A stretch of 64,000 nucleotides of DNA from a virus: the IMG/VR virus record IMGVR_UViG_3300028029_000006, positions 1 through 64,000 of that record. The stretch is one strand, 5' to 3'. The notes under the pieces were generated by a model. It did not search any database and had not been told where the DNA came from. It saw nothing but the letters and a program-made list of their open reading frames with translations. Below, in pieces: positions 1-64,000 of this stretch; position 1 is the stretch's first letter; each line of letters begins with the position of its first letter. A program made the translations under genes and the position numbers.

Positions 1-2
1 AT

Positions 3-515
3 CTTTTTTTTCATTTTCATAACCTTATAATTCCTTTAATAGATGATTATGGTAATATAATTACATTAGCCGGTAGAACAATTATAGATGAAGATGAACA
101 AAAAAATCTTAAAATAAAAAAATATAAAAACGCTCCTTTTAAGAAGCAGTTGCATTTATTTGGTCTTAATGAGGCCAGCAAGACAATTGAGTCTAAGGAC
201 TCTGTAATAATTGTAGAAGGCCAATTTGATTGTATTAAATGTCATCAGATTGGTCTTTTAAATACTGTAGCTTTAACTGGGTCTGATCTTTCTATGCAAC
301 AAATATTCATATTAAAACGCAAAACCAATAATTTTTATTTATTAATGGATAATGATAAAGCTGGAGAAAGAGCTGTTGAAAAAGTTATTAAGAATTATTC
401 TAAATTCATAAACATAAAAACCATTAAATTACCAAAACAATATAATGATGTAGATAGTTTTATAGTAAAATCTACAGATAAAGAAATTAAAAATAATTTT
501 CAAAGTTATTTTTAA
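3..515 (+). CDS. dnaG: DNA primase, DnaG-type (Toprim), 5'-truncated by window edge
   Basis: Frame open from position 3 (LFFHFHNLIIPLIDDYGNIITLAGR..KYKN); Toprim motifs IIVEGQFD and MDNDKAG; C-terminal DVD. Confidence 0.9.
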   Translation, partial: LFFHFHNLIIPLIDDYGNIITLAGRTIIDEDEQKNLKIKKYKNAPFKKQLHLFGLNEASKTIESKDSVIIVEGQFDCIKCHQIGLLNTVALTGSDLSMQQIFILKRKTNNFYLLMDNDKAGERAVEKVIKNYSKFINIKTIKLPKQYNDVDSFIVKSTDKEIKNNFQSYF

Positions 516-556
516 CCGCTATATAACATATGTAAACTTATAATTAAAGGATAATA

Positions 557-1024
557 ATGGTAAAAATAAAAGTTAATCGTGATTTCACTAAAAATCGTAG
601 TGATAAATATCAACATGTTTTAGTTGAATCATGCTGTTCTCCAAATATCTTAACTGAGTTTGCTGAAAGCCGTGGTTTTGCTACACTTTTAAATTTAACA
701 ACTAATAATGAAAAGATGTATGATTTAAAAGAAGAACTTAAAGTTGAGTTTTGGAGGATTATGAAAGATGTTTTAACTAATAGGCAGTATGAAGTTATTA
801 AACTTTCAGCAGATGGGCTTACTCAAATTGAAATTGCTAAGATGTTAAAAGTGAACCAATCCAGCATAACGAAATCAATAAATGGAAATTGTGATTATCG
901 AAACGATAAGAAAAAGATTTATGGTGGAGCCAAAAAGAAACTCAGAAAAGCCGCAGCCGAAGATGAAAAAATCCAAGAAATATTAGATAGAATGAGAGAT
1001 CTGGTTGATGACGCAACTCTATAA
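557..1024 (+). CDS. HTH protein, sigma70 region-4/LuxR-like; possible phage transcription factor
   Basis: LTNRQYEVIKL..DGLTQIEIAKMLKVNQSSITK; SD aagga upstream. Confidence 0.7.
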   Translation: MVKIKVNRDFTKNRSDKYQHVLVESCCSPNILTEFAESRGFATLLNLTTNNEKMYDLKEELKVEFWRIMKDVLTNRQYEVIKLSADGLTQIEIAKMLKVNQSSITKSINGNCDYRNDKKKIYGGAKKKLRKAAAEDEKIQEILDRMRDLVDDATL

Positions 1025-1787
1025 AGAATGCTCTATATGTAAAGAAGAAAAATCTGTTGATGATTTTTTTAAACGAAAATTAAAATCTGGTAAAATATCA
1101 AGGGTTTATGCATGTAAACCTTGTTATAAAATCATCAACAAAAATAATAAAAAGAAAGATAAAGAATTAATTAAAAAAAATAAGAAATATATACTTAAAA
1201 GTAGAAATAAAAAATTAATTAAAAAAAACAAAAAAGAATATTATCTTAAAAATAAGGAACGTATACTTAAAAGTAGAAAAGAATACTACCTTAAAAATAA
1301 AGATGATATTCTTAAAAAGAAAAAAGAAAAAAGAGGAACTCCAGCTTATAAAGCTTGGAAATTAAAAAATAAAGATAGGCATAGAGAGCAAAGAAAGCTT
1401 CATGATCAAAAAAGAAGGCTAAACGATAAAAGTTATAAATTACGAAAAAATGTCAGCAAATCAATTAATGACGCCTTAAAAGCTCAAGGAAGTTCTAAAG
1501 CTGGACAATCTATTATTAACTATTTGCCTTATAGTGTTATTGAATTAAAAACACATCTAGAATCTTTGTTTGAAAACTGGATGTATTGGGATAATTGGGG
1601 AGTTTATAATCCTTATACATGGGATGATAATGATTCATCAACTTGGATATGGCATATTGATCATATTATTCCACAATCAAAATTACTTTATGATTCAATG
1701 AATAATTCTAATTTTCAAAAATGTTGGAGTTTAGATAATTTAAGACCTTTATCTGCTAAAGAGAATATACTTAAAGGGGACTCATAG
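1005..1787 (+). CDS. HNH homing-type endonuclease with N-terminal Zn finger and Lys-rich repeats
   Basis: CSIC..CKPC; repeated KEYYLKNK; C-terminal WHIDHIIP..CWSLDNLRPLSAKENILKG. Confidence 0.85.
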   Translation: MMTQLYKECSICKEEKSVDDFFKRKLKSGKISRVYACKPCYKIINKNNKKKDKELIKKNKKYILKSRNKKLIKKNKKEYYLKNKERILKSRKEYYLKNKDDILKKKKEKRGTPAYKAWKLKNKDRHREQRKLHDQKRRLNDKSYKLRKNVSKSINDALKAQGSSKAGQSIINYLPYSVIELKTHLESLFENWMYWDNWGVYNPYTWDDNDSSTWIWHIDHIIPQSKLLYDSMNNSNFQKCWSLDNLRPLSAKENILKGDS

Positions 1788-1856
1788 GCATAAATATTCA
1801 TTTTAAAGAACATGTAATTATCAGGTATATTATTATACATGTCTTTAGGAGTTAAT

Positions 1857-2327
1857 ATGAATAAATTTGCTGTTAATTATAAAACATTAGGAGATGAACT
1901 TAAGGATAAACCTAAAGTTTTTAGATTAGCTGATGTTCAACATAAATTGAAGAAAGTAGCATTTGATGTTGTTAAGTTTCATGATTCTGATGGTTTAGAT
2001 GGTTTATGGCAAATCAAGCAAACTGATGAAGGAGAATATATTGTAGCAATGTATGACGAATCTGAAACTGCACTTGTATCTGAAGCCTCATCTCCTTGGA
2101 AAGCCATAGCTGAAGATGATTGTATCCATGTATTTTATAAAGATGAAGCAGTAACCAAATTATCATTAGCTTCGATGGGAATTTCCAAAGAAGATTTTAG
2201 AGAAGTAGCCAGCCAATTACCTGATTCTTTAGCTTCTAACAAGAAGTTAGTTACCAGCATGTTAAAAGAACTAAGTGATGAGGGTCGAAAAGAACTTTTT
2301 GTAAGTTACCCAGAGTTGCAGGACTAA
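1857..2327 (+). CDS. Hypothetical head-region protein
   Basis: ATG 1857 after SD aggag; K-x-A motifs (NKFA, KKVA). Confidence 0.6.
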   Translation: MNKFAVNYKTLGDELKDKPKVFRLADVQHKLKKVAFDVVKFHDSDGLDGLWQIKQTDEGEYIVAMYDESETALVSEASSPWKAIAEDDCIHVFYKDEAVTKLSLASMGISKEDFREVASQLPDSLASNKKLVTSMLKELSDEGRKELFVSYPELQD

Positions 2328-2328
2328 T

Positions 2329-3981
2329 ATGAGTTATAACGAACTAAGCAAAATTCAAAATCTCGTCTCAAAAGCATCTCAAGCCGTTTTTCTTAATGAG
2401 AAATTGCCAATTGGTATTTTGGCAGTAAAAGCAAAAAGAGTGGCTGAAGGTTACCCACGTGATACCACTTGTATTAGTATGTATAGGTTTCTATCTAAAA
2501 AATCTGAAAATTCAAGAGATATATTTATATCTCGGGGTGAATTTAAAGACGTATATAATAAATTATATTCTAATAATAATAAGTTTGCATCTTTTTTTAA
2601 AGAAGAATTAGGTCTAGTAGATAGACCTGATCCTTCTAATGTTATGAAACGTGATGTGAAAGAAAATCATATGCTGACTGATTTGCATGATAAAATGGCG
2701 AAAAACTTTAACACCTCTGCATTTGAAGCGTTTTCAGAAGAATTAGGAGCCGTTCTTGATAATAAACCAATTCTAGGATACTCTCAAGAGAATGCGAAAT
2801 TAGCTAAAAAAACTTGTGCACGAGAATTAAATAGTCTTGGATTGTTACCAAAAGATATTTCAGTAGTTGTAGGACAAAAGGATTTACTTATTTGCGAAGC
2901 TACTTACGAGACTCCTAAAGGAACTACATCAGTTCTTATTCCAGTTGAAATTAAACAAGGTTTAATTATTCCACCTGGTATGTTTCTTTCTACAGCTGGC
3001 TTTGTTAATTTAACAAGTAATACTGTGAAGCAACATTTACAAGCAACAGCAGGTAAAAAGTTTCAGGTTAATTCACAAGAACTTTTAAAGAAAATTTCTC
3101 AAGTAAAAAACAGCGGAAAAAAAGTTAGCGAAGTTGAGCAAATTGTTCGGCAAGCATCTTTATCTAAAGGAACTAATATTTTAGCTGGATCTGAAGGAAT
3201 TTTACTAAAAGAAATTGATCCAGCTCATCCTGATGTTAAGTTATCAGCACCAAAATCCAATAAGGAAATTGATTCAATTGCTGATTATCTTAATTCTCAA
3301 GATGGTGCAGCTGAATTTATATTTGGTCGTTCAGCTTTAGAAATGGGTAGAAGCATGTTATCTTTAGCTTTGAAAAGAGCTGGATTCAAAGCTCCTCAAA
3401 TCACAGTATCGGGAAGTCAAAAAGATTCTATAACATACGCAATTGCTGTAGGTCAATTTGGGTTTAAAACTAATATTAAATTTGTTGATAGAAAACCGGT
3501 ACCTCCTAAAGTGGTTGTTGCTAATGGTATGGTTTATGATTTTAGCGTAAAAGGTCTTAATAAACTTGTTGCTTCTGGGGCGACAGATCCTACTGCATTA
3601 GTAGTTAATTCTCCCAATTACAAAGTTAAACCAAGTGAATTGGTTAATCAAGTAAGAAGAGCTATGACAGAGAATAACTTTGATGTAGCTACAGACGCGC
3701 TTCATGTCCTCAAGCACTCAGGAGATGATGTAGCTTACAGAACGGCTTACAACTTGTTTGTGACTGGATTACAAGGTAAGACAGCTGCTGAAAAGACTAC
3801 TTGTTCAAAACCAGTTAAGCTTAGTTCTTCTCAAAAAGTTATTTGCAGTCATACTGGTTTGCCATTAGATAAGGTTTATCAAGATAAGCATGGTGATTGT
3901 GCACCTCTTTATCGAAGAGGGATGGAAGATACTTCCACTGAAGGTGTTTCCATGATTACTAGCCGTATTTATTTTGAATAA
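2329..3981 (+). CDS. Hypothetical head-region protein (550 aa), Cys/His motif near C-terminus
   Basis: Long ORF, tightly packed operon; CSHTG..GDC. Confidence 0.6.
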   Translation: MSYNELSKIQNLVSKASQAVFLNEKLPIGILAVKAKRVAEGYPRDTTCISMYRFLSKKSENSRDIFISRGEFKDVYNKLYSNNNKFASFFKEELGLVDRPDPSNVMKRDVKENHMLTDLHDKMAKNFNTSAFEAFSEELGAVLDNKPILGYSQENAKLAKKTCARELNSLGLLPKDISVVVGQKDLLICEATYETPKGTTSVLIPVEIKQGLIIPPGMFLSTAGFVNLTSNTVKQHLQATAGKKFQVNSQELLKKISQVKNSGKKVSEVEQIVRQASLSKGTNILAGSEGILLKEIDPAHPDVKLSAPKSNKEIDSIADYLNSQDGAAEFIFGRSALEMGRSMLSLALKRAGFKAPQITVSGSQKDSITYAIAVGQFGFKTNIKFVDRKPVPPKVVVANGMVYDFSVKGLNKLVASGATDPTALVVNSPNYKVKPSELVNQVRRAMTENNFDVATDALHVLKHSGDDVAYRTAYNLFVTGLQGKTAAEKTTCSKPVKLSSSQKVICSHTGLPLDKVYQDKHGDCAPLYRRGMEDTSTEGVSMITSRIYFE

Positions 3982-3990
3982 GGAGATATA

Positions 3991-4740
3991 ATGGGACTTA
4001 AAAATAAACTCCAAGATTTATATGACGAATTAACAAGTCATGATAATGAAATTTTAGTTTTAGCTGAAGAGAGTAATAACCCTGCTTTGTTAGAAGTAGT
4101 AGCTTACAATCTTGGTTACGCGGCCGAATCAATTAAAAATGCAATTAATGATGCTGAACATTTTCAGGATTTAAAGAAAAAATCTGAAGAAGTATTAACT
4201 CATGATAAAATTGATGAATTGGCAGCTTTTGCTACTGATTTGGATATGAGTTGTGATGAAGAATTACAAAGTAAAGCAGCTGTTATTGATCAGTTGCTTC
4301 TTAATATGGGTGTAAAAAAAACATTTGAGCAAGTTGAAAAGTCTGCCCAAGAAGAAGAAATCGCCAAATTAAGAGAGAAATATCGCGAAAAATCTTTAGA
4401 GAGACCTTATAATTTTCCTTCTGAAGAACTTGATCGTGATATTAAATCTGCAGAAGCAGTAAAAGCAATTAAAGATACAATTAAAGAATATCGCCCAATG
4501 GAAACTGCGCTAAGTACTCGTTACTGCCCAGACCATCCTGGCACTTCAGTAATGAGAGTTGCTGATGATACTTATCAATGTCCTTTAGATAAGTCGATAT
4601 ATAACTATCGTGAAGGTTTTACAACAATGAAAGGTAATAAAGTGCCCGGAACTGATGTGCAAAATCAAACTCAAAATCTGGGTGATAGAAATTTGGAAGA
4701 AATGAATTTCAGCACTCGTGAAAGTAAGTTGAATCAATAA
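3991..4740 (+). CDS. Hypothetical head-region protein with Zn-ribbon-like motif
   Basis: SD aaggag; RYCPDHPG..YQCPLD; carries the shared helical-hairpin module. Confidence 0.6.
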   Translation: MGLKNKLQDLYDELTSHDNEILVLAEESNNPALLEVVAYNLGYAAESIKNAINDAEHFQDLKKKSEEVLTHDKIDELAAFATDLDMSCDEELQSKAAVIDQLLLNMGVKKTFEQVEKSAQEEEIAKLREKYREKSLERPYNFPSEELDRDIKSAEAVKAIKDTIKEYRPMETALSTRYCPDHPGTSVMRVADDTYQCPLDKSIYNYREGFTTMKGNKVPGTDVQNQTQNLGDRNLEEMNFSTRESKLNQ

Positions 4741-5468
4741 TGGCAGAATTTGGATTAATAAAGGATCATCCTGATAGTAAAGAGATTTTAAGTAAATTAC
4801 TATCAGGGTCAAGCCCTAAAGACGTTGGTCAATGGTTAAAGATAAAATATCCTAACAGGAACCAATCTCACTTAAGATTAAGCCAAAAGCTTCTTAAAGA
4901 ATTTAATGATAGCCAATACACAAGCTATTATGACCAATTTAAAGAAGATCTTTCTGCTTTATCTAATCCAAATAAAAAAGATGATAAAGAACTTTCATTT
5001 GCTTTAACGAATATAAAGCCTTATCGTATTCGAATGGAAGAGTTGGCAGATAAAGAGCTTAACACTCTTGTTACTGTTGAAAAAAACATGGGTATTGTGT
5101 TAACTCGTATTGAACAAATGTACGATTTAATTCAAAATAATCCAACAGATTTTAAATTAGATCATACATTCATAAAATATCAAGCTTTACTTAACAGTGG
5201 ATTAGAAACCATTGAGAGAATGAAGATAAGCTCAGTAGACTCATTAACTGATCATAACTTCACAGTGCAGGCTATGCAAGAAAATGTTATGGTTATGCAA
5301 GATGCTATTCGTGAAACAATGGCCGAAGTAGATCCTGAGCTATCATCTATCTTTATGGATAAATTATATAATAAATTAAATGAACTAGAACCAGCTAAAG
5401 CTTTATCTTCAGATCAAAAAGCAAGAGAAGCCCAAAAATTTGAAGCAAAAGTTCTTAAAGAAACCTAA
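4740..5468 (+). CDS. HTH/coiled-coil protein, candidate terminase small subunit
   Basis: N-terminal HPDSKEILSKLLSGSSPKDVGQWL HTH-like segment then helices; TerS role is inference only. Confidence 0.35.
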   Translation: MAEFGLIKDHPDSKEILSKLLSGSSPKDVGQWLKIKYPNRNQSHLRLSQKLLKEFNDSQYTSYYDQFKEDLSALSNPNKKDDKELSFALTNIKPYRIRMEELADKELNTLVTVEKNMGIVLTRIEQMYDLIQNNPTDFKLDHTFIKYQALLNSGLETIERMKISSVDSLTDHNFTVQAMQENVMVMQDAIRETMAEVDPELSSIFMDKLYNKLNELEPAKALSSDQKAREAQKFEAKVLKET

Positions 5469-5479
5469 GTGGTAATTAA

Positions 5480-7327
5480 ATGGTATACTTTAGAGGTAAA
5501 CCATTGAAGTATTCTGTATTACAAAAACTAGCTAAACTAACCAATAGCCATGAAATAAATGATTATTTTCATGATAAATTATATGATAGGTTAGATAGGT
5601 TTCCTTCAGAAGATCAAGATAAAATGATTAGTGAAGCGGTAGTTTTAACTAGCGTTGGGGTTAAATCTGAAGAAGATCATAAAATTATAGCTTATATTAG
5701 ACAGCATATTCGTTGTGTTGCGGAAGATATTTCTGGATTAAAATTGTCTCCAGAATTATTGGCAAAAATATCTAAAAACATCTTTGGTTATAGAGATCAA
5801 CAACCTCTAAATACTGTTGCTAAATTTTACCAAACAGTTGCAAAGGAGCTGTGTAAGTTGGGTTTAAGAAAACAATCTTATCCTAATAGAGATGACGGAC
5901 AATTAACACAAAGCCCTCATAATTTAGATAAATGGATGTCTTCAATGAAAGATATGTATTATACAATACATGAAGGCTTATCATTTAAACAAGCTTTTGA
6001 TAGCGTAACCAATGATTGGGAAAAAATGGAAAAGAATGATTTTGAAAATTGGCTTAGCTTTTATCAACAAGGCACGCAAAATAAATATAAAACTGCTCAA
6101 AAAGCAAATATACCTCACAATAATTTAGTTGCTAGACTTCCTGGAATGCCATCAATTGATAGGTATGAATCCAAAAAGAAGATGGATGATGATTTAAGTA
6201 AATTAAAAGACTTAAAAAAGAATGAAGAAAGTACTGCTAGAAAAGAGGATTTAAGAAGTAAAATTATTAGCAGATTAAATGCTGCAGAAAAATTAGTTTC
6301 TAATCCAAGCATTCAAAAAGATTTAAACAGTGCTATTGATATGGATTTAAGTAAATGGTTAGAAACTTTACATTACCTAAAAAGAATAATTCAAATTTCC
6401 AATGTTAAAAGTGCCTCTTCTCCAATTCTTTTGGATCTAGTTGTTAAGCAAGGCAACCAATTAAACGCAGAAGGTTATCCTAAAGCAGGGTTTTTCTTAA
6501 AAAAATTAGCTCAAGAAATAAAACAAAAACCTGCAGCCGTACCTCAAGCTCCGCCTTTAAGCCCCTCTAAAGAATCTAAATTAGATGAAGCACCTCCAGC
6601 GCCAACTGAAGTGCCGGAAGCTGTTTTAGCCCCTATTGAGGACGAAGGCGCAGCAATGGAAGACTTTGTTAAGAAGATGAATAATGAATTCACCGAAGAT
6701 GAAGCTGACATTGATGACATTGATGATGAAGTAATTACAGTAACAGCTCAAGCTTTGCCTGAATTTCCGTTGGAAGAAGAACCTATTATTGAAGTTGGTG
6801 AAGATCCTCCACCCCCACCTCAACCACTTCCTGAACCAGAAACGAATCCTAGTGATATTTCCGAAGTTTTAAAAAACGTCACTTTGCCAAAAGTTATTGA
6901 TAGATTAGAAGTGGTGGCAGATATTTTAAGAAAAAGAGATATTCCTAGAGAATTATCTGTGGTTGATTTGATGCTTAACGAATTAAATATGAGTGGTTTT
7001 TTTCCTGCATTAGCTGAATCTCAAAAATCTGCCCTTGATTCAAATCAATATATGACATCTCGTGTTGATGAAGTTTTATCTAAACTTAGGAGTTCAATTC
7101 AAGTTGTGTCACCAATTGATTTAGAAACTGAACATAAAAAAGATAATCCTATTTTAGAGCAAGTAAGAGATAATTTAGAGAAATCTGAAGAAATAGAAAG
7201 AGCTAAACAGGATAAAAGAAAAGCTGACCGACAAGCAAAAGAAATGGAAGAGCTTGAGCAGGAACAAGCTGTACAAGATCTTGGCGCACCTGTTGAAATA
7301 AAACAAAGCCCATCTAGAGTTATGTAA
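5480..7327 (+). CDS. Hypothetical head-region protein with Pro/acidic linker
   Basis: 615-aa ORF; KTAQ, KSAS, KLAQ motifs. Confidence 0.6.
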   Translation: MVYFRGKPLKYSVLQKLAKLTNSHEINDYFHDKLYDRLDRFPSEDQDKMISEAVVLTSVGVKSEEDHKIIAYIRQHIRCVAEDISGLKLSPELLAKISKNIFGYRDQQPLNTVAKFYQTVAKELCKLGLRKQSYPNRDDGQLTQSPHNLDKWMSSMKDMYYTIHEGLSFKQAFDSVTNDWEKMEKNDFENWLSFYQQGTQNKYKTAQKANIPHNNLVARLPGMPSIDRYESKKKMDDDLSKLKDLKKNEESTARKEDLRSKIISRLNAAEKLVSNPSIQKDLNSAIDMDLSKWLETLHYLKRIIQISNVKSASSPILLDLVVKQGNQLNAEGYPKAGFFLKKLAQEIKQKPAAVPQAPPLSPSKESKLDEAPPAPTEVPEAVLAPIEDEGAAMEDFVKKMNNEFTEDEADIDDIDDEVITVTAQALPEFPLEEEPIIEVGEDPPPPPQPLPEPETNPSDISEVLKNVTLPKVIDRLEVVADILRKRDIPRELSVVDLMLNELNMSGFFPALAESQKSALDSNQYMTSRVDEVLSKLRSSIQVVSPIDLETEHKKDNPILEQVRDNLEKSEEIERAKQDKRKADRQAKEMEELEQEQAVQDLGAPVEIKQSPSRVM

Positions 7328-8064
7328 TGAAATTAAGAGAATTACTTCTAGCGATTGATAAGATAGCTGAAGATAAAGGTTTTTCCAAGCCTTATATCGT
7401 TGGCGGTCTTACGCGAGATAAACTTATGGGTAGAGAAGATGATATTAATGATGTTGATATTACCACTGGTGATGAAACGATTTATTATCTAGCTAGGCAT
7501 GTTAGTAATGCTATAACTGGCCCAAATATTACATTTACAGTTATGGATGATGGTCACTCTAAAATTAAAATAAGTGGATTCAAAATAGATTTTTCTAGTA
7601 ATTTTAATTTACCACATATTGAAGATTATTTAGTTAAATATGGTATTACTAATCCTACTAGTATGGAAAGAGAACTTTATAGTAGAGATTTTACATGTAA
7701 TACATCTTTAATGACTTTAGATTTAAAGGAAATTATTGATCCGACTGGATTAGCAATTGAAGATATTAAAGATAAAATTATTAAAACATGTTTAAGCCCA
7801 ACTCTTACATTAGGTTATGACAATAAAAGAATTGTTAGAGCTATTTATTTGGCTGGAAAATTAGGTTTTGACATTGATTCTAAATCAAAAGATTGGATTA
7901 AACGTCATCCGCAACTAATTGCAAACTCTGGAGCAGATTATATTGAGAAAAAATTCTTAAAAGGAATGAGATATAATCCTGAAATAATAATTTCATTAAT
8001 AAATGAATTGGGCGTTGGTCCTTATTTACCATTAATGCCAGAAATAACTCCTTACTTAAAATAA
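7327..8064 (+). CDS. CCA-adding enzyme/poly(A) polymerase-family nucleotidyltransferase (minimal)
   Basis: VGGLTRDKLMG..DVDITT, SRDFTCN, DPTG, DNKRIVRA: class II NTase head-domain motifs. Confidence 0.85.
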   Translation: MKLRELLLAIDKIAEDKGFSKPYIVGGLTRDKLMGREDDINDVDITTGDETIYYLARHVSNAITGPNITFTVMDDGHSKIKISGFKIDFSSNFNLPHIEDYLVKYGITNPTSMERELYSRDFTCNTSLMTLDLKEIIDPTGLAIEDIKDKIIKTCLSPTLTLGYDNKRIVRAIYLAGKLGFDIDSKSKDWIKRHPQLIANSGADYIEKKFLKGMRYNPEIIISLINELGVGPYLPLMPEITPYLK

Positions 8065-8070
8065 AAAAAA

Positions 8071-8310
8071 ATGGTTAAAAAGAAAAATAAACGTGTAGAT
8101 TTAGATGTTAGACCAAACCCATCACCACTGTTTCAAAATTATGATTATGGTGGGCCAGAAGATGGTTCAGAAATTAGTCCAGGAACTGGTCTTTACAATG
8201 GCGAAATGGATAAATATGATAGTGTTGAAGATTTCTTAGAAAAAGCTAGGAAAAGAAAACACAGAAAAGAAGCGCTTTTAATGTTAGTTAAAAAAATAGC
8301 AAATGAGTAA
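8071..8310 (+). CDS. Small hypothetical protein
   Basis: 79-aa ORF overlapping next gene; ends KKIANE. Confidence 0.55.
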   Translation: MVKKKNKRVDLDVRPNPSPLFQNYDYGGPEDGSEISPGTGLYNGEMDKYDSVEDFLEKARKRKHRKEALLMLVKKIANE

Positions 8311-8749
8311 AAAAATACGAAAACTAGCTGTTATCAGATCAGATAACGACCAAAAATGTCCATATGGATTACCTATTTCTAGTGCTTGTCAAAATGTGGG
8401 AGAGGTTATTTATAGAATGGCTCCTATTGATGTTTTAGGATCAGATAGTTCTGAAGAAGAAAAATTTGAAATAACTGAAGCTAATAATCACTTATATAGA
8501 TGGAAATCTGAAGGAGAACAATGCCCATTTGCTGGGAAAATTTTCAAAAAAATATCTGGAACTGTTGAATGTAATTGGGGATCTAATGCTCCAGGACAAG
8601 CACCTAACAGTTTAAAAGGTTCTCCATTATTTTGGCGAATGTTTGGTGGAGGAGAAAATGTTGGCTTAAATGGATTATTTAGTTATCCATTAAATATGTA
8701 TTACGCTCCATTCTCAATTGAGTCAATGTATAATGATGATGAAGATTAA
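8303..8749 (+). CDS. Cys-containing hypothetical protein
   Basis: CPYG..C..CPFAG..C; RKLA near N-terminus. Confidence 0.55.
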   Translation: MSKKIRKLAVIRSDNDQKCPYGLPISSACQNVGEVIYRMAPIDVLGSDSSEEEKFEITEANNHLYRWKSEGEQCPFAGKIFKKISGTVECNWGSNAPGQAPNSLKGSPLFWRMFGGGENVGLNGLFSYPLNMYYAPFSIESMYNDDED

Positions 8750-8804
8750 ACGAATATTGTTCAACTAATAAAAAGTAATATAAATAGAATACCTACAGCT
8801 TATA

Positions 8805-9716
8805 GTGAGAAATATGAATTTAGCAAAAAAAGCACAAATTAATTTAGATGGAATGAGTATTCCTATGTTAGAACCAGAGGTTCCAGAAGTTGTTGATGAT
8901 TTCACTATGGTTTATAAAGATTTTTCTATGGCTAATGATGAACCAGAAGAAGTTTTAATTCATTTAGATGAAGATGACGTTATTCCTGAAATGTTTAATT
9001 TCACATTACCTATGGTTCCTGGTGGAGATGACCAAAGCGCCTTTGAACCATCTATTATTGAAGTAGAGGATCAAGAAGATATCGAAGTAGAAAGCGATCC
9101 TTGGAGATGGTCAGTTAGCAATTTTCTTCCTTGGCTTCAAGGAATGCTTAATAATATTCCTAGACATACAGGTCGTGATTCATCTGGCTTAGAACGAGCT
9201 ATTTCTTATTTAGAAGCTCTTGATAAAGAAATTTCAAAAGCTGTTCGAATGGATCTTAAAAATCAAATTGCAATTGACGCTGTCGAACAGGCTAGAGAAG
9301 AAATTCACAAAGGTCTTGAGCGTTTATATGATCGTTATGAAAAAGTTATGGCGAACAGATACCCTAAACGTAAAGGCAAAGCCAAGAAAAAGAAAGCGGA
9401 CTTTGACGGTGAAGGGTTAACAAAAGAAGCAGGAACAGATCGTGTTAATGGTATTTCCGTTACTGTTCCGCTATTAATTTCTGGAATTGTTAGAACTTGT
9501 ATTAACTCTATGGTTAGTGCTGGTAAAGATATTGAAGATTGCTTTGAAGGTTTGTCTAAAAAATATAATTTAACTAATAGGGAAATATTTGAATCTTTTC
9601 AGTTATTTAGCGATATGGGTTATTCAATTCGTAGACCTCGTGGATATGATTTAGATGAAGAAATTGATACATCTTCTACCGATAATAATGATATAATGGC
9701 ACAATACCCTGGATGA
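8805..9716 (+). CDS. Hypothetical head-region protein, acidic N-terminus (likely start ATG 8814)
   Basis: KKAQ, KKAD, KEAG motifs. Confidence 0.6.
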   Translation: MRNMNLAKKAQINLDGMSIPMLEPEVPEVVDDFTMVYKDFSMANDEPEEVLIHLDEDDVIPEMFNFTLPMVPGGDDQSAFEPSIIEVEDQEDIEVESDPWRWSVSNFLPWLQGMLNNIPRHTGRDSSGLERAISYLEALDKEISKAVRMDLKNQIAIDAVEQAREEIHKGLERLYDRYEKVMANRYPKRKGKAKKKKADFDGEGLTKEAGTDRVNGISVTVPLLISGIVRTCINSMVSAGKDIEDCFEGLSKKYNLTNREIFESFQLFSDMGYSIRRPRGYDLDEEIDTSSTDNNDIMAQYPG

Positions 9717-9723
9717 GGATTAA

Positions 9724-10350
9724 ATGAGCAGATCAAATAAAATTCAAAGAGACTCTTTTAATTATGTACGAAGTGAAAGGGTAGATTGGATTGATCAATT
9801 TGCTGATAGTATTGAAAAAGCATCAAAAACCGCTGTAGAAGTGGCTAGAGAGCGCAATCAGTCATCAATACAAGATCAAATCAACTCTATAATCAATAAC
9901 AAACCAGCTAATAGCCATCATACTGTAGAAGGTATTGTTCAGGAAATGCAAGAAAGAGCAGGTTTAAAACAATACCTGCAAAGCATGATTGATGATAAAA
10001 GCTCAAAAACGGCTGAACAAAAACTTTTCCCCAAATTATCTGATGATATTGAAGACAATATAAAGATTTATATTGAAAACAATGTTAAAACTCACAGAGG
10101 TCAAATAACTGTCCCAGCAGTTCAATATGATATTTTATCTGTTTTTAAAAATAGCGGGTTGATGCCTGAAGATGTTGATAGTTTAGTAGTTGGGACTTAT
10201 ATTAATAATATAATTGCAAGAGAACAGCAAATGAATACCACTCAATTTACCAGTCCAGACATTGGAAAAGGAGTTGGAGTTATTGATGTTGATCATAATG
10301 ACTCAAATAATACAGATTTCATGAAAGGTATGATGCCAAATAATGACTAA
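9724..10350 (+). CDS. Hypothetical head-region protein
   Basis: SD gagga; two SKTA motifs. Confidence 0.6.
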   Translation: MSRSNKIQRDSFNYVRSERVDWIDQFADSIEKASKTAVEVARERNQSSIQDQINSIINNKPANSHHTVEGIVQEMQERAGLKQYLQSMIDDKSSKTAEQKLFPKLSDDIEDNIKIYIENNVKTHRGQITVPAVQYDILSVFKNSGLMPEDVDSLVVGTYINNIIAREQQMNTTQFTSPDIGKGVGVIDVDHNDSNNTDFMKGMMPNND

Positions 10351-10381
10351 TTAGCTTATATTCATATTATAACATGAATAT

Positions 10382-12697
10382 ATGAACATACTTGATAAAC
10401 TTAAGGACGGGGTTCTTTCATTAGACCCCGTTCATTTCGTTCAAAACAATTTAACATTAGATGGAAAGCCATTTAGACTTTACGGAAATGGATATAAACC
10501 ATTTTGCGATATTTACCGTTATATCGGAATTAGAGCTTTAGATAAAAACTCAAAACCAGTTGTCTTGGTTAAAGGACGTCAGGTTGGGGCTACTACCATG
10601 GCTGCAGCTTTGGAGTTGTTTTTCGTTGCTTCTGGAAATTTTGGAATTAATGGAAGGGCCCCTATGAGGGTTTTGCACGCATTTCCTTTATTAGATATTG
10701 CTTACCAGTATTCGAAAACTAAATTGAATCCGATGATTACTGGAGCTGTTCAAGATAAAACGTCTAAACTAAAAGGAAAACCAAGAAGCAAAATTGAAGC
10801 AAAAATTGACAAATCAGTATCTTCAAATAACTCTCTTAACTTTAAACAGTTTGAAAATGGTAATCATATTCAAATTGAATCAACTGGATTAAATGCAGAT
10901 AGACTTAGAGGTCGACAACTTTGTTTAGAAACTGAATTACCTACTCCTAATGGATTTGTTAAATTAAAAGACTTAAAACTTGGAGATGAACTTTTTGATG
11001 AAAATGGAGAAATTTGTAAAGTCACAAAATTACATCCAATTCAAGAAAGCCCAGAATCTTATCAAATAACTTTTGATAATGAAACTACAGTTGATGCTTG
11101 CGCAGAACATTTATGGTTAACTTATACCAAACGAGATGCAAAACTAAAAATTAAGAATACCAAAGAAATTTTATATACGATTAAAGATAACCATTCAATT
11201 CCTGGATCTAAAAAAGAGTCTAAAGTAAAACAAAGATTTATTAAATCAATAAAATCTATTAAATCAAAACCTATGAGGTGTATTACTGTTGATAGTCAAT
11301 CTCATTTGTATTTAATAACTAGACAATATATTCCTACTCATAATACTGTAGATTGCATACTATACGACGAATTTCAAGACATGAATCGTACAGCTTATGT
11401 TAACTCATCTCAAATTTTAGCTAAAGCTCAATATGGAATTCCAGGGAAAGGAATTCGAGTTTTATTTGGAACTCCTAAACAAAAAGGAACAGTTTATTGG
11501 GATATTTGGCAGAATTCAACTCAACAATATTATTATTTGGGATGTGAGAAGTGCGAAAAACACTTTCCACTATATACGCCAGAATCAGATGAATGGGAAA
11601 GTATTTGGATTGAGGATGATGGATTAGCTGAAAGTCACCCCAATAAAGGTTTTATTGTTAAATGCACTCATTGTGATCATAAACAAGATAAACGTCCAGC
11701 TGCTGAAAGAGGAAAGTGGGTAGCTACAAAACCTGATGATGAATGTGAATATATTGGATTTCATATTAATCAGCTTTATATGCCAGATTTTCGTCGTAAA
11801 GATATTATCAGTAAAAAACCTGAAAATAATGTTGAATATACAGAACGAGCCTGGATGAATGAGATTTTGGGTGAATTTTACGCAGGTGATGCAGCTCCCC
11901 TTACTCCAGAAGAAGTAAAAGAATTTTGTGGAGATATGGATAGAAGTTATAGCCTAGGTATTTCAATTTCAGATCAAAGAGAAATTCATTTAGGTTGTGA
12001 CTGGGGAGATAAAATTGATATGAGTCAATTTTCAATTGGTGATCGTGAAAAGAAAACCAGAGGACAATCTTATAGTTCAGCAGTTGTTATAGCTGTTGAT
12101 GGTAGTGGATTAGTTAGCATCGAATATGCCGGACTTTTAAAAAGAAATGATTTCGAATATAAAAAATCTTTAGTTAATGAGCTTTTTAGGCGATATTCAA
12201 TTAATGGTGCTGTAGGTGATATTGGACACGCCAATGACTTAACTGAAGTTTTACATGCTGATTATGGTGATAAGTTTTTAGGATCAAGAGCAACTGGAAG
12301 TATGACCAATCATATTAAATTTATGGATGATATTTTTCCAAAAGAAATTAGATTTGATAAAAATCATTATATTGCTGAATTATTAGATTTAATGAAACAT
12401 GGTAAGATTAGGTTTCCATATAAAAAATATGAACAAGTTGGTTGGTTAGTTAACCATTGTACTAGTATGGAAATTAAACCATCTCTAGATAGAGCAGGAA
12501 ATATTAAAATTGGTTATGTAAAAGGAAGTACGCCTAATGATGGATTTATGGCTTTACTAAACGCTTGGTTGTCTTACAAATTTTCTATCACTAAAGGTTT
12601 TAAAGTTAAAAACCCTAAAGATATGAGATCATCTAAATTTAGTGGTCCTCCAATTATAGGAGCGTATATTCCTGAATTGAACCCTTGGAAGAAATAA
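10382..12697 (+). CDS. terL: Terminase large subunit (lambda gpA-like) with intein; about 628 aa after splicing
   Basis: Walker A KGRQVGATT; Walker B ILYDE right after intein; GTP motif; CEKC/CTHC Zn pair; GFHINQL; nuclease GCDWG and C-terminal PNDGF. Confidence 0.9.
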   Translation: MNILDKLKDGVLSLDPVHFVQNNLTLDGKPFRLYGNGYKPFCDIYRYIGIRALDKNSKPVVLVKGRQVGATTMAAALELFFVASGNFGINGRAPMRVLHAFPLLDIAYQYSKTKLNPMITGAVQDKTSKLKGKPRSKIEAKIDKSVSSNNSLNFKQFENGNHIQIESTGLNADRLRGRQLCLETELPTPNGFVKLKDLKLGDELFDENGEICKVTKLHPIQESPESYQITFDNETTVDACAEHLWLTYTKRDAKLKIKNTKEILYTIKDNHSIPGSKKESKVKQRFIKSIKSIKSKPMRCITVDSQSHLYLITRQYIPTHNTVDCILYDEFQDMNRTAYVNSSQILAKAQYGIPGKGIRVLFGTPKQKGTVYWDIWQNSTQQYYYLGCEKCEKHFPLYTPESDEWESIWIEDDGLAESHPNKGFIVKCTHCDHKQDKRPAAERGKWVATKPDDECEYIGFHINQLYMPDFRRKDIISKKPENNVEYTERAWMNEILGEFYAGDAAPLTPEEVKEFCGDMDRSYSLGISISDQREIHLGCDWGDKIDMSQFSIGDREKKTRGQSYSSAVVIAVDGSGLVSIEYAGLLKRNDFEYKKSLVNELFRRYSINGAVGDIGHANDLTEVLHADYGDKFLGSRATGSMTNHIKFMDDIFPKEIRFDKNHYIAELLDLMKHGKIRFPYKKYEQVGWLVNHCTSMEIKPSLDRAGNIKIGYVKGSTPNDGFMALLNAWLSYKFSITKGFKVKNPKDMRSSKFSGPPIIGAYIPELNPWKK
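10916..11344 (+). mobile_element. Class-3 mini-intein (143 aa) in terminase
   Basis: Begins QLCLETELPTP; block B EHLW; block F MRCITVD; ends PTHN followed by Thr; removal gives RLRGR-TVDCILYDE. Confidence 0.85.
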
Positions 12698-12699
12698 TG

Positions 12700-12721
12700 C
12701 TTCGGAGTTAAAACTCCGAAG
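12700..12721. terminator. Hairpin between convergent terL and phoH
   Basis: Inverted repeat cttcggagtt-aa-aactccgaag. Confidence 0.6.
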
Positions 12722-12730
12722 CCGTTTAAT

Positions 12731-14035
12731 TTAAAGTAATAAAGCAGCTTCTTCAGCCAATGGACTTCTCTCTCCTTTTTTAAGAGAGACATGGCCGGCT
12801 AATTCAGAACCCTTAAATTTATCAACAACATATGTTAACCCATTATTAAGAGCATCTAATTGATGAGCATCAATTTGTTCGATATCGCCTGTTAAAACGA
12901 TTTTTGATCCTTCCCCAGCTCTAGTTAAGATGGTTTTAATATCTGCTTGAGTTATATTTTGAACCTCATCTACTAGGATGAAAGTATCTGAAATACTTCT
13001 TCCTCTAATATAAGCAAGGGCTTCTATTTGAATTTGATCAGAAAATTGGCCCAAACAATCTTTCCAATTATTTTTATTCCTAGAATTATTTTTAAATCTA
13101 TTAACTGAAAGTATTTCTACACTATCTTTAATTGCCCCCATCCAAGGATCTAATTTTTCATCCAAAGTTCCTGGCAAATAACCCATTTCAGCCCCTACAG
13201 ATTGAATAGGTCTAAATATCATCATTTTTTTATAAATTTTCAATGATGCTACAGACTCAATTCCTGCCGCCATTGCCAAAATAGTTTTTCCACTTCCGGC
13301 CATACCTACCAAAGAAACTAAAGGAATATCAGGATCCATTAATAAATCTAAAGCAATTGCTTGTTCAGCATTTCCTTTTCTTGCCTCTAAACCCCAAGCC
13401 TTAGTTTGGTTGACAAATTTAATTTTACTACCTTTTTTTCTGCCATAAGCAATTGTTTTTCTTTTTTCATTTAAGAAAATAACACTTTCGTTAGGTAATA
13501 ATTTAGTTAATTGGTGATTTTCACAACAATCAATCATATAATATTCTTTTAACATTTCCCCACAACGTTCATCAACAATTGTTTTAATTCCACCATAAAT
13601 TTCTTCAACAGAAGATCTTTCTTTTTTATGACTAACTGCATCAACACCAAGAGTCCTAGCTTTAAGTCTTAAACTAATGTCTTGAGATATCACAGTAACT
13701 GAACTATATTTGTTTAAACAAACAGCACAAGCTATTAATACATCATCTGTATAATTTTGATCTCCAAAATCAACTTCATAATGATTTGAGTCAATTTTAA
13801 CTAAAGTTTGTTCTCCTATATAAATTCCTTCTGAAATATTTTCTTGTTCGGAAACCTCATCTAGCATTCTAATGAAAACTCTAGCATTTCGACCTACTTC
13901 TCCTGGAGTGGTCTTTAGCTTATCTAGCTCTGCAAGAACTTTTATGTGAATGATAATATCTGAATCTGGGAAACTATCCAAACAATATGGGTCTGAGATA
14001 ATTGTTGAAGTGTCTAGTACGTATGTTTTTTTCAT
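12731..14035 (-). CDS. phoH: PhoH2-like PIN domain plus PhoH ATPase
   Basis: PIN YVLDTS..ELD..DD; GMAGSGKT, GYLPG, YIRGRS, DEVQN, TRAGEGSKIVLTGDIEQID. Confidence 0.92.
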   Translation of the reverse strand: MKKTYVLDTSTIISDPYCLDSFPDSDIIIHIKVLAELDKLKTTPGEVGRNARVFIRMLDEVSEQENISEGIYIGEQTLVKIDSNHYEVDFGDQNYTDDVLIACAVCLNKYSSVTVISQDISLRLKARTLGVDAVSHKKERSSVEEIYGGIKTIVDERCGEMLKEYYMIDCCENHQLTKLLPNESVIFLNEKRKTIAYGRKKGSKIKFVNQTKAWGLEARKGNAEQAIALDLLMDPDIPLVSLVGMAGSGKTILAMAAGIESVASLKIYKKMMIFRPIQSVGAEMGYLPGTLDEKLDPWMGAIKDSVEILSVNRFKNNSRNKNNWKDCLGQFSDQIQIEALAYIRGRSISDTFILVDEVQNITQADIKTILTRAGEGSKIVLTGDIEQIDAHQLDALNNGLTYVVDKFKGSELAGHVSLKKGERSPLAEEAALLL

Positions 14036-14117
14036 ATTTTATTCTCTTTATAAATTAAAACTAATAACCTCCTAATGATATATATTATGTTATAAACCCT
14101 GAATTATTATCGTGCAT

Positions 14118-14195
14118 CATATGCTTTGTTTCTCCTTAATAGGACCTGTAATCATATGCAAAAAAATTAATACATATGATAGGGTTACACATATG
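14118..14195. promoter_or_regulatory. Four CATATG palindromes in the divergent phoH/portal intergenic region
   Basis: CATATG at 14118, 14153, 14173, 14190. Confidence 0.45.
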
Positions 14196-14264
14196 CTATA
14201 TCTCACAAAAAGCACTTATCAATAAAAAGACCTTAACTAATGAACTATAAAATTACGGTGACAC

Positions 14265-16067
14265 ATGGTTGAAACATATTTAGAAAAATTTATCAAAAAC
14301 GCTGGTGCTCCTCCAATGGCAACTGAGAAGATGGTTAGAAGCGTTAGTAAGTATCGCAGAGAGATTTTAGAAGAAGAAGTAGCACAAGGTAAATTTAGAG
14401 AACGTGGTAATACAGGTTACTCATCTCCCCATATTAATTTAAAAAGTGATGCCGGAACTGTTATTGGCTCCTCAATGAACAAAACCGCATCTTTTAGCTC
14501 ATCTGGTGGTGGGAACAGTTGGGGAGGCTCTGGAGGAACAGTTAGGCAAGCACCAGAAATTTATTCACCTTTGTGGCTTAATTCCAACATTAACTTGCCA
14601 CGTGATAATGCGACTATTAATGCTTGGAGCCGCGCTTTCATGGCTTTAAATCCAATTGTACAAAATGCAATAACTCTTCATTCAACTTACCCAATTTCAA
14701 AATTAAACATTACTTGTAAAGACGAAAAAATTCAACAGTTTTTTCAAGATATGTCTGAAGAAATTGGGCTTATGAATATTTGCAGCCAAATAGCTCAAGA
14801 ATATTGGGTATTAGGAGAAGCTTTTCCATATGCTGAATTAGATGAAACTACAGGTAAGTGGAGTAGAATAATTCTTCAAAACCCTGATTATGTTGCTGTT
14901 AAAAATTCTGCAGTTGCTGGGGAGCCCGTTCTTAGTTTACGTCCAGATGAAAATTTAAAAAGAATTGTTAATTCTAATAGACCTACTGATTTACAGCAAA
15001 AACAAAGATTAGACAGATCTATTATTGAACATGTTAAGCGTGGAGAAAATATTCCATTAAGCAATTTTTATGCTTCACATATTGCAAGAAGACTTAGTCC
15101 ACAAGAAACTAGAGGAACCAGTTTAATTGTATCATGTTTTAGAAGCTTAATGCTTTATGATAAGTTAAATGAATCTAAATTTGCTCAAAGCGATAATATG
15201 ATTAACCCTTTAACTTTGGTGAAAGTAGGAGCCGGAGCAGATGGTTTTAAACCAAGTCAAGAGGATTTAGAGGCTTATCGTCAGGTCTTCGAGCAAGCAA
15301 CCTATGATAAAGATTTTAAGATTTTTACCCATGATGCAGTTACAGTAGAAAGAATTGGTTACGGTGCTGGAATTATCGATGTTGCCCCTGATATGGAAAG
15401 ACTTACAAAAGAAATCTATATAGGTTTATTTATTCCTCAAGTTCTTATGGATGGTGGCGGAGATGTAACTTACGCCAATGGTGGAATTACTTTAGATGTT
15501 CTTAAACAGCGTTATTTCAGATTTAGGAATATGCTTTCAGATTGGCTTAGGACCAAAATTTTTGCTCCTATTTCTAAAATTAATGAATTTTATGAATACA
15601 AAGATGGAAAAAAAGTTCTAATAGTTCCTGAAATTGAATGGAATCACATGTCATTATTTGACGCGGGTGATTATATTTCCACTTTAACAACATTAAGGTC
15701 CGCTGATCCAGAAAATAAAGAAGTATCATTGCAAACTATTTATAAGTCACTTGGTTTAGATTACAAAAATGAAAGAAGACAACAAAAAATGGAAGCTATT
15801 GATGATGCTATTTTTACTGCTGAAAAACTAGCTTTGAAAGGTTACACTTTGAATGAGCTTAGAAATTTGGGCCCTGATGATGCTATTGAAATGAAAGATG
15901 AAGACGCACTTCCAGGTGAACAAGAAAACGACCAAGAAGGCGGAGCAGGTGGCGGAGGAATTGATTTAGGTCTTCCTGGTGGGGCGCCAGATTTAGGAGG
16001 AGGTCTTGAAGGGCCACCAGGCTTGCCACCTGAAGGTGGGGTTGAAGAATTCGTTCCTCCAGTATAA
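14265..16067 (+). CDS. Portal protein
   Basis: Near terL; PIVQNAITLH..QEYWVLGEAFPY..ILQNPDYV..RGTSLI portal-like pattern; Gly/Pro/acidic tail; NKTA near N-terminus. Confidence 0.75.
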   Translation: MVETYLEKFIKNAGAPPMATEKMVRSVSKYRREILEEEVAQGKFRERGNTGYSSPHINLKSDAGTVIGSSMNKTASFSSSGGGNSWGGSGGTVRQAPEIYSPLWLNSNINLPRDNATINAWSRAFMALNPIVQNAITLHSTYPISKLNITCKDEKIQQFFQDMSEEIGLMNICSQIAQEYWVLGEAFPYAELDETTGKWSRIILQNPDYVAVKNSAVAGEPVLSLRPDENLKRIVNSNRPTDLQQKQRLDRSIIEHVKRGENIPLSNFYASHIARRLSPQETRGTSLIVSCFRSLMLYDKLNESKFAQSDNMINPLTLVKVGAGADGFKPSQEDLEAYRQVFEQATYDKDFKIFTHDAVTVERIGYGAGIIDVAPDMERLTKEIYIGLFIPQVLMDGGGDVTYANGGITLDVLKQRYFRFRNMLSDWLRTKIFAPISKINEFYEYKDGKKVLIVPEIEWNHMSLFDAGDYISTLTTLRSADPENKEVSLQTIYKSLGLDYKNERRQQKMEAIDDAIFTAEKLALKGYTLNELRNLGPDDAIEMKDEDALPGEQENDQEGGAGGGGIDLGLPGGAPDLGGGLEGPPGLPPEGGVEEFVPPV

Positions 16068-16156
16068 TTCACTCAACATAACATTTGAGGCATAATAAAG
16101 TATAATATTGATTAACTGTGTTCCAACTGCGTTTGGTCAATTTATAGAGGAAAAAT

Positions 16157-17494
16157 ATGCCTAAAAATGATGAAATCATTATTATAACTGCGGCTCGGCC
16201 AGGTCTGTGGGCCAAAGAAAGATTAACTCCATCTGCCATTAAACGTTGGCTTGGTGAAAAATTCTACAAAGATTATGGCAAAACTATGAAAAAGTTACGC
16301 CAAATTGATGATGCGATTTATGAATGGGTTAAAGATATTGAAGTATTAAACAAACAATTAAAGGAAAAAAGAAAATCTCCTGGACCAATGACTGACAAAA
16401 AAGTTATTGATATTGCAATCTTATTAGGTTCTATTAATAAAAGATTTAAGAAAATTAATCATGCAGGTGATATTCTTGAAGATATGAACGAAAAATATCT
16501 GGAAAACTTTGAAGATCAATATACTTTAGAGGTTCCAGATAATGGAGAAATTTATGAATTAGACTCAGGTGAACGTGAAGAAATTGAAATGCTTCGTGAA
16601 GATGAAGACGAAGACGAAGCTGAAGATGGTTCTGATGATATATTTGCTACTGCTGGATTCTGGAATGATTTAAAGCAAAAATGGGTTTCTCGCAAACTTG
16701 AAAGAGATGATGAAAAGAAACGTAGAAAAGAAATAAATTCTATCAGTCAAAAAGCTGAGAAAATGGTGCGCTCTTTAAAGAAATACCTCAAAAACTTAAG
16801 CAAAGCTAGGGCCGCTGGAGATGTTGGTCAATATTTAGATACAATTAATATTATCAGTCAAAAACAACAAAGTTTTGAAAATGATTTCTCCGAAGTTTAT
16901 AATAATTACGTTCGGGGCCCTGTAGAGAAAATGCTTGAAGAACAAGCCCCCGCAACTATTCAAGACTCACCTAATACAGAAGATATGACAGAACAAATTC
17001 CTTCTACTATTCCTGGAGAACCAACAATTCCAGAATCAATTGAGGTAGAATTACCTGAGATTCCTTCTTTAGACCTTCCAATTAAACATATGAAGCGGCC
17101 AGAATCAGATCCTATTCCTTCAACTTATCCGGCAGACTACCCTTCAGTTTATCCTTCAACAAAAGATCAATTTAAATGGCCTTCAACCCGACGAAAAGTT
17201 CCAGTACTTGATGAAGAAACTCCTTCAACCCAACCTGCTTCTCAACAAAATCTGCCTTCAATTGAATTTGAAGGAATTTCACCTGAAGAAATGGATATTC
17301 CACCAACTTTACGATCTCAAAGAACTGCTTTGGAAGCAAAACTTTTCTTAGAAGGAATTAAGAAAATTTCAAATCCATATGAAAAAGCTGCATTAATTGC
17401 CAAGTACTCAGAAAGATTTGAAGATACTAATTCTGACAAGAGTATTAAACTTTTAACTATTGCTGAAAATATCATCCGAAATGCTAAACGATAA
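16157..17494 (+). CDS. Hypothetical coiled-coil/Pro-rich head-region protein
   Basis: SD gagga; two similar helical blocks following TAA and ATA motifs. Confidence 0.55.
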   Translation: MPKNDEIIIITAARPGLWAKERLTPSAIKRWLGEKFYKDYGKTMKKLRQIDDAIYEWVKDIEVLNKQLKEKRKSPGPMTDKKVIDIAILLGSINKRFKKINHAGDILEDMNEKYLENFEDQYTLEVPDNGEIYELDSGEREEIEMLREDEDEDEAEDGSDDIFATAGFWNDLKQKWVSRKLERDDEKKRRKEINSISQKAEKMVRSLKKYLKNLSKARAAGDVGQYLDTINIISQKQQSFENDFSEVYNNYVRGPVEKMLEEQAPATIQDSPNTEDMTEQIPSTIPGEPTIPESIEVELPEIPSLDLPIKHMKRPESDPIPSTYPADYPSVYPSTKDQFKWPSTRRKVPVLDEETPSTQPASQQNLPSIEFEGISPEEMDIPPTLRSQRTALEAKLFLEGIKKISNPYEKAALIAKYSERFEDTNSDKSIKLLTIAENIIRNAKR

Positions 17495-19484
17495 TTTCAT
17501 TAAAACAGCTAATCAACTTAATAACACTAGTCAAAAAGATGTTGTTAAAGTTGCTAATTTAGTTCGTAAACTACAAAATCTTTGGAGATCTTGGTCTGAT
17601 CCTGATCATCAAGAAACTGTTGCTAGATTACGAGAAGAAGCTGCCGGCACTTTACATAGTGCTGATAAACTTATAGATAATCTTAAGGGTCTTAATTTAG
17701 CTATTAACTCTGGAAATGTTGAAGATTATGTTGGAGCTTTAAACTTAGTTAAAATGGAAATAGAGAATCTCGAACATGAAGTTGAAGAATTAAAAGTTGG
17801 AGCAAATGCTGAATTTAATGAAACTGCAAGTAATTTACCTGAAGGTTTCGATTTAAATTTAGAAACTGAGTATGAAACCCCGTTAAAGGAATTTTCTTGG
17901 TTTAAAAATAGAGAACCTGATTTATATTTTGGTGCTGAGCCTACTAAACATTTATTGTTAAGAACTTTAAATGCGACTAAACCTATTTATTCAGATCGTA
18001 GTGAATTTGTTAAAAAACATTTAGATGGCCCAAACTTAAAACAATTTTTGCAAAACTTTATTTATGCTGTTTTTAATGGTATTTTAAAAGGTAAAATTAA
18101 AGAAACACCAAATGGTAGAGCTTTAAAAGTAGAAACTGCATCGTTTTCAATTCCTAATTTACCTGATATTCAGTTAACAGCAACTGTTAGGTTAATGGAT
18201 AATACACGTGGTTTAAATGCAAGAATGTCTTTAAGAAGTACAGATAATGTTATTATGACATCAGGTGCTCAAAAACCAATTGTTACTCCAGAAAAAAACG
18301 AACCCATAATTCAAGAAGAAGAGATTGAAGAATTACCAATTATTGAAACTTCTAGAAAATATGCTTTAACTAAATTATCTTTATATAACCAGCGTTTACC
18401 ATATCAAGTAACTAAATTATCTGATGTAGAGTTTGCTGAAGCTTTAAAGGAGGGTTATAAGAAAGCTTTTGGAAAAACTCCAACAGCAGAAATACTAGCT
18501 GGAGCTTGGGCACAAGCAACACTAGAAAGTGGACGACCTGTTAAATTACCTAATAATAATATTGGAAACATCAAAGCTACTAGCGGTTGGATTAATGCAG
18601 GTAGCCCATATTTTATTAAAGACACAGCTGAGTTTACAGGTAAAGGAGAAAAATACATTCATAGAAGAGCAAAATGGAGAGCTTATAGTTCTCCCATAAC
18701 TGGCGCTGTTGGTTATTGGAACCTAATTGGGGGCCGATATTCAAAAGCTATGGAGTGGATGGCTGCAGGAGACCCTCAGAGTGCTTCAATAGCTTTAGGA
18801 TTAAAAGGTTATTACACTGCTAGTCCTAAACAATATGCAACATCAGTTGGCCGCATTTATGATTATTTCATGAAAAAGATTTATCCACAAATTTCTGATG
18901 TAAAATCTGATCCAACTCCTCCTCCTGGGCCAAAACCTGAACTTAAAAAGTGGACCAATGATTATTCTAAAGAGGAAAAGAAGGCTATTTTAGCTCCTAA
19001 AAAAGAAGTTATCGAAGAAACTGTAATATTAGAAGAAGATGATGATGATGATTATATTAGTAAGTTAATGAAAAGATTAGTTGGTAATAAACCTTTAACT
19101 AAATTAGTTAAAAGAAGTATTCTTAAAAATCAATCAGGGAAAGTTATGATTTCATTATCATCTAAATCTTCCAAGATTGAAATTGTTGAGTTTGCTAATG
19201 TTCTATCATCAGTTATTAGAAAACTTCTTAGAGTTAATGCTGACGTTTGTTGTGATGAAAATAATATAGAAATTAATTGTTACGGATTAGTTAATTCTGA
19301 AAAGTTAGCCATTGCAGCTCAAGAATTATCTAGCGTAACATCTAAAACCATGTTTGACAAAACTGGTTCATTTATTTCTCCAACGGTTTTGCCTGAATGT
19401 TCATCTAAATTTAACATTTTAGATATTGATGATATTTTATCAAATCAAAGAAAATACAACTTAAAAAGGATTTCTAATGAGTGA
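17481..19484 (+). CDS. Probable virion protein with GH73/FlgJ-like glucosaminidase domain
   Basis: AQATLESG..NNIGNIKA..WRAYSS..GYYTA; KTAN and KVAN at N-terminus. Confidence 0.75.
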   Translation: MLNDNFIKTANQLNNTSQKDVVKVANLVRKLQNLWRSWSDPDHQETVARLREEAAGTLHSADKLIDNLKGLNLAINSGNVEDYVGALNLVKMEIENLEHEVEELKVGANAEFNETASNLPEGFDLNLETEYETPLKEFSWFKNREPDLYFGAEPTKHLLLRTLNATKPIYSDRSEFVKKHLDGPNLKQFLQNFIYAVFNGILKGKIKETPNGRALKVETASFSIPNLPDIQLTATVRLMDNTRGLNARMSLRSTDNVIMTSGAQKPIVTPEKNEPIIQEEEIEELPIIETSRKYALTKLSLYNQRLPYQVTKLSDVEFAEALKEGYKKAFGKTPTAEILAGAWAQATLESGRPVKLPNNNIGNIKATSGWINAGSPYFIKDTAEFTGKGEKYIHRRAKWRAYSSPITGAVGYWNLIGGRYSKAMEWMAAGDPQSASIALGLKGYYTASPKQYATSVGRIYDYFMKKIYPQISDVKSDPTPPPGPKPELKKWTNDYSKEEKKAILAPKKEVIEETVILEEDDDDDYISKLMKRLVGNKPLTKLVKRSILKNQSGKVMISLSSKSSKIEIVEFANVLSSVIRKLLRVNADVCCDENNIEINCYGLVNSEKLAIAAQELSSVTSKTMFDKTGSFISPTVLPECSSKFNILDIDDILSNQRKYNLKRISNE

Positions 19485-19782
19485 TATAATTTTACATGGA
19501 TTTGCAGCAGCTTTAATGAATTTTTATAAAAATAAAATTATTGAAGTTAATACTGGTGAAATAAAAACCACTCATATCATGGATCAGTTTCAGCATGAAG
19601 TTAAACATTTAATTCGTGGAGAATTAATTGACGCTTTTGGTGATGCTATTATGCTTAGATGTCTTATTAAAGGTGGAACAAAAGATATAATGATTAATTG
19701 TTGGTCTATTAATTCTGTTGTTGAAACAGAAACTCCAGGATCTTTAACAGATGTATATCGGGATTCTAATGCCAAAAAGTAA
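19477..19782 (+). CDS. Hypothetical protein
   Basis: Overlaps both neighbours; SD agga. Confidence 0.55.
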   Translation: MSDIILHGFAAALMNFYKNKIIEVNTGEIKTTHIMDQFQHEVKHLIRGELIDAFGDAIMLRCLIKGGTKDIMINCWSINSVVETETPGSLTDVYRDSNAKK

Positions 19783-20005
19783 CACAAGAAAAAAACAATT
19801 AAACTTTTTAAGTAAATTAGCTAAAGAAGAAGATACTTCTACTTACTCATCTACTATGAGAGATCTTAATAAGAAAAAAGAATTTGATAAAAGAAAAATA
19901 TTCATGAAAGCTTTTAAAAAAGCTTTTGATGATGCTATGAATCAAAGCCTTGATGATCATCAAATGATAGCTTTATTAGAAGCTAAACAGGAGATTGATG
20001 CCTGA
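19769..20005 (+). CDS. Small hypothetical protein
   Basis: ORF overlapping neighbours; SKLA motif. Confidence 0.5.
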   Translation: MPKSNTRKKQLNFLSKLAKEEDTSTYSSTMRDLNKKKEFDKRKIFMKAFKKAFDDAMNQSLDDHQMIALLEAKQEIDA

Positions 20006-20945
20006 TAGATTTGGTAAAATTTCTGAAGATATTTTTCGTGGTGGAAAACCAAGTGTAAAAGACCTCGAAATTCTTAAAAATGTATATGGTGTTGAGAGAA
20101 TTATTAGTTTAGATGGAAGTATTGGTAATTTAATATCTCCTGCTTGTTATAAATTGGGACTTGAGCATATTATTATCCCAATTGGCGGTAATGAATCAGG
20201 CCATTTAACAGATTTTTTAAAAGAAAATATTTTAGAATTACTATCTGATAAACCTGCTTACATTCATTGTAGACATGGGAAAGATCGGACTGGAATGGCT
20301 GCGGCTCTTTATAGGATAAAAACCGGATGGACTAAAGAAGATGCATTTAAAGAAGCTTTATCATTTGATTTTGGAAAAGATTTAAATCCTGAATCAAAAG
20401 AATTTTATCAAAATGTTTTTATGAACGCTGTAGACTTAAATAATTCAGAAGATTTTCGTCATCCAGTTCAAGAAAACGCTCATGATGCCTTGATACCAAC
20501 TCCTTATCAAAAACCTTCAAATGTAATGGGAGATGACATTGTTGGTTCAATGAGAGATGATTTTAATTTTGGAGATGTTGCTCCAGCATTTAATCCTCAA
20601 CAATCTTTTCAAGCTAAAGATGATATTAAAAAAGCTCCATTTGGAGAAGAAATATCAAATCCACCACCAGAATTCAAAGATCCTTATTATTTCATGATTT
20701 CTCAAGAATTCAATCGGCCTTCTGAAGAAGAAATTATGGAAAGAAAAATAAGAAAAAAAATATTAAGAGAATTATCATCAGGAAAAACTGCACCAGAAGT
20801 TGGCGTTTATAATAATGGCGGTGGAATTAGAGGAGCAGGACCGTTGGCCGGAGATAATGCAGGAGGCGGTTTTGTTCAAGATACATCATCTCCTGGAATT
20901 GGTGGCGCGGGGGCAATTGAGACTGGCGGTTTTCTTAATTTATAA
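19998..20945 (+). CDS. Tyrosine/dual-specificity phosphatase with low-complexity C-terminus
   Basis: P-loop HCRHGKDRTG (CX5R); IFRGGKP. Confidence 0.85.
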   Translation: MPDRFGKISEDIFRGGKPSVKDLEILKNVYGVERIISLDGSIGNLISPACYKLGLEHIIIPIGGNESGHLTDFLKENILELLSDKPAYIHCRHGKDRTGMAAALYRIKTGWTKEDAFKEALSFDFGKDLNPESKEFYQNVFMNAVDLNNSEDFRHPVQENAHDALIPTPYQKPSNVMGDDIVGSMRDDFNFGDVAPAFNPQQSFQAKDDIKKAPFGEEISNPPPEFKDPYYFMISQEFNRPSEEEIMERKIRKKILRELSSGKTAPEVGVYNNGGGIRGAGPLAGDNAGGGFVQDTSSPGIGGAGAIETGGFLNL

Positions 20946-20959
20946 ACTAATAGATTTAC

Positions 20960-21730
20960 ATGAATATGATGTCAAGTTTAAATGATAAGGAGCTTTTTCT
21001 TAAAAAAGTTGCTCAAACTATTGAAATGTCTTTTGATATTCCTGATTCTGAAAAAGAAATAGCTAAAGAAGCAGTTTTACGATTTGAAGATACTATGAAG
21101 TCTTTACAAAAAGCAACTGATCATTTAGATGTTATTTATGAACCGTTTAGTAAACATAAAAATATTCCAACAAAATCAGTTGTTGAAAAACGTGGAGTTC
21201 TTAATAGGTTTAAACAAGCTTCAAAAGAAAAATTTGAAAATTTCAAATATTTATGCGTTCTTTCAATTCAGAAAATAAATCATTTTGCAAATGGTGACAT
21301 GGAAATTAAAGAAATAATTAGCACTTTCGAATCTAGCGTTCTAAATGTAGAAGATGAAGTTGAAGATTTTTTTGATATTCTCGGGGATTATGAATCAGAG
21401 GATTTTCAAGAAAAAGTTTTAGAATCAATTGATTCTATTAAAAACAAAGCAGAAGAATTAAATGATTTAGTTTATGATAGTATTATAGATCATATAGATA
21501 CTAATATTGTTGGAAAAACTTGGATGAGCGAAAATAATAGTAAGTTTAAAATCGAAAAGGAAGAAAAAATTCCAATGGTTTTAGAATTGTATAAAAAAAG
21601 ACAAGAGTTATTAGGAAATAAAATGTATGCTGTTGAAAAAGAAAAGCAAATATTAAATCCAAGTGATGCTCCTAGAGTATATTCTCCTGATAGCGCAAGA
21701 ACAGTTAATTTCACAGAATTTGGAGAATAA
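20960..21730 (+). CDS. Hypothetical helical head-region protein
   Basis: KKVAQ near N-terminus. Confidence 0.55.
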   Translation: MNMMSSLNDKELFLKKVAQTIEMSFDIPDSEKEIAKEAVLRFEDTMKSLQKATDHLDVIYEPFSKHKNIPTKSVVEKRGVLNRFKQASKEKFENFKYLCVLSIQKINHFANGDMEIKEIISTFESSVLNVEDEVEDFFDILGDYESEDFQEKVLESIDSIKNKAEELNDLVYDSIIDHIDTNIVGKTWMSENNSKFKIEKEEKIPMVLELYKKRQELLGNKMYAVEKEKQILNPSDAPRVYSPDSARTVNFTEFGE

Positions 21731-21731
21731 T

Positions 21732-21887
21732 ATGAATTTTATTAAACGAGGCGATTCGTTGCCTATTTTACATGTAGTCAAAACTAGCGAAGAGTTAGAT
21801 GAAAAACGAAAAGAATTTTCATTACCTCAAGACGAAGAAATAAAAACCGAACTTGAAACAGATCAAGAAAAAAAGGTTGAAGAATAA
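21732..21887 (+). CDS. Small hypothetical protein (51 aa)
   Basis: SD ggag then ATG 21732; MNFIKRGD resembles the protease N-terminus MALIKIGE. Confidence 0.45.
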   Translation: MNFIKRGDSLPILHVVKTSEELDEKRKEFSLPQDEEIKTELETDQEKKVEE

Positions 21888-22000
21888 AAACATTTTATCA
21901 ATTTTAAACACAGTTAAGCGCCTTAAGTACAGGAAAATAACAAATTAACTGGTAATAAAATTGAATCTACTACAGAATCTAATTATAACTGAGATCTAAT

Positions 22001-25000
22001 ATGGCTTTAATTAAAATAGGAGAAGCGTTAACCATTCAACCGAGTGATATCAAAACACCTGAGGCTGTATTGTCAGACCCAGAGGTTTTAGCTAGGTTTG
22101 AAAAAATTGCTGCTGATATTAAGAAAGTTGCCCCCAAGGCTAATGATTTTCTTTATTTTACAGCTATCATGATGCACGCAGCAGAAGCTGCTCTTCTCGA
22201 AGAGAATGGTGATTTAAAAAAAGATTCATCAGGAAACTTTTTAACCTCTTCTTGGATTAAAGAAGGAGAGTCTTGGAAATGGTCTTGCAGTGATTCTACA
22301 GTTTTCCCATTAAAAAATGCCAATCGAGATATTTTTCCAGAAGAGGAATTAGTTAAAGCTCATAAAAAATGGGTTGGGCGGCCTCTTTGTTTAGATCATC
22401 GTTCAGATTCTGTTGATTTTATTCGTGGTATCATCATTGATACTTATTATGATCATTCTAAAAAACGCGTCATTGCATTATGTGCATTAGATAAAAAGAA
22501 TCATCCCGAATTAGCAAGAAAAGTTCAAACATTAACCACAACAGCTGTCTCAATGGGGACTGCCGTAGGTAAAGCTATTTGTACAGATTGTGGCAAAGTT
22601 GCCAGAGCAGAAGCTGATTTCTGTAATCATATGCGTAGTAGAACTTGTTATGGTGAGATTAATGTTGATCTTAACCCAATTGAGCTTTCCATTGTTGTTA
22701 ATGGAGCAGATCCTAAAGCTCATATTCGACACGTAATGGCCGCAGTAGATAATATAGCCAAATATGTTGCTAAAAAAGAAAAAAATATTTCTAAAATTTC
22801 TTCCATGCACGAAATGGTAGATCCTAGTGTTATTTCAGATTTGAAAGATGATTTGAAAAACATTTTAGATAAGATTGAAAAGCTTGAGGAACAAGCTGAA
22901 AGAGTTGAGGGTATTGAAGAGGCTGAAGAGTCAAATGAATATCCTGGCGAAGCAGAGGAAAAAGAAGCTTCATCAAAACAGGAAATGCTAAAGGTAGCAA
23001 AGGTTTTACACGACCTTCACTCAAAAGTAGATCAACTACAGAGTACAATGGATAAATTGCAAAATAATAATGAGGAATCAATAATGAGTAAAAAACAGGC
23101 TTATTTCCAGGGTGGTGGTGGAGTGAATGAACCAACTCCTGGCAAACCAAAATACGAATCAGAAGATTATACTACTGTTCGTGATAAAGAAGATAAACAA
23201 ATGGTTGGTCAAATGGAGACAGGTCCTGTTGATGGGATGCATCCAGGATATTCCAGCTTTGGCGAAACCGAAGAAGCGCGTAAAAAACGTCTTCAAAGAA
23301 TGGCTGCAGAAGCAGAAAAACGAACTTTACGACGTAAAGCAGTTGTTGACCGTGTTAAGAAGTCTCTTGATAAAGATGCTTACTTTCAAGGTGGCGGTGG
23401 AGTGAACGAACCAACTCCTGGCAAACCAAAATACGAATCAGAAGATTACACTACTGTTCGTGATAAAGAAGATAAACAAATGGTTGGTCAATCACCATTT
23501 CCTGACACTGGAGCTATTGACGGTTTACACCCAAGCCCAGCTTCTTGTGATGAAAAAGATGAATTAAAACGTAAGCAAATGCTTTCACGAGCAAAACTTA
23601 GTGGAAAATTTGTTCCCTTCAAAAATGCTGATGGCACAGCCAATAAAGGAAAATATACCTGGAATGTTTTTGCTAATAAAGAATTGATTCTTACTGCTAC
23701 TGTTGATCAAATTACTGGTGGTAAATCTGAATTACTCTTTAGTTCTGTTGCTACTGAAGAATTTGGAAGTAATCTTCTTAATTTAATTCGTAATAATGAT
23801 GTCAAAAAAGTTGTTTCTCTTATTAAGAGTGCACAATTAATGGAAGCTCCTGAAGCTCCGGCTGAAATGGCTCCTCCTGCAATGGAAGAAGCTCTGCCTG
23901 ATGCTGGTGGAACTGGAGAACCTGAAGAGGGAGTTATGGAATTACTTGATGTTGCAGAAAACACTTTATCTGATCTTCGCGAAGCGGTTGAAGCTCTTAC
24001 TGAAGAACCCGGTTCTGAATTAGCTGAATTTGACGAGTTAGCTGGTGAAATGCCAAGAGCAGCTGAAGTATCACGACTTGGAAAACTTCAAGTTAAAATT
24101 GGTAAAGCCGTTCTTGTTGGAATGAAAAAAGCTTCTGCTGAATTAGAAAGCAATATTGAAGAGCTTCAAATGGGTAAGCACATTCAAGCTAACAAAACCC
24201 TTCCAAAAGAGCAGATGAAATATGCAGCTGGATTGATTGGAGCTGCGCTTGAAGATACTAAATCTACTTTAGCTGAATGCCGTAAATTAATGAAGTCATT
24301 TGTTATGTATGCCAAAGGTTCTGAAGCTGTAGAGAAGAAAGCGGCAAAACTTAAATCTGATTTACTTAAAGTTGCTCAACCTGCAGATCCAAATGATCCT
24401 TTAATGGGTCTTGAAGGGGAAATGTTAGACTTAAGTCCTGAAGGATTTGAAGCTGAAGAAGCGGAAAGAGCACGTCAACAGCGATTAGTTGATTACAAAG
24501 CAAAAATGCAACGTCAGCAAGGTGCTGCATATGAAGCTCCAAAAGAAGCTCCAGGTTTATTTGATGTTCCTGAAACAATGGAAGAAGCAAAAAACCAAAG
24601 AGGCGGAGAAGCAGGCGGATACCAAAGTGGATTAACTGGACCATTGTCTGGCCATTCGCCAGGTGGAAATAGGTTGCTTGACGACTTAGATATGGATGAT
24701 GTTGATATGGATGATGCTGATATGAATAATTTAGAAATGGTTCTTCAAGATGGTACGAAAATTACCGCTGCAAAGAAGCTTGATAAAACCACCAAGTCTG
24801 GCCGAGCTGCCATTCGTGAGAAATTAGCTCAAAAAGCACTTCAGTACTCAGATATGCTTGAAAAAGCTCATCCAGGTGGTGGAGAAACAACTCAGTTAGA
24901 TGTTAAGCCTACTGGTGATCTTGCTAAGGTTGAACGTATTGATGAAGTGCAAGCCAGAATGATGGAAGTAGCAACTGCTCCTCCACGTGTTCAGAAAATG

Positions 25001-25513
25001 GCTGCAGAAATTCAAGAACTGGTTATTGAAGGTAAAATCAATCCTGATACTGATTTTCCAGGACTGATTGCTCAAAGCCTTGACCCTGCCGCAGTTAAAT
25101 ACTGGAAAGATTTTTACGGTGAAATTAAAGATGGCGGGAGTGAATTCGCTACTGAATTGGTTAAAGAGATTGCAACCAAAAAGAAAGCTGAAGAAACGCA
25201 AAACCTTCATGTTAAATATGCTCGCGCATATGAATTAGCTGATAATATGGTTAGCAAAGGCATGTTAGCCAATGATCGTACCGCTAAACAGTCACAAATT
25301 AAAGAAATTCTTAAGTTTGATGATAATGCATTTAGTAGCTTCAGAAATTTTGTTGCCCGCCAAGCTACAGTTAAAAAGTTTGCAATGCCTCAGGTTGGAT
25401 TAATGGGAGATTCAGGAGTTTTTCTTCCTGCTCCAGAAGTTAAGCGGTCTGATTTATCAAGTGAATTAGATGCTATGTTTGCCGGAAATGGTCTGAAAAC
25501 TCGTAACTTTTAA
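22001..25513 (+). CDS. Prohead protease fused to long scaffold/core domain
   Basis: NANRDIFPEEEL..PLCLDH..GIIID..AVSMGT..CTDC..CNH..IELSIVVNGADPKA protease-like domain; acidic coiled-coil remainder with many K-x-A motifs. Confidence 0.8.
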   Translation: MALIKIGEALTIQPSDIKTPEAVLSDPEVLARFEKIAADIKKVAPKANDFLYFTAIMMHAAEAALLEENGDLKKDSSGNFLTSSWIKEGESWKWSCSDSTVFPLKNANRDIFPEEELVKAHKKWVGRPLCLDHRSDSVDFIRGIIIDTYYDHSKKRVIALCALDKKNHPELARKVQTLTTTAVSMGTAVGKAICTDCGKVARAEADFCNHMRSRTCYGEINVDLNPIELSIVVNGADPKAHIRHVMAAVDNIAKYVAKKEKNISKISSMHEMVDPSVISDLKDDLKNILDKIEKLEEQAERVEGIEEAEESNEYPGEAEEKEASSKQEMLKVAKVLHDLHSKVDQLQSTMDKLQNNNEESIMSKKQAYFQGGGGVNEPTPGKPKYESEDYTTVRDKEDKQMVGQMETGPVDGMHPGYSSFGETEEARKKRLQRMAAEAEKRTLRRKAVVDRVKKSLDKDAYFQGGGGVNEPTPGKPKYESEDYTTVRDKEDKQMVGQSPFPDTGAIDGLHPSPASCDEKDELKRKQMLSRAKLSGKFVPFKNADGTANKGKYTWNVFANKELILTATVDQITGGKSELLFSSVATEEFGSNLLNLIRNNDVKKVVSLIKSAQLMEAPEAPAEMAPPAMEEALPDAGGTGEPEEGVMELLDVAENTLSDLREAVEALTEEPGSELAEFDELAGEMPRAAEVSRLGKLQVKIGKAVLVGMKKASAELESNIEELQMGKHIQANKTLPKEQMKYAAGLIGAALEDTKSTLAECRKLMKSFVMYAKGSEAVEKKAAKLKSDLLKVAQPADPNDPLMGLEGEMLDLSPEGFEAEEAERARQQRLVDYKAKMQRQQGAAYEAPKEAPGLFDVPETMEEAKNQRGGEAGGYQSGLTGPLSGHSPGGNRLLDDLDMDDVDMDDADMNNLEMVLQDGTKITAAKKLDKTTKSGRAAIREKLAQKALQYSDMLEKAHPGGGETTQLDVKPTGDLAKVERIDEVQARMMEVATAPPRVQKMAAEIQELVIEGKINPDTDFPGLIAQSLDPAAVKYWKDFYGEIKDGGSEFATELVKEIATKKKAEETQNLHVKYARAYELADNMVSKGMLANDRTAKQSQIKEILKFDDNAFSSFRNFVARQATVKKFAMPQVGLMGDSGVFLPAPEVKRSDLSSELDAMFAGNGLKTRNF
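23084..25513 (+). CDS. Candidate nested in-frame scaffold protein (809 aa)
   Basis: Internal SD gagga 23072-23076 with in-frame ATG 23084 at the domain boundary. Confidence 0.5.
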   Translation: MSKKQAYFQGGGGVNEPTPGKPKYESEDYTTVRDKEDKQMVGQMETGPVDGMHPGYSSFGETEEARKKRLQRMAAEAEKRTLRRKAVVDRVKKSLDKDAYFQGGGGVNEPTPGKPKYESEDYTTVRDKEDKQMVGQSPFPDTGAIDGLHPSPASCDEKDELKRKQMLSRAKLSGKFVPFKNADGTANKGKYTWNVFANKELILTATVDQITGGKSELLFSSVATEEFGSNLLNLIRNNDVKKVVSLIKSAQLMEAPEAPAEMAPPAMEEALPDAGGTGEPEEGVMELLDVAENTLSDLREAVEALTEEPGSELAEFDELAGEMPRAAEVSRLGKLQVKIGKAVLVGMKKASAELESNIEELQMGKHIQANKTLPKEQMKYAAGLIGAALEDTKSTLAECRKLMKSFVMYAKGSEAVEKKAAKLKSDLLKVAQPADPNDPLMGLEGEMLDLSPEGFEAEEAERARQQRLVDYKAKMQRQQGAAYEAPKEAPGLFDVPETMEEAKNQRGGEAGGYQSGLTGPLSGHSPGGNRLLDDLDMDDVDMDDADMNNLEMVLQDGTKITAAKKLDKTTKSGRAAIREKLAQKALQYSDMLEKAHPGGGETTQLDVKPTGDLAKVERIDEVQARMMEVATAPPRVQKMAAEIQELVIEGKINPDTDFPGLIAQSLDPAAVKYWKDFYGEIKDGGSEFATELVKEIATKKKAEETQNLHVKYARAYELADNMVSKGMLANDRTAKQSQIKEILKFDDNAFSSFRNFVARQATVKKFAMPQVGLMGDSGVFLPAPEVKRSDLSSELDAMFAGNGLKTRNF
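23099..23491 (+). repeat. 114-bp direct repeat (23099-23212 and 23378-23491) encoding an identical 38-aa peptide
   Basis: AYFQGGGGVNEPTPGKPKYESEDYTTVRDKEDKQMVGQ twice, synonymous differences only. Confidence 0.95.
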
Positions 25514-25521
25514 TTAAAGCG

Positions 25522-25558
25522 AAATATGGGTATGGAGCAATGCTTCATACCCATATTT
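25522..25558 (+). terminator. Strong hairpin after protease/scaffold gene
   Basis: aaatatgggtatggagc-aat-gcttcatacccatattt. Confidence 0.7.
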
Positions 25559-25584
25559 AATCTTAACCTTTTAATGGAATAAAA

Positions 25585-26505
25585 ATGCCAAAAAACAGTA
25601 TTGGAAACATGGTCGCTTTAGAAATGAAATCCGTTTTAGAAAGTGACGAACATAAAAAGCTTTTTTGTAAAGAAGCTTCAGTTAATGAAAATAAAGAAGC
25701 TTTAGTTTCTGATGAATTAGAAACAGTTGCAACTATTGAGGTTGAATCTTTTGGAGTTAAAGAATCTTTTGATAACTTAGTTAAACGTTTTGTTGCTCTT
25801 TCTGAAGATTTAGATAATCTTGGTTTCGAAAAAGCTTCTTCGAGCCTTTTAAACTCTTTTGATGTACTATTGAAAGAAGCTAATGGTGAAAAAATTGAAG
25901 AGATGATTGAACAAACCCTCCAAGGTTTTCAAGATCCAAATTCAGATTTTGAAATCAATGTAGATGTTGATATGAAAGATCCAGTTTTAGAAGCCGATCC
26001 TCGTCTTTTAGGTGGTGAACTTGAAGAGCCGCAAATGATGGATCTTGATGAAGCGTTAAAAGCAATTGAGGAATTAGGTTTAGACCATCCAGAAGGACCT
26101 CTCTCCCAGGAAACTAAAAAAGAAATGAAAGATGTTGGCCTTGGCGGATTAGCTAAAGAAATTGCTGAAGCATCTAAAAATGTAGATGCTTGGTTATCAA
26201 AAAATGCTGATTTAGATGAACAACCATTTAGCGATTTAGAATTAGATGCAGATTTATCTGCTCTTTTAGGTTCTGAAAGTTTAGATGACCAACTTTTCGC
26301 CAAAGATGAAGACGAAGATGAAGGCTGTTGTTGCTCAAAAGGCAACCTTTGCCCTTGTAAAGATGATTGCTCTTGCAAAAAAGACAAATGTTCCTTCGAT
26401 AAAGATGAAGATTCTTCAAAAGCTGATGATGAAGATGAAGAAGATGATTTAAAAGCTGATGACGAAAAGGATGACACCGATGCAAAATTCGAAGAAGAAG
26501 ATTGA
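25585..26505 (+). CDS. Acidic head-region protein with Cys-rich tail
   Basis: KEAS, KEAN, KNAD; GCCCSKGNLCPCKDDCSCKKDKC. Confidence 0.6.
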   Translation: MPKNSIGNMVALEMKSVLESDEHKKLFCKEASVNENKEALVSDELETVATIEVESFGVKESFDNLVKRFVALSEDLDNLGFEKASSSLLNSFDVLLKEANGEKIEEMIEQTLQGFQDPNSDFEINVDVDMKDPVLEADPRLLGGELEEPQMMDLDEALKAIEELGLDHPEGPLSQETKKEMKDVGLGGLAKEIAEASKNVDAWLSKNADLDEQPFSDLELDADLSALLGSESLDDQLFAKDEDEDEGCCCSKGNLCPCKDDCSCKKDKCSFDKDEDSSKADDEDEEDDLKADDEKDDTDAKFEEED

Positions 26506-26689
26506 TATTGGCGCAGAAATGGAAGCGTTACTTAACCCTAACACTATTCAAAAAAGTGCTAAATCAAAAAATGTTAAAGACGCTTTAGATAGTTTAAGTA
26601 AAGCTGCTGATATTCTAGATGACTTAGGTTTATTTGTTATCGCTGAAGCCGCAACTCAAATGATGGAAAATATTCATAACAAGGATTAA
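26471..26689 (+). CDS. Small helical-hairpin head-region protein
   Basis: LSKAADILDDLGL..AEAA; start uncertain. Confidence 0.5.
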   Translation: MTPMQNSKKKIDIGAEMEALLNPNTIQKSAKSKNVKDALDSLSKAADILDDLGLFVIAEAATQMMENIHNKD

Positions 26690-26691
26690 AT

Positions 26692-27195
26692 ATGCTTTTT
26701 TTAGACCATACCACTGAAAATGAATTCTTTTTATCTTTAAAGCAGGGAATAAAGAAAAATGCTTCTTTTAATGAAGATTTAATTGAATCTAAAATTAAAA
26801 AAGCTTCTTCTTACTTAACTTATGCAGCAATCTGCTTAGAACAAGCTGGTTTCAAAAAAGAAGCCCAAATGATAACTGTTTTGGAAGAAGCTTGTTCAGA
26901 TCCTGCCACAGAAGGATTAACTCCAGAAAATATGCTTTCAAATTTGGAAGAAAAAGGTTGGGTTTTTAATGATTCTGATGAAGGATGTTCTTGTAAAAAA
27001 GATGATTGCGCAATGTGTTTAGAAGGTGAACAGCCGCAATTAAGCCAATCAGAACTTTCCAAACTACGTAAAATTCTAGGTGACGAATCTAGTGCTATGG
27101 ATGGTGATGCTAAAGAAGGTTTAACCGATATGTTTGGTAGTATGGAAAAAGAAGATAGAAAAGAGATGTTAAAACGTCTTAATAAAGATTTCTAA
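26692..27195 (+). CDS. Hypothetical head-region protein with Cys cluster
   Basis: AAICLEQAGFKKEAQ; GCSCKKDDCAMC. Confidence 0.55.
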   Translation: MLFLDHTTENEFFLSLKQGIKKNASFNEDLIESKIKKASSYLTYAAICLEQAGFKKEAQMITVLEEACSDPATEGLTPENMLSNLEEKGWVFNDSDEGCSCKKDDCAMCLEGEQPQLSQSELSKLRKILGDESSAMDGDAKEGLTDMFGSMEKEDRKEMLKRLNKDF

Positions 27196-27248
27196 TCTAC
27201 GTTATATATATAATAAAAGTATCCTGATATTCAGGAGAATAATATAGG

Positions 27249-27956
27249 GTGAAAGTTATTTTTCGCATTTTACATAGCGGTAATACTATGCCGTATTCAT
27301 TTCCTGTTGATCCTGATGCTGAATTTGAAGCTGGGCAAATTGCTCAGCTTTATTTAAGAGGAAACCAGGTTGTTTGCGGTGTTAGTGATGGAACAGCTCC
27401 ATTTGGTATTATTGATGATATTAAAAAGAATACATTTTCTTCCACATCAATTGATGAAACAGTTATAGTTTACGTTGCTCCAATAGCTGCTCCAGGACCT
27501 GGTGGATCATTGGTTACCTCTGTAGATATATTAAAGGAACTTAATAATCCAAATATAAAAGGCGCATCGTTTATTTCAAGTCCAGTTGATATTGAATTAA
27601 TTGAAAGAAATGGAGTTGTAAGATTTTTAGCGGGAACTACTCTTAATTTTGATCAAGATGGAGATGGTATTGCTGATTCTATTAAGACAGTAGTTAGCTA
27701 TTCATTTTTTGTTCCTAATGTTCCTGGAGATGATTCAACTCTTTCATCTGGGCGCATTACTGTTTGGTTTCAAAAGTTAATTGGTGCTACTGATGCTTTC
27801 GAAACTAACCGAAGGTACCCTCTTAATAACCCTTTATTTGTATCTGAGGCAGGCTTATTTACTACTAGGCAAATTCAACCTGATTATCCAGCAGTAGCTA
27901 TAGTAATGAATCCGCCAACTAACATACATGGCAGTCTAGAATTTTTATTATTATAA
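27249..27956 (+). CDS. Capsid decoration/cement-like protein
   Basis: AGQIAQL..PFGIIDD..SGRITVW..PLFVSEAGLFTT; similar to 34967 ORF. Confidence 0.5.
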   Translation: MKVIFRILHSGNTMPYSFPVDPDAEFEAGQIAQLYLRGNQVVCGVSDGTAPFGIIDDIKKNTFSSTSIDETVIVYVAPIAAPGPGGSLVTSVDILKELNNPNIKGASFISSPVDIELIERNGVVRFLAGTTLNFDQDGDGIADSIKTVVSYSFFVPNVPGDDSTLSSGRITVWFQKLIGATDAFETNRRYPLNNPLFVSEAGLFTTRQIQPDYPAVAIVMNPPTNIHGSLEFLLL

Positions 27957-27974
27957 TTGATATATATATTATAT

Positions 27975-28352
27975 GTGATTGAAATAATTGAACAAGTTGG
28001 TAAGCCTTTAATGATTAAGGCTTATCATAATTTTGCTTTAGGTTTGTTGGTTAAACTAATTAGAACTCCAAACGATATTTATGCATCATTAAGTTTGGGA
28101 AAAAAACCTTTTGGTGTTGTGGCGGGACCACCTAATCAATTTAAAATGATTCCTGTTCTGTATAACAGTTCAACTTTACTTAAGCTATATTATTTTGAGA
28201 ATGAATTATCTTATTCTTTAGGAGATCTTTTATATTCAAACCCTTGGGGAAGAATAACTTCAAAAAAAACTTACCCTAATTCTATTCCTATAGCTTTTGT
28301 TGAGGAAAATTTAAAAGAAAATGAAAATTTATTAAAAATTCGATTAATTTAG
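27975..28352 (+). CDS. Divergent cement-like paralog
   Basis: KPFGVVAG..YSLGDLLYSNPWGRITS matches pattern of preceding ORF; GTG start inferred. Confidence 0.4.
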   Translation: MIEIIEQVGKPLMIKAYHNFALGLLVKLIRTPNDIYASLSLGKKPFGVVAGPPNQFKMIPVLYNSSTLLKLYYFENELSYSLGDLLYSNPWGRITSKKTYPNSIPIAFVEENLKENENLLKIRLI

Positions 28353-28414
28353 CCTATTTGTCCCATGCATAAATTCACATTGTTGTGACCATTATTAAAG
28401 GTCTTAGGATAATT

Positions 28415-28693
28415 ATGAACGAAGATTGGACAGCAATAATGGATTCCGAAGTAATGCGGAATTACCTTCAAGCAGAATTGGCAAAAGAAGCCGCTGTTAA
28501 ACCAAAACCTGAAATTGATGAGGAGTCAGTTGTAGAGGCATTTGTAGACTTTGAAGATCAAATTAAAAATGATCCTAAATTACTATTTGCGTTTAAGCAG
28601 TACCAAAAAAAGATTGGTAGCGATTCAAATTATGCTAAACAATGCAACCCTTTATTTGCTCAAGCAGTTATGATGCTTGATCTTGATGAATAG
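28415..28693 (+). CDS. Small head-region protein
   Basis: SD agga; DSEVMR motif shared with next ORF; KEAA. Confidence 0.55.
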   Translation: MNEDWTAIMDSEVMRNYLQAELAKEAAVKPKPEIDEESVVEAFVDFEDQIKNDPKLLFAFKQYQKKIGSDSNYAKQCNPLFAQAVMMLDLDE

Positions 28694-28700
28694 GATTAAT

Positions 28701-31700
28701 ATGACAATAGCAAAAAAAAGCGGAAACTTCTTAGATAGTGAAATAATGAGAAGTCTTGAAACAGTAGCTATTAAACGTGGTTTAATCACTCCTGATCCTA
28801 TCAAAAAAGAAGCCTCATCAAAAGATTTAAAAACGTCTGATGATTTACATGATGATTTAATTAATTTAGTTTCATTATTAAAAAATAGGGGATATGAAAA
28901 AGAAGCTAATCTATTAGAAGATAAAATTCATATTCATAAGATGGCGGAAACTCATTTGTACAATACTCATGATGAGACCGGTGAGGATTTAATTGATTTT
29001 GCTCATCCTGATGGTGATTTTGAAGTTGCTCCATCTAAAGATGATTATGGTAAAGTTGAAACCGTTTTATCTACTCAGAAAAAAATTATTGAAAAAATTC
29101 ACAAAATTCCTACTGGTAAATATGCTGCAATGGATCCTATTGTAACTATGAGTTTAACTTTTGGAGAAGCTATGTCTCCTATTGTTAGAATTCCTGCAGA
29201 TGATATTGCAGATACAGTTATGGAAAATTTGGTCCGTTCCATTAAAGAAGATTATAAAGGTCCTGTTTCGGGCCTTCATAAGATTGCTAACTTATTTCAT
29301 ACTGATATTAAGAATGAAGCCTCAGATTGGGGTCAGCAAATTCAAGAAGAAAAACAGAAAAATCCAAATTACAAAATGGATGAAGCTTTAGGTATTATTG
29401 CTGAAATAACTTTTGCTAGGGCTCATAGTAGATACAAACAACCTCTTCGTGAAGGTACATTTTCATCCATTACTCAAAGTACTTTAAAAAAAATGGCTGA
29501 ACCAAGAAGTAAAGCTGAAGCTGAAGTATGGATTACTCAAAATGTAATTCCTTATACTAGAAGTTTAGTTGATAAATTAAAAAAATCAGCTGATGATTTG
29601 TTTTGGTGGGAAAATAAAACTTGGGGTTTTAGTGTTGACGTCATGACTACTAAATTATCACAAGCTATTTTTGGATATCTTAAAACTTGGCTTAAAAACG
29701 GTTTAGACCCAGAAAGTTTAATTAATTCAATTAGCAAGCAAATGTTAGCTAATCATAAATTAGGTAGCTGGTATGATAATGAAGGTGATCTTTGGGTTGG
29801 TAGATTGTTTTCCGCTGGAACCGCTGGGGATGGATTTGATTTTATTGAAGGTCAAAACATTTCTCCCATTAAAGAAAAACTTGAAGAGAAATCAAAAGCT
29901 GAAGAAAAAAAAGAATTTAACCTTTCTGTAACTAAAAAAACGCTTAAAGATAAAATTTTATCTTTAAGAAGTATTAGAGAAAAAAATAATGTCCATGCTG
30001 ATAATCGTAAATTAGCTTATCAAATTGAACAAGAACTATTAAGCATACATTCCGCTATTAAATCATCAAATACAATTAGCGAACTTATTGGTATGCTAAG
30101 ACAATCTGTTAGTGATGTTGATAATTGGGATGAAATCAATGATATTACTGATATTAAACGCCTTCTTAATATCGAAATTGATGCTGTAAGCAGTTGGTTG
30201 GACATTTTAAATAGTCCAGAGTCTTATCGTAAAGAAGCTTCATCAAAATCTGATTTAAATAAAAAAGCTGTAGTAAAACCACCTAGCGGAACAAAAAAGC
30301 AAGAAGTTAAACCAGGTGGTGCAGCTTATAAAGCCGTTAGCCCTCTTACACAATTAACTTTAAAAATACAACTAGAGCTTAAAAAACTAGCAGATGCTTT
30401 TGAAAAACGAGGTGGTAAAAAAAATCTAGCTGATGAAATGAGAAACACAGGTGCTCCAGGGTATGGGCCTAAAGTTAAAAGAGCGCTTGAAATTGCCGAA
30501 GGTATTAGAGCTAAAAATTTAGAATCAAATCCCGCTATCTCAATTCCTCCAACTAATGCTACTTTAAAATCTTTGGAAGCCCTTACTTCAACTCTTGAAT
30601 CAGGGAAAACGAAAGCATCAAATGTTTTGGGAATATATAAAGAAAATATTCCAGTTAACAGAAAGGATACTTTATCACCTTTCTATTTTTACCGTTGGGG
30701 TCTTGAAAATAATCTCATTCCATATGATACAGATGAAAGTGGAGAGGAAACTTTTAATATTAAAAATTTATCTGACTTAATCAAAGATGTTGAAGAGACT
30801 TCCAGAACACAATTTTCTAAAGCTGAAGGTAGAGAAGCAAAAGTTGCCTCATTAAGATTTGTTAAAGCTATTAATGAAATAAAAAAAGCTTTTGCTAAAA
30901 TAATTGTAACAGGTTATTATAACTGGAACCCACAAACTAGAAGATGGAAAAAAGGAATTGTCCCAACACATATGAGAGTTAGTGATCTAAAAATAGTACC
31001 ATCAGTTAAAGGTAGACTCAGAACTCCTGGACAACCAGGACAGTCAGGAACAAATCAAACAGGTTCAATGAATGTTGATGAAAACGGCCGTTTATTAGAT
31101 GGTGTTCAAATTGAATTTATTTCCGGGCAACCACAAAGAATTGGTAAAGGTTCAGCTGTAAGCCAAATTCCACCCATTACCAAAGTGATTAACTTGAGTG
31201 ATAAATTTTGGTGGAGAAAAATTCCTGAAAGATTCCCAATGAGTTATCATGAATGGGAAAATGCTAACGTTAGATCATTAGCAAACTTATACTTTGGTCA
31301 TAATGATGGATTATCTGACGCTGAAATTCAATTAGCTATATCAAATACACCATATAGATTTACTCGTATGTATCAAGGACAAGCTTATGTATTAATTGCT
31401 GATGGAAAAGGAGGATCAACAGAAGTTTCTGCTAATAGTGTTCCTGTTGTTAACCAAGCAATTCAATCAATTGAATCTCAAAGCTCTTTATCTAAATTTG
31501 CCAGATTCTTAAGAAGAATGAAAGCAGAAGTGTCTTCTGTGTTTTTAAGGTATAGTCGTGGAGTCACAGATCCAATTGTTAAACAAAAATTAGTAAATAG
31601 ATCTGCCCAAACTGCACTTGCATGGCAAGCTCTTTTTGATGCATTAACAGGCGAAATTGGTCGTGAAATGCGATCAGTTCAAAAACAAAGAACATATCGA

Positions 31701-31703
31701 TAA
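28701..31703 (+). CDS. Large putative internal virion protein (about 1000 aa)
   Basis: N-terminal shared modules; more than 8 K-x-A motifs. Confidence 0.6.
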   Translation: MTIAKKSGNFLDSEIMRSLETVAIKRGLITPDPIKKEASSKDLKTSDDLHDDLINLVSLLKNRGYEKEANLLEDKIHIHKMAETHLYNTHDETGEDLIDFAHPDGDFEVAPSKDDYGKVETVLSTQKKIIEKIHKIPTGKYAAMDPIVTMSLTFGEAMSPIVRIPADDIADTVMENLVRSIKEDYKGPVSGLHKIANLFHTDIKNEASDWGQQIQEEKQKNPNYKMDEALGIIAEITFARAHSRYKQPLREGTFSSITQSTLKKMAEPRSKAEAEVWITQNVIPYTRSLVDKLKKSADDLFWWENKTWGFSVDVMTTKLSQAIFGYLKTWLKNGLDPESLINSISKQMLANHKLGSWYDNEGDLWVGRLFSAGTAGDGFDFIEGQNISPIKEKLEEKSKAEEKKEFNLSVTKKTLKDKILSLRSIREKNNVHADNRKLAYQIEQELLSIHSAIKSSNTISELIGMLRQSVSDVDNWDEINDITDIKRLLNIEIDAVSSWLDILNSPESYRKEASSKSDLNKKAVVKPPSGTKKQEVKPGGAAYKAVSPLTQLTLKIQLELKKLADAFEKRGGKKNLADEMRNTGAPGYGPKVKRALEIAEGIRAKNLESNPAISIPPTNATLKSLEALTSTLESGKTKASNVLGIYKENIPVNRKDTLSPFYFYRWGLENNLIPYDTDESGEETFNIKNLSDLIKDVEETSRTQFSKAEGREAKVASLRFVKAINEIKKAFAKIIVTGYYNWNPQTRRWKKGIVPTHMRVSDLKIVPSVKGRLRTPGQPGQSGTNQTGSMNVDENGRLLDGVQIEFISGQPQRIGKGSAVSQIPPITKVINLSDKFWWRKIPERFPMSYHEWENANVRSLANLYFGHNDGLSDAEIQLAISNTPYRFTRMYQGQAYVLIADGKGGSTEVSANSVPVVNQAIQSIESQSSLSKFARFLRRMKAEVSSVFLRYSRGVTDPIVKQKLVNRSAQTALAWQALFDALTGEIGREMRSVQKQRTYR

Positions 31704-32752
31704 TGAATAGACACGCAAAATTACAAGAAATCTATGATGAATCTATTGTCAACACTTTAGCTTCATCAAATGATTTTAATATTATCAAACAAGCTGGTCT
31801 TTGGGATGAGTTAGGGTTTGGTTCTATAGCCTCTGTCATTAAAGACCAAGTACAGACCCATGTTGTTAAAGAAAACTCCAAGGAAGGCTATTTAGATGCC
31901 TTGGGTAATGTTTTATTATCTGGAGCACTCTTTAAAATTCATCCCGTACTTGGAATTGCCAATACAGTTGCAGGCGCACTTGGAGTAGATGTTATTGGAA
32001 TTATATCAAAAGTTTTTGGCGCAGCAAAAAGCGCCTTAATGCAAGGCGGAACATTATCTGAAAGTACATTTAATTCTTTAACCAAAACGGCTTTTAGTAA
32101 AAATCAATTAAAAAAAGAAGCTCAAATTTTTTCTAGAAGAAGAAGCTTAAATACTCCTGATATTCCGTTTTTACCAAAAAAGAATCAATCTGTAATAGTA
32201 AGAGTTTTCGGAAATCTTTTCGCAAAAGGAAAAAGAACAAGAGCATCATGGTTGGCCAAAGGAATTATTATCTGGGCTCTTAAAACAGCACTACTAGGAG
32301 CAGGATTATTAACAACAACAGGAATGGTCACTTCTTTTGTTAAAGATTTAACTGATAAAAAATCTGAAGAAACGCCAACAGAAACAATTGAAATGCCAGG
32401 CAAACATGAGCAAGCTTATGTGGCGCCAAAACAAGAAAAATATGTTTCTAAACTTAGATCTAGTGGGGCGGGAGAAAAAGTTTTTAAAAATGATCTTGAT
32501 CATATGTGGATTGTTCCTCTTATTGGAAATATAAGCAATACTGTATTAGCTTGGACCGAAGAAATTTACCCACAGTTATCTGGATATGACCACATAATAA
32601 AGAGTAATCCTGCATTTCAAAGAACTGTAGCTTTACTAGGAAGAGATAGAAGTTCTACTAGCCAAGATTCACTTTTAGTGCCTCCTGGTTTTACTAGTCG
32701 TAAACAAGTAGTAGATTTATTTGCACATGAAGCAGCAAAGGGTTTAATATGA
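31703..32752 (+). CDS. Putative internal virion protein with hydrophobic Gly/Ala helices
   Basis: IKQAG, TKTAF, KKEAQ; TM-like segments. Confidence 0.55.
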   Translation: MNRHAKLQEIYDESIVNTLASSNDFNIIKQAGLWDELGFGSIASVIKDQVQTHVVKENSKEGYLDALGNVLLSGALFKIHPVLGIANTVAGALGVDVIGIISKVFGAAKSALMQGGTLSESTFNSLTKTAFSKNQLKKEAQIFSRRRSLNTPDIPFLPKKNQSVIVRVFGNLFAKGKRTRASWLAKGIIIWALKTALLGAGLLTTTGMVTSFVKDLTDKKSEETPTETIEMPGKHEQAYVAPKQEKYVSKLRSSGAGEKVFKNDLDHMWIVPLIGNISNTVLAWTEEIYPQLSGYDHIIKSNPAFQRTVALLGRDRSSTSQDSLLVPPGFTSRKQVVDLFAHEAAKGLI

Positions 32753-33855
32753 GTGATATTTTTGATGAATACGCCAAAATTGCAATTGAACAAGGTTTAA
32801 TTAAAAAAGCCGAGGATGTAACCAAACAAACAAATCCTCGTTTTGATTCATTAGATCTAGAAGCTATTGAAATGCTCTATGGCGTTAAACCAAATGGCAA
32901 AGATGATGACATTCATATTGTTGAACAAGCTCATCTAAAATCCGTTGTAGTGTCCCCTTCCTATGATCGAGTTAATGGATTGGTAGAAAATATTTTGGAA
33001 CGACAAGATATTATGCATTTTATTGCTACCAAACCAACTCATGGAAAACTTATTCAAGAACGATATGTTAAAGCTCATCAGGAATTACTTGATGAAGTTA
33101 TTAAAGTTGCTTTTATTTTAGATCGCGATGATGAACAAAATTTAATGTCTTTTGCAGATAATTGTGCAGAAAGATTAACTAAAAAGGGGTTTGTTTTTAC
33201 TGCTTCTACTGTTTTAATAGCTTTAAAGATTGGTGCTGTAGCTTTGGCGGCTACTGGGTTAATTAATAATTTTGGCGGAATGATGGATGCTGGATTTGTT
33301 GATAATGCATCTAGAGCTGTTGAAGAATTAACCGATCTTGTTAATGATAATGAATTACCTGGAGAGCAGCAGTCATTACAAGAATTAATTGAGTTAATTA
33401 AAATCGTTAAACAACAATATCAAGATCTTAACTCTTTTAGTATAACTGGTAGCACAGAAGAAGAGGTTAAGGCTGAACTTGGTATTGGAAAAAAAATATT
33501 AATCCAATACGTTAAAGATGCTAAAAAACTAGCTTCACAAATTACAGTTTTCCTTAGGGTTATTGAAAGCTCAGGTAAAACAGAAGAAAGTTGGATGAGT
33601 AAAAATTTAGGTGATGCTGGCTTAGCTGTAGAAAAAGTTTTTGAAAGTATTTGGAGTGATGATAAACGAGACGCTTTAACAATTTTAGATACTTTAAAAG
33701 AAAGCCTCTTAAATTCTGTCTCTAATATGCAAAAATATTTTTCAGCATTAAAAGCAAAAGCCGAAACAATGAATGTAGAAGAACTTACCGAATCTTTAAC
33801 GGAAAAAACAGAATCTGAATTTTCTGAATCAACATTATCTGATCTTGAACTGTAA
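32749..33855 (+). CDS. Putative internal virion protein with TM-like segment
   Basis: Shares N-terminal modules with 28701 ORF; FVFTASTVLIALKIGAVALAATGLI. Confidence 0.55.
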   Translation: MSDIFDEYAKIAIEQGLIKKAEDVTKQTNPRFDSLDLEAIEMLYGVKPNGKDDDIHIVEQAHLKSVVVSPSYDRVNGLVENILERQDIMHFIATKPTHGKLIQERYVKAHQELLDEVIKVAFILDRDDEQNLMSFADNCAERLTKKGFVFTASTVLIALKIGAVALAATGLINNFGGMMDAGFVDNASRAVEELTDLVNDNELPGEQQSLQELIELIKIVKQQYQDLNSFSITGSTEEEVKAELGIGKKILIQYVKDAKKLASQITVFLRVIESSGKTEESWMSKNLGDAGLAVEKVFESIWSDDKRDALTILDTLKESLLNSVSNMQKYFSALKAKAETMNVEELTESLTEKTESEFSESTLSDLEL

Positions 33856-34568
33856 TGAGTAAATCAACCATAACAGACAATACTCAAAATGATGGTTTAC
33901 TAAATACAACAACCATTAATGAATTTTCTAATGCTACAACTTTTGTTGTTCCATCTGAAGATAGGGATTTCTCACGTCCAAAAGAGCCTTTTATGAATCA
34001 AACTTTCCCCGAAGATTCTGCTTTAGCCAATGATGGCGGAAAAGATTGGGTTAAACAAATTCAAAAAATTATGAAAGGAAACCCCATTAGCCCTTCATAC
34101 CCAGGACCAATTGATGGCAAAATTAATCGAAAATTATTAGATGTACTTCTTAATTTCTCCTGGACTCTCAAAAGAAAAACGGGAAAATCTTTTAATCTTA
34201 TTAATGGTAACTCTATTAATCAAAGCCAATTTCTTAAAGCAATGGTTGTTTTGAAAAATTTTCTTAAACCAAAAAAAAAAATAAAAACAGAAGAAGTCAC
34301 ATTAAAAAAAAATGAAATAGTATTAGCATTTCAAAAATTCTTCTCAAGTTCTCATCCAATTATTGGTACCCTTTATAATGGATCTAAAGATGGTGAAATT
34401 AATTCTGAATTAATTACAGCAGCTCAAAAAGCAGAAGGAAAAATTTCTTTGGCAATTAATAATAAAAGTGTTAAAGGAATGATTTGGGGAGGAGATAATT
34501 TCTCAACCTCTCCTGATGATGTATCTACTGCTTTAAACTTCATTAATCAATATAAACAAAATACTTAA
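33855..34568 (+). CDS. Protein with two peptidoglycan-binding-like repeats
   Basis: VKQIQKIM..YPGPIDGKIN and VLAFQKFF..YNGSKDGEIN. Confidence 0.5.
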   Translation: MSKSTITDNTQNDGLLNTTTINEFSNATTFVVPSEDRDFSRPKEPFMNQTFPEDSALANDGGKDWVKQIQKIMKGNPISPSYPGPIDGKINRKLLDVLLNFSWTLKRKTGKSFNLINGNSINQSQFLKAMVVLKNFLKPKKKIKTEEVTLKKNEIVLAFQKFFSSSHPIIGTLYNGSKDGEINSELITAAQKAEGKISLAINNKSVKGMIWGGDNFSTSPDDVSTALNFINQYKQNT

Positions 34569-34584
34569 GTTATATAATGTAAGT

Positions 34585-34827
34585 ATGAGAGTTATTAAAG
34601 ATATTTTACATAATTTTGGAATTATTAAATACTCAGGAATAGATCTTGCTATATATAATACACAAAAAGCAGTTACAAGATTGAGAAGCAAAATTACAGA
34701 CCTAGAAATGAGTGAATATGAACAATATGAACGGCCTGATTTAAATCATCTTTATGAAAAAATTGGCAGACAGGAAAAATATTTAAGTAGAATGAAAAAA
34801 AAACGTGATAAAAAATCAAATAAATAA
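34585..34827 (+). CDS. Small hypothetical protein, probably leaderless
   Basis: GTTATATA 16 nt before ATG; no SD. Confidence 0.5.
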   Translation: MRVIKDILHNFGIIKYSGIDLAIYNTQKAVTRLRSKITDLEMSEYEQYERPDLNHLYEKIGRQEKYLSRMKKKRDKKSNK

Positions 34828-34966
34828 TGCTAATCATTAAGAATATTTAATTTTCTATTAATATAGGTACATTATTATCGACCGATTCTTTTTAAAGCAA
34901 TTTGGACGAAGTAAGACCTTTAAAGAAAATTTAAATACGCTCAATAAGCGTTTATAGGATATAAAA

Positions 34967-35635
34967 ATGGCACTTAAACCGTTATTTGGAAAAAATCTTC
35001 CATATGGACAATTCGATGGTCTTGACTCACAAGTTACTAGCTCCCTTGGTGGAGAGGTTTGTACTTTCACTTATGTTGCTTTAGCTACTGATACCCACGC
35101 TGCTGATGTAGAAGATGGTTATATGGCTGCTGCTAATACTCGGGCTGCAGTTACAAGTACGTTAACTACTGGCGCACGTCCTCTTTTCCTTTGTGATGAA
35201 GGAACTTCAGGATATGGAACCATTTTCGGCTCCCTTGTTGGTGCTACTGTTGGTCAAATCGTTACTGGTGGAGCTGTTCTTGGACCGCACACTGCTGCTG
35301 GTTCTGGCAAAGTGACGCTTTGGGACGCTCATGGTATGTACGGTATCACTCTTGATGCAGTTGATACTACAGTTAATAGCGGTTTAGTTCCGACTAACCC
35401 CGCTCTTGTTGGTGGAGATGCGATTTATGCTACTGCTGCGGGTCTCTTGACTCCTGACGCAGGTTCAGCATTTGAAGCAGTTGTTCTTGGTCGATTCATT
35501 GAATTCGCGCCTAATGGAAATCTTGTTACTTCTAGTCTTGGTCAGATTCAAGGTCTTAACTCTCCAACAGGTAGCTCTGCTCCTGGCGCACAGTTCGATA
35601 TGGCAGTGATTCACTGGGCACCCGAACTTAGCTAA
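34967..35635 (+). CDS. Major capsid decoration/cement protein
   Basis: Upstream of MCP; highly-expressed-type codons; GSGKVTLW..GDAIYATAAGLLT. Confidence 0.6.
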   Translation: MALKPLFGKNLPYGQFDGLDSQVTSSLGGEVCTFTYVALATDTHAADVEDGYMAAANTRAAVTSTLTTGARPLFLCDEGTSGYGTIFGSLVGATVGQIVTGGAVLGPHTAAGSGKVTLWDAHGMYGITLDAVDTTVNSGLVPTNPALVGGDAIYATAAGLLTPDAGSAFEAVVLGRFIEFAPNGNLVTSSLGQIQGLNSPTGSSAPGAQFDMAVIHWAPELS

Positions 35636-35656
35636 TACTTTTTAGCTTAACTTTTT

Positions 35657-35688
35657 AAAAAAGACCTAGTTTTCTAGGTCTTTTTTTT
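35657..35688 (+). terminator. Rho-independent terminator
   Basis: aaaaaagacctag-tttt-ctaggtctttttttt. Confidence 0.85.
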
Positions 35689-35711
35689 GTTTAAAATGAT
35701 ATATTCAATAT

Positions 35712-36491
35712 ATGCATCCATTAAACATATCTAAAGATAATCTAGAATATTTATATCTGAATCAAAAACTATCTGATTCAGAAATTGGAAAAATACATAA
35801 AGTTTCACTAGGTAGAATTCATAGACTTAGAAATAAATATAATATAAGTACAATTGAAAATTACCAAAGACATCATAAACAAAACTTATCATTAACAGAA
35901 AAAGAATTTTTAATTGGAACTTTACTTGGAGATGGGCATTTAAGATGGAGAAATAAAACATCTAAAAAGTCATATCCACAATTAATGCTTGAACAATCTA
36001 TTAAACATCATGAATATATTATTTGGCTTAAAGATCAAATGAATGATTGGCTTTTTAATCCTAAAAAAGAATTAAAACAAATAACAAAACCAAATAAAAA
36101 AACAAATAAAACATATTATTCTTATGCTTTTACTACTATTTGCCATCCAGTTTTTATTGAGTTTTATAATGGGTTTTATAAAGATAAGAAATCTATTAAT
36201 ATAGAGTTTATTTCAAAATACTTTTCTAAATTATCTTTAGCTGTTTGGTTAATGGATGACGGAACGATCTCTAAAAACAGAAATATTATGCTTTGCTCTC
36301 ATAATTTTACAAAAATGGATAATGAGTTGTTATCAAAATTTCTTAATGATAAATTTAACTTATCTTCAAATATTTGGAAGAGTAAAGATAAGTATTATTT
36401 AGGTTTTTCAAAAGAGAATTCAATTAAATTAACTAACCTTATTAAAAATTTAGTGATACCTTCTATGCAATATAAACTTATTTCCCAATAA
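35712..36491 (+). CDS. Free-standing LAGLIDADG homing endonuclease with N-terminal HTH
   Basis: LIGTLLGDG and LAVWLMDDG. Confidence 0.85.
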   Translation: MHPLNISKDNLEYLYLNQKLSDSEIGKIHKVSLGRIHRLRNKYNISTIENYQRHHKQNLSLTEKEFLIGTLLGDGHLRWRNKTSKKSYPQLMLEQSIKHHEYIIWLKDQMNDWLFNPKKELKQITKPNKKTNKTYYSYAFTTICHPVFIEFYNGFYKDKKSINIEFISKYFSKLSLAVWLMDDGTISKNRNIMLCSHNFTKMDNELLSKFLNDKFNLSSNIWKSKDKYYLGFSKENSIKLTNLIKNLVIPSMQYKLISQ

Positions 36492-36610
36492 ACATAATAT
36501 ACTCATATAGTTCTATCAATTTTTGAATATGGAAATGCATTAATCTTTTTAATGCGTTTGAACAAAATCACTGGTTAAGTCGAGTGATACCAAATTTGGA
36601 GAACATATAT

Positions 36611-36893
36611 ATGAGTAATCTTTTTAATGCTCAAGGAGAAACGAATGCATCAAGTTTACAGGATGCACTTTCTGCCTTAGTAAAACACGCAGCCATTTTG
36701 CAAGACAATATGTCGTCAAATGTTGGCCTGACTGGTCAACCCGGATTGGGCGATGATCAGCGTGATGAGTTAATCACTCGCGCTATTCAGACTCATGAAG
36801 GAAAACTTGCTTTGGCTCAAGCGATGGCTAATCCTATTCGTAGGAACCTTGATTATCAGGGAATTGCCAGAAGAGCGTTAGTTGTTGATCCGT
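36611..36893 (+). CDS. Major capsid protein, exon 1
   Basis: SD ggaga; ..AMANPIRRNLDYQGIARRALVVDP; joins exon 2 in frame (VDP-L-PQGALPVYDRD), 337 aa spliced. Confidence 0.85.
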
Positions 36894-38019
36894 TAACGGT
36901 AGCGGCTTAATCAAGTAATTGATTAAGAAAATTTGGCTATATGCTGGAAACTCTGTTTAATATAATTGTACTTTTTAAAAAAATATCCTCGATACTGCAT
37001 CAGGATGACATAGAAAAAGTAAAAATCAATTAAGCTGCGCAGACAATCAGCAGGAAAGAGAAAGATGATTCCTAAAGAAAAACTAATAGAACTATATGTC
37101 GAAAAACGATTAACTACTTATGAAATTGCAGAGATTTACAGTCTCAATAGAACAACGATTTCTAAATGGTTAAAAAAATATGATATTGATATTAATCCGA
37201 AACAAAGAAAATTCGAATTAATAAAAAAAATACCATTTACCAAAAAACAAAGAGAGTTAATTTTTGGTACGTTATTAGGCGATGGTTGTATTGCTCCACA
37301 TGGTCGTAAAAATAAATCTCATAGATTATATATAGGCCATTGCGAAAAACAAAAAGATTTTGTTTTTTGGAAAAAAGAAATTCTTGGTAACTTCGTTAAT
37401 GTAGTTAACAGGAATGTAGATAAAAGGGGCAATTCAATTATGTATAGTTTTGTATCCATTACCCATAATGAATTCAAATTTTTTTATAACCTTTTTTATG
37501 AAAATAATAAAAAAATAATAAGAGAATGCATGATTCATTATTTAACACCTTTTGCATTAGCAATTTTTGTTATGGATGATGGAAGTAGATACAAAGTAAA
37601 AAATACAATGAGAATATCTACAGATGGTTTTTCAAAAGAAGAAAATGAACTTTTATCAAAATTTATTAAATTGAATTTTAATATTAACGCAAAAGTTTGT
37701 GAATATAGCAGAAATGACAGGAAATATTATTACCTATCATTTAATGTTAGAAATTCAGCTCTTCTTTCGGATGTTATTAGGCCATATGTTATTGACTGTT
37801 TAAGTTATAAACTATGCCCTTCTCGCTCCTCAACGACTGAACGCCAAACTCCTGAAATTAAAATTATCCCAAAAATCTCTAATTGGAGAAAAGATTGGAA
37901 AATTTTAAAAAATAAAATTTCAGGAAGATGATACAGTCTGATCTGCATGTAAACATGTAGAGTTAGGCAGAAATGACCTAACCAACCTCACCGGAGGTTG
38001 TAACAAAACTCCCATTATG
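36894..38019 (+). mobile_element. Group I intron (1126 nt) in major capsid gene
   Basis: 5' exon ends in U, intron ends in G; IGS GGTAGCGG (36898-36905) pairs with exon 1 CCGT and exon 2 TACC; P atgctggaaa, Q aatcagcagg, R caacgactgaac, S gatacagtct; P9 hairpins. Confidence 0.92.
37065..37931 (+). CDS. Intron-encoded LAGLIDADG endonuclease
   Basis: IFGTLLGDG and LAIFVMDDG; ORF reads through intron core element R. Confidence 0.88.
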   Translation: MIPKEKLIELYVEKRLTTYEIAEIYSLNRTTISKWLKKYDIDINPKQRKFELIKKIPFTKKQRELIFGTLLGDGCIAPHGRKNKSHRLYIGHCEKQKDFVFWKKEILGNFVNVVNRNVDKRGNSIMYSFVSITHNEFKFFYNLFYENNKKIIRECMIHYLTPFALAIFVMDDGSRYKVKNTMRISTDGFSKEENELLSKFIKLNFNINAKVCEYSRNDRKYYYLSFNVRNSALLSDVIRPYVIDCLSYKLCPSRSSTTERQTPEIKIIPKISNWRKDWKILKNKISGR

Positions 38020-38750
38020 TACCACAGGGAGCCCTTCCGGTTTATGATCGTGATATTGATGTGACTGCAGTAGTCATTTCAGCTCATGGTTCTGGTCCTG
38101 AATCTCGTGTTTTTGGAGATCGTGTTACGATTCCTGAGTTTGAAGTTTATTCAAACCCGACTGTTCGTATCGCTGAAGTGAAAAGACGTAGATTCAACGT
38201 AATTGATCGTGCGGTTCAGAAAGCACGTCAAGAGATTATGGCACAAGAAGACGCTAACGTCTTCGCAGCTCTCGATGCTTCTGCTGTAGTTGAAAACCAA
38301 CCTCAGGATGTTGCTGATGGTGGTCTTCTTAAGCGAGATCTTGTTGAACTTAAGGTTCAGGTTGATCGTTGGGACCTGGTTACGACCAAGTTCTTCATGA
38401 ACATCAATGAATTCACTGATATCCTTAACTGGGCATCTGGTGGTGGACAAGGCGCTGGTGGTGGAGAAGTTGATGCTGTCACGCAGCGAGAGATCCTTCA
38501 AACTGGGCTTTATGCTCACATTTGGGGAGCTGACATCATGGTGTCAAAGATCGTGCCTCCTGGAACGATTTACTCTTGTGCCGATCCTGAATTTGTTGGG
38601 GTCATGCCGATTAGGCAAGATATCGAAGTATTGCCAGCGGATGAACCTCGCAAGCTTAGCCTGGGTTGGGTCGTCTCAGAAATCATTGGAATTGGTATTG
38701 TTAACCCCCGAGGCGTTGCAAAGGGCAGCAAATCCCAAGCACCTGGTTGA
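38020..38750 (+). CDS. Major capsid protein, exon 2
   Basis: PQGALPVYDRD..IPEFEVYSNP..QEDANVF..GLYAHIWGADI..EIIGIGIVNPRGV, HK97-fold-like pattern. Confidence 0.85.
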
Positions 38751-38775
38751 GCTAAAACCTAGTAAATAGATAGTT

Positions 38776-38809
38776 AAATAGGGCCGCTGGAATTCCAGCG
38801 GCCTTATTT
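38776..38809. terminator. Bidirectional terminator after MCP
   Basis: aaatagggccgctgg-aatt-ccagcggccttattt between convergent genes. Confidence 0.85.
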
Positions 38810-39855
38810 TATTTGTCCGAATAACGCTTTGAATATCCTTGTATATTATTTTTAATTAGACATTGTGTCTCATCTATTTGATTAAGCAACTTTAAATATA
38901 TTGAATGTTTACGATCCATAAATATATTGGCATCACTGTAAAGCCATTTCATAATTTTTTCTACTTGCCTATTACCAGCCGATGTAACATCAAATACTAC
39001 AGAGTGTTGTGTACTTAAATAAATACCCATGTTTACATTTACATTATCTATAATCACTTTTCTAACTTCTTCTGCAAATTGTTTAATAGAAGTAATTTTA
39101 AAATATGAACTGGCACCTTTTTTAGTGTTAACATAAATACTACCATCGCCATCAAAATAACCTCTTATGAAGTGCTTTTGTAATTCTGAATCTAACCATG
39201 TTGGGAAGGTAATTTTAAATGTCTTAGCTGGCATACAACCTTGCTTCTCTAAAATTGAACAAATGTGTTTACTGTTTATATTCAAATAACAGCTGTAGTA
39301 GTTTTTAAGACCATTTCCTAAATCTCTTTTTCGAGTGCATGATTTTACATGAATTTCGGGATTTTCTTTATAAATCAGTTTGGCAAATTTATGTAAAATA
39401 TCATTATCTTGTTTTTGCAATTCAATTCGCACAAAATTCCCAGATTTAACATTGCCACCATCAGCGTAAAGAAAACCTAAAAAATAAGCTTTTTCTTCTG
39501 TGTTTATCACATCAAAAAAATCTTCATTAATTGGATATTTCCTATGACATTCAGATGAATTACGTATTTCAATATTGTTTCTTTTTAAATATCTAAGAAT
39601 AATCGTATTACTTACATTGTAAGTATTTGCAATTTGTGAGGCAGATTGTCCATCGGAATAAAGTTGACACATATCCTTTATATCTTTATGTAAAAGTTTA
39701 CAAATTTTAGTTCTAATTTTAATATCTTCACTTTTTAATAGTTTAAGTATATATGTTGAAGATCGACTAAATCTCTTAGCTATCTTGGTTGAACCTATGC
39801 CGTTTATATATAGTTTTTTAATATCTTTTTTTTCTTCATCTGTTAATTTCGCCAT
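38809..39855 (-). CDS. LAGLIDADG endonuclease with two N-terminal HTH repeats
   Basis: EKAYFLGFLYADG and HFIRGYFDGDG. Confidence 0.85.
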   Translation of the reverse strand: MAKLTDEEKKDIKKLYINGIGSTKIAKRFSRSSTYILKLLKSEDIKIRTKICKLLHKDIKDMCQLYSDGQSASQIANTYNVSNTIILRYLKRNNIEIRNSSECHRKYPINEDFFDVINTEEKAYFLGFLYADGGNVKSGNFVRIELQKQDNDILHKFAKLIYKENPEIHVKSCTRKRDLGNGLKNYYSCYLNINSKHICSILEKQGCMPAKTFKITFPTWLDSELQKHFIRGYFDGDGSIYVNTKKGASSYFKITSIKQFAEEVRKVIIDNVNVNMGIYLSTQHSVVFDVTSAGNRQVEKIMKWLYSDANIFMDRKHSIYLKLLNQIDETQCLIKNNIQGYSKRYSDK

Positions 39856-39911
39856 TTTAAGCCTTTTTTTTAAGGGGTGCTAGTTAGTCTCTGATGGTTA
39901 TATAAACAACT

Positions 39912-40880
39912 ATGGCACATTTGACTTCACCTCAAATAGATGAAATTATTGAATTATATTTATCTGGAAAATCTCCAAAAGAGATTGGTAATTTGTTTGG
40001 AATTTATAATTCCAGTGTTAGCAGAATAATTCGACGAAATAATATACCATGCAATCAACAAAACAGAATAACAGATGAACAATTATTTTATATTTGTGAA
40101 AATTATGTATTAGGTAATAGCTCTGAGAAAATAGCTAAGGAATTAAATATTAATCCTAGTACAGTTTGTAGGATTTTAAAAAGAAACAATATTAAAATTA
40201 GGGACAACTCAGAAAATAAAAGAAAATACTGGTTGAATAAACATTGGTTAGATGATATTGATTCACAAGAGAAAGCTTATTTCTTGGGGATATTTTGGGC
40301 TGATGGGAGTGTTAGTAAATCTAAAAATGACATTTCTTTACGTCTACACACCAAAGATAGAGACGTATTGACGAAAATATCTCACTTTTTCTATGGAAAA
40401 GATCGTGTTAGTGATTATATTGAAGACACCAACAAGGTCAGCACACCTGTGTCAAGGATATCCTTGTATTCAGAATATTTAAAAAACAGGATGAAATGTT
40501 TAGGAATTAAGCCTAACAAGTCTAAACAGATTAAATTTCCGACTAAAAAAGCAATTAAAAGCAGTTTATTATCTCATTTCATTCGAGGCTTGTTGGATGG
40601 TGATGGTTGTATATGTATAAGGCGAAATGGCAGAGCTACTGTTGACTTCACTGGAAATACATATGTGATTAACGCTTTGAATTATAAATTATTGAAGCTT
40701 GATTTTAATAATAGAGTTTATTATAGTGAAATTAAAGATTCGTGGTCATTACAAATTAATAGTGATAGTAATATTATTAATTTTTTAGATTGGATTTATA
40801 AGGATAGTACAATTCATTTGGAAAGGAAATATGCAAAATATAGAGAAATCAAAAATAGATCAGATCAAACAAATGACTGA
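39912..40880 (+). CDS. LAGLIDADG endonuclease with two N-terminal HTH repeats
   Basis: EKAYFLGIFWADG and HFIRGLLDGDG. Confidence 0.85.
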   Translation: MAHLTSPQIDEIIELYLSGKSPKEIGNLFGIYNSSVSRIIRRNNIPCNQQNRITDEQLFYICENYVLGNSSEKIAKELNINPSTVCRILKRNNIKIRDNSENKRKYWLNKHWLDDIDSQEKAYFLGIFWADGSVSKSKNDISLRLHTKDRDVLTKISHFFYGKDRVSDYIEDTNKVSTPVSRISLYSEYLKNRMKCLGIKPNKSKQIKFPTKKAIKSSLLSHFIRGLLDGDGCICIRRNGRATVDFTGNTYVINALNYKLLKLDFNNRVYYSEIKDSWSLQINSDSNIINFLDWIYKDSTIHLERKYAKYREIKNRSDQTND

Positions 40881-42453
40881 AGAAGGGTATTCTGCGAGAA
40901 AAATTGCGAGAAATCTAGATATTAAGTTCACAAAAGTTAAGGAAATTGTTAAAAGCAACGAATTTTCAATTAAAAAAGAGTTATTTGATTATGATTTAAT
41001 TGATAGTATAATTAGATTATATGAATTAGGTGTTTCTGCTAAGAATTTGGGTATTAAATTTTCTATTGATAAGAGAAGAGTGCAGCGTTGGGCTAAAGAG
41101 AAGGGTCTTTTAAGAGAGAGAGGTGGTGATAATCGATTAAAACATCAAATTAAAGTTAAACCTATCACAGCTAAGAAAATTATTGAGTCTATTATTGTCC
41201 CTAAAAAGGTAGAGAAGGTTAGGGTGGAGAAAAAGATTTCTGTTTTAAAGCCTTGTTTGAGCGAGAACCCTAATTTAAGACCTGAAAAGAAAAAATGGGT
41301 TGGAGAGATTAATTTTCCAAAGACTAATAATATAAGTAATGATCATGACACATTAATTTATAATGATCATTTAATTTGGAAAGGCAATAAATTAACGGAT
41401 AAATTTTTAAGAACTGTTGATGAGGAAGCTAGAGATGAGATTGGTAAAGATATTTTTAATTTCTATCTTAAGTATGATTTTGGTAATTTCAGAGTTCCTG
41501 AGGATAGAATTAAGAGAAGCATGTTATCTTTGAAAGCATATAAACCTAAAAGTGAAATTATTGATGATATTGTTTATTTATCTAATTCTGGGACTACAGG
41601 TTATGATGTATATAAAGGTTTTTTTCCAAATATAATTAAGATTAAAGGAGTTGGTCGTCCATCTGTATATGATGTTGTTACTAATAGAGAGAAGTTATGG
41701 GCAACTATAAGGAATAGGTTGGGAAATACTTTATTATGGAATCCTGGTGGGGGAACGCCTGTACAGTTCCCAATGAATCAAACATTGTCTCAATTATTAA
41801 TTGGGGCTAAGAATTCTGGTTTGGCTAGTATGGGTTCTATTTTTAAGCCGACTGTAGCTAAGGCTATTTATCAGCAGTGGGCTGGAAATGATTTTAATGT
41901 ATTGGATTATTCATGTGGTTTTGGTACTAGATTGTTGGGTTTAATGGGTTGTGGTTTTGATAATGTTAAGTATTTTGGATATGAACCTAATACAGAAACT
42001 TATAATGGTTTAATTAAGATGATTGATTATTTTGATTTTGATGCTAAGATTAAAAAATGCGGTTCTGAGGTGGAGTGTTTTTCTGAGAAGATGGATTTGG
42101 CATTTAGTTCTCCTCCATATTGGACTCAGGAGATTTATAGTGACGAGGCTACTCAGTGTTATAACAAATTTACTGAGTATAAAGATTGGTTGAAGGGTTA
42201 TTGGAGAGCTACTGTTAAGAATATAAACTTTATGTTAAAGGATGATGGTGTGTTTGGGATTAATATTGGCGGACAATCAAATCCTTTAATGCAAAAATTA
42301 GCTGATGATCTTAATAAAATTATTGTTGATGAGGGTTTTGAGTTAACTGATACTTGGTATATGAAAACAAGCAAAAGTCATTTATCTGGTAAGAAAAATA
42401 ATCCTAATAAGAAGATTAAATTGGAAGGGATCTTTTTTTATAAGAAAAGATAA
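40831..42453 (+). CDS. Amino-(N4C/N6A) DNA methyltransferase fused to N-terminal HTH repeats
   Basis: Motif I VLDYSCGFG, motif IV FSSPPY; HTH YSARKIARNL and VSAKNLGIKF. Confidence 0.8.
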   Translation: MQNIEKSKIDQIKQMTEEGYSARKIARNLDIKFTKVKEIVKSNEFSIKKELFDYDLIDSIIRLYELGVSAKNLGIKFSIDKRRVQRWAKEKGLLRERGGDNRLKHQIKVKPITAKKIIESIIVPKKVEKVRVEKKISVLKPCLSENPNLRPEKKKWVGEINFPKTNNISNDHDTLIYNDHLIWKGNKLTDKFLRTVDEEARDEIGKDIFNFYLKYDFGNFRVPEDRIKRSMLSLKAYKPKSEIIDDIVYLSNSGTTGYDVYKGFFPNIIKIKGVGRPSVYDVVTNREKLWATIRNRLGNTLLWNPGGGTPVQFPMNQTLSQLLIGAKNSGLASMGSIFKPTVAKAIYQQWAGNDFNVLDYSCGFGTRLLGLMGCGFDNVKYFGYEPNTETYNGLIKMIDYFDFDAKIKKCGSEVECFSEKMDLAFSSPPYWTQEIYSDEATQCYNKFTEYKDWLKGYWRATVKNINFMLKDDGVFGINIGGQSNPLMQKLADDLNKIIVDEGFELTDTWYMKTSKSHLSGKKNNPNKKIKLEGIFFYKKR

Positions 42454-42459
42454 TTAAAA

Positions 42460-45400
42460 ATGAAAGAATTAATAATAAAATTAGCTGAAAAGTATAGTGC
42501 CAATGGATCTTTTGTGAGTTTTGAACATGATGGTAAATTGAGCGAAGAATCCCAAAAAAAATTTAAAGATAATATAGATTGGGCTTACATTTCTCAATTT
42601 GAAGTGTTATCTGAAGATTTCATTAGAGAATTTAAAGATAAAGTAAATTGGATGTATGTATCTTTTTATCAAGATTTATCAGAGAATTTTATTAGAGAAT
42701 TTCAAGATAAAGTAGATTGGGTTAAAATATCTTCTTACCAAAAGTTATCAGAAGAGTTTATTAAAGAGTTTAAAGATAAAGTAGATTGGTTTTCTATATC
42801 TTATAATCAAAATTTATCTAAAAAGTTTAAAAAAGAATTCCAACATAAATTAAATCCAGAATCAAAAAAAGAAGTTATGAAAAATTCATTAAAAGAAGAA
42901 ATTAAGAAAATTGCCAAATTAAGTGATTGTTCAGGGATGGTATTTAATGATAATGGTAAATTAACTGAAAAATCAAGGAAAAAATTTAAAGATAAAGTAA
43001 ATTGGATGTATGTATCTTTTTATCAAGATTTATCAGAGAATTTTATTAGAGAATTTCAAGATAATGTAGATTGGTTTTGGTTATCTTGTGGTAATAATCC
43101 TGAAGATTTTATTCGAGAATTCAGCCATAAAGTAGATTGGAAATCTATATCTTCTAATCAGAATTTACCTGAAGAGTTTATTCGAGAATTCAGCCATAAA
43201 GTAGATTGGGTTTGGATATCTAGACGTCCGAATTTATCTAAAGAATTCGAAAAAGAGTTTCAATATAAATTAAATGAAGCTATGAAAGATTCATTAAAAG
43301 AAGAATTTGAGGATAATATAAATTGGTTAAAGGTATCTGAATCTCAAAAGTTATCTGAAAATTTTATTAGAGAGTTTCAAGATAAAGTAGATTGGGGTTA
43401 TATATCTTGTTATCAAGATTTATCTGAAAATTTTATTAGAGAGTTTCAAGATAAAGTAGTTTGGTTAAATATATCTAAATCTCAAAAATTATCTAAAGAT
43501 TTCAAAAAAGAATTCCAACATAAATTAAATCCAGAATCAAAAAAAGAAGTTATGAAAGATTCATTAAAAAAAGAAATTATATATCTTGCTCGTTTAAATA
43601 ATTGTTTAGATATGACGTTTGATGAAGATACTGGTAAGCTAACAACAAAATCAAAAGAAGAATTTAAAGAGAGAGTATTTTTAACTTGTCACCATGAAGA
43701 ATTATCTGAAGATTTCATTATAGAGTTTCAAAATGAAATAGGTTGGACATCTATATCTATTTATCAAAATTTATCAGAGAATTTCATGAGAGAATTTCAG
43801 CATGAATTAAATTGGGTTAATATATCTAGATGTCAAAAGTTATCTGAAGATTTTATTAGAAATTTTCAACATAAAGTAGATTGGTTTTGTATATCTAAAT
43901 ATCAGGTATTATCTGAAGATTTTATTAGAGAATTTCAAGGTAGAGTTAATTGGCCTGAAATATCTTGTAACCAAGTATTATCAGAAGATTTCAAGGAAGA
44001 ATTTAAACATAAATTGAATCAAACAAGAATAAATGAAATTGATTTTTTTAAAAACCTCCATAACGAGACAAATTCGGAATCGCTATCTACAGAATTTTTT
44101 ATAGAACTACAACATAAACTAGATATAGATAAATTAAATTCAGGCTTAAAAAAAGAAATTAAGAAAATTGCCAAATTAAATAATTGTTCAGAGATGATGT
44201 TTAATTGTTATAATGGTGAATTAACTAAAAAATCAAGAGAAGAGTTTATAAATAAAGTAGATTGGATAGCTATATCTACTCAAAAACTATCAGAAGATTT
44301 CATTAAAGAATTTCAAGATGAAGTAGATTGGCGTAATATATCTAATAATCAAAAACTATCAGAAGGTTTTATAAGAGAATTCAAAGATAAAGTGTGGTGG
44401 TATGAAATATCCATTAATCAAAAACTATCAGAAGGTTTTATAAGAGAATTCAAAGATAAAGTGTGGTGGTATGAAATATCCATATATCAAAAGTTATCTG
44501 AAGAGTTTACTAAAGAATTTAAAGATAAAGTAGTTTGGTTAAATATATCTCATAAGCAAAATTTATCTGAAGATTTTATTAAAGAATTTCAAAATAAAGT
44601 AAATTGGATTAATATTTCTTATCACCAAAACTTATCAGAAGGTTTTATTAAAGAATTTAAAGATGAAGTAGATTGGGATGGTATATCTAATAATCAAAAA
44701 CTATCCGAAGATTTCATTAGAGAATTTCAAAATAAAGTAAATTGGTTTTCTATATCTTATAATCAAAATTTATCTAAAAAGTTTAAAAAAGAATTCCAAC
44801 ATAAATTAAATCCAGAATCAAAAAAAGAAGTTACGAAAGATTCATTAAAAGAAGAAATTAAGAAAATTGCCAAATTAAGTTATTGTTCAGAGATGGCGTT
44901 TGATTATTATAACGGTAAATTAACTGAAAAATCAAGGAAAAAATTTAAAGATAAAGTAGATTGGTACAATATATCTAGTTGGCAAGACTTATCTGAAGAG
45001 TTTATTAAAGAATTTCAAGATGAGGTATGTTGGGGTGATATATCTTGTTATCAAAAATTATCAGAAGGTTTTATTAGAGAATTTCAAGATGAGGTATGTT
45101 GGGGTGATATATCTTGTTATCAAAAATTATCAGAAGGTTTTATTAGAGAATTTCAAGATAAAGTAGATTGGGTTAACATATCTCATAAGCAAATTTTGTC
45201 TGAAGATTTTATTAGAGAGTTTCAAGATAAAGTATGTTGGCACTACATATCTTTAAGTCAGGTATTATCAGAAAAGTTTAAAGAAGAGTTTCAGCATAAA
45301 TTAGATCCAACAAAGAAAAAAACAAAAATAGATCTAGTAAAACAATCTGGAAATAAAATTAAAGATTCAATCAAACATGGAATTGCAGTTGGAGCTGCTA

Positions 45401-45792
45401 CAGAAGCGATTAATTATGTGTTTAATTTAATATCAAAACAACTTGGGTTATCAGAAGAAGCTTTAAATAATCCAGTTAAACGAGAATTAGTTATGGGGTT
45501 AAGTTTAGCTGCACTTCATATAGGATCTACCGTTTTCCAAGATCAAATTCCTGGAATGGATAAGGTTCAAACTGGATGCGAATTAGTCATTGAAGGTAAA
45601 AGCAAAGATAATTTTTCAGCAATGGTGAAACATCTTGCACCTGTTTTAATTAAATCTTCAAATTTAATGGATCCTAAGCAATACCTTTCCAATTCCATTA
45701 AAGAAAACAGTTTAATTGAAAAAGAACTATCTTCAAAAGAAGAAATTGAAGAAATTGAAATTACATATGATTTAGAAAGAGAAACAATATGA
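42460..45792 (+). CDS. Tryptophan-repeat (23-aa) multi-module solenoid protein
   Basis: About 28 repeats of LSEDFIREFQDKVDWxxISxxQx in six capped blocks; unique C-terminal domain. Confidence 0.85.
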   Translation: MKELIIKLAEKYSANGSFVSFEHDGKLSEESQKKFKDNIDWAYISQFEVLSEDFIREFKDKVNWMYVSFYQDLSENFIREFQDKVDWVKISSYQKLSEEFIKEFKDKVDWFSISYNQNLSKKFKKEFQHKLNPESKKEVMKNSLKEEIKKIAKLSDCSGMVFNDNGKLTEKSRKKFKDKVNWMYVSFYQDLSENFIREFQDNVDWFWLSCGNNPEDFIREFSHKVDWKSISSNQNLPEEFIREFSHKVDWVWISRRPNLSKEFEKEFQYKLNEAMKDSLKEEFEDNINWLKVSESQKLSENFIREFQDKVDWGYISCYQDLSENFIREFQDKVVWLNISKSQKLSKDFKKEFQHKLNPESKKEVMKDSLKKEIIYLARLNNCLDMTFDEDTGKLTTKSKEEFKERVFLTCHHEELSEDFIIEFQNEIGWTSISIYQNLSENFMREFQHELNWVNISRCQKLSEDFIRNFQHKVDWFCISKYQVLSEDFIREFQGRVNWPEISCNQVLSEDFKEEFKHKLNQTRINEIDFFKNLHNETNSESLSTEFFIELQHKLDIDKLNSGLKKEIKKIAKLNNCSEMMFNCYNGELTKKSREEFINKVDWIAISTQKLSEDFIKEFQDEVDWRNISNNQKLSEGFIREFKDKVWWYEISINQKLSEGFIREFKDKVWWYEISIYQKLSEEFTKEFKDKVVWLNISHKQNLSEDFIKEFQNKVNWINISYHQNLSEGFIKEFKDEVDWDGISNNQKLSEDFIREFQNKVNWFSISYNQNLSKKFKKEFQHKLNPESKKEVTKDSLKEEIKKIAKLSYCSEMAFDYYNGKLTEKSRKKFKDKVDWYNISSWQDLSEEFIKEFQDEVCWGDISCYQKLSEGFIREFQDEVCWGDISCYQKLSEGFIREFQDKVDWVNISHKQILSEDFIREFQDKVCWHYISLSQVLSEKFKEEFQHKLDPTKKKTKIDLVKQSGNKIKDSIKHGIAVGAATEAINYVFNLISKQLGLSEEALNNPVKRELVMGLSLAALHIGSTVFQDQIPGMDKVQTGCELVIEGKSKDNFSAMVKHLAPVLIKSSNLMDPKQYLSNSIKENSLIEKELSSKEEIEEIEITYDLERETI

Positions 45793-46421
45793 AAACAAAT
45801 GATATTTATTGTGGTGATGCTTTAGATTTACTAGAAACAATGGATAATAATCCAAATCTCATTATTATGAGTCCTCCAGATATAGCAGAGACAAGTTATT
45901 CACTACCAGAATATAAAAATTTCCTTAAAAAGGTATATGGTTTAGCTGTTAGTAAACTAAGTAAGAATGGTGTTATTGCATCTATTACTACAGATAGAAA
46001 AATGAAAGGAAAAATATATACCAAACATGTGGATATTATTAATTTTACAGATTTAAATCTTTTTAATTACAAAATTTGGGCAAAATCACTTAAAACAAAT
46101 CTTTATATTCTTAATTATTGTCATATGTTGTTTTTCAGGAATAAAAAGTGTACAAATAATAAAGTTAAAGAATATTATCCAGATGTTTGGTTGATTGAAT
46201 TAGATAAATTGCCTTGGTATCCTAGCAAAGATAGTTTTCCTAGTGAATTAATTGAAAGAATAATTCTTAATTTCACAAATCCAGGAGATTTAGTATTAGA
46301 TCCATTCATTGGATCTGGAAAAACAGCTAATATGTGTATTAAAAATGATAGAGAATTCCTTGGATTTGATTTAGATCCGAAAATGATTGAATTAACAAAG
46401 AAACATTTAAACATTTCTTAA
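45789..46421 (+). CDS. Beta-class N4/N6 methyltransferase-like protein with atypical SPPD
   Basis: CGDAL..IIMSPPD..FPSELIERII..GDLVLDPFIGSG. Confidence 0.8.
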   Translation: MKTNDIYCGDALDLLETMDNNPNLIIMSPPDIAETSYSLPEYKNFLKKVYGLAVSKLSKNGVIASITTDRKMKGKIYTKHVDIINFTDLNLFNYKIWAKSLKTNLYILNYCHMLFFRNKKCTNNKVKEYYPDVWLIELDKLPWYPSKDSFPSELIERIILNFTNPGDLVLDPFIGSGKTANMCIKNDREFLGFDLDPKMIELTKKHLNIS

Positions 46422-46428
46422 GGTGAAT

Positions 46429-47034
46429 ATGAATAAAATAACAAAATATTACACTTATCTAAAAATGAAATTTGGAATTGAGGTAAAATTATCAGAAGAG
46501 TTTATTAGAGAGTTTAAGGATGAAGTAGATTGGTTTTATATATCTAGTAAACAAAAATTATCTGAGAGTTTCATTAGAGAATTTCAAGATGAGGTATGTT
46601 GGGTTGAAGTATATGTTAATCAAGTGTTATCTGAGGATTTTATTAGAGAATTTCAAGATAAAGTAAATTGGAGGTATATATCTCAATTTCAAAAATTATC
46701 CGAAGATTTCATTAAAGAATTTCAAAATAAAGTACATTGAGATTACATATCTGCTTATAAAGAATTATCAGAAGATTTCATTAGAGAATTTAAAAATAAA
46801 ATAGATTGGCACCAAATATTTATTTTTCAAAAATTATCAGAAGATTTTTTAATAGAATTTAAAAATAGGGCAGATTGTATAGATTGGGCTAAAATATCTT
46901 GTTATCAAACATTATCTGAAGAGTTTATTAGAGAGTTTAAAGATAAAGTAGATTGGTATAATATATCTAAATGTCAAGATTTATCTGATAAATTCTTAAA
47001 ACAAATGTATTATAAATATAAAAAATTAAAATAA
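46429..47034 (+). pseudogene. Second Trp-repeat gene interrupted by in-frame TGA (46738-46740)
   Basis: Repeats continue in frame after TGA (KVH*DYISAYKELSEDF..) to TAA at 47032-47034. Confidence 0.75.
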
Positions 47035-47098
47035 TTATATTATTTTTATTAAAACTCAACAAAACATTCCAAAGGCAATATTTTAACATATTTTTGAT

Positions 47099-47911
47099 AT
47101 GAGCATCAAAAACAAAACATTGCCTTTGGATGGGTGTGTCAATTTAGTTAATAGCTTAGTAGAAGACTTCGTTAAAACAGCTGATACTGGAGCAGAATTC
47201 CCCTCTAAGAAGGATTATAAAGTTATTTCAAGGGATGAGCCGGCTCTTGTTAAAAGAGCCGCTAGAATGGCTGCTATGAAGTCTTTGCAAATAACCCCAT
47301 TAACAAAACTTGCCTTTGATACTCGAAGAGTTGACCAAAAAACAGAAAGAGTCCCAAGAGCAAACCTGCAACATTGGAATAGATCCCAACAATTTCTTGA
47401 TGATGAAGTTAAAGAAAAAATCAAATCATTCTCAAAATTACTTCCATCACTAGAACAAATTAAAAGTAAATACGGTCATCATCCAGAATATTTCCAAAGC
47501 TACGCCAAAACCCTGTTAGATTCAGTTAAAAGAATAGCAAGAGTTGGCGAAAGTGAAATGGATATATTTAGACCACAAGTTGATTATTTAGAACAATTAT
47601 TATTTACTCGTTATAGATTAAGTCTAGACGAAATAACAAAATCTTCCAAATCCAAAATTTATGACAAACTCATGAAAAAAGATGAAGATCTTGTTAAAAG
47701 AGACGCTTACCTTAAAATGACTGGTGACTCTCAAGAAGAAAATACCAAAAACTCCTCAACTAATTTTGCCAAAGATGGTAACTCTCTAAATGATACAACT
47801 CAAGATAGTATTATTAGCGCCATTTTCGGGAATCAAGATTTAAGAAGAGATGGTGAAAAAAAAGTAGAACGAACTATTACTATTACTATTAAGGATGAGG
47901 TAATTGATTAA
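47099..47911 (+). CDS. Hypothetical virion protein
   Basis: VKTA, KRAA, TKLA motifs. Confidence 0.55.
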   Translation: MSIKNKTLPLDGCVNLVNSLVEDFVKTADTGAEFPSKKDYKVISRDEPALVKRAARMAAMKSLQITPLTKLAFDTRRVDQKTERVPRANLQHWNRSQQFLDDEVKEKIKSFSKLLPSLEQIKSKYGHHPEYFQSYAKTLLDSVKRIARVGESEMDIFRPQVDYLEQLLFTRYRLSLDEITKSSKSKIYDKLMKKDEDLVKRDAYLKMTGDSQEENTKNSSTNFAKDGNSLNDTTQDSIISAIFGNQDLRRDGEKKVERTITITIKDEVID

Positions 47912-48514
47912 GTGCCCAAACATTTTCACACTTTCTTCCCCAAAGCTGGAACGTGTTTTATTGTTAAAAATATAGCTCCCCAAGGGAAAAGAATTCGTAT
48001 CTTTAACTGCCCTATACCAAATGGGGAAGAAAAAGATCTATTAGCTATTCCTGAAATCTCAGAATCCGTTATCCGTCACTCCCTACTAAAAGGAGAACTA
48101 CGCATTAAAGGTGTTTGTCAAGAAATCTTAATAACTTGTAGTGATATCGATCTTACTCAATACAATGAAGAACAAAAAGCTTTTCTTATTAGTATTGGAA
48201 TTAGCGATGGCCTCGATGGACCAGGACAAACAGAAATCCCATTCTTATTCAAACAAGGCGCAGAACTATTAGGAACAAAAGATTCCTCTAATAGAATATT
48301 TACTACTCCAGATAAATTCATCAACGGAGCGTTTGGCGATAATGACTTCAGAATATCAGTAAAACATAATGGTAGAGATCTAATAGCTGGTTGCGATTTT
48401 ACCATGATAGAATCTGCTGGTCCAGGAACGGGATTCGATACATTAACCTTTATAACTTTTGTGCCAAATAGTACTAGCGAGTTATTTGCTGACTATGTTA
48501 CAGAAACAACATAA
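47912..48514 (+). CDS. Putative structural protein
   Basis: GTKDSSNRIFTT..NGRDL..DF..SELFADY beta-rich module typical of phage structural proteins. Confidence 0.5.
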   Translation: MPKHFHTFFPKAGTCFIVKNIAPQGKRIRIFNCPIPNGEEKDLLAIPEISESVIRHSLLKGELRIKGVCQEILITCSDIDLTQYNEEQKAFLISIGISDGLDGPGQTEIPFLFKQGAELLGTKDSSNRIFTTPDKFINGAFGDNDFRISVKHNGRDLIAGCDFTMIESAGPGTGFDTLTFITFVPNSTSELFADYVTETT

Positions 48515-48522
48515 AGGTTAAT

Positions 48523-49881
48523 ATGACAACTCGCAAAAATGCATTAGATCAACAATTAGATGTAAAAGGTTCATTAAACCAAAATTCATCTAAAAATCTA
48601 ACAGATGAAACCAATTTTTTTGGCCAAGCAATTACAGGTCAAACAGGATCTTCTATTAGTATTGATTCCGTCACTTCTGGAATCGTAACAACCTCTGGAT
48701 TAACAGGAATGTCCTCTGCCTCAATTGGTAGATTTATTACAATTACCAATGCAACTACACTTGCTAATAATGGCACTTTTTTAATTACATCTTTTATCTC
48801 TCCAACTTCAATTACTTATTCCAATTCATCAGCAATATCTCCCGATGCCAATAATGGCTCAATCTCTTGGACTGAAAGAGAACCATATTCATTAGAAGAC
48901 AATCTAAATTTCACCAGAACTGATAGAGCCAACATTAAAGGTACAAGTTTTGATGATGATATCCCTACTTACACAAGACCTGATGATACTCTAACAGATG
49001 TATCAGCAAATCTTACCAATATTGCCAGTAAAACATTAGATGCACACGCTTGGGTAGAATCAAGATTCCTTGAATCAATTTCTGTTTCGACTAGCGATAG
49101 CTTTATTACAGTTTCTGATCTAGGAAATCTAAAACACGCTGATTCTACTAATATTTTAGGCATCCCAATTACAGATGGCTATGATTCAGGAAATGAAAGA
49201 TCCGCATTCGTTGAAATTGTTGACGCAGAAATTGATGGTTATGGAGATGGCGCTAACCTTAGAGTTCTAAATGGCGCTAGAACCGGTGAAAGAATTATTG
49301 GATTAACAAGAGAAGGATCTTCCACTTCTCCTAACTCAGTTGAAATTGAATTTTTCTCCATTGTAGTTGGCAATTGGTCTCTATCTTCTCTTACCCCTTA
49401 TTCTTGGGAAGCAGATCAGCCAAATACTATCAATATTTGTTATGGATATAGGCAAAGATTAGACCTTTTTAATGAAAATGCTACTAGAGAAGGTCTTATT
49501 AAAGGTTATCTTAGTGATATTTATGGAACTGGTAATTCTGGAGGAGGTAGTGGAGGCGGTTTATCAGAAGAGCAACATAAAACTTTACGTCATTTAATTC
49601 ATTTTATTGATGATGGACCAGGGGATGGTTTTGCTTCAGGAGCATTTAAAGAAATTTTACCTCAAGGAAACCCATTTCATACATCCGAAACTTGGTATGT
49701 ATCAGCAGCTAAAACTAATAAAATTGTTGAACTAATTATTACTAGAGGATCTGGACAAAAACCCATTCTAGAAATTTGGAATATTTATGATACCGATGGA
49801 TCAACTATTTTAGCTTCAATATCTGACGCTATTTCTTATACAGGTCCATTTGAAGATTCTCGCACAAGAGTTATTAGCTGA
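48523..49881 (+). CDS. Putative tail/structural protein (Ser/Thr-rich)
   Basis: NNGTFLITS motif; Gly linker before C-terminal domain. Confidence 0.5.
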   Translation: MTTRKNALDQQLDVKGSLNQNSSKNLTDETNFFGQAITGQTGSSISIDSVTSGIVTTSGLTGMSSASIGRFITITNATTLANNGTFLITSFISPTSITYSNSSAISPDANNGSISWTEREPYSLEDNLNFTRTDRANIKGTSFDDDIPTYTRPDDTLTDVSANLTNIASKTLDAHAWVESRFLESISVSTSDSFITVSDLGNLKHADSTNILGIPITDGYDSGNERSAFVEIVDAEIDGYGDGANLRVLNGARTGERIIGLTREGSSTSPNSVEIEFFSIVVGNWSLSSLTPYSWEADQPNTINICYGYRQRLDLFNENATREGLIKGYLSDIYGTGNSGGGSGGGLSEEQHKTLRHLIHFIDDGPGDGFASGAFKEILPQGNPFHTSETWYVSAAKTNKIVELIITRGSGQKPILEIWNIYDTDGSTILASISDAISYTGPFEDSRTRVIS

Positions 49882-49912
49882 TTTATCATTAATTTAATAT
49901 ATAATTAGTTAA

Positions 49913-50581
49913 ATGAGAAACGTTGCAAAAATATTGTATGACGGATATGGGCAACCATTAGCGATCTTAGAAGATCAAACCATCTTTGGAGACCAACCTG
50001 GATTAATCTTCGCGGGAAAAGATGATAATGGCCTTGCTAGATTCTTTAGAGTTACAGATTCAGGAGCAATTAAAACCGTTTCTGGAGAAAGAACTGTTTT
50101 AGGAGAGTATTATTTTGGAAGTGACTTGATTCTAGGATCAGGCTCAATTCAAGATCTAATTACTCTAGAAAATCCAATTGGTTCTGGATTAAATCTATAC
50201 ATAAATAAAATAACCATTAATGGAACTGTAGATTCTAGATTCACAACCGCTTTTCTTTATAGAATTTCAAGAACTACTGGATTACCTTCCGGGGGAACAA
50301 CTCAAACACCTCAATTAAGAAACTCTAATGATACATCACCAACTGGAATTATAAGAACTTCAGCAATTGTAACTTCGGCAACCGGTAACTTATGGACAGG
50401 ATCTCCTGGTATAATGACAAAAGATGGAAGTCACAATGTTAGATTAGAAGCAATTGCTGCTTTTGAAGAGAAAAAAGAAATAGTTTTAATTCCTGGAGAA
50501 GGAGTAGTTATTAGCGCAGATCCTAACTCTTCTAGTTGGAGGCATTGGATTAATTTGCATTGGAATGAGGTATTAATCTAA
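49913..50581 (+). CDS. Putative structural protein
   Basis: Beta-rich; C-terminal EIVLIPGEGVVI..WNE. Confidence 0.5.
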   Translation: MRNVAKILYDGYGQPLAILEDQTIFGDQPGLIFAGKDDNGLARFFRVTDSGAIKTVSGERTVLGEYYFGSDLILGSGSIQDLITLENPIGSGLNLYINKITINGTVDSRFTTAFLYRISRTTGLPSGGTTQTPQLRNSNDTSPTGIIRTSAIVTSATGNLWTGSPGIMTKDGSHNVRLEAIAAFEEKKEIVLIPGEGVVISADPNSSSWRHWINLHWNEVLI

Positions 50582-51027
50582 TGGTTGATATATTTGATGT
50601 TTCATATACAGTTTTTAAAGAAGCTGCGACTAGATATACTGTTCATTATTTCTCTAGACCAGCTCTTGATGGATATACCTTAGGAACAGGAAATAAAGAC
50701 GTGGTTTATACTACTAATATTGTTGAATCTTCTGATGTTAATGATTTTATTAATAATCTACTATTAACTGCAGATGAGTCTGAAAAAGAAGGTGATGTTT
50801 TAGCTAAACCAACTCTATCTACTCAAGGAAATGTTCAAAAACAATATGATCTAACAGATCCAAGTTTTCTTTATATAGGAACTGCTAAACCTGGAGTCGC
50901 TACATCATCAATTGGCTGGACAATCATACGTCATGCTTTAGATAATAATGGAACTGTTGTTGATAAAAAAAGCACAGTTGCAGACATTGCTGTGTGGGAC
51001 GACAAAATCTTAGAAAATTATGTTTAA
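50581..51027 (+). CDS. Putative structural protein
   Basis: LYIGTAKPGVATSSIGWTIIR..WDD motif. Confidence 0.5.
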   Translation: MVDIFDVSYTVFKEAATRYTVHYFSRPALDGYTLGTGNKDVVYTTNIVESSDVNDFINNLLLTADESEKEGDVLAKPTLSTQGNVQKQYDLTDPSFLYIGTAKPGVATSSIGWTIIRHALDNNGTVVDKKSTVADIAVWDDKILENYV

Positions 51028-51042
51028 TATACGGATAATAAA

Positions 51043-52971
51043 ATGGCTATTTCTGGAATAACAACAACAGCAAATAATGGAGTTGAAAGAATAACTAATA
51101 AGCAAACTATCACAGGTATAGGAACTGCTGATGGCGAAACTTTAGTATTAGATGGAGGAACATCTACTCTTGAAACTGGAACATCAACAGGAACTGTGAC
51201 TATTACTAATTGTCAAGTTAAATTAGATTCAGATACACCTACAGGAAATGATGCCGCAGGAGCTATTAATTATGGAGGAAGAACTATAACTACAACCACA
51301 ATGGCCTTCCGAGATAGTTTAATTTTGTGTGGGCCTTTTACAGGACGTCATAATATTCAAGTAACCGAATTAACTAGAACTAAAGTTATTGAAGCAGATA
51401 ATACTGGAGAAATGTTTGTTTATACTGGGACAGATGCAATTATTGATGATGTATTGTTTAGAGGAATTAATGTATGGGAAGTTTTTGCCCCACCTTCAAT
51501 TCTTTTCAACGTTATTGTAGATGCCGTTGATTACGCATACCTAAATTGGGAAGGGGGAAGATTAGATTTTTTTAGTTTTGTTGTTTCCAATATTGGAATT
51601 GCTCATGCTTGGCACGGAACTGGAAATACCGGAAATAATTTTGTTTATCAGTGGAATCCTGATGTTAGTTGGGATCCTGAATTAATGTATTTAACTGATA
51701 CAAACAATAGAGTTTATATTGGGTATACTGCCACATGGAGATTTGCCGATAGAGATACAGGATCTTCAGTTGAAGATGCTTTATTAATATTTAATGATGA
51801 CAGAACTGGTAGTAGTTCAGAATTAGGTAGATTTACAACAAATAGTAGTGGTATATTAACCGGAACTTATGACTCACAAAATAATTCCTCAGGTGGAAAC
51901 ATAGAAAGACCAACATTATTTATACAAACGTTGGAAGTAGAATCAGTTGACGAAGGAAGTCCAGGAGCTTTTACATTTCCTGTATCTGTTATTGGTGGAG
52001 ATCAAGGCAATAGGCAAGCTAACTATGATATCGATACCATAACTCCAGAAATAGAAATTAGATCTTATCTACATGAATCTCCAACTGGTTTTGCTGTTGG
52101 TGATTCTTTTACTCCTACTGAAGAAATTGGAGCGATCGCATCAGATTTATCTGTAACTAGATTTCAAGATTTCCTTTTACCTCCTGATGCTGGGATTACT
52201 GTTAATAAAACAACCGCTGATGCTTACTCAGGATTAGCTGATCTAGAACAACTTTTTGATAGAACTAAAGCTGAATGGAGAGATAACGACGGTTTCCCAT
52301 TACCAATGAAAAATGGTGTTATTTTAGATTTTGGAGCAACTAATCTTGTTTTAGACGGAAATGCAGGGAGCACATTTGCTTTTGCTGGAAATACAATTAC
52401 AGTTGATACAAGTACATCTAGTATTCCACCTATATCTTTAGTAGGAACTACCGAATCTATTAGTTCTGGAGAAGATGACGAAATCACAATAGCTTTTCCT
52501 GGAGGAATTGCTGATGATGATTTTGCCATTATTATAGTCGGTCATGCTCAATCTGACGAAAATGCATGGAACACACCAACTGACTGGGCAATTCCTACCG
52601 GTTTAACTGAAGTTCAAACAGGAGGCTCTCCCGCCTCTATTCCTGGAATTAGCGTTTTCACTAAAGTTCTTTCTAGTGATAGCGGAAGTGTTACTATTAC
52701 TAATGTTGGAACAAATATTAGCGGAATAGTAGCTCAAATGAGAGTTTATAGAAATGTTGATACATCAGTTCCTATTGACGTTAACTCAACAACTGCATCA
52801 AATGCAACTGGGGATCCCAATCCTCCATCAATAACATCTGTTAATGATGGATCTATGATAATTGCTATTGGATTTCAAGATGATGGAGATCAAGCTGATC
52901 CAACTGTTCCAGCAGGATATGGTAACTTAGTTTCAACCGCAACATTAGATGGTGCAGGAACAGGAGAGTAA
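51043..52971 (+). CDS. Tail fibre/spike-like protein, N-terminal part
   Basis: Thr/Gly/Asp-rich beta protein; appears to end mid-domain at an in-frame TAA. Confidence 0.55.
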   Translation: MAISGITTTANNGVERITNKQTITGIGTADGETLVLDGGTSTLETGTSTGTVTITNCQVKLDSDTPTGNDAAGAINYGGRTITTTTMAFRDSLILCGPFTGRHNIQVTELTRTKVIEADNTGEMFVYTGTDAIIDDVLFRGINVWEVFAPPSILFNVIVDAVDYAYLNWEGGRLDFFSFVVSNIGIAHAWHGTGNTGNNFVYQWNPDVSWDPELMYLTDTNNRVYIGYTATWRFADRDTGSSVEDALLIFNDDRTGSSSELGRFTTNSSGILTGTYDSQNNSSGGNIERPTLFIQTLEVESVDEGSPGAFTFPVSVIGGDQGNRQANYDIDTITPEIEIRSYLHESPTGFAVGDSFTPTEEIGAIASDLSVTRFQDFLLPPDAGITVNKTTADAYSGLADLEQLFDRTKAEWRDNDGFPLPMKNGVILDFGATNLVLDGNAGSTFAFAGNTITVDTSTSSIPPISLVGTTESISSGEDDEITIAFPGGIADDDFAIIIVGHAQSDENAWNTPTDWAIPTGLTEVQTGGSPASIPGISVFTKVLSSDSGSVTITNVGTNISGIVAQMRVYRNVDTSVPIDVNSTTASNATGDPNPPSITSVNDGSMIIAIGFQDDGDQADPTVPAGYGNLVSTATLDGAGTGE

Positions 52972-53721
52972 ATGCCAGGACCAGGTTTACTATTAGCTTC
53001 AGCAGATTTTTTACAAACAACTGCGGGATCAGAAAATCCAGGAACTTTTAACTTTGTTAATAGTGATCCTTGGGGAGCTATAACTATTGCTCTTAGAAAA
53101 GGGGTAAACACAACCGCAATTTTAGCAACAGATAAATTTACAACCATTGAAACAACTGGTACTGTCACTATTCAAGATGGCGCTATTGTTGATAATTTGA
53201 TGTTTAATTCTGATGTCGTTATAGGAACTGTTACAGATCTTAATAATGTGATCATTAATGGAGATCTATCAATAACATTAGGAGGAACTTATAACTTCTC
53301 CAATGTTACCGTTACAGGAAATATAACTAATGATGATAATACTCAAAATGTTGCTATAATTGGAACAAATAATTCTTCTTTATCAACAAGTGAACCAGGA
53401 ACAGGTGCAACAGAAGTTGAAATAACTAACGCTGTTTTAATATTAGTAAAAGTTGTTAATGAAAAAGGGGGCAATGTTCCAAATGCACAAGTATTTGTTA
53501 GAAGAATAAGTGATTCAACTGTTTTATTAAATGCTGACACTAATGGATCTGGAGTAGCTTCAGCTCTTTATGATTTTACCATCTCTGAAGATGTAGAATA
53601 TTCTGTTAGAAAATCTTCTCCAGGAGATACAAGATATTTAGATGGCTCAGGAACAGGCTCCATCATTTCATCTGGATTCTCTGTAGTATCATTATTATTA
53701 ATTGATTCAAATATAGGTTAA
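52972..53721 (+). CDS. Tail fibre/spike-like protein, C-terminal part (same frame as upstream ORF)
   Basis: SD aggag; TAA-ATG junction; beta-helix-like repeats. Confidence 0.55.
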   Translation: MPGPGLLLASADFLQTTAGSENPGTFNFVNSDPWGAITIALRKGVNTTAILATDKFTTIETTGTVTIQDGAIVDNLMFNSDVVIGTVTDLNNVIINGDLSITLGGTYNFSNVTVTGNITNDDNTQNVAIIGTNNSSLSTSEPGTGATEVEITNAVLILVKVVNEKGGNVPNAQVFVRRISDSTVLLNADTNGSGVASALYDFTISEDVEYSVRKSSPGDTRYLDGSGTGSIISSGFSVVSLLLIDSNIG

Positions 53722-55318
53722 GAAAATGGCAATTACCAATATAGGAACAAATACAAGTAGTACCGGTAACTCATCAATACCATTAACGTTTAACCATACT
53801 CAAGTTGCTGGTTCAAATAGAGTTATTGTAGTTTTTGCAGGATCCGAAAATGCCAACGAAACTAGCACCTGGACAGTGACTTATGGTGGTCAAGCTATGA
53901 CCATTGTAGAAGCACAACAAGGAGCGGGTTTTGCCAATAATGCTTTAGTTTGTTACCTATTTGAAGCTGATTTACCAGGAGATGGTTCCAATACAATTTC
54001 AGTTACATTCTCTGGAACTTCTGGATCCCTTAATATTAACGCTTTCTGTGCAGAATATGATGGAGTTACTCAATTAATATCAGATACAGACATCGCTAAT
54101 ATAGGCAGTAACACTACTATTACTAATACTATTACTGGAGCAAATACAGACTTACTCTGTTCAACTCTATCCTCAGGCGCAACAGGTAGTTTCACCCATA
54201 GTGATAGTCAAAATGAATTAATAGATTTTAATGCAAGTAGCTCGGTGTTTTCCGCCACCGATTTATTAGCAACTGGAGCTATCTCTTCACTTACATCTAC
54301 ATTTAGTTCCTCCGCCAATAGATTAGCTAGAGCTTGTATAGTCTTTAATGAGGCCCCATCAGGCGGAAACTACGATCAAACCAGCTTCAGAGGTAGAAAC
54401 GATGATGGAACTGAAACAACAGCTACATGGAAAGCTGTTGCTAATACCAATTGGAATCAAAGACAAAATACAAATTTTAGAGTTAGATTTTTAATCCAAG
54501 AAGATGATGATGTTGAAGACCTTAATGTAGAATACCAATTACAATATAACTTAAATGCTGCAGGTTGGAATGATGTCAATGGAGCTTCAGCTGTTGTAAG
54601 ATCCTTCACATCACCAAACTTTGCAGATGGAGATAGTTGTACTCAACAAATTGGAGCAGGAACATTTATTGGATCCCAAAATGGAATGGATGAAGTTAAT
54701 GGCCTTGTTGGTGGGGCCAATATGGATTGGTCAACAACTATTAATGAAGAAACAGAAGTAGAATTTTGTTGCCAGATTAGAGGTGTTGATACAGAACGTG
54801 GAGATACTATAGAATTAAGATTACTACAAGAACCTGATATTGATTTTGGAACCTATACTTCAATTCCAACTATCACTATTCCTATTGGTGCGGGTTTAGT
54901 GTTAGCCTCATCTGATTTCTTTCAAACAACTGCGGGATCAGAAAATCCAGGTACATTTAACTTTGAAAGATCTTTACCGTGGGGAGCTATCACTATTGCT
55001 TTACGTCATTTAACTGGGGGAGCAACTAGTATGCTTCCAACAGATAAATTCACAACAATTGAAACTTCTGGCACAGTAACAGTTCAAGATGGCGCTACCA
55101 TTGATGATTTAATTTTCAATGATGATGTTGTTATAGGAACCGTTACCGATCTTACAAATGTGATTGTTAATGGAGATCTGTCAATAACAGCGGGAGGTAC
55201 TTATAACTTTTCTAACGTTACTGTCACGGGAGATATTACCAATGATGATAACACTCAAAACGTTGTTGTAATTGGAACAAACAATTCCTCCTTATCAACA
55301 AGTGAACCGGGAACAGGA
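52984..55318 (+). repeat. About 425-bp diverged direct repeat (52984-53406 and 54893-55318)
   Basis: Both encode QTTAGSENPGTFNF..WGAITIALR..TDKFTTIET..SLSTSEPGTG. Confidence 0.9.
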
Positions 55319-56044
55319 ATAACTCAAGTTGATATTCAAAATGTAGTTTCATTAATTATATCCGGTATGACTATTGGAAGTAGCGCTTCTATGATTGGAT
55401 TCGGAGGAATTGAAGATGAAAACGTTTTACTGTCTGGATACGCTGATAGCTCAGGTATTTTATCAGGAACATTTAGCGGAATAACTCCTCAAAATGTTTT
55501 CGTTAGAGCGAGAAATGGTGGAGTTATCGCAGCTGCAATTCAAGATGATGCCGGGGCTTTTACTGATTTTACTAATGAAGCAAGGGATAAGGCTGGTTCA
55601 AATGATGTGTTAATATTTCCCGCTACTCCAGCTGTTAATGATGCTTTTTATATGTCAGGTTTAAATGAATTTGAAGAAATCTTATTAAATGTAACAACTG
55701 CAGGCTCTGGAAATACTATAATTTGGGAATACTCACAAGGATCAAGTTCATGGAATACACTTTCTATTACTGATAATACATCTAGCTTTGAAACAACTGG
55801 TTGGAATACAGTCACATTCTCCAAACCTTCAGATTGGGCCACAGATACAGTCAATAGCTTGGGGCCATTCTTCTTTGTTAGAGCTAGAATTTCTGGCGTT
55901 AGTGCACCAACACAACCTGCCGCAGAAGAAATTACAATTAATAAAACTATTAAATATCTACCATTTGGTACCGTAGGAGTCATCTCTACTAACACAGGAT
56001 TAACTGTTCCAGTATCATGGGTTATTGATACTATTAATCCATGA
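53726..56044 (+). CDS. Multi-domain tail fibre/spike-like protein
   Basis: Ser/Thr/Gly-rich beta modules; contains second copy of duplicated segment. Confidence 0.55.
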   Translation: MAITNIGTNTSSTGNSSIPLTFNHTQVAGSNRVIVVFAGSENANETSTWTVTYGGQAMTIVEAQQGAGFANNALVCYLFEADLPGDGSNTISVTFSGTSGSLNINAFCAEYDGVTQLISDTDIANIGSNTTITNTITGANTDLLCSTLSSGATGSFTHSDSQNELIDFNASSSVFSATDLLATGAISSLTSTFSSSANRLARACIVFNEAPSGGNYDQTSFRGRNDDGTETTATWKAVANTNWNQRQNTNFRVRFLIQEDDDVEDLNVEYQLQYNLNAAGWNDVNGASAVVRSFTSPNFADGDSCTQQIGAGTFIGSQNGMDEVNGLVGGANMDWSTTINEETEVEFCCQIRGVDTERGDTIELRLLQEPDIDFGTYTSIPTITIPIGAGLVLASSDFFQTTAGSENPGTFNFERSLPWGAITIALRHLTGGATSMLPTDKFTTIETSGTVTVQDGATIDDLIFNDDVVIGTVTDLTNVIVNGDLSITAGGTYNFSNVTVTGDITNDDNTQNVVVIGTNNSSLSTSEPGTGITQVDIQNVVSLIISGMTIGSSASMIGFGGIEDENVLLSGYADSSGILSGTFSGITPQNVFVRARNGGVIAAAIQDDAGAFTDFTNEARDKAGSNDVLIFPATPAVNDAFYMSGLNEFEEILLNVTTAGSGNTIIWEYSQGSSSWNTLSITDNTSSFETTGWNTVTFSKPSDWATDTVNSLGPFFFVRARISGVSAPTQPAAEEITINKTIKYLPFGTVGVISTNTGLTVPVSWVIDTINP

Positions 56045-56940
56045 CAAAAAAACATACAAATTTAACTTTTATTAAAAAAGCTAATATTATTCATAATAAC
56101 AAATATAATTATTCAAAAATTAATTATATAAATAATAGAACTAAAATAATTATTAATTGCAAAATTCATGGAGATTTTAATCAATCTCCAGACAATCACC
56201 TAAGAAAAAAAGGATGCCCTACTTGCGGATCTATTAAAACAAAAACTTCACAAAGAAAAAATACGAACAACTTTATTAAAGAATCTAAACTTATTCATAA
56301 CAATAAATATTCTTATAATAAAACAAATTATATAAACTCACTTTCTTCAATTATTATAATTTGCCCTACTCATGGTAAATTCAAACAACTACCAAATAAT
56401 CATTTACAAGGAAAAGGATGCTCACAATGTGGAGGCTCCAATAAAAAAACATTAAAAGAATTTATTAATCAAGCAAACTCCATTCATAATAACAAATATA
56501 ATTATTCTAAATCTAAATACATAAACTCAAATACTAAAACTATAATTATTTGTAAAATTCATGGAAAATTTCATCAAACCCCTGCTGCTCATATTAATCA
56601 ATCTCAAGGATGCTTTAAATGCTGTAATTGGGCCTCACAATTAGAAAGCAATTGGCTTGATTCAATTAATATATTACCAGAAAATAGACATAAAAGAATT
56701 AAAATTAAAAACAAATTATTTATTGCAGATGGGTTTAACCCAAATACTAACACCATTTATGAATTTTATGGCGATTATTGGCATGGGAATCCAAAGGTTT
56801 ATAAACCAAATATTATTAACAAAACTAGGAACTGTACATTTGGTGAACTTTATAAAAATACAATTAATAGAGAGTTAATATTAAAAGAGGCTGGGTATAA
56901 TTTAATTATAATTTGGGAATCAGATTGGAATAATAAATAG
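56041..56940 (+). CDS. Homing-type endonuclease: three HxxKYxYS..CxxHG..CxxC repeats plus Vsr/EDxHD-like nuclease
   Basis: Repeats visible; C-terminal ADGF..YEFYGDYWHG..IIWESDW. Confidence 0.75.
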   Translation: MTKKHTNLTFIKKANIIHNNKYNYSKINYINNRTKIIINCKIHGDFNQSPDNHLRKKGCPTCGSIKTKTSQRKNTNNFIKESKLIHNNKYSYNKTNYINSLSSIIIICPTHGKFKQLPNNHLQGKGCSQCGGSNKKTLKEFINQANSIHNNKYNYSKSKYINSNTKTIIICKIHGKFHQTPAAHINQSQGCFKCCNWASQLESNWLDSINILPENRHKRIKIKNKLFIADGFNPNTNTIYEFYGDYWHGNPKVYKPNIINKTRNCTFGELYKNTINRELILKEAGYNLIIIWESDWNNK

Positions 56941-56986
56941 TAATATTATTACATGAAATTGGAAAACCACTTGTGGAGAAAATTTT

Positions 56987-59629
56987 ATGGCAATTCAAGA
57001 CGATATTACAATAGATGTAGTTAATAAAAAAATAACCTATACTGGCGGATTTACTGACGACCGACCTAACAGCATCTATACTGTTAACGCATTGTACAGT
57101 TTTCTCCAGGATACTTTCGATGAACCAGGATTCATGCAGCATTCAATACCAATGACTGCTCAGACTCCTACTCAGTATTCACTGATTAATATCTGGTTCA
57201 TGGATCCAGAAACTATGAAAGCTCTTTATGGGGGATCAATTCAAACAACCGATTGGACTAAGAATGGTTCAGTAGGAATTACCGCAATGAGATTTGATAG
57301 TGGATCCGCAGATGCTCCAACAAGTGGTGATTTAGGCGTAACTGTTACGGGTGGTACTTCTACAGCAACTGGAGTCCTTCTATTTGTTGATGTTTCTCCC
57401 TCACAAAATGGTACTGCTTCCAGAGACGTTGCTTGGGTTAGAAATTCCTCAGCCGCTCAATTCCAGGATACTGAAAATATTACTGGAACTGGAGTTGTTT
57501 GGGATAATGAAGGAAATACAGGGTTCCAATCTGGAGAAAATATTTGGGTTAACCTTTTTAGCGTTGGTTCCAAATCTGCTACTACAGAGGTTTATGTAGG
57601 GCAAGAAGATGATTACATGGGCGGAAGAGCTTTTCATGATGGAGCCCTTACTAGTGCGGATATTTTAGATAGAAGAGTTGAAAAAATTGATGAATGGTGG
57701 GATACAGATGTTGACTTCGCTTCAGGATCACCCAACCTTTTAGGTGGTGTTGACCATTTCGATATCTTAATGCTTACTCAAGAGGCTGGGAGATTGATTG
57801 ATTCTGGTGACTTATTTGTTGGGGCGCGCCAATTTGGAACCATCTATAGTAACTTCCGCCTTACCGCCTCAACTGCTGGTAATTTCGTCGTGCCCTTCGC
57901 ATCCACTGGAAATGATCTTAACTCAGCCGAAGGTCCATATAACTCAACATTTACAGGTAGATCTGGAAATGATCTTGAAGTTGGCGATATTCTCGTTAAT
58001 GATGGCGCCCCAGCAGGGCGTTTAAGAGCAGTTGTAACAGCTGTAACTGGAGGCGCCAGTGCAACTGGTAACTTTGATTACTACTTAATTGGAGAAAACG
58101 AAGATTTAGCAACTACTGATAGAACTCTTAATCAATTAACAGCAGCTGAAGTTTTAGATGTTCGAGGCGATACAACTACTTTCACAGTTGGTACTGTTAC
58201 TGAAGTAACTAATGGTCCAGCACAAGCTCAAGGTATTACTATTACATTTGCGAATGCGCAAAGAGATGTTAACGAAGATTCAACAGATGAAGAATATTCT
58301 TGTGTAATTGATTGTAACAATGTTGTATTACAAGACGTTTATCAGTATATTCAATTTCTAACATCTCGTGGTAATCAGGACGGAAGCACTCCAGATACAC
58401 AAGATACTTTAATTCCACTTACAAATGTAGCTGTTGATGAAGCAGGGGAATTTTACAGATCAGTTGGTGATATTACCGTTCCTTGGAATTCTAGAACAGG
58501 TACAGCTCCAGCAGAAGGTGTTTTAGTTACTAACGCAAACACTAGTTGGACAGCTTCTGGAATCGTTGTATCTTTATCAGATCCGACTGGATCAACAGGT
58601 CAGTTAACTTTGACTCAAGTAAAAGGAACTTGGGCAAACTCAGATACTGTAGCTATTGCTGGTAACCACGCAACAAACTTTGTTACTATTAACGGATCTC
58701 CAAGTTCAATTACTGCTAATACGGGTGCTCCTTTTGGATCATTCGCTGGTGGACGTTGGTTCGTTACCAGAGGAGTTGTACTAGATAATGTTCCTACCAG
58801 TGATGCTAATAATTGGCAGACAGTTGATTTATCTGGTAGCATCGTTACTCCACCTACTCAAAGAGCAATCACATTTGCAGGCTTAGTAGCAAATGATCGG
58901 GCTTCTTTATTTGAAGTTAATGTAGCTGGCACAGATCAAATCACCAAAGCTCAAAATGGAGTTGGGGCTGCTGGAGCTTCTGCTGGAGATTCAGCAATCC
59001 CACTTGACAGCAATGTTGCTTTGGATGTTCCTGCTACTGATAGCTGGGTTAGGGTTGTAGACACCTCTAGCGCTACTGGTGAGGAGTATAGGTTCTACTT
59101 TACCTCTGTTACTACATTAACCGTAACTCTTGATTCTGGAGCTAACACAGCCGGAACAGCTACATCATTAGGATCTGGAACTGTATTAAATGATACTGGA
59201 GCTTTTACAGCCTATGGAGCTAATGCAAGCGTTAGAACAGGTATGGAAATTAGAAATACTACAGATGGCTCTAGAGCGGTTGTATTAAGAAAAATTGATA
59301 ATGATTCAATCGAGACAACTCCTCTCTCTGGAGGAACTGATGATACTTGGTCGTCTTCGGATGTTTGGGATGCAAATAGAGTGGTGGTGGCACTTGTAGA
59401 CGCGGATACAATATATTTCCCCTATATCGATGATGAGAGTACGGGTTCATCCCTAACTGCTTTGATTAAATATGTGTCGGATACAGACCTAATTGCCAGG
59501 ATGAGGTTCTCAGACCCCGATGTTGGGGGAACAAGGATCCTACCTTTTCAGCAACTGAGTATTTCGCTAATAGACGCAGATCTAACGGTCACAGCTATTA
59601 GGACAGCAGATAGCATCGCAACTCCTTGA
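56987..59629 (+). CDS. Large tail/structural protein (880 aa)
   Basis: SD ggag; YTVNALYSFLQD N-terminus; Gly/Thr-rich. Confidence 0.55.
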   Translation: MAIQDDITIDVVNKKITYTGGFTDDRPNSIYTVNALYSFLQDTFDEPGFMQHSIPMTAQTPTQYSLINIWFMDPETMKALYGGSIQTTDWTKNGSVGITAMRFDSGSADAPTSGDLGVTVTGGTSTATGVLLFVDVSPSQNGTASRDVAWVRNSSAAQFQDTENITGTGVVWDNEGNTGFQSGENIWVNLFSVGSKSATTEVYVGQEDDYMGGRAFHDGALTSADILDRRVEKIDEWWDTDVDFASGSPNLLGGVDHFDILMLTQEAGRLIDSGDLFVGARQFGTIYSNFRLTASTAGNFVVPFASTGNDLNSAEGPYNSTFTGRSGNDLEVGDILVNDGAPAGRLRAVVTAVTGGASATGNFDYYLIGENEDLATTDRTLNQLTAAEVLDVRGDTTTFTVGTVTEVTNGPAQAQGITITFANAQRDVNEDSTDEEYSCVIDCNNVVLQDVYQYIQFLTSRGNQDGSTPDTQDTLIPLTNVAVDEAGEFYRSVGDITVPWNSRTGTAPAEGVLVTNANTSWTASGIVVSLSDPTGSTGQLTLTQVKGTWANSDTVAIAGNHATNFVTINGSPSSITANTGAPFGSFAGGRWFVTRGVVLDNVPTSDANNWQTVDLSGSIVTPPTQRAITFAGLVANDRASLFEVNVAGTDQITKAQNGVGAAGASAGDSAIPLDSNVALDVPATDSWVRVVDTSSATGEEYRFYFTSVTTLTVTLDSGANTAGTATSLGSGTVLNDTGAFTAYGANASVRTGMEIRNTTDGSRAVVLRKIDNDSIETTPLSGGTDDTWSSSDVWDANRVVVALVDADTIYFPYIDDESTGSSLTALIKYVSDTDLIARMRFSDPDVGGTRILPFQQLSISLIDADLTVTAIRTADSIATP

Positions 59630-59655
59630 TATCATTGAGTTAGAGGAATTTAAGA

Positions 59656-59750
59656 CTGTTTGGGCTCACTTTTTTGCTCTGTTTAGGTTCATTTGGTTCA
59701 GAAGTGACCCCAAACAGATTCAGTGAACCCAAACACATGAGCCCAAACAG
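59656..59750. repeat. Inverted array of 13-bp repeats TGANCC(C/T)AAACA(G/C)
   Basis: Minus-strand copies at 59656, 59679 and partial 59692; plus-strand copies at 59705, 59724, 59738. Confidence 0.85.
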
Positions 59751-59757
59751 ATAAATT

Positions 59758-59785
59758 AAAACCTACCATTTGGTAGGTTTTTTTT
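59758..59785 (+). terminator. Rho-independent terminator
   Basis: aaaacctacca-tt-tggtagg followed by T-run. Confidence 0.85.
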
Positions 59786-59814
59786 ATTTGTATTCGAGTT
59801 GGTCTTGATCAGCA

Positions 59815-59836
59815 CTCCTTCTTTTATTAGAAGGAG
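59815..59836 (+). promoter_or_regulatory. Hairpin sequestering the SD of the downstream endonuclease
   Basis: ctccttct-tttatt-agaaggag, 9 nt before TTG 59846. Confidence 0.6.
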
Positions 59837-59845
59837 ATTACGAAT

Positions 59846-61408
59846 TTGAATAACCTAACAGAAAAAGAAGAAGTAAAAATAAAAAAAATGTTTGAGCAAG
59901 GATTTGTGGCGTCAGATATTAGTTATAAATTAAAATTAAAACCAATGTCAGTTAAAACTTTTATTAAAGAAAATAATATAACAATAAAAAAAGAAAAATT
60001 TAACGAAGAATTAATTATTAAATTATATAAATTAAAAATATCAATTAATAATATTAGTTTAAAATTTTCATCTACCCCAAGAACTGTCAAAAAAATTATT
60101 TTAAAAAGTGGATTAGTTTTAAGAGATAGAGTAAGTGTTGAAGACTGCCGTAAATTAGCTATTAATAGAGGTGGAATTTTTCTTAGTGATAAATATATAA
60201 CTGCAAGAACTAATTATTTATGGGAATGTGATAAAAAGCATCAATGGGAAGCTCTTTATTCAAAAGTAAGGGGTGGGACTTGGTGCCCTACTTGTAATAC
60301 TCCTACAATTTTAACATTAGAAGATTGCCATTTGGCTGCTAAGAAAAAAGGAGGCGAATTTCTTAGTGAAAAATATATTAATATAAAAATAAAATACAAA
60401 TGGAAATGTGCTAAAAATCATATTTGGGAATCCGCTTTTGTAAACATAAAAAGTGGATCTTGGTGCCCTGAATGTGCGGGTAATAAAAAAGGTAATATTG
60501 AAGATTGTTATAAATTAGCTAAAAGTAAAGGTGGCTATTGCTTGGATGAAGTTTACTATAACAATGGTTATTTATATACCTGGAAATGTGAATTTAATCA
60601 TGTTTGGAAAGAAAGTTATTCAAACACAAAATCATGGAAATGGTGCCCTGAGTGTTTTCCTAGTAATAGATTGACTATTGAAGATTGTCAACAAACTGCA
60701 AAAGAAAAAGGAGGTTATTGTTTAAATAAAAAATACACCACAAATCGTGAAAAACTTAAATGGAAATGTAAAAAAAATCATATTTGGGAAGCTACTTATA
60801 TGAACATAAGAAAAAATAGTTGGTGTCCATATTGTTCTAATAGAGCTGGAGTAACAATTCAAGCATGTATAAATGTAGCAAAAGAAAAAGATGGTTACTG
60901 TTTAAGTTCTAAATACACAAGGTGTGGAGATGAATATGAGTGGAAATGTCATAAAAATCACATTTGGAAAGCTTCATTAAATTCAATAAAAGGCGGTAGT
61001 TGGTGTCCGCTTTGTAAAACTAAAACACAAGCACGCATTTTTTCTATAATTAAAAATATGTTTCCTTTACTTGAAGTTAAAAATAATTATAAAGGTTTTG
61101 ATTGGTTTCTTTCAGAAAAAGGCAATAGGTTAGAAATAGATATTTTTGTAGCTGGAATAAAGTTAGCGATTGAATATGATGGGGAACAGCATTTTTTACC
61201 TGTTAAATTTAATAATTATTCAGATGAAAAAGCTAAAAAGAATCTAGAAAACCAAATAATAAGAGATAAAATCAAGAATCAGCAAATTTCCGAGCATCCA
61301 GAAGATGTAAAATGTTTTATTAGATTTAATTATAAAGAGAAAACAACTGAAGATTATGTAAGAGATAAGGTTTTGAAAGCATTAAAAGAAGTAAATATAA
61401 CGCATTAG
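59846..61408 (+). CDS. Homing-type endonuclease: five Zn-ribbon repeats plus PD-(D/E)XK-like nuclease
   Basis: WxCxxxHxW..WCPxC five times; LEIDIF..LAIEYDGEQH. Confidence 0.75.
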   Translation: MNNLTEKEEVKIKKMFEQGFVASDISYKLKLKPMSVKTFIKENNITIKKEKFNEELIIKLYKLKISINNISLKFSSTPRTVKKIILKSGLVLRDRVSVEDCRKLAINRGGIFLSDKYITARTNYLWECDKKHQWEALYSKVRGGTWCPTCNTPTILTLEDCHLAAKKKGGEFLSEKYINIKIKYKWKCAKNHIWESAFVNIKSGSWCPECAGNKKGNIEDCYKLAKSKGGYCLDEVYYNNGYLYTWKCEFNHVWKESYSNTKSWKWCPECFPSNRLTIEDCQQTAKEKGGYCLNKKYTTNREKLKWKCKKNHIWEATYMNIRKNSWCPYCSNRAGVTIQACINVAKEKDGYCLSSKYTRCGDEYEWKCHKNHIWKASLNSIKGGSWCPLCKTKTQARIFSIIKNMFPLLEVKNNYKGFDWFLSEKGNRLEIDIFVAGIKLAIEYDGEQHFLPVKFNNYSDEKAKKNLENQIIRDKIKNQQISEHPEDVKCFIRFNYKEKTTEDYVRDKVLKALKEVNITH

Positions 61409-61428
61409 TATGAGGTTATATAATAATT

Positions 61429-61860
61429 ATGGTAGAAAAGCAAGGAAAAGTAACTGGTTTTAAGATTGAAGCAACCAGACCTGAAGATTCAATTGCATTT
61501 ATTGCGATTGAGTTATCTGGTTGTTTGCAGGAAGAGATGAATGCAAAAGGAGATGCTAAGGAGTTTGGAGAACAAGCTGTTAGAGAACGTCAGAAGGCAA
61601 AAAACTTTAGTAATTTAATGATCACATTAGGTGAATATAACCGTAAGAAGGAGAAAGCATTAAAAGCTGGTGAAGTTCGAAAGGTAAGCCGTATGGAACC
61701 TATGGAAACATATGATATGGTTGAGATTAAGAAAGAGAGATTAATCATGTTAGAGCGAGCTACTGAATTAGATGAGAAGGTAATTTTTCATTTAGATATT
61801 GCTGACGAAGCAAGAAAGAAGTCTGTAGAGTTGCAGAAAAAACTATTAAAAGCTAAATAA
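61429..61860 (+). CDS. Hypothetical charged helical protein
   Basis: ORF track; GTTATATA 14 nt upstream. Confidence 0.5.
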   Translation: MVEKQGKVTGFKIEATRPEDSIAFIAIELSGCLQEEMNAKGDAKEFGEQAVRERQKAKNFSNLMITLGEYNRKKEKALKAGEVRKVSRMEPMETYDMVEIKKERLIMLERATELDEKVIFHLDIADEARKKSVELQKKLLKAK

Positions 61861-61878
61861 TATATTTTGAGGAAGTAA

Positions 61879-64000
61879 ATGGCGATCATAGATAATGTTA
61901 TTGTTAGGTGGGATTTATCTCCGCGTTTAATTGTAATACCTATTCCCATTACCGAGGTTACGGTTCAGTCACTTCATGATACATTAAAAGAGATTGAGTC
62001 AAGGCCAGGCAATATGATTTACCCAATTTTAATTACCACAACCGGTAAGGAAGATTTGGGTGGAGGTGTTTCTGTAGGATTAACCGCAACGTTGCAAAAT
62101 GCTCAAGTATCTTTTGAAGCTAGGTATCCTAGAACATCAATTGGAGTATCAACAACAGCAGCATCTTCAGACGGTATTCTTTTAACAGACACTGGAGCTA
62201 CATTTATTTCAGATGGAGTTATTAGAGGTGCAACTATAACTAACTTTGATGAGCAAGCATATGCAACGGTAGTAGATATAATTTCAGAGACTGTTATTAG
62301 GCATGATCCTTTACAGGACGGTATTAATAATGATTGGGAGATTGGTGATACTTACAAAGTTCACAATGAGATTCAGTGTGAAGTAACTGGAGGTAATTTA
62401 GTTGCAGTTGATGATTTAATTGTAAGCATTGATCCAATTTCACCTACTGCATTTGTACAGATTGTAAGGACATCAGCATCATCATCAACTAATCAGAACT
62501 CATTAGATATTGAGTATGCGAGTTTTGGTGGTGGAGTTAGTGTAGATATTAATAATTTCACTGGTTTGTCTTCTTCTGGCACTAATTTTCCGGCTGGCAC
62601 CCCTCGACAGCCATGTAATAATTTTGAAGATGCTTTAGAAATTTTAAATACACGAGGCTTTACAATATTATTTATAGGCGCTGGAACTACTTTAATTGAC
62701 TCTGGATTAACTTATATAGGGATTACATTTATAGGATCATCAAAAACAAAAAGTAATTTTGAAATTTCTTCTGACGCAATTACAATTGGTTGTGAGTTTG
62801 AGGATGCTACTATTACTGGAACTTTGGATGGTTATTCAGTTTTGAAAAATAGTTTATTGGATGATATTAACTTTGTTGATGGTTTTGTTGAAGATTGTGT
62901 TTTACGAGGTACGATTATTTTAAGCGGTTTAAATCAAGCTAGTTTTTTACATTGTTCTAGTGCTATAGCTGGTTCTAATTCTCCTACCATTGATATGGGA
63001 GGGTCTGGAAGTAATTTAATTTTACGAGATTATAATGGTGGTATTAAATTAATAAATAAGAGTGGTATTGAAAATGTCAGTATTGATATGAATTCGGGGC
63101 ACGTGAATTTGGATTCAACTATTACTAATGGAACTTTAACTATAAGAGGAATTGGTAAGTTAACTGATAACAGTGGTGTTGGAGCTATTGTACAGGCTAT
63201 TGATTTGATTGAAGGTATTAAGATTCAACGTTTAGCTTATGAGAGTAGTATTCATATTAACTCTCAAATAGGAATTGCTGGAATTACAGCAGGTGTTAAT
63301 GGTTTACCATCAAATCCATCTAATAATATCCAAGATTCTTTTATATTAGCCGATACATTAGGTTTAAACTCGTTTAATATTTTAGCATCCCTATCTTTAG
63401 ATAGGGATATTTCTAATTGGAAAATTAAAAGTGATGGTTTAGGTTTTTTAACTTTTGATGGATACTCAGCTGACTCTTCCACATTTAGTAATATGATTTT
63501 AAGTGGGGAAATTGGTGTGGGAAGTTCTTCTGCCGTATCAAGTTTAATAACTGATAATTGCGATTTAATTAATATAACTCAGTTTAAAGGGGTTTGTTCA
63601 AATATACAATTAGCTGGTACAGTTAGTTTAAACCCAAATGTCGCAACATTAATATCAAATTTGGCTACCGATGAAAGATCTTTACCGTTTTCAATACCAT
63701 TAAGTATGACTGAATCTATTATAATATCTGAGCCCCCAACATTGGATGTTAATGGTGGTGAAATAACTATTCAAGGTTTAGATGGTTATTTAATTGTAGA
63801 TAATGTAAATGTTTCAAGTTCATTATGTGTAATTAGTATGAATTCTGCCGAAGTATTTATATCACCATCATGTACTGATGGTGATATTATAATCAGAGGA
63901 ACAGGTAATGTTACCAATGCTGGTTCATCTAATTTAAACATATCAGGCAATTTAAATGTTAATGAAATATCATCAGATATATTTAATAAATTATTCCCAT
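61879..64000 (+). CDS. Large tail/structural protein, 3'-truncated (absent from ORF track)
   Basis: SD gagga, ATG 61879 (MAIIDNVIVRWDLSPRLIVIP..GKEDLGGGVSVGLT); no stop to window end, at least 707 aa. Confidence 0.8.
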   Translation, partial: MAIIDNVIVRWDLSPRLIVIPIPITEVTVQSLHDTLKEIESRPGNMIYPILITTTGKEDLGGGVSVGLTATLQNAQVSFEARYPRTSIGVSTTAASSDGILLTDTGATFISDGVIRGATITNFDEQAYATVVDIISETVIRHDPLQDGINNDWEIGDTYKVHNEIQCEVTGGNLVAVDDLIVSIDPISPTAFVQIVRTSASSSTNQNSLDIEYASFGGGVSVDINNFTGLSSSGTNFPAGTPRQPCNNFEDALEILNTRGFTILFIGAGTTLIDSGLTYIGITFIGSSKTKSNFEISSDAITIGCEFEDATITGTLDGYSVLKNSLLDDINFVDGFVEDCVLRGTIILSGLNQASFLHCSSAIAGSNSPTIDMGGSGSNLILRDYNGGIKLINKSGIENVSIDMNSGHVNLDSTITNGTLTIRGIGKLTDNSGVGAIVQAIDLIEGIKIQRLAYESSIHINSQIGIAGITAGVNGLPSNPSNNIQDSFILADTLGLNSFNILASLSLDRDISNWKIKSDGLGFLTFDGYSADSSTFSNMILSGEIGVGSSSAVSSLITDNCDLINITQFKGVCSNIQLAGTVSLNPNVATLISNLATDERSLPFSIPLSMTESIIISEPPTLDVNGGEITIQGLDGYLIVDNVNVSSSLCVISMNSAEVFISPSCTDGDIIIRGTGNVTNAGSSNLNISGNLNVNEISSDIFNKLFP

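What the first reader, a model, noticed from the sequence alone, without database searches (positions are those of the whole stretch)
42460..45792. Hypervariable Trp-repeat polyprotein: six capped solenoid modules resembling a natural binder library
Seen: a constant 23-aa (69-bp) framework LSEDFIREFQDKVDW-xx-IS-xx-Q with two hypervariable di-residues (AY/QF, MY/FY, VK/SY, FS/YN, FW/CG, VW/RR, GY/CY, FC/KY, RN/NN, YE/IN, LN/HK, DG/NN, GD/CY, HY/LS). Repeats form six blocks of 3-8, each with an N-cap (LKEEIKKIAKL..C..M.F..GKLT, truncated in block 3) and a C-cap (LSKKFKKEFQHKL). Exact DNA copies occur in tandem (~44347/44416, ~45010/45079) and at a distance (~42629/42983, ~42785/44741), indicating recent recombinational shuffling. 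A unique hydrophobic C-terminal domain follows. Inference: a diversifying multi-specific binder (anti-defence or host recognition), or a repeat code reader like TALE/PPR.
Basis: partly seen in the sequence, partly recalled or inferred. Interest (0 to 1): 0.8.

Follow-up and report, generated by a model that had tools for sequence, protein, structure and literature searches.

The report
Six-module tryptophan-repeat binder protein
A 409-kb uncultured phage encodes a 1110-residue protein made of six self-contained helical-repeat modules, each with its own variable surface, joined to a tail that probably pairs two copies; it is an unusually large member of a viral protein family that has a name but has never been studied, and it most likely binds other proteins.

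Summary
ORF 42460-45792 (+) is intact and encodes 1110 aa. It has six capped modules of 2-8 repeats of 23 residues, then a helical C-terminal domain. The reported exact DNA copies exist (69-93 nt).

It belongs to the viral 'tryptophan repeat gene family' (PHROG 3532; annotated in Bacillus phage BpSp). This scan has already met the family several times on other DNA, in phages and giant viruses. Pfam, NCBIfam and the PDB hold no counterpart.

AlphaFold gives a confident two-helix solenoid (pLDDT 95). The four hypervariable positions lie at i, i+1, i+4 and i+5 of helix B, which is its exposed face. They are rich in Tyr, Cys, His and Trp and change at or above the neutral rate; the framework is strongly conserved.

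The protein is acidic and shows 159 different residue quadruplets in 175 repeats. That argues against a TALE/PPR-type code and for protein binding.

Each module equals one stand-alone paralog; the genome has about 33. The gene grew by internal duplication. There is no reverse transcriptase, so no active diversifier. The C-terminal domain is not unique (five genomic copies) and is predicted to form a homodimer.

Relatives lack these genes at the same position: they are accessory cargo in a homing-endonuclease hot spot. The bound targets are unknown.

The parts
42460..45792 (+). Complete CDS, 1110 aa: six tryptophan-repeat solenoid modules plus a C-terminal helical domain
   Evidence: PHROG 3532 E 9.6e-232.
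42460..42876 (+). Module 1 (res 1-139): N-cap, 4 repeats, C-cap and linker
   Evidence: Hypervariable residues AY/QF, MY/FY, VK/SY, FS/YN.
42877..43281 (+). Module 2 (res 140-274): starts at an internal Met; N-cap, 4 repeats, C-cap
43282..43551 (+). Module 3 (res 275-364): truncated N-cap that runs straight into a repeat, 2 full repeats, C-cap
43552..44145 (+). Module 4 (res 365-562): N-cap, 5 repeats (the first is degenerate and lacks Trp), C-cap, and an extra degenerate C-cap-like piece
44146..44829 (+). Module 5 (res 563-790): N-cap, 8 repeats, C-cap. This is the modelled module.
   Evidence: AlphaFold2 pLDDT 95.1, pTM 0.87. Helix A is repeat positions 3-8 and helix B is positions 15-21.
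44830..45303 (+). Module 6 (res 791-948): N-cap, 5 repeats, C-cap
   Evidence: Modelled at pLDDT 85-98.
45304..45789 (+). C-terminal domain (res 949-1110): four long helices and an acidic tail; predicted homodimer
   Evidence: pLDDT 73-86. (ipSAE 0.53 against best control 0.00). (rare domain; 5 copies in the genome). No Pfam or PDB match.
42785..42877 (+). 93-nt exact copy of 44741-44833. It covers the last repeat, C-cap and linker of the M1-M2 and M5-M6 junctions.
   Evidence: The junction alignment shows near-identity over about 250 nt.
44346..44483 (+). Exact tandem duplication of one 69-nt unit
45009..45159 (+). Tandem duplication with an 82-nt exact run (45009/45078)
46423..47037 (+). Second, single-module family member (about 7 repeats), interrupted by an in-frame TGA (46738-46740) exactly at the conserved Trp codon
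   Evidence: PHROG 3532 E 1e-30.
45789..46421 (+). N6/N4 DNA methyltransferase gene. Its start overlaps the stop of the repeat gene (ATGA). It belongs to the same inserted block.
   Evidence: Pfam PF01555 E 7e-23. It is the only clear copy in the genome.

Best explanation
The gene encodes a soluble, multivalent protein-binding scaffold of the viral tryptophan-repeat family.

Fold. Each 23-residue unit folds into two short helices (positions 3-8 and 15-21). The units stack into an alpha-solenoid, closed by an N-terminal cap (a helix plus a small hairpin) and a C-terminal cap. W15, I18, S19 and the F/I residues of helix A build the core.

Variable surface. Positions 16, 17, 20 and 21 form the opposite, solvent-facing side of helix B. 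Stacked repeats therefore present a continuous variable stripe. Each of the six modules carries a different stripe, so each would recognise a different surface.

C-terminal domain. It is predicted to pair two chains, which would give a particle with twelve modules.

Origin. The gene arose from a family member of one or two modules by unequal recombination between repeats and by duplication of whole junctions. The diversity is inherited (gene and repeat birth and death in a repertoire of about 33 genes). It is not generated anew in each infection.

Likely role. The block containing the gene is accessory cargo, so the protein most likely acts inside the infected cell on host or phage proteins, for example by sequestering or bridging them.

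What is shown and what is inferred. Shown: the architecture, family membership, variability pattern, selection contrast, duplication history and accessory status. Predicted: the fold and the dimer. Inferred: binding itself, and the targets.
For: Architecture and family:
- Module and repeat layout.
- PHROG 3532 E 9.6e-232.
- tblastn to Listeria phage LPJP1 (25 places), Bacillus phage G (16) and BpSp (17), the last under genes annotated 'putative tryptophan repeat gene family protein'.
- At least 3000 homologs with E<=1e-5.
- About 33 ORFs and 175 repeats in this genome. The stand-alone paralogs have the same N-cap at their own Met and the same C-cap.

Fold:
- AlphaFold2 pLDDT 95.1, pTM 0.87, with two helices per repeat.
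- The same fold appears in ESM Atlas clusters of Uroviricota and Nucleocytoviricota (rmsd 2.0-2.6 A over 141-152 residues, TM by row up to 0.83).

Variable face:
- Entropy 3.2-3.95 bits at positions 16, 17, 20, 21 against at most about 1.2 bits at framework positions.
- Enrichment over the phage proteome: Tyr 5.0x, Cys 3.8x, His 2.7x, Trp 2.3x.
- dN/dS is 0.12-0.14 for the framework, 0.8-0.9 for intermediate positions and 1.3-1.6 for hypervariable codons (bootstrap 95% ranges 0.98-1.85, 1.24-1.79, 1.40-1.85).

Adaptor use elsewhere: fusions to protein kinase, Tyr/dual-specificity phosphatase and poly(A)-polymerase head domains, and to F-box, DarT and DUF7666 domains. AMV254, an entomopoxvirus tryptophan-repeat protein, is reported to carry an F-box (PMC7728225).

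Growth by duplication: exact copies of 69-93 nt. The M1-M2, M3-M4 and M5-M6 junctions are nearly identical in DNA.

Dimer: ipSAE 0.53, best of 3 controls 0.00. The three runs agree in at least 95% of contacts and the partner's pLDDT is at least 74. That mark was reached by 20 of 30 proteins solved as pairs of one chain and by 1 of 23 solved as single chains; these counts hold only roughly, because my own alignment was used.

Accessory status:
- Relatives keep the flanking genes in the same order, but the slot is empty or holds only homing endonucleases and an HTH-methyltransferase.
- None of the 13 loci has a repeat gene.
- None of five related partial genomes (608 kb in all) has one.
Against: - No binding partner is known, and none could be proposed from context.
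- The hypervariable codons are close to saturation (pS about 0.5, pN about 0.6). Repeat pairs are not independent. A ratio of 1.3-1.6 therefore cannot separate positive selection from complete relaxation.
- No coordinates were available to me. 'One face' rests on the DSSP string and helix geometry, not on measured solvent exposure.
- The dimer is a prediction. The hydrophobic helices could instead contact a membrane or another protein.
- The gene lies inside the virion-gene block, so a virion-associated role is not excluded.
- Population-level variation could not be examined.
- The module count depends on a metagenome assembly.
Confidence: 0.6

Rival explanations
1. Neutral-surface reading. 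The protein is a structural or spacer-like solenoid, possibly virion-associated. Positions 16, 17, 20 and 21 vary only because exposed residues of a repeat protein are unconstrained. There are no specific ligands.
For: dN/dS at the variable codons is only a little above 1, and the sites are saturated. The gene sits between head and tail/virion genes: terminase, portal and prohead protease lie upstream and virion genes downstream. Several family copies in the genome carry stop codons, which is typical of dispensable genes.
Against: The composition at these four positions is far from the proteome background (Tyr 5x, Cys 3.8x, His 2.7x, Trp 2.3x; Leu, Val, Ala and Pro depleted 3-6 fold). Unconstrained drift does not predict that. 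The other exposed, moderately variable positions (4, 14, 23) give ratios of 0.8-0.9, lower than the four hypervariable ones. The syntenic slot is empty in relatives, so the gene is not part of the conserved virion module. The same solenoid is repeatedly fused to enzymes and F-box domains.
Confidence: 0.2
2. Repeat-code reader of nucleic acid, like TALE or PPR proteins. Each repeat would read one base through its variable di-residues.
For: It has a modular repeat with two variable di-residues at fixed positions. There is a weak structural resemblance to PPR10 (Z 5.3, rmsd 7.1 A over 207 residues), no better than to ankyrin or HEAT proteins. Two DNA methyltransferase genes flank it.
Against: Net charge is about -26 and pI 5.5; five of the six modules are acidic and the sixth is neutral. 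There are 101 and 86 distinct di-residues and 159 distinct quadruplets in 175 repeats, not a small alphabet. The variable residues are dominated by Tyr, Asn, Ser, Cys and His, not by the base-contacting sets of TALE or PPR. The repeat length is 23, against 34 or 35. There is no Pfam PPR or TAL hit. The methyltransferase association does not recur in the genome.
Confidence: 0.04
3. Membrane-tethered array. The moderately hydrophobic C-terminal helices insert into or lie on the host membrane and anchor the six modules there. This can coexist with the binder reading.
For: The two most hydrophobic stretches of the protein lie in this domain (res 974-992 and 1009-1027). They are Gly/Ala-rich helices. 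Structure search gives weak helical-hairpin similarities to channel and pore proteins, among many others (Z up to 5.9).
Against: The best 19-residue hydropathy is 1.22, below the usual 1.6 cut-off, and the stretches contain Glu, His, Thr and Asn. The same helices form the predicted dimer interface with about 175 confident contacts. No signal peptide or other membrane feature was seen.
Confidence: 0.12
4. Assembly artefact. The true gene has fewer modules or a different order, and the six-module ORF comes from mis-joined paralogous repeats.
For: The record is a metagenome assembly. In-register exact repeats of 69-93 nt exist inside the gene, and about 33 paralogs exist elsewhere. Joins made in register would keep the frame open.
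Against: Most of the 3.3 kb is unique at the DNA level: repeats are about 65-80% identical, and only 11 exact runs of 33 nt or more were found. Multi-module relatives of 882 and 1446 aa exist independently, and one is identical in two assemblies. The 662- and 751-aa paralogs in this genome also have two modules.
Confidence: 0.08

Closest known systems
'Tryptophan repeat gene family'. The name comes from entomopoxvirus genome annotation. It is also used for Bacillus phage vB_BpuM-BpSp gp053-gp058 and for phage G gp556/gp560 (PMC12484599).
   Same: The same 23-residue unit with the L-S-E-x-F-I ... W-x-x-I-S-x-x-Q signature. Significant similarity (BpSp E 3e-31, phage G 6e-55, LPJP1 7e-81). A multigene family in very large viral genomes. 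Function unknown.
   Different: In BpSp the six units are six separate tandem genes. Here six complete units are fused in one frame and followed by a dimer-forming domain. Similarity to the founding entomopoxvirus ORFs was not tested here.
Ankyrin-repeat multigene families of poxviruses (ANK plus PRANC/F-box) and designed ankyrin binders (DARPins)
   Same: Capped two-helix solenoids with a fixed framework and a few variable surface positions per repeat. They are expanded as paralog families in large viruses and used as target-recognition adaptors. Some tryptophan-repeat proteins also carry F-boxes.
   Different: The repeat is 23 residues, not 33. There is no beta-hairpin finger and no Pfam ANK hit. 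The structural match is only generic (RNase L ankyrin domain: Z 5.5, rmsd 6.0 A over 188 residues). No F-box was found in this protein.
Leucine-rich repeat variant (LRV, PDB 1lrv) and PBS-lyase HEAT-like short two-helix repeats
   Same: Very short (about 24-residue) repeats of two small helices that form a right-handed solenoid. The nearest ESM Atlas clusters carry weak HEAT_PBS or LRV_2 labels on 10-31% of members.
   Different: Z is only 4.9 (rmsd 6.0 A over 170 residues). There is no sequence-level hit. The conserved Trp/Ile/Ser core signature is specific to this family.
TALE and PPR repeat-code proteins
   Same: Tandem helical repeats with specificity residues at fixed positions.
   Different: This protein is acidic, has a huge residue alphabet and a shorter repeat, and shows no nucleic-acid-binding features.

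Membership tests
Tryptophan repeat gene family (viral) | Tandem units of about 23 residues with an invariant Trp and the L-S-E-x-F-I / W-x-x-I-S-x-x-Q signature | tested here: met
   29 repeats. W15, L1, F9 and S19 are invariant in the 26 canonical units.
Tryptophan repeat gene family (viral) | Significant sequence similarity to proteins annotated as family members | tested here: met
   tblastn to BpSp genes annotated 'putative tryptophan repeat gene family protein' (E 3e-31, 83% of the query). The same motif is seen in BpSp gp055. PHROG 3532 E 9.6e-232.
Tryptophan repeat gene family (viral) | Occurs as an expanded paralog family in a large viral genome | tested here: met
   55 matching places, about 33 ORFs and 175 repeats in the 409-kb record.
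Tryptophan repeat gene family (viral) | Similarity to the founding entomopoxvirus ORFs (MSV/AMV) | not tested
   No entomopoxvirus sequence was available in the collections I searched. The link rests on the shared annotation name.
Ankyrin repeat (Pfam Ank clan) | 33-residue repeat that matches the Pfam ankyrin models | tested here: not met
   No Pfam hit at E<=0.1. The period is 23 residues.
TALE / PPR code readers | 34/35-residue repeat, a small specificity alphabet, and a basic nucleic-acid-binding surface | tested here: not met
   23-residue repeat; 159 quadruplets in 175 repeats; net charge -25.6.
LRV / HEAT_PBS short helical repeats | Sequence or fold match to LRV (1lrv) or the HEAT_PBS models | tested here: inconclusive
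   No Pfam hit. VIA Z 4.9 to 1lrv, within the generic range for solenoids. Weak labels on Atlas neighbours.
Diversity-generating retroelement target | A reverse transcriptase and a template repeat in the same genome | tested here: not met
   No PF00078 match in the 409-kb record, while the control genomes matched.
F-box substrate adaptor | An F-box domain on the same polypeptide | tested here: not met
   No F-box hit in this protein. The N-caps are solenoid caps in the model. F-boxes do occur on other family members.

The most novel reading that the evidence does not exclude
The protein is a natural 'binders on a string'. Six independently capped solenoid modules with different Tyr/Trp/His-rich recognition stripes are doubled to twelve by a C-terminal dimer. 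This phage lineage acquired the roughly 33-gene repertoire and expanded it. The repertoire would work as an inherited, antibody-like panel that captures several different host proteins at once, for example defence proteins. The five proteins that share the C-terminal domain might also pair with each other in mixed combinations.
Probability: 0.25. Interest if true: 0.75.

Novelty: new member of a known kind. Interest (0 to 1): 0.45.

Why it matters
The tryptophan-repeat family is very large: at least 3000 homologs passed E<=1e-5 in a single capped search. It spans jumbo phages and giant viruses. Yet it has no Pfam model, no solved structure and no known function. If the family members are target-specific binders, they would be a major and overlooked class of virus-host interaction modules. 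They would also be a compact (23-residue) natural scaffold for binder engineering. This gene is a convenient entry point. It shows that complete modules can be chained, that recent duplications are still visible in the DNA, and that the array is coupled to a probable dimerisation domain. It adds little that is conceptually new beyond what this scan has already recorded for the family.

Tried and rejected
- **Family and structure libraries.** Pfam, NCBIfam and PDB sequence searches gave no meaningful hit. A profile search of the PDB gave only a spurious match to engineered OspA repeats.
- **Fold search, solenoid module.** Foldseek against the PDB found nothing below E 0.3. VIA-align against 48,161 chains gave a best Z of 5.5, which is generic for solenoids.
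- **Fold search, C-terminal domain.** Foldseek found nothing below E 1. VIA gave Z up to 5.9 on helical hairpins only.
- **DGR-type diversification.** Rejected, because the genome has no reverse transcriptase.
- **Internal translation starts.** No Shine-Dalgarno-like sequence precedes the internal Met codons, or the gene's own start.
- **Read-through of the TGA in the neighbouring family gene.** The genome encodes no tRNA with anticodon TCA.
- **Recurrent link to methyltransferases.** Not found; the genome has only one clear N6/N4 methyltransferase.
- **Promoter and terminator scan of 38.5-47.6 kb.** No more sites than in shuffled sequence.
- **Population variation.** The exact protein is not on record. 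Exact 32/33-mers from the locus found nothing in viral or metagenome contigs. The search for related loci with the C-terminal domain or with the 270-aa neighbour found nothing, and the domain alignment was too divergent to use.
- **Literature.** I found no functional study of the family. The founding 1999 entomopoxvirus paper is not held.
- **Model coordinates.** The script box does not expose them, so surface exposure could not be measured.
Full report
**1. What is in the sequence**

The stretch 42460-45792 is one open frame on the + strand, 1110 codons long. Tandem Repeats Finder reports a 69-nt period across it.

Cutting the protein at the recurring L-S-E motif gives 29 units, nearly all of exactly 23 residues. 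They fall into six blocks of 4, 4, about 3, 5, 8 and 5 units.
- Each block opens with a cap of the form LKEEIKKIAKL..C..M.F...GKLT. The cap of block 3 is truncated.
- Each block closes with LSKKFKKEFQHKL and a short charged linker.
- Residues 949-1110 are non-repetitive.

- L1, S2, E3, F5, I6, E8, F9, W15, I18, S19 and Q22 are nearly invariant.
- Positions 16, 17, 20 and 21 reach 3.2-3.95 bits over the 175 repeats of the genome.

**2. What it belongs to**

The protein matches no Pfam or NCBIfam model and no PDB sequence. It does match PHROG 3532 at E 9.6e-232, plus PHROGs 22019 and 11920; all three have unknown function.

tblastn finds many copies in jumbo phages of Gram-positive hosts: Listeria phage LPJP1 (25 places), Bacillus phage G (16) and vB_BpuM-BpSp (17). 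In BpSp the match lies on six tandem genes annotated 'putative tryptophan repeat gene family protein', and these show the same 23-residue signature. The name comes from entomopoxvirus annotation. The phage G paper calls its members 'of unknown function' (PMC12484599).

One module used as a query retrieved 3000 proteins at E<=1e-5, the cap of that search. The nearest ESM Atlas clusters are almost all from giant viruses and phages. This scan has already followed up the same family on several other genomes.

**3. The family in this genome**

The window is the first 64 kb of a 409-kb virus record estimated to be 96% complete. That record has 55 matching places, about 33 ORFs and 175 canonical repeats.

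The stand-alone paralogs are single modules. They begin at their own Met with the same cap (MKELIKKIAK..C.EM.F...GKL), carry 3-10 repeats, and end with the same C-cap. Each of the six blocks of the 1110-aa protein is therefore one complete family member. Three of the internal blocks still begin with a Met.

The DNA of the M1-M2, M3-M4 and M5-M6 junctions is nearly identical over the C-cap, the linker and the start of the next N-cap. This means whole junctions were duplicated inside the gene. Separate genes did not fuse five separate times.

Two paralogs, of 662 and 751 aa, have two modules and the same C-terminal domain. They are plausible models of the precursor.

Longer multi-module relatives exist in other phage-like contigs (1446 and 882 aa, with a different Gly/Ala-rich C-terminal domain). 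The chained architecture therefore recurs.

**4. Fold and the variable face**

AlphaFold2 with 100 homologs models module 5 at pLDDT 95.1 and pTM 0.87.
- Every repeat has helix A at positions 3-8 and helix B at positions 15-21.
- The N-cap is a helix plus a small hairpin.

In helix B, residues W15, I18 and S19 fall on one side. Positions 16, 17, 20 and 21 (the i, i+1, i+4, i+5 pattern) fall on the opposite side. Stacked repeats would therefore carry a continuous variable stripe. This is an inference from the secondary-structure string and helix geometry, because I had no coordinates. Position 14 is mostly D, N or S, as expected of a helix N-cap.

No solved structure matches. Foldseek gives a best E of 0.3. 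An exhaustive VIA-align search gives a best Z of 5.5, to ankyrin, PPR, LRV and HEAT solenoids alike. Predicted structures of viral proteins in the ESM Atlas superpose at 2.0-2.6 A over 141-152 residues.

**5. Is the variable face a binding surface?**

Four observations point to protein binding.
- **Composition.** Relative to the phage proteome, the four positions are enriched in Tyr (5.0x), Cys (3.8x), His (2.7x) and Trp (2.3x). They are depleted in Leu, Val, Ala and Pro. This resembles protein-interface hot spots, and drift would not produce it.
- **Substitution rates.** Pairs of repeats were chosen on framework identity only. The dN/dS ratio is 0.12-0.14 for framework codons, 0.8-0.9 for the moderately variable positions 4, 14 and 23, and 1.3-1.6 for the four hypervariable codons. 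The variable codons are near saturation, so I read this as 'at or above neutral', not as proof of positive selection.
- **No code.** There are 159 distinct quadruplets in 175 repeats. The protein has net charge about -26 and pI 5.5. A nucleic-acid code such as TALE or PPR is unlikely.
- **Fusion partners.** The solenoid is a promiscuous fusion partner. It is joined to protein kinase, Tyr/dual-specificity phosphatase and poly(A)-polymerase head domains, and to F-box, DarT and DUF7666 domains. An entomopoxvirus member is reported to carry an F-box (PMC7728225). That is the pattern of a targeting or adaptor domain.

The genome has no reverse transcriptase. A 1446-aa relative is identical in two assemblies. 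The diversity is therefore an inherited repertoire, not an active mutagenesis system.

**6. The C-terminal domain**

Residues 949-1110 are predicted as four long helices followed by an acidic tail (pLDDT 73-86). The domain has no Pfam model and no fold match.

It is rare. An exhaustive search of 1.84 billion representatives gave only 23 hits at E<=0.001. In those proteins it follows quite different N-terminal parts, including MORN-like repeats. This genome has five copies: four on tryptophan-repeat proteins and one on a MORN-like repeat protein.

Its hydropathy peaks at 1.22, below the transmembrane range.

A two-copy complex prediction passed.
- The score was ipSAE 0.53, and the best of three controls scored 0.00.
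- The three runs agreed in at least 95% of contacts, and the partner's pLDDT was at least 74.
- This mark was reached by 20 of 30 proteins solved as pairs of one chain and by 1 of 23 solved as single chains.
- These counts hold only roughly, because my own alignment was used.
- The interface uses the hydrophobic helices.

The prediction supports dimerisation as the reason for the domain's hydrophobicity. It does not demonstrate it.

**7. Genomic setting**

Terminase, portal and a prohead-protease-like gene lie upstream in the window.

The local gene order is:
- two LAGLIDADG endonuclease genes (38809-39855 on the minus strand, and 39912-40880);
- an HTH-methyltransferase gene (40831-42453);
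- the repeat gene;
- an N6/N4 methyltransferase gene whose start overlaps the repeat gene's stop (45789-46421);
- a second, small family member (46423-47037).

Thirteen loci from related phages were found through the neighbouring gene 48523-49881, whose products are 43-51% identical. The loci with enough upstream flank keep the same order: the 38061 homolog (83% identical), then the slot, then the 47099, 47912 and 48523 homologs.
- In two of them the slot is an empty gap of about 200-290 nt.
- In three it holds only endonucleases and the HTH-methyltransferase.
- None of the 13 loci contains a repeat gene.

Five related partial genomes, 608 kb together, have no family member at all. The segment 42454-47098 is therefore lineage-specific accessory cargo in an endonuclease hot spot. 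It is not a conserved virion component.

**8. Verdict**

The gene is an unusually large member of a named but unstudied viral solenoid family, with six modules and a probable dimerising tail.

A protein-binding adaptor or scaffold role is the best-supported mechanism; I put it at about 0.6. The targets are unknown. The TALE/PPR idea, a cleaved polyprotein and an actively diversifying library are not supported.

As a family finding this repeats earlier results of the scan. The new points are the chained-module architecture, its origin by duplication, the shared dimer-forming tail, and the accessory, lineage-specific status of the gene.

Noticed in passing
window 46423-47037 (+): The small family member downstream has its only in-frame stop (TGA, 46738-46740) exactly at the conserved Trp codon of a repeat. 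Reading through it restores a 204-aa protein of about seven repeats. This is most simply a TGG-to-TGA nonsense mutation in a decaying paralog. The genome encodes no tRNA with anticodon TCA.
   Followed up: partly
genome G000:C1:250663-250734 (outside the window): ARAGORN calls a tRNA with anticodon CTA, an amber-suppressor type, among the 21 tRNAs of the phage. I did not check whether any genes carry in-frame TAG codons.
   Followed up: no
window 38809-47098: The slot between the conserved genes 38061-38750 and 47099-47911 is an insertion hot spot inside the structural module. It is empty in some relatives. In others it holds one or two LAGLIDADG endonucleases and an HTH-methyltransferase. A strong terminator-like hairpin sits at 38776-38809.
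   Followed up: partly
genome G000:C1:241383-241844, 244211-244618, 266169-266636, 316903-317319: The rare helical C-terminal domain occurs on five proteins of this phage. One copy is on a MORN-like repeat protein instead of tryptophan repeats. If the domain pairs, mixed dimers are conceivable.
   Followed up: partly
genome G000:C1:181314-182654, 200376-201221, 209914-211113, 381675-382538: Four other paralogs end in a different conserved domain of about 130 residues. The same domain dominates the database homologs and is labelled DUF7666/DUF1699 in ESM Atlas clusters. My own Pfam scan of one copy gave no hit.
   Followed up: partly
window 42420-42459 and internal Met codons of the ORF: No Shine-Dalgarno-like sequence precedes the start of the repeat gene. 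The upstream sequence is A/T-rich only. This may reflect the translation-initiation habits of the unknown host.
   Followed up: no
window 22001-25513 (+): A 1170-aa ORF carries a head-maturation-protease-like segment near its N-terminus (res 106-214; PHROG 18299 E 2.3e-13). The rest is unassigned.
   Followed up: no
locus L006 8001-12341 (NCBI assembly GCA_043956575.1) and L007: A 1446-aa relative with at least four capped modules is letter-identical in two separate assemblies. It ends in a different Gly/Ala-rich helical domain with an acidic tail, and an 882-aa relative shares that domain. This suggests that 'solenoid array plus helical tail' is a recurring design.
   Followed up: partly
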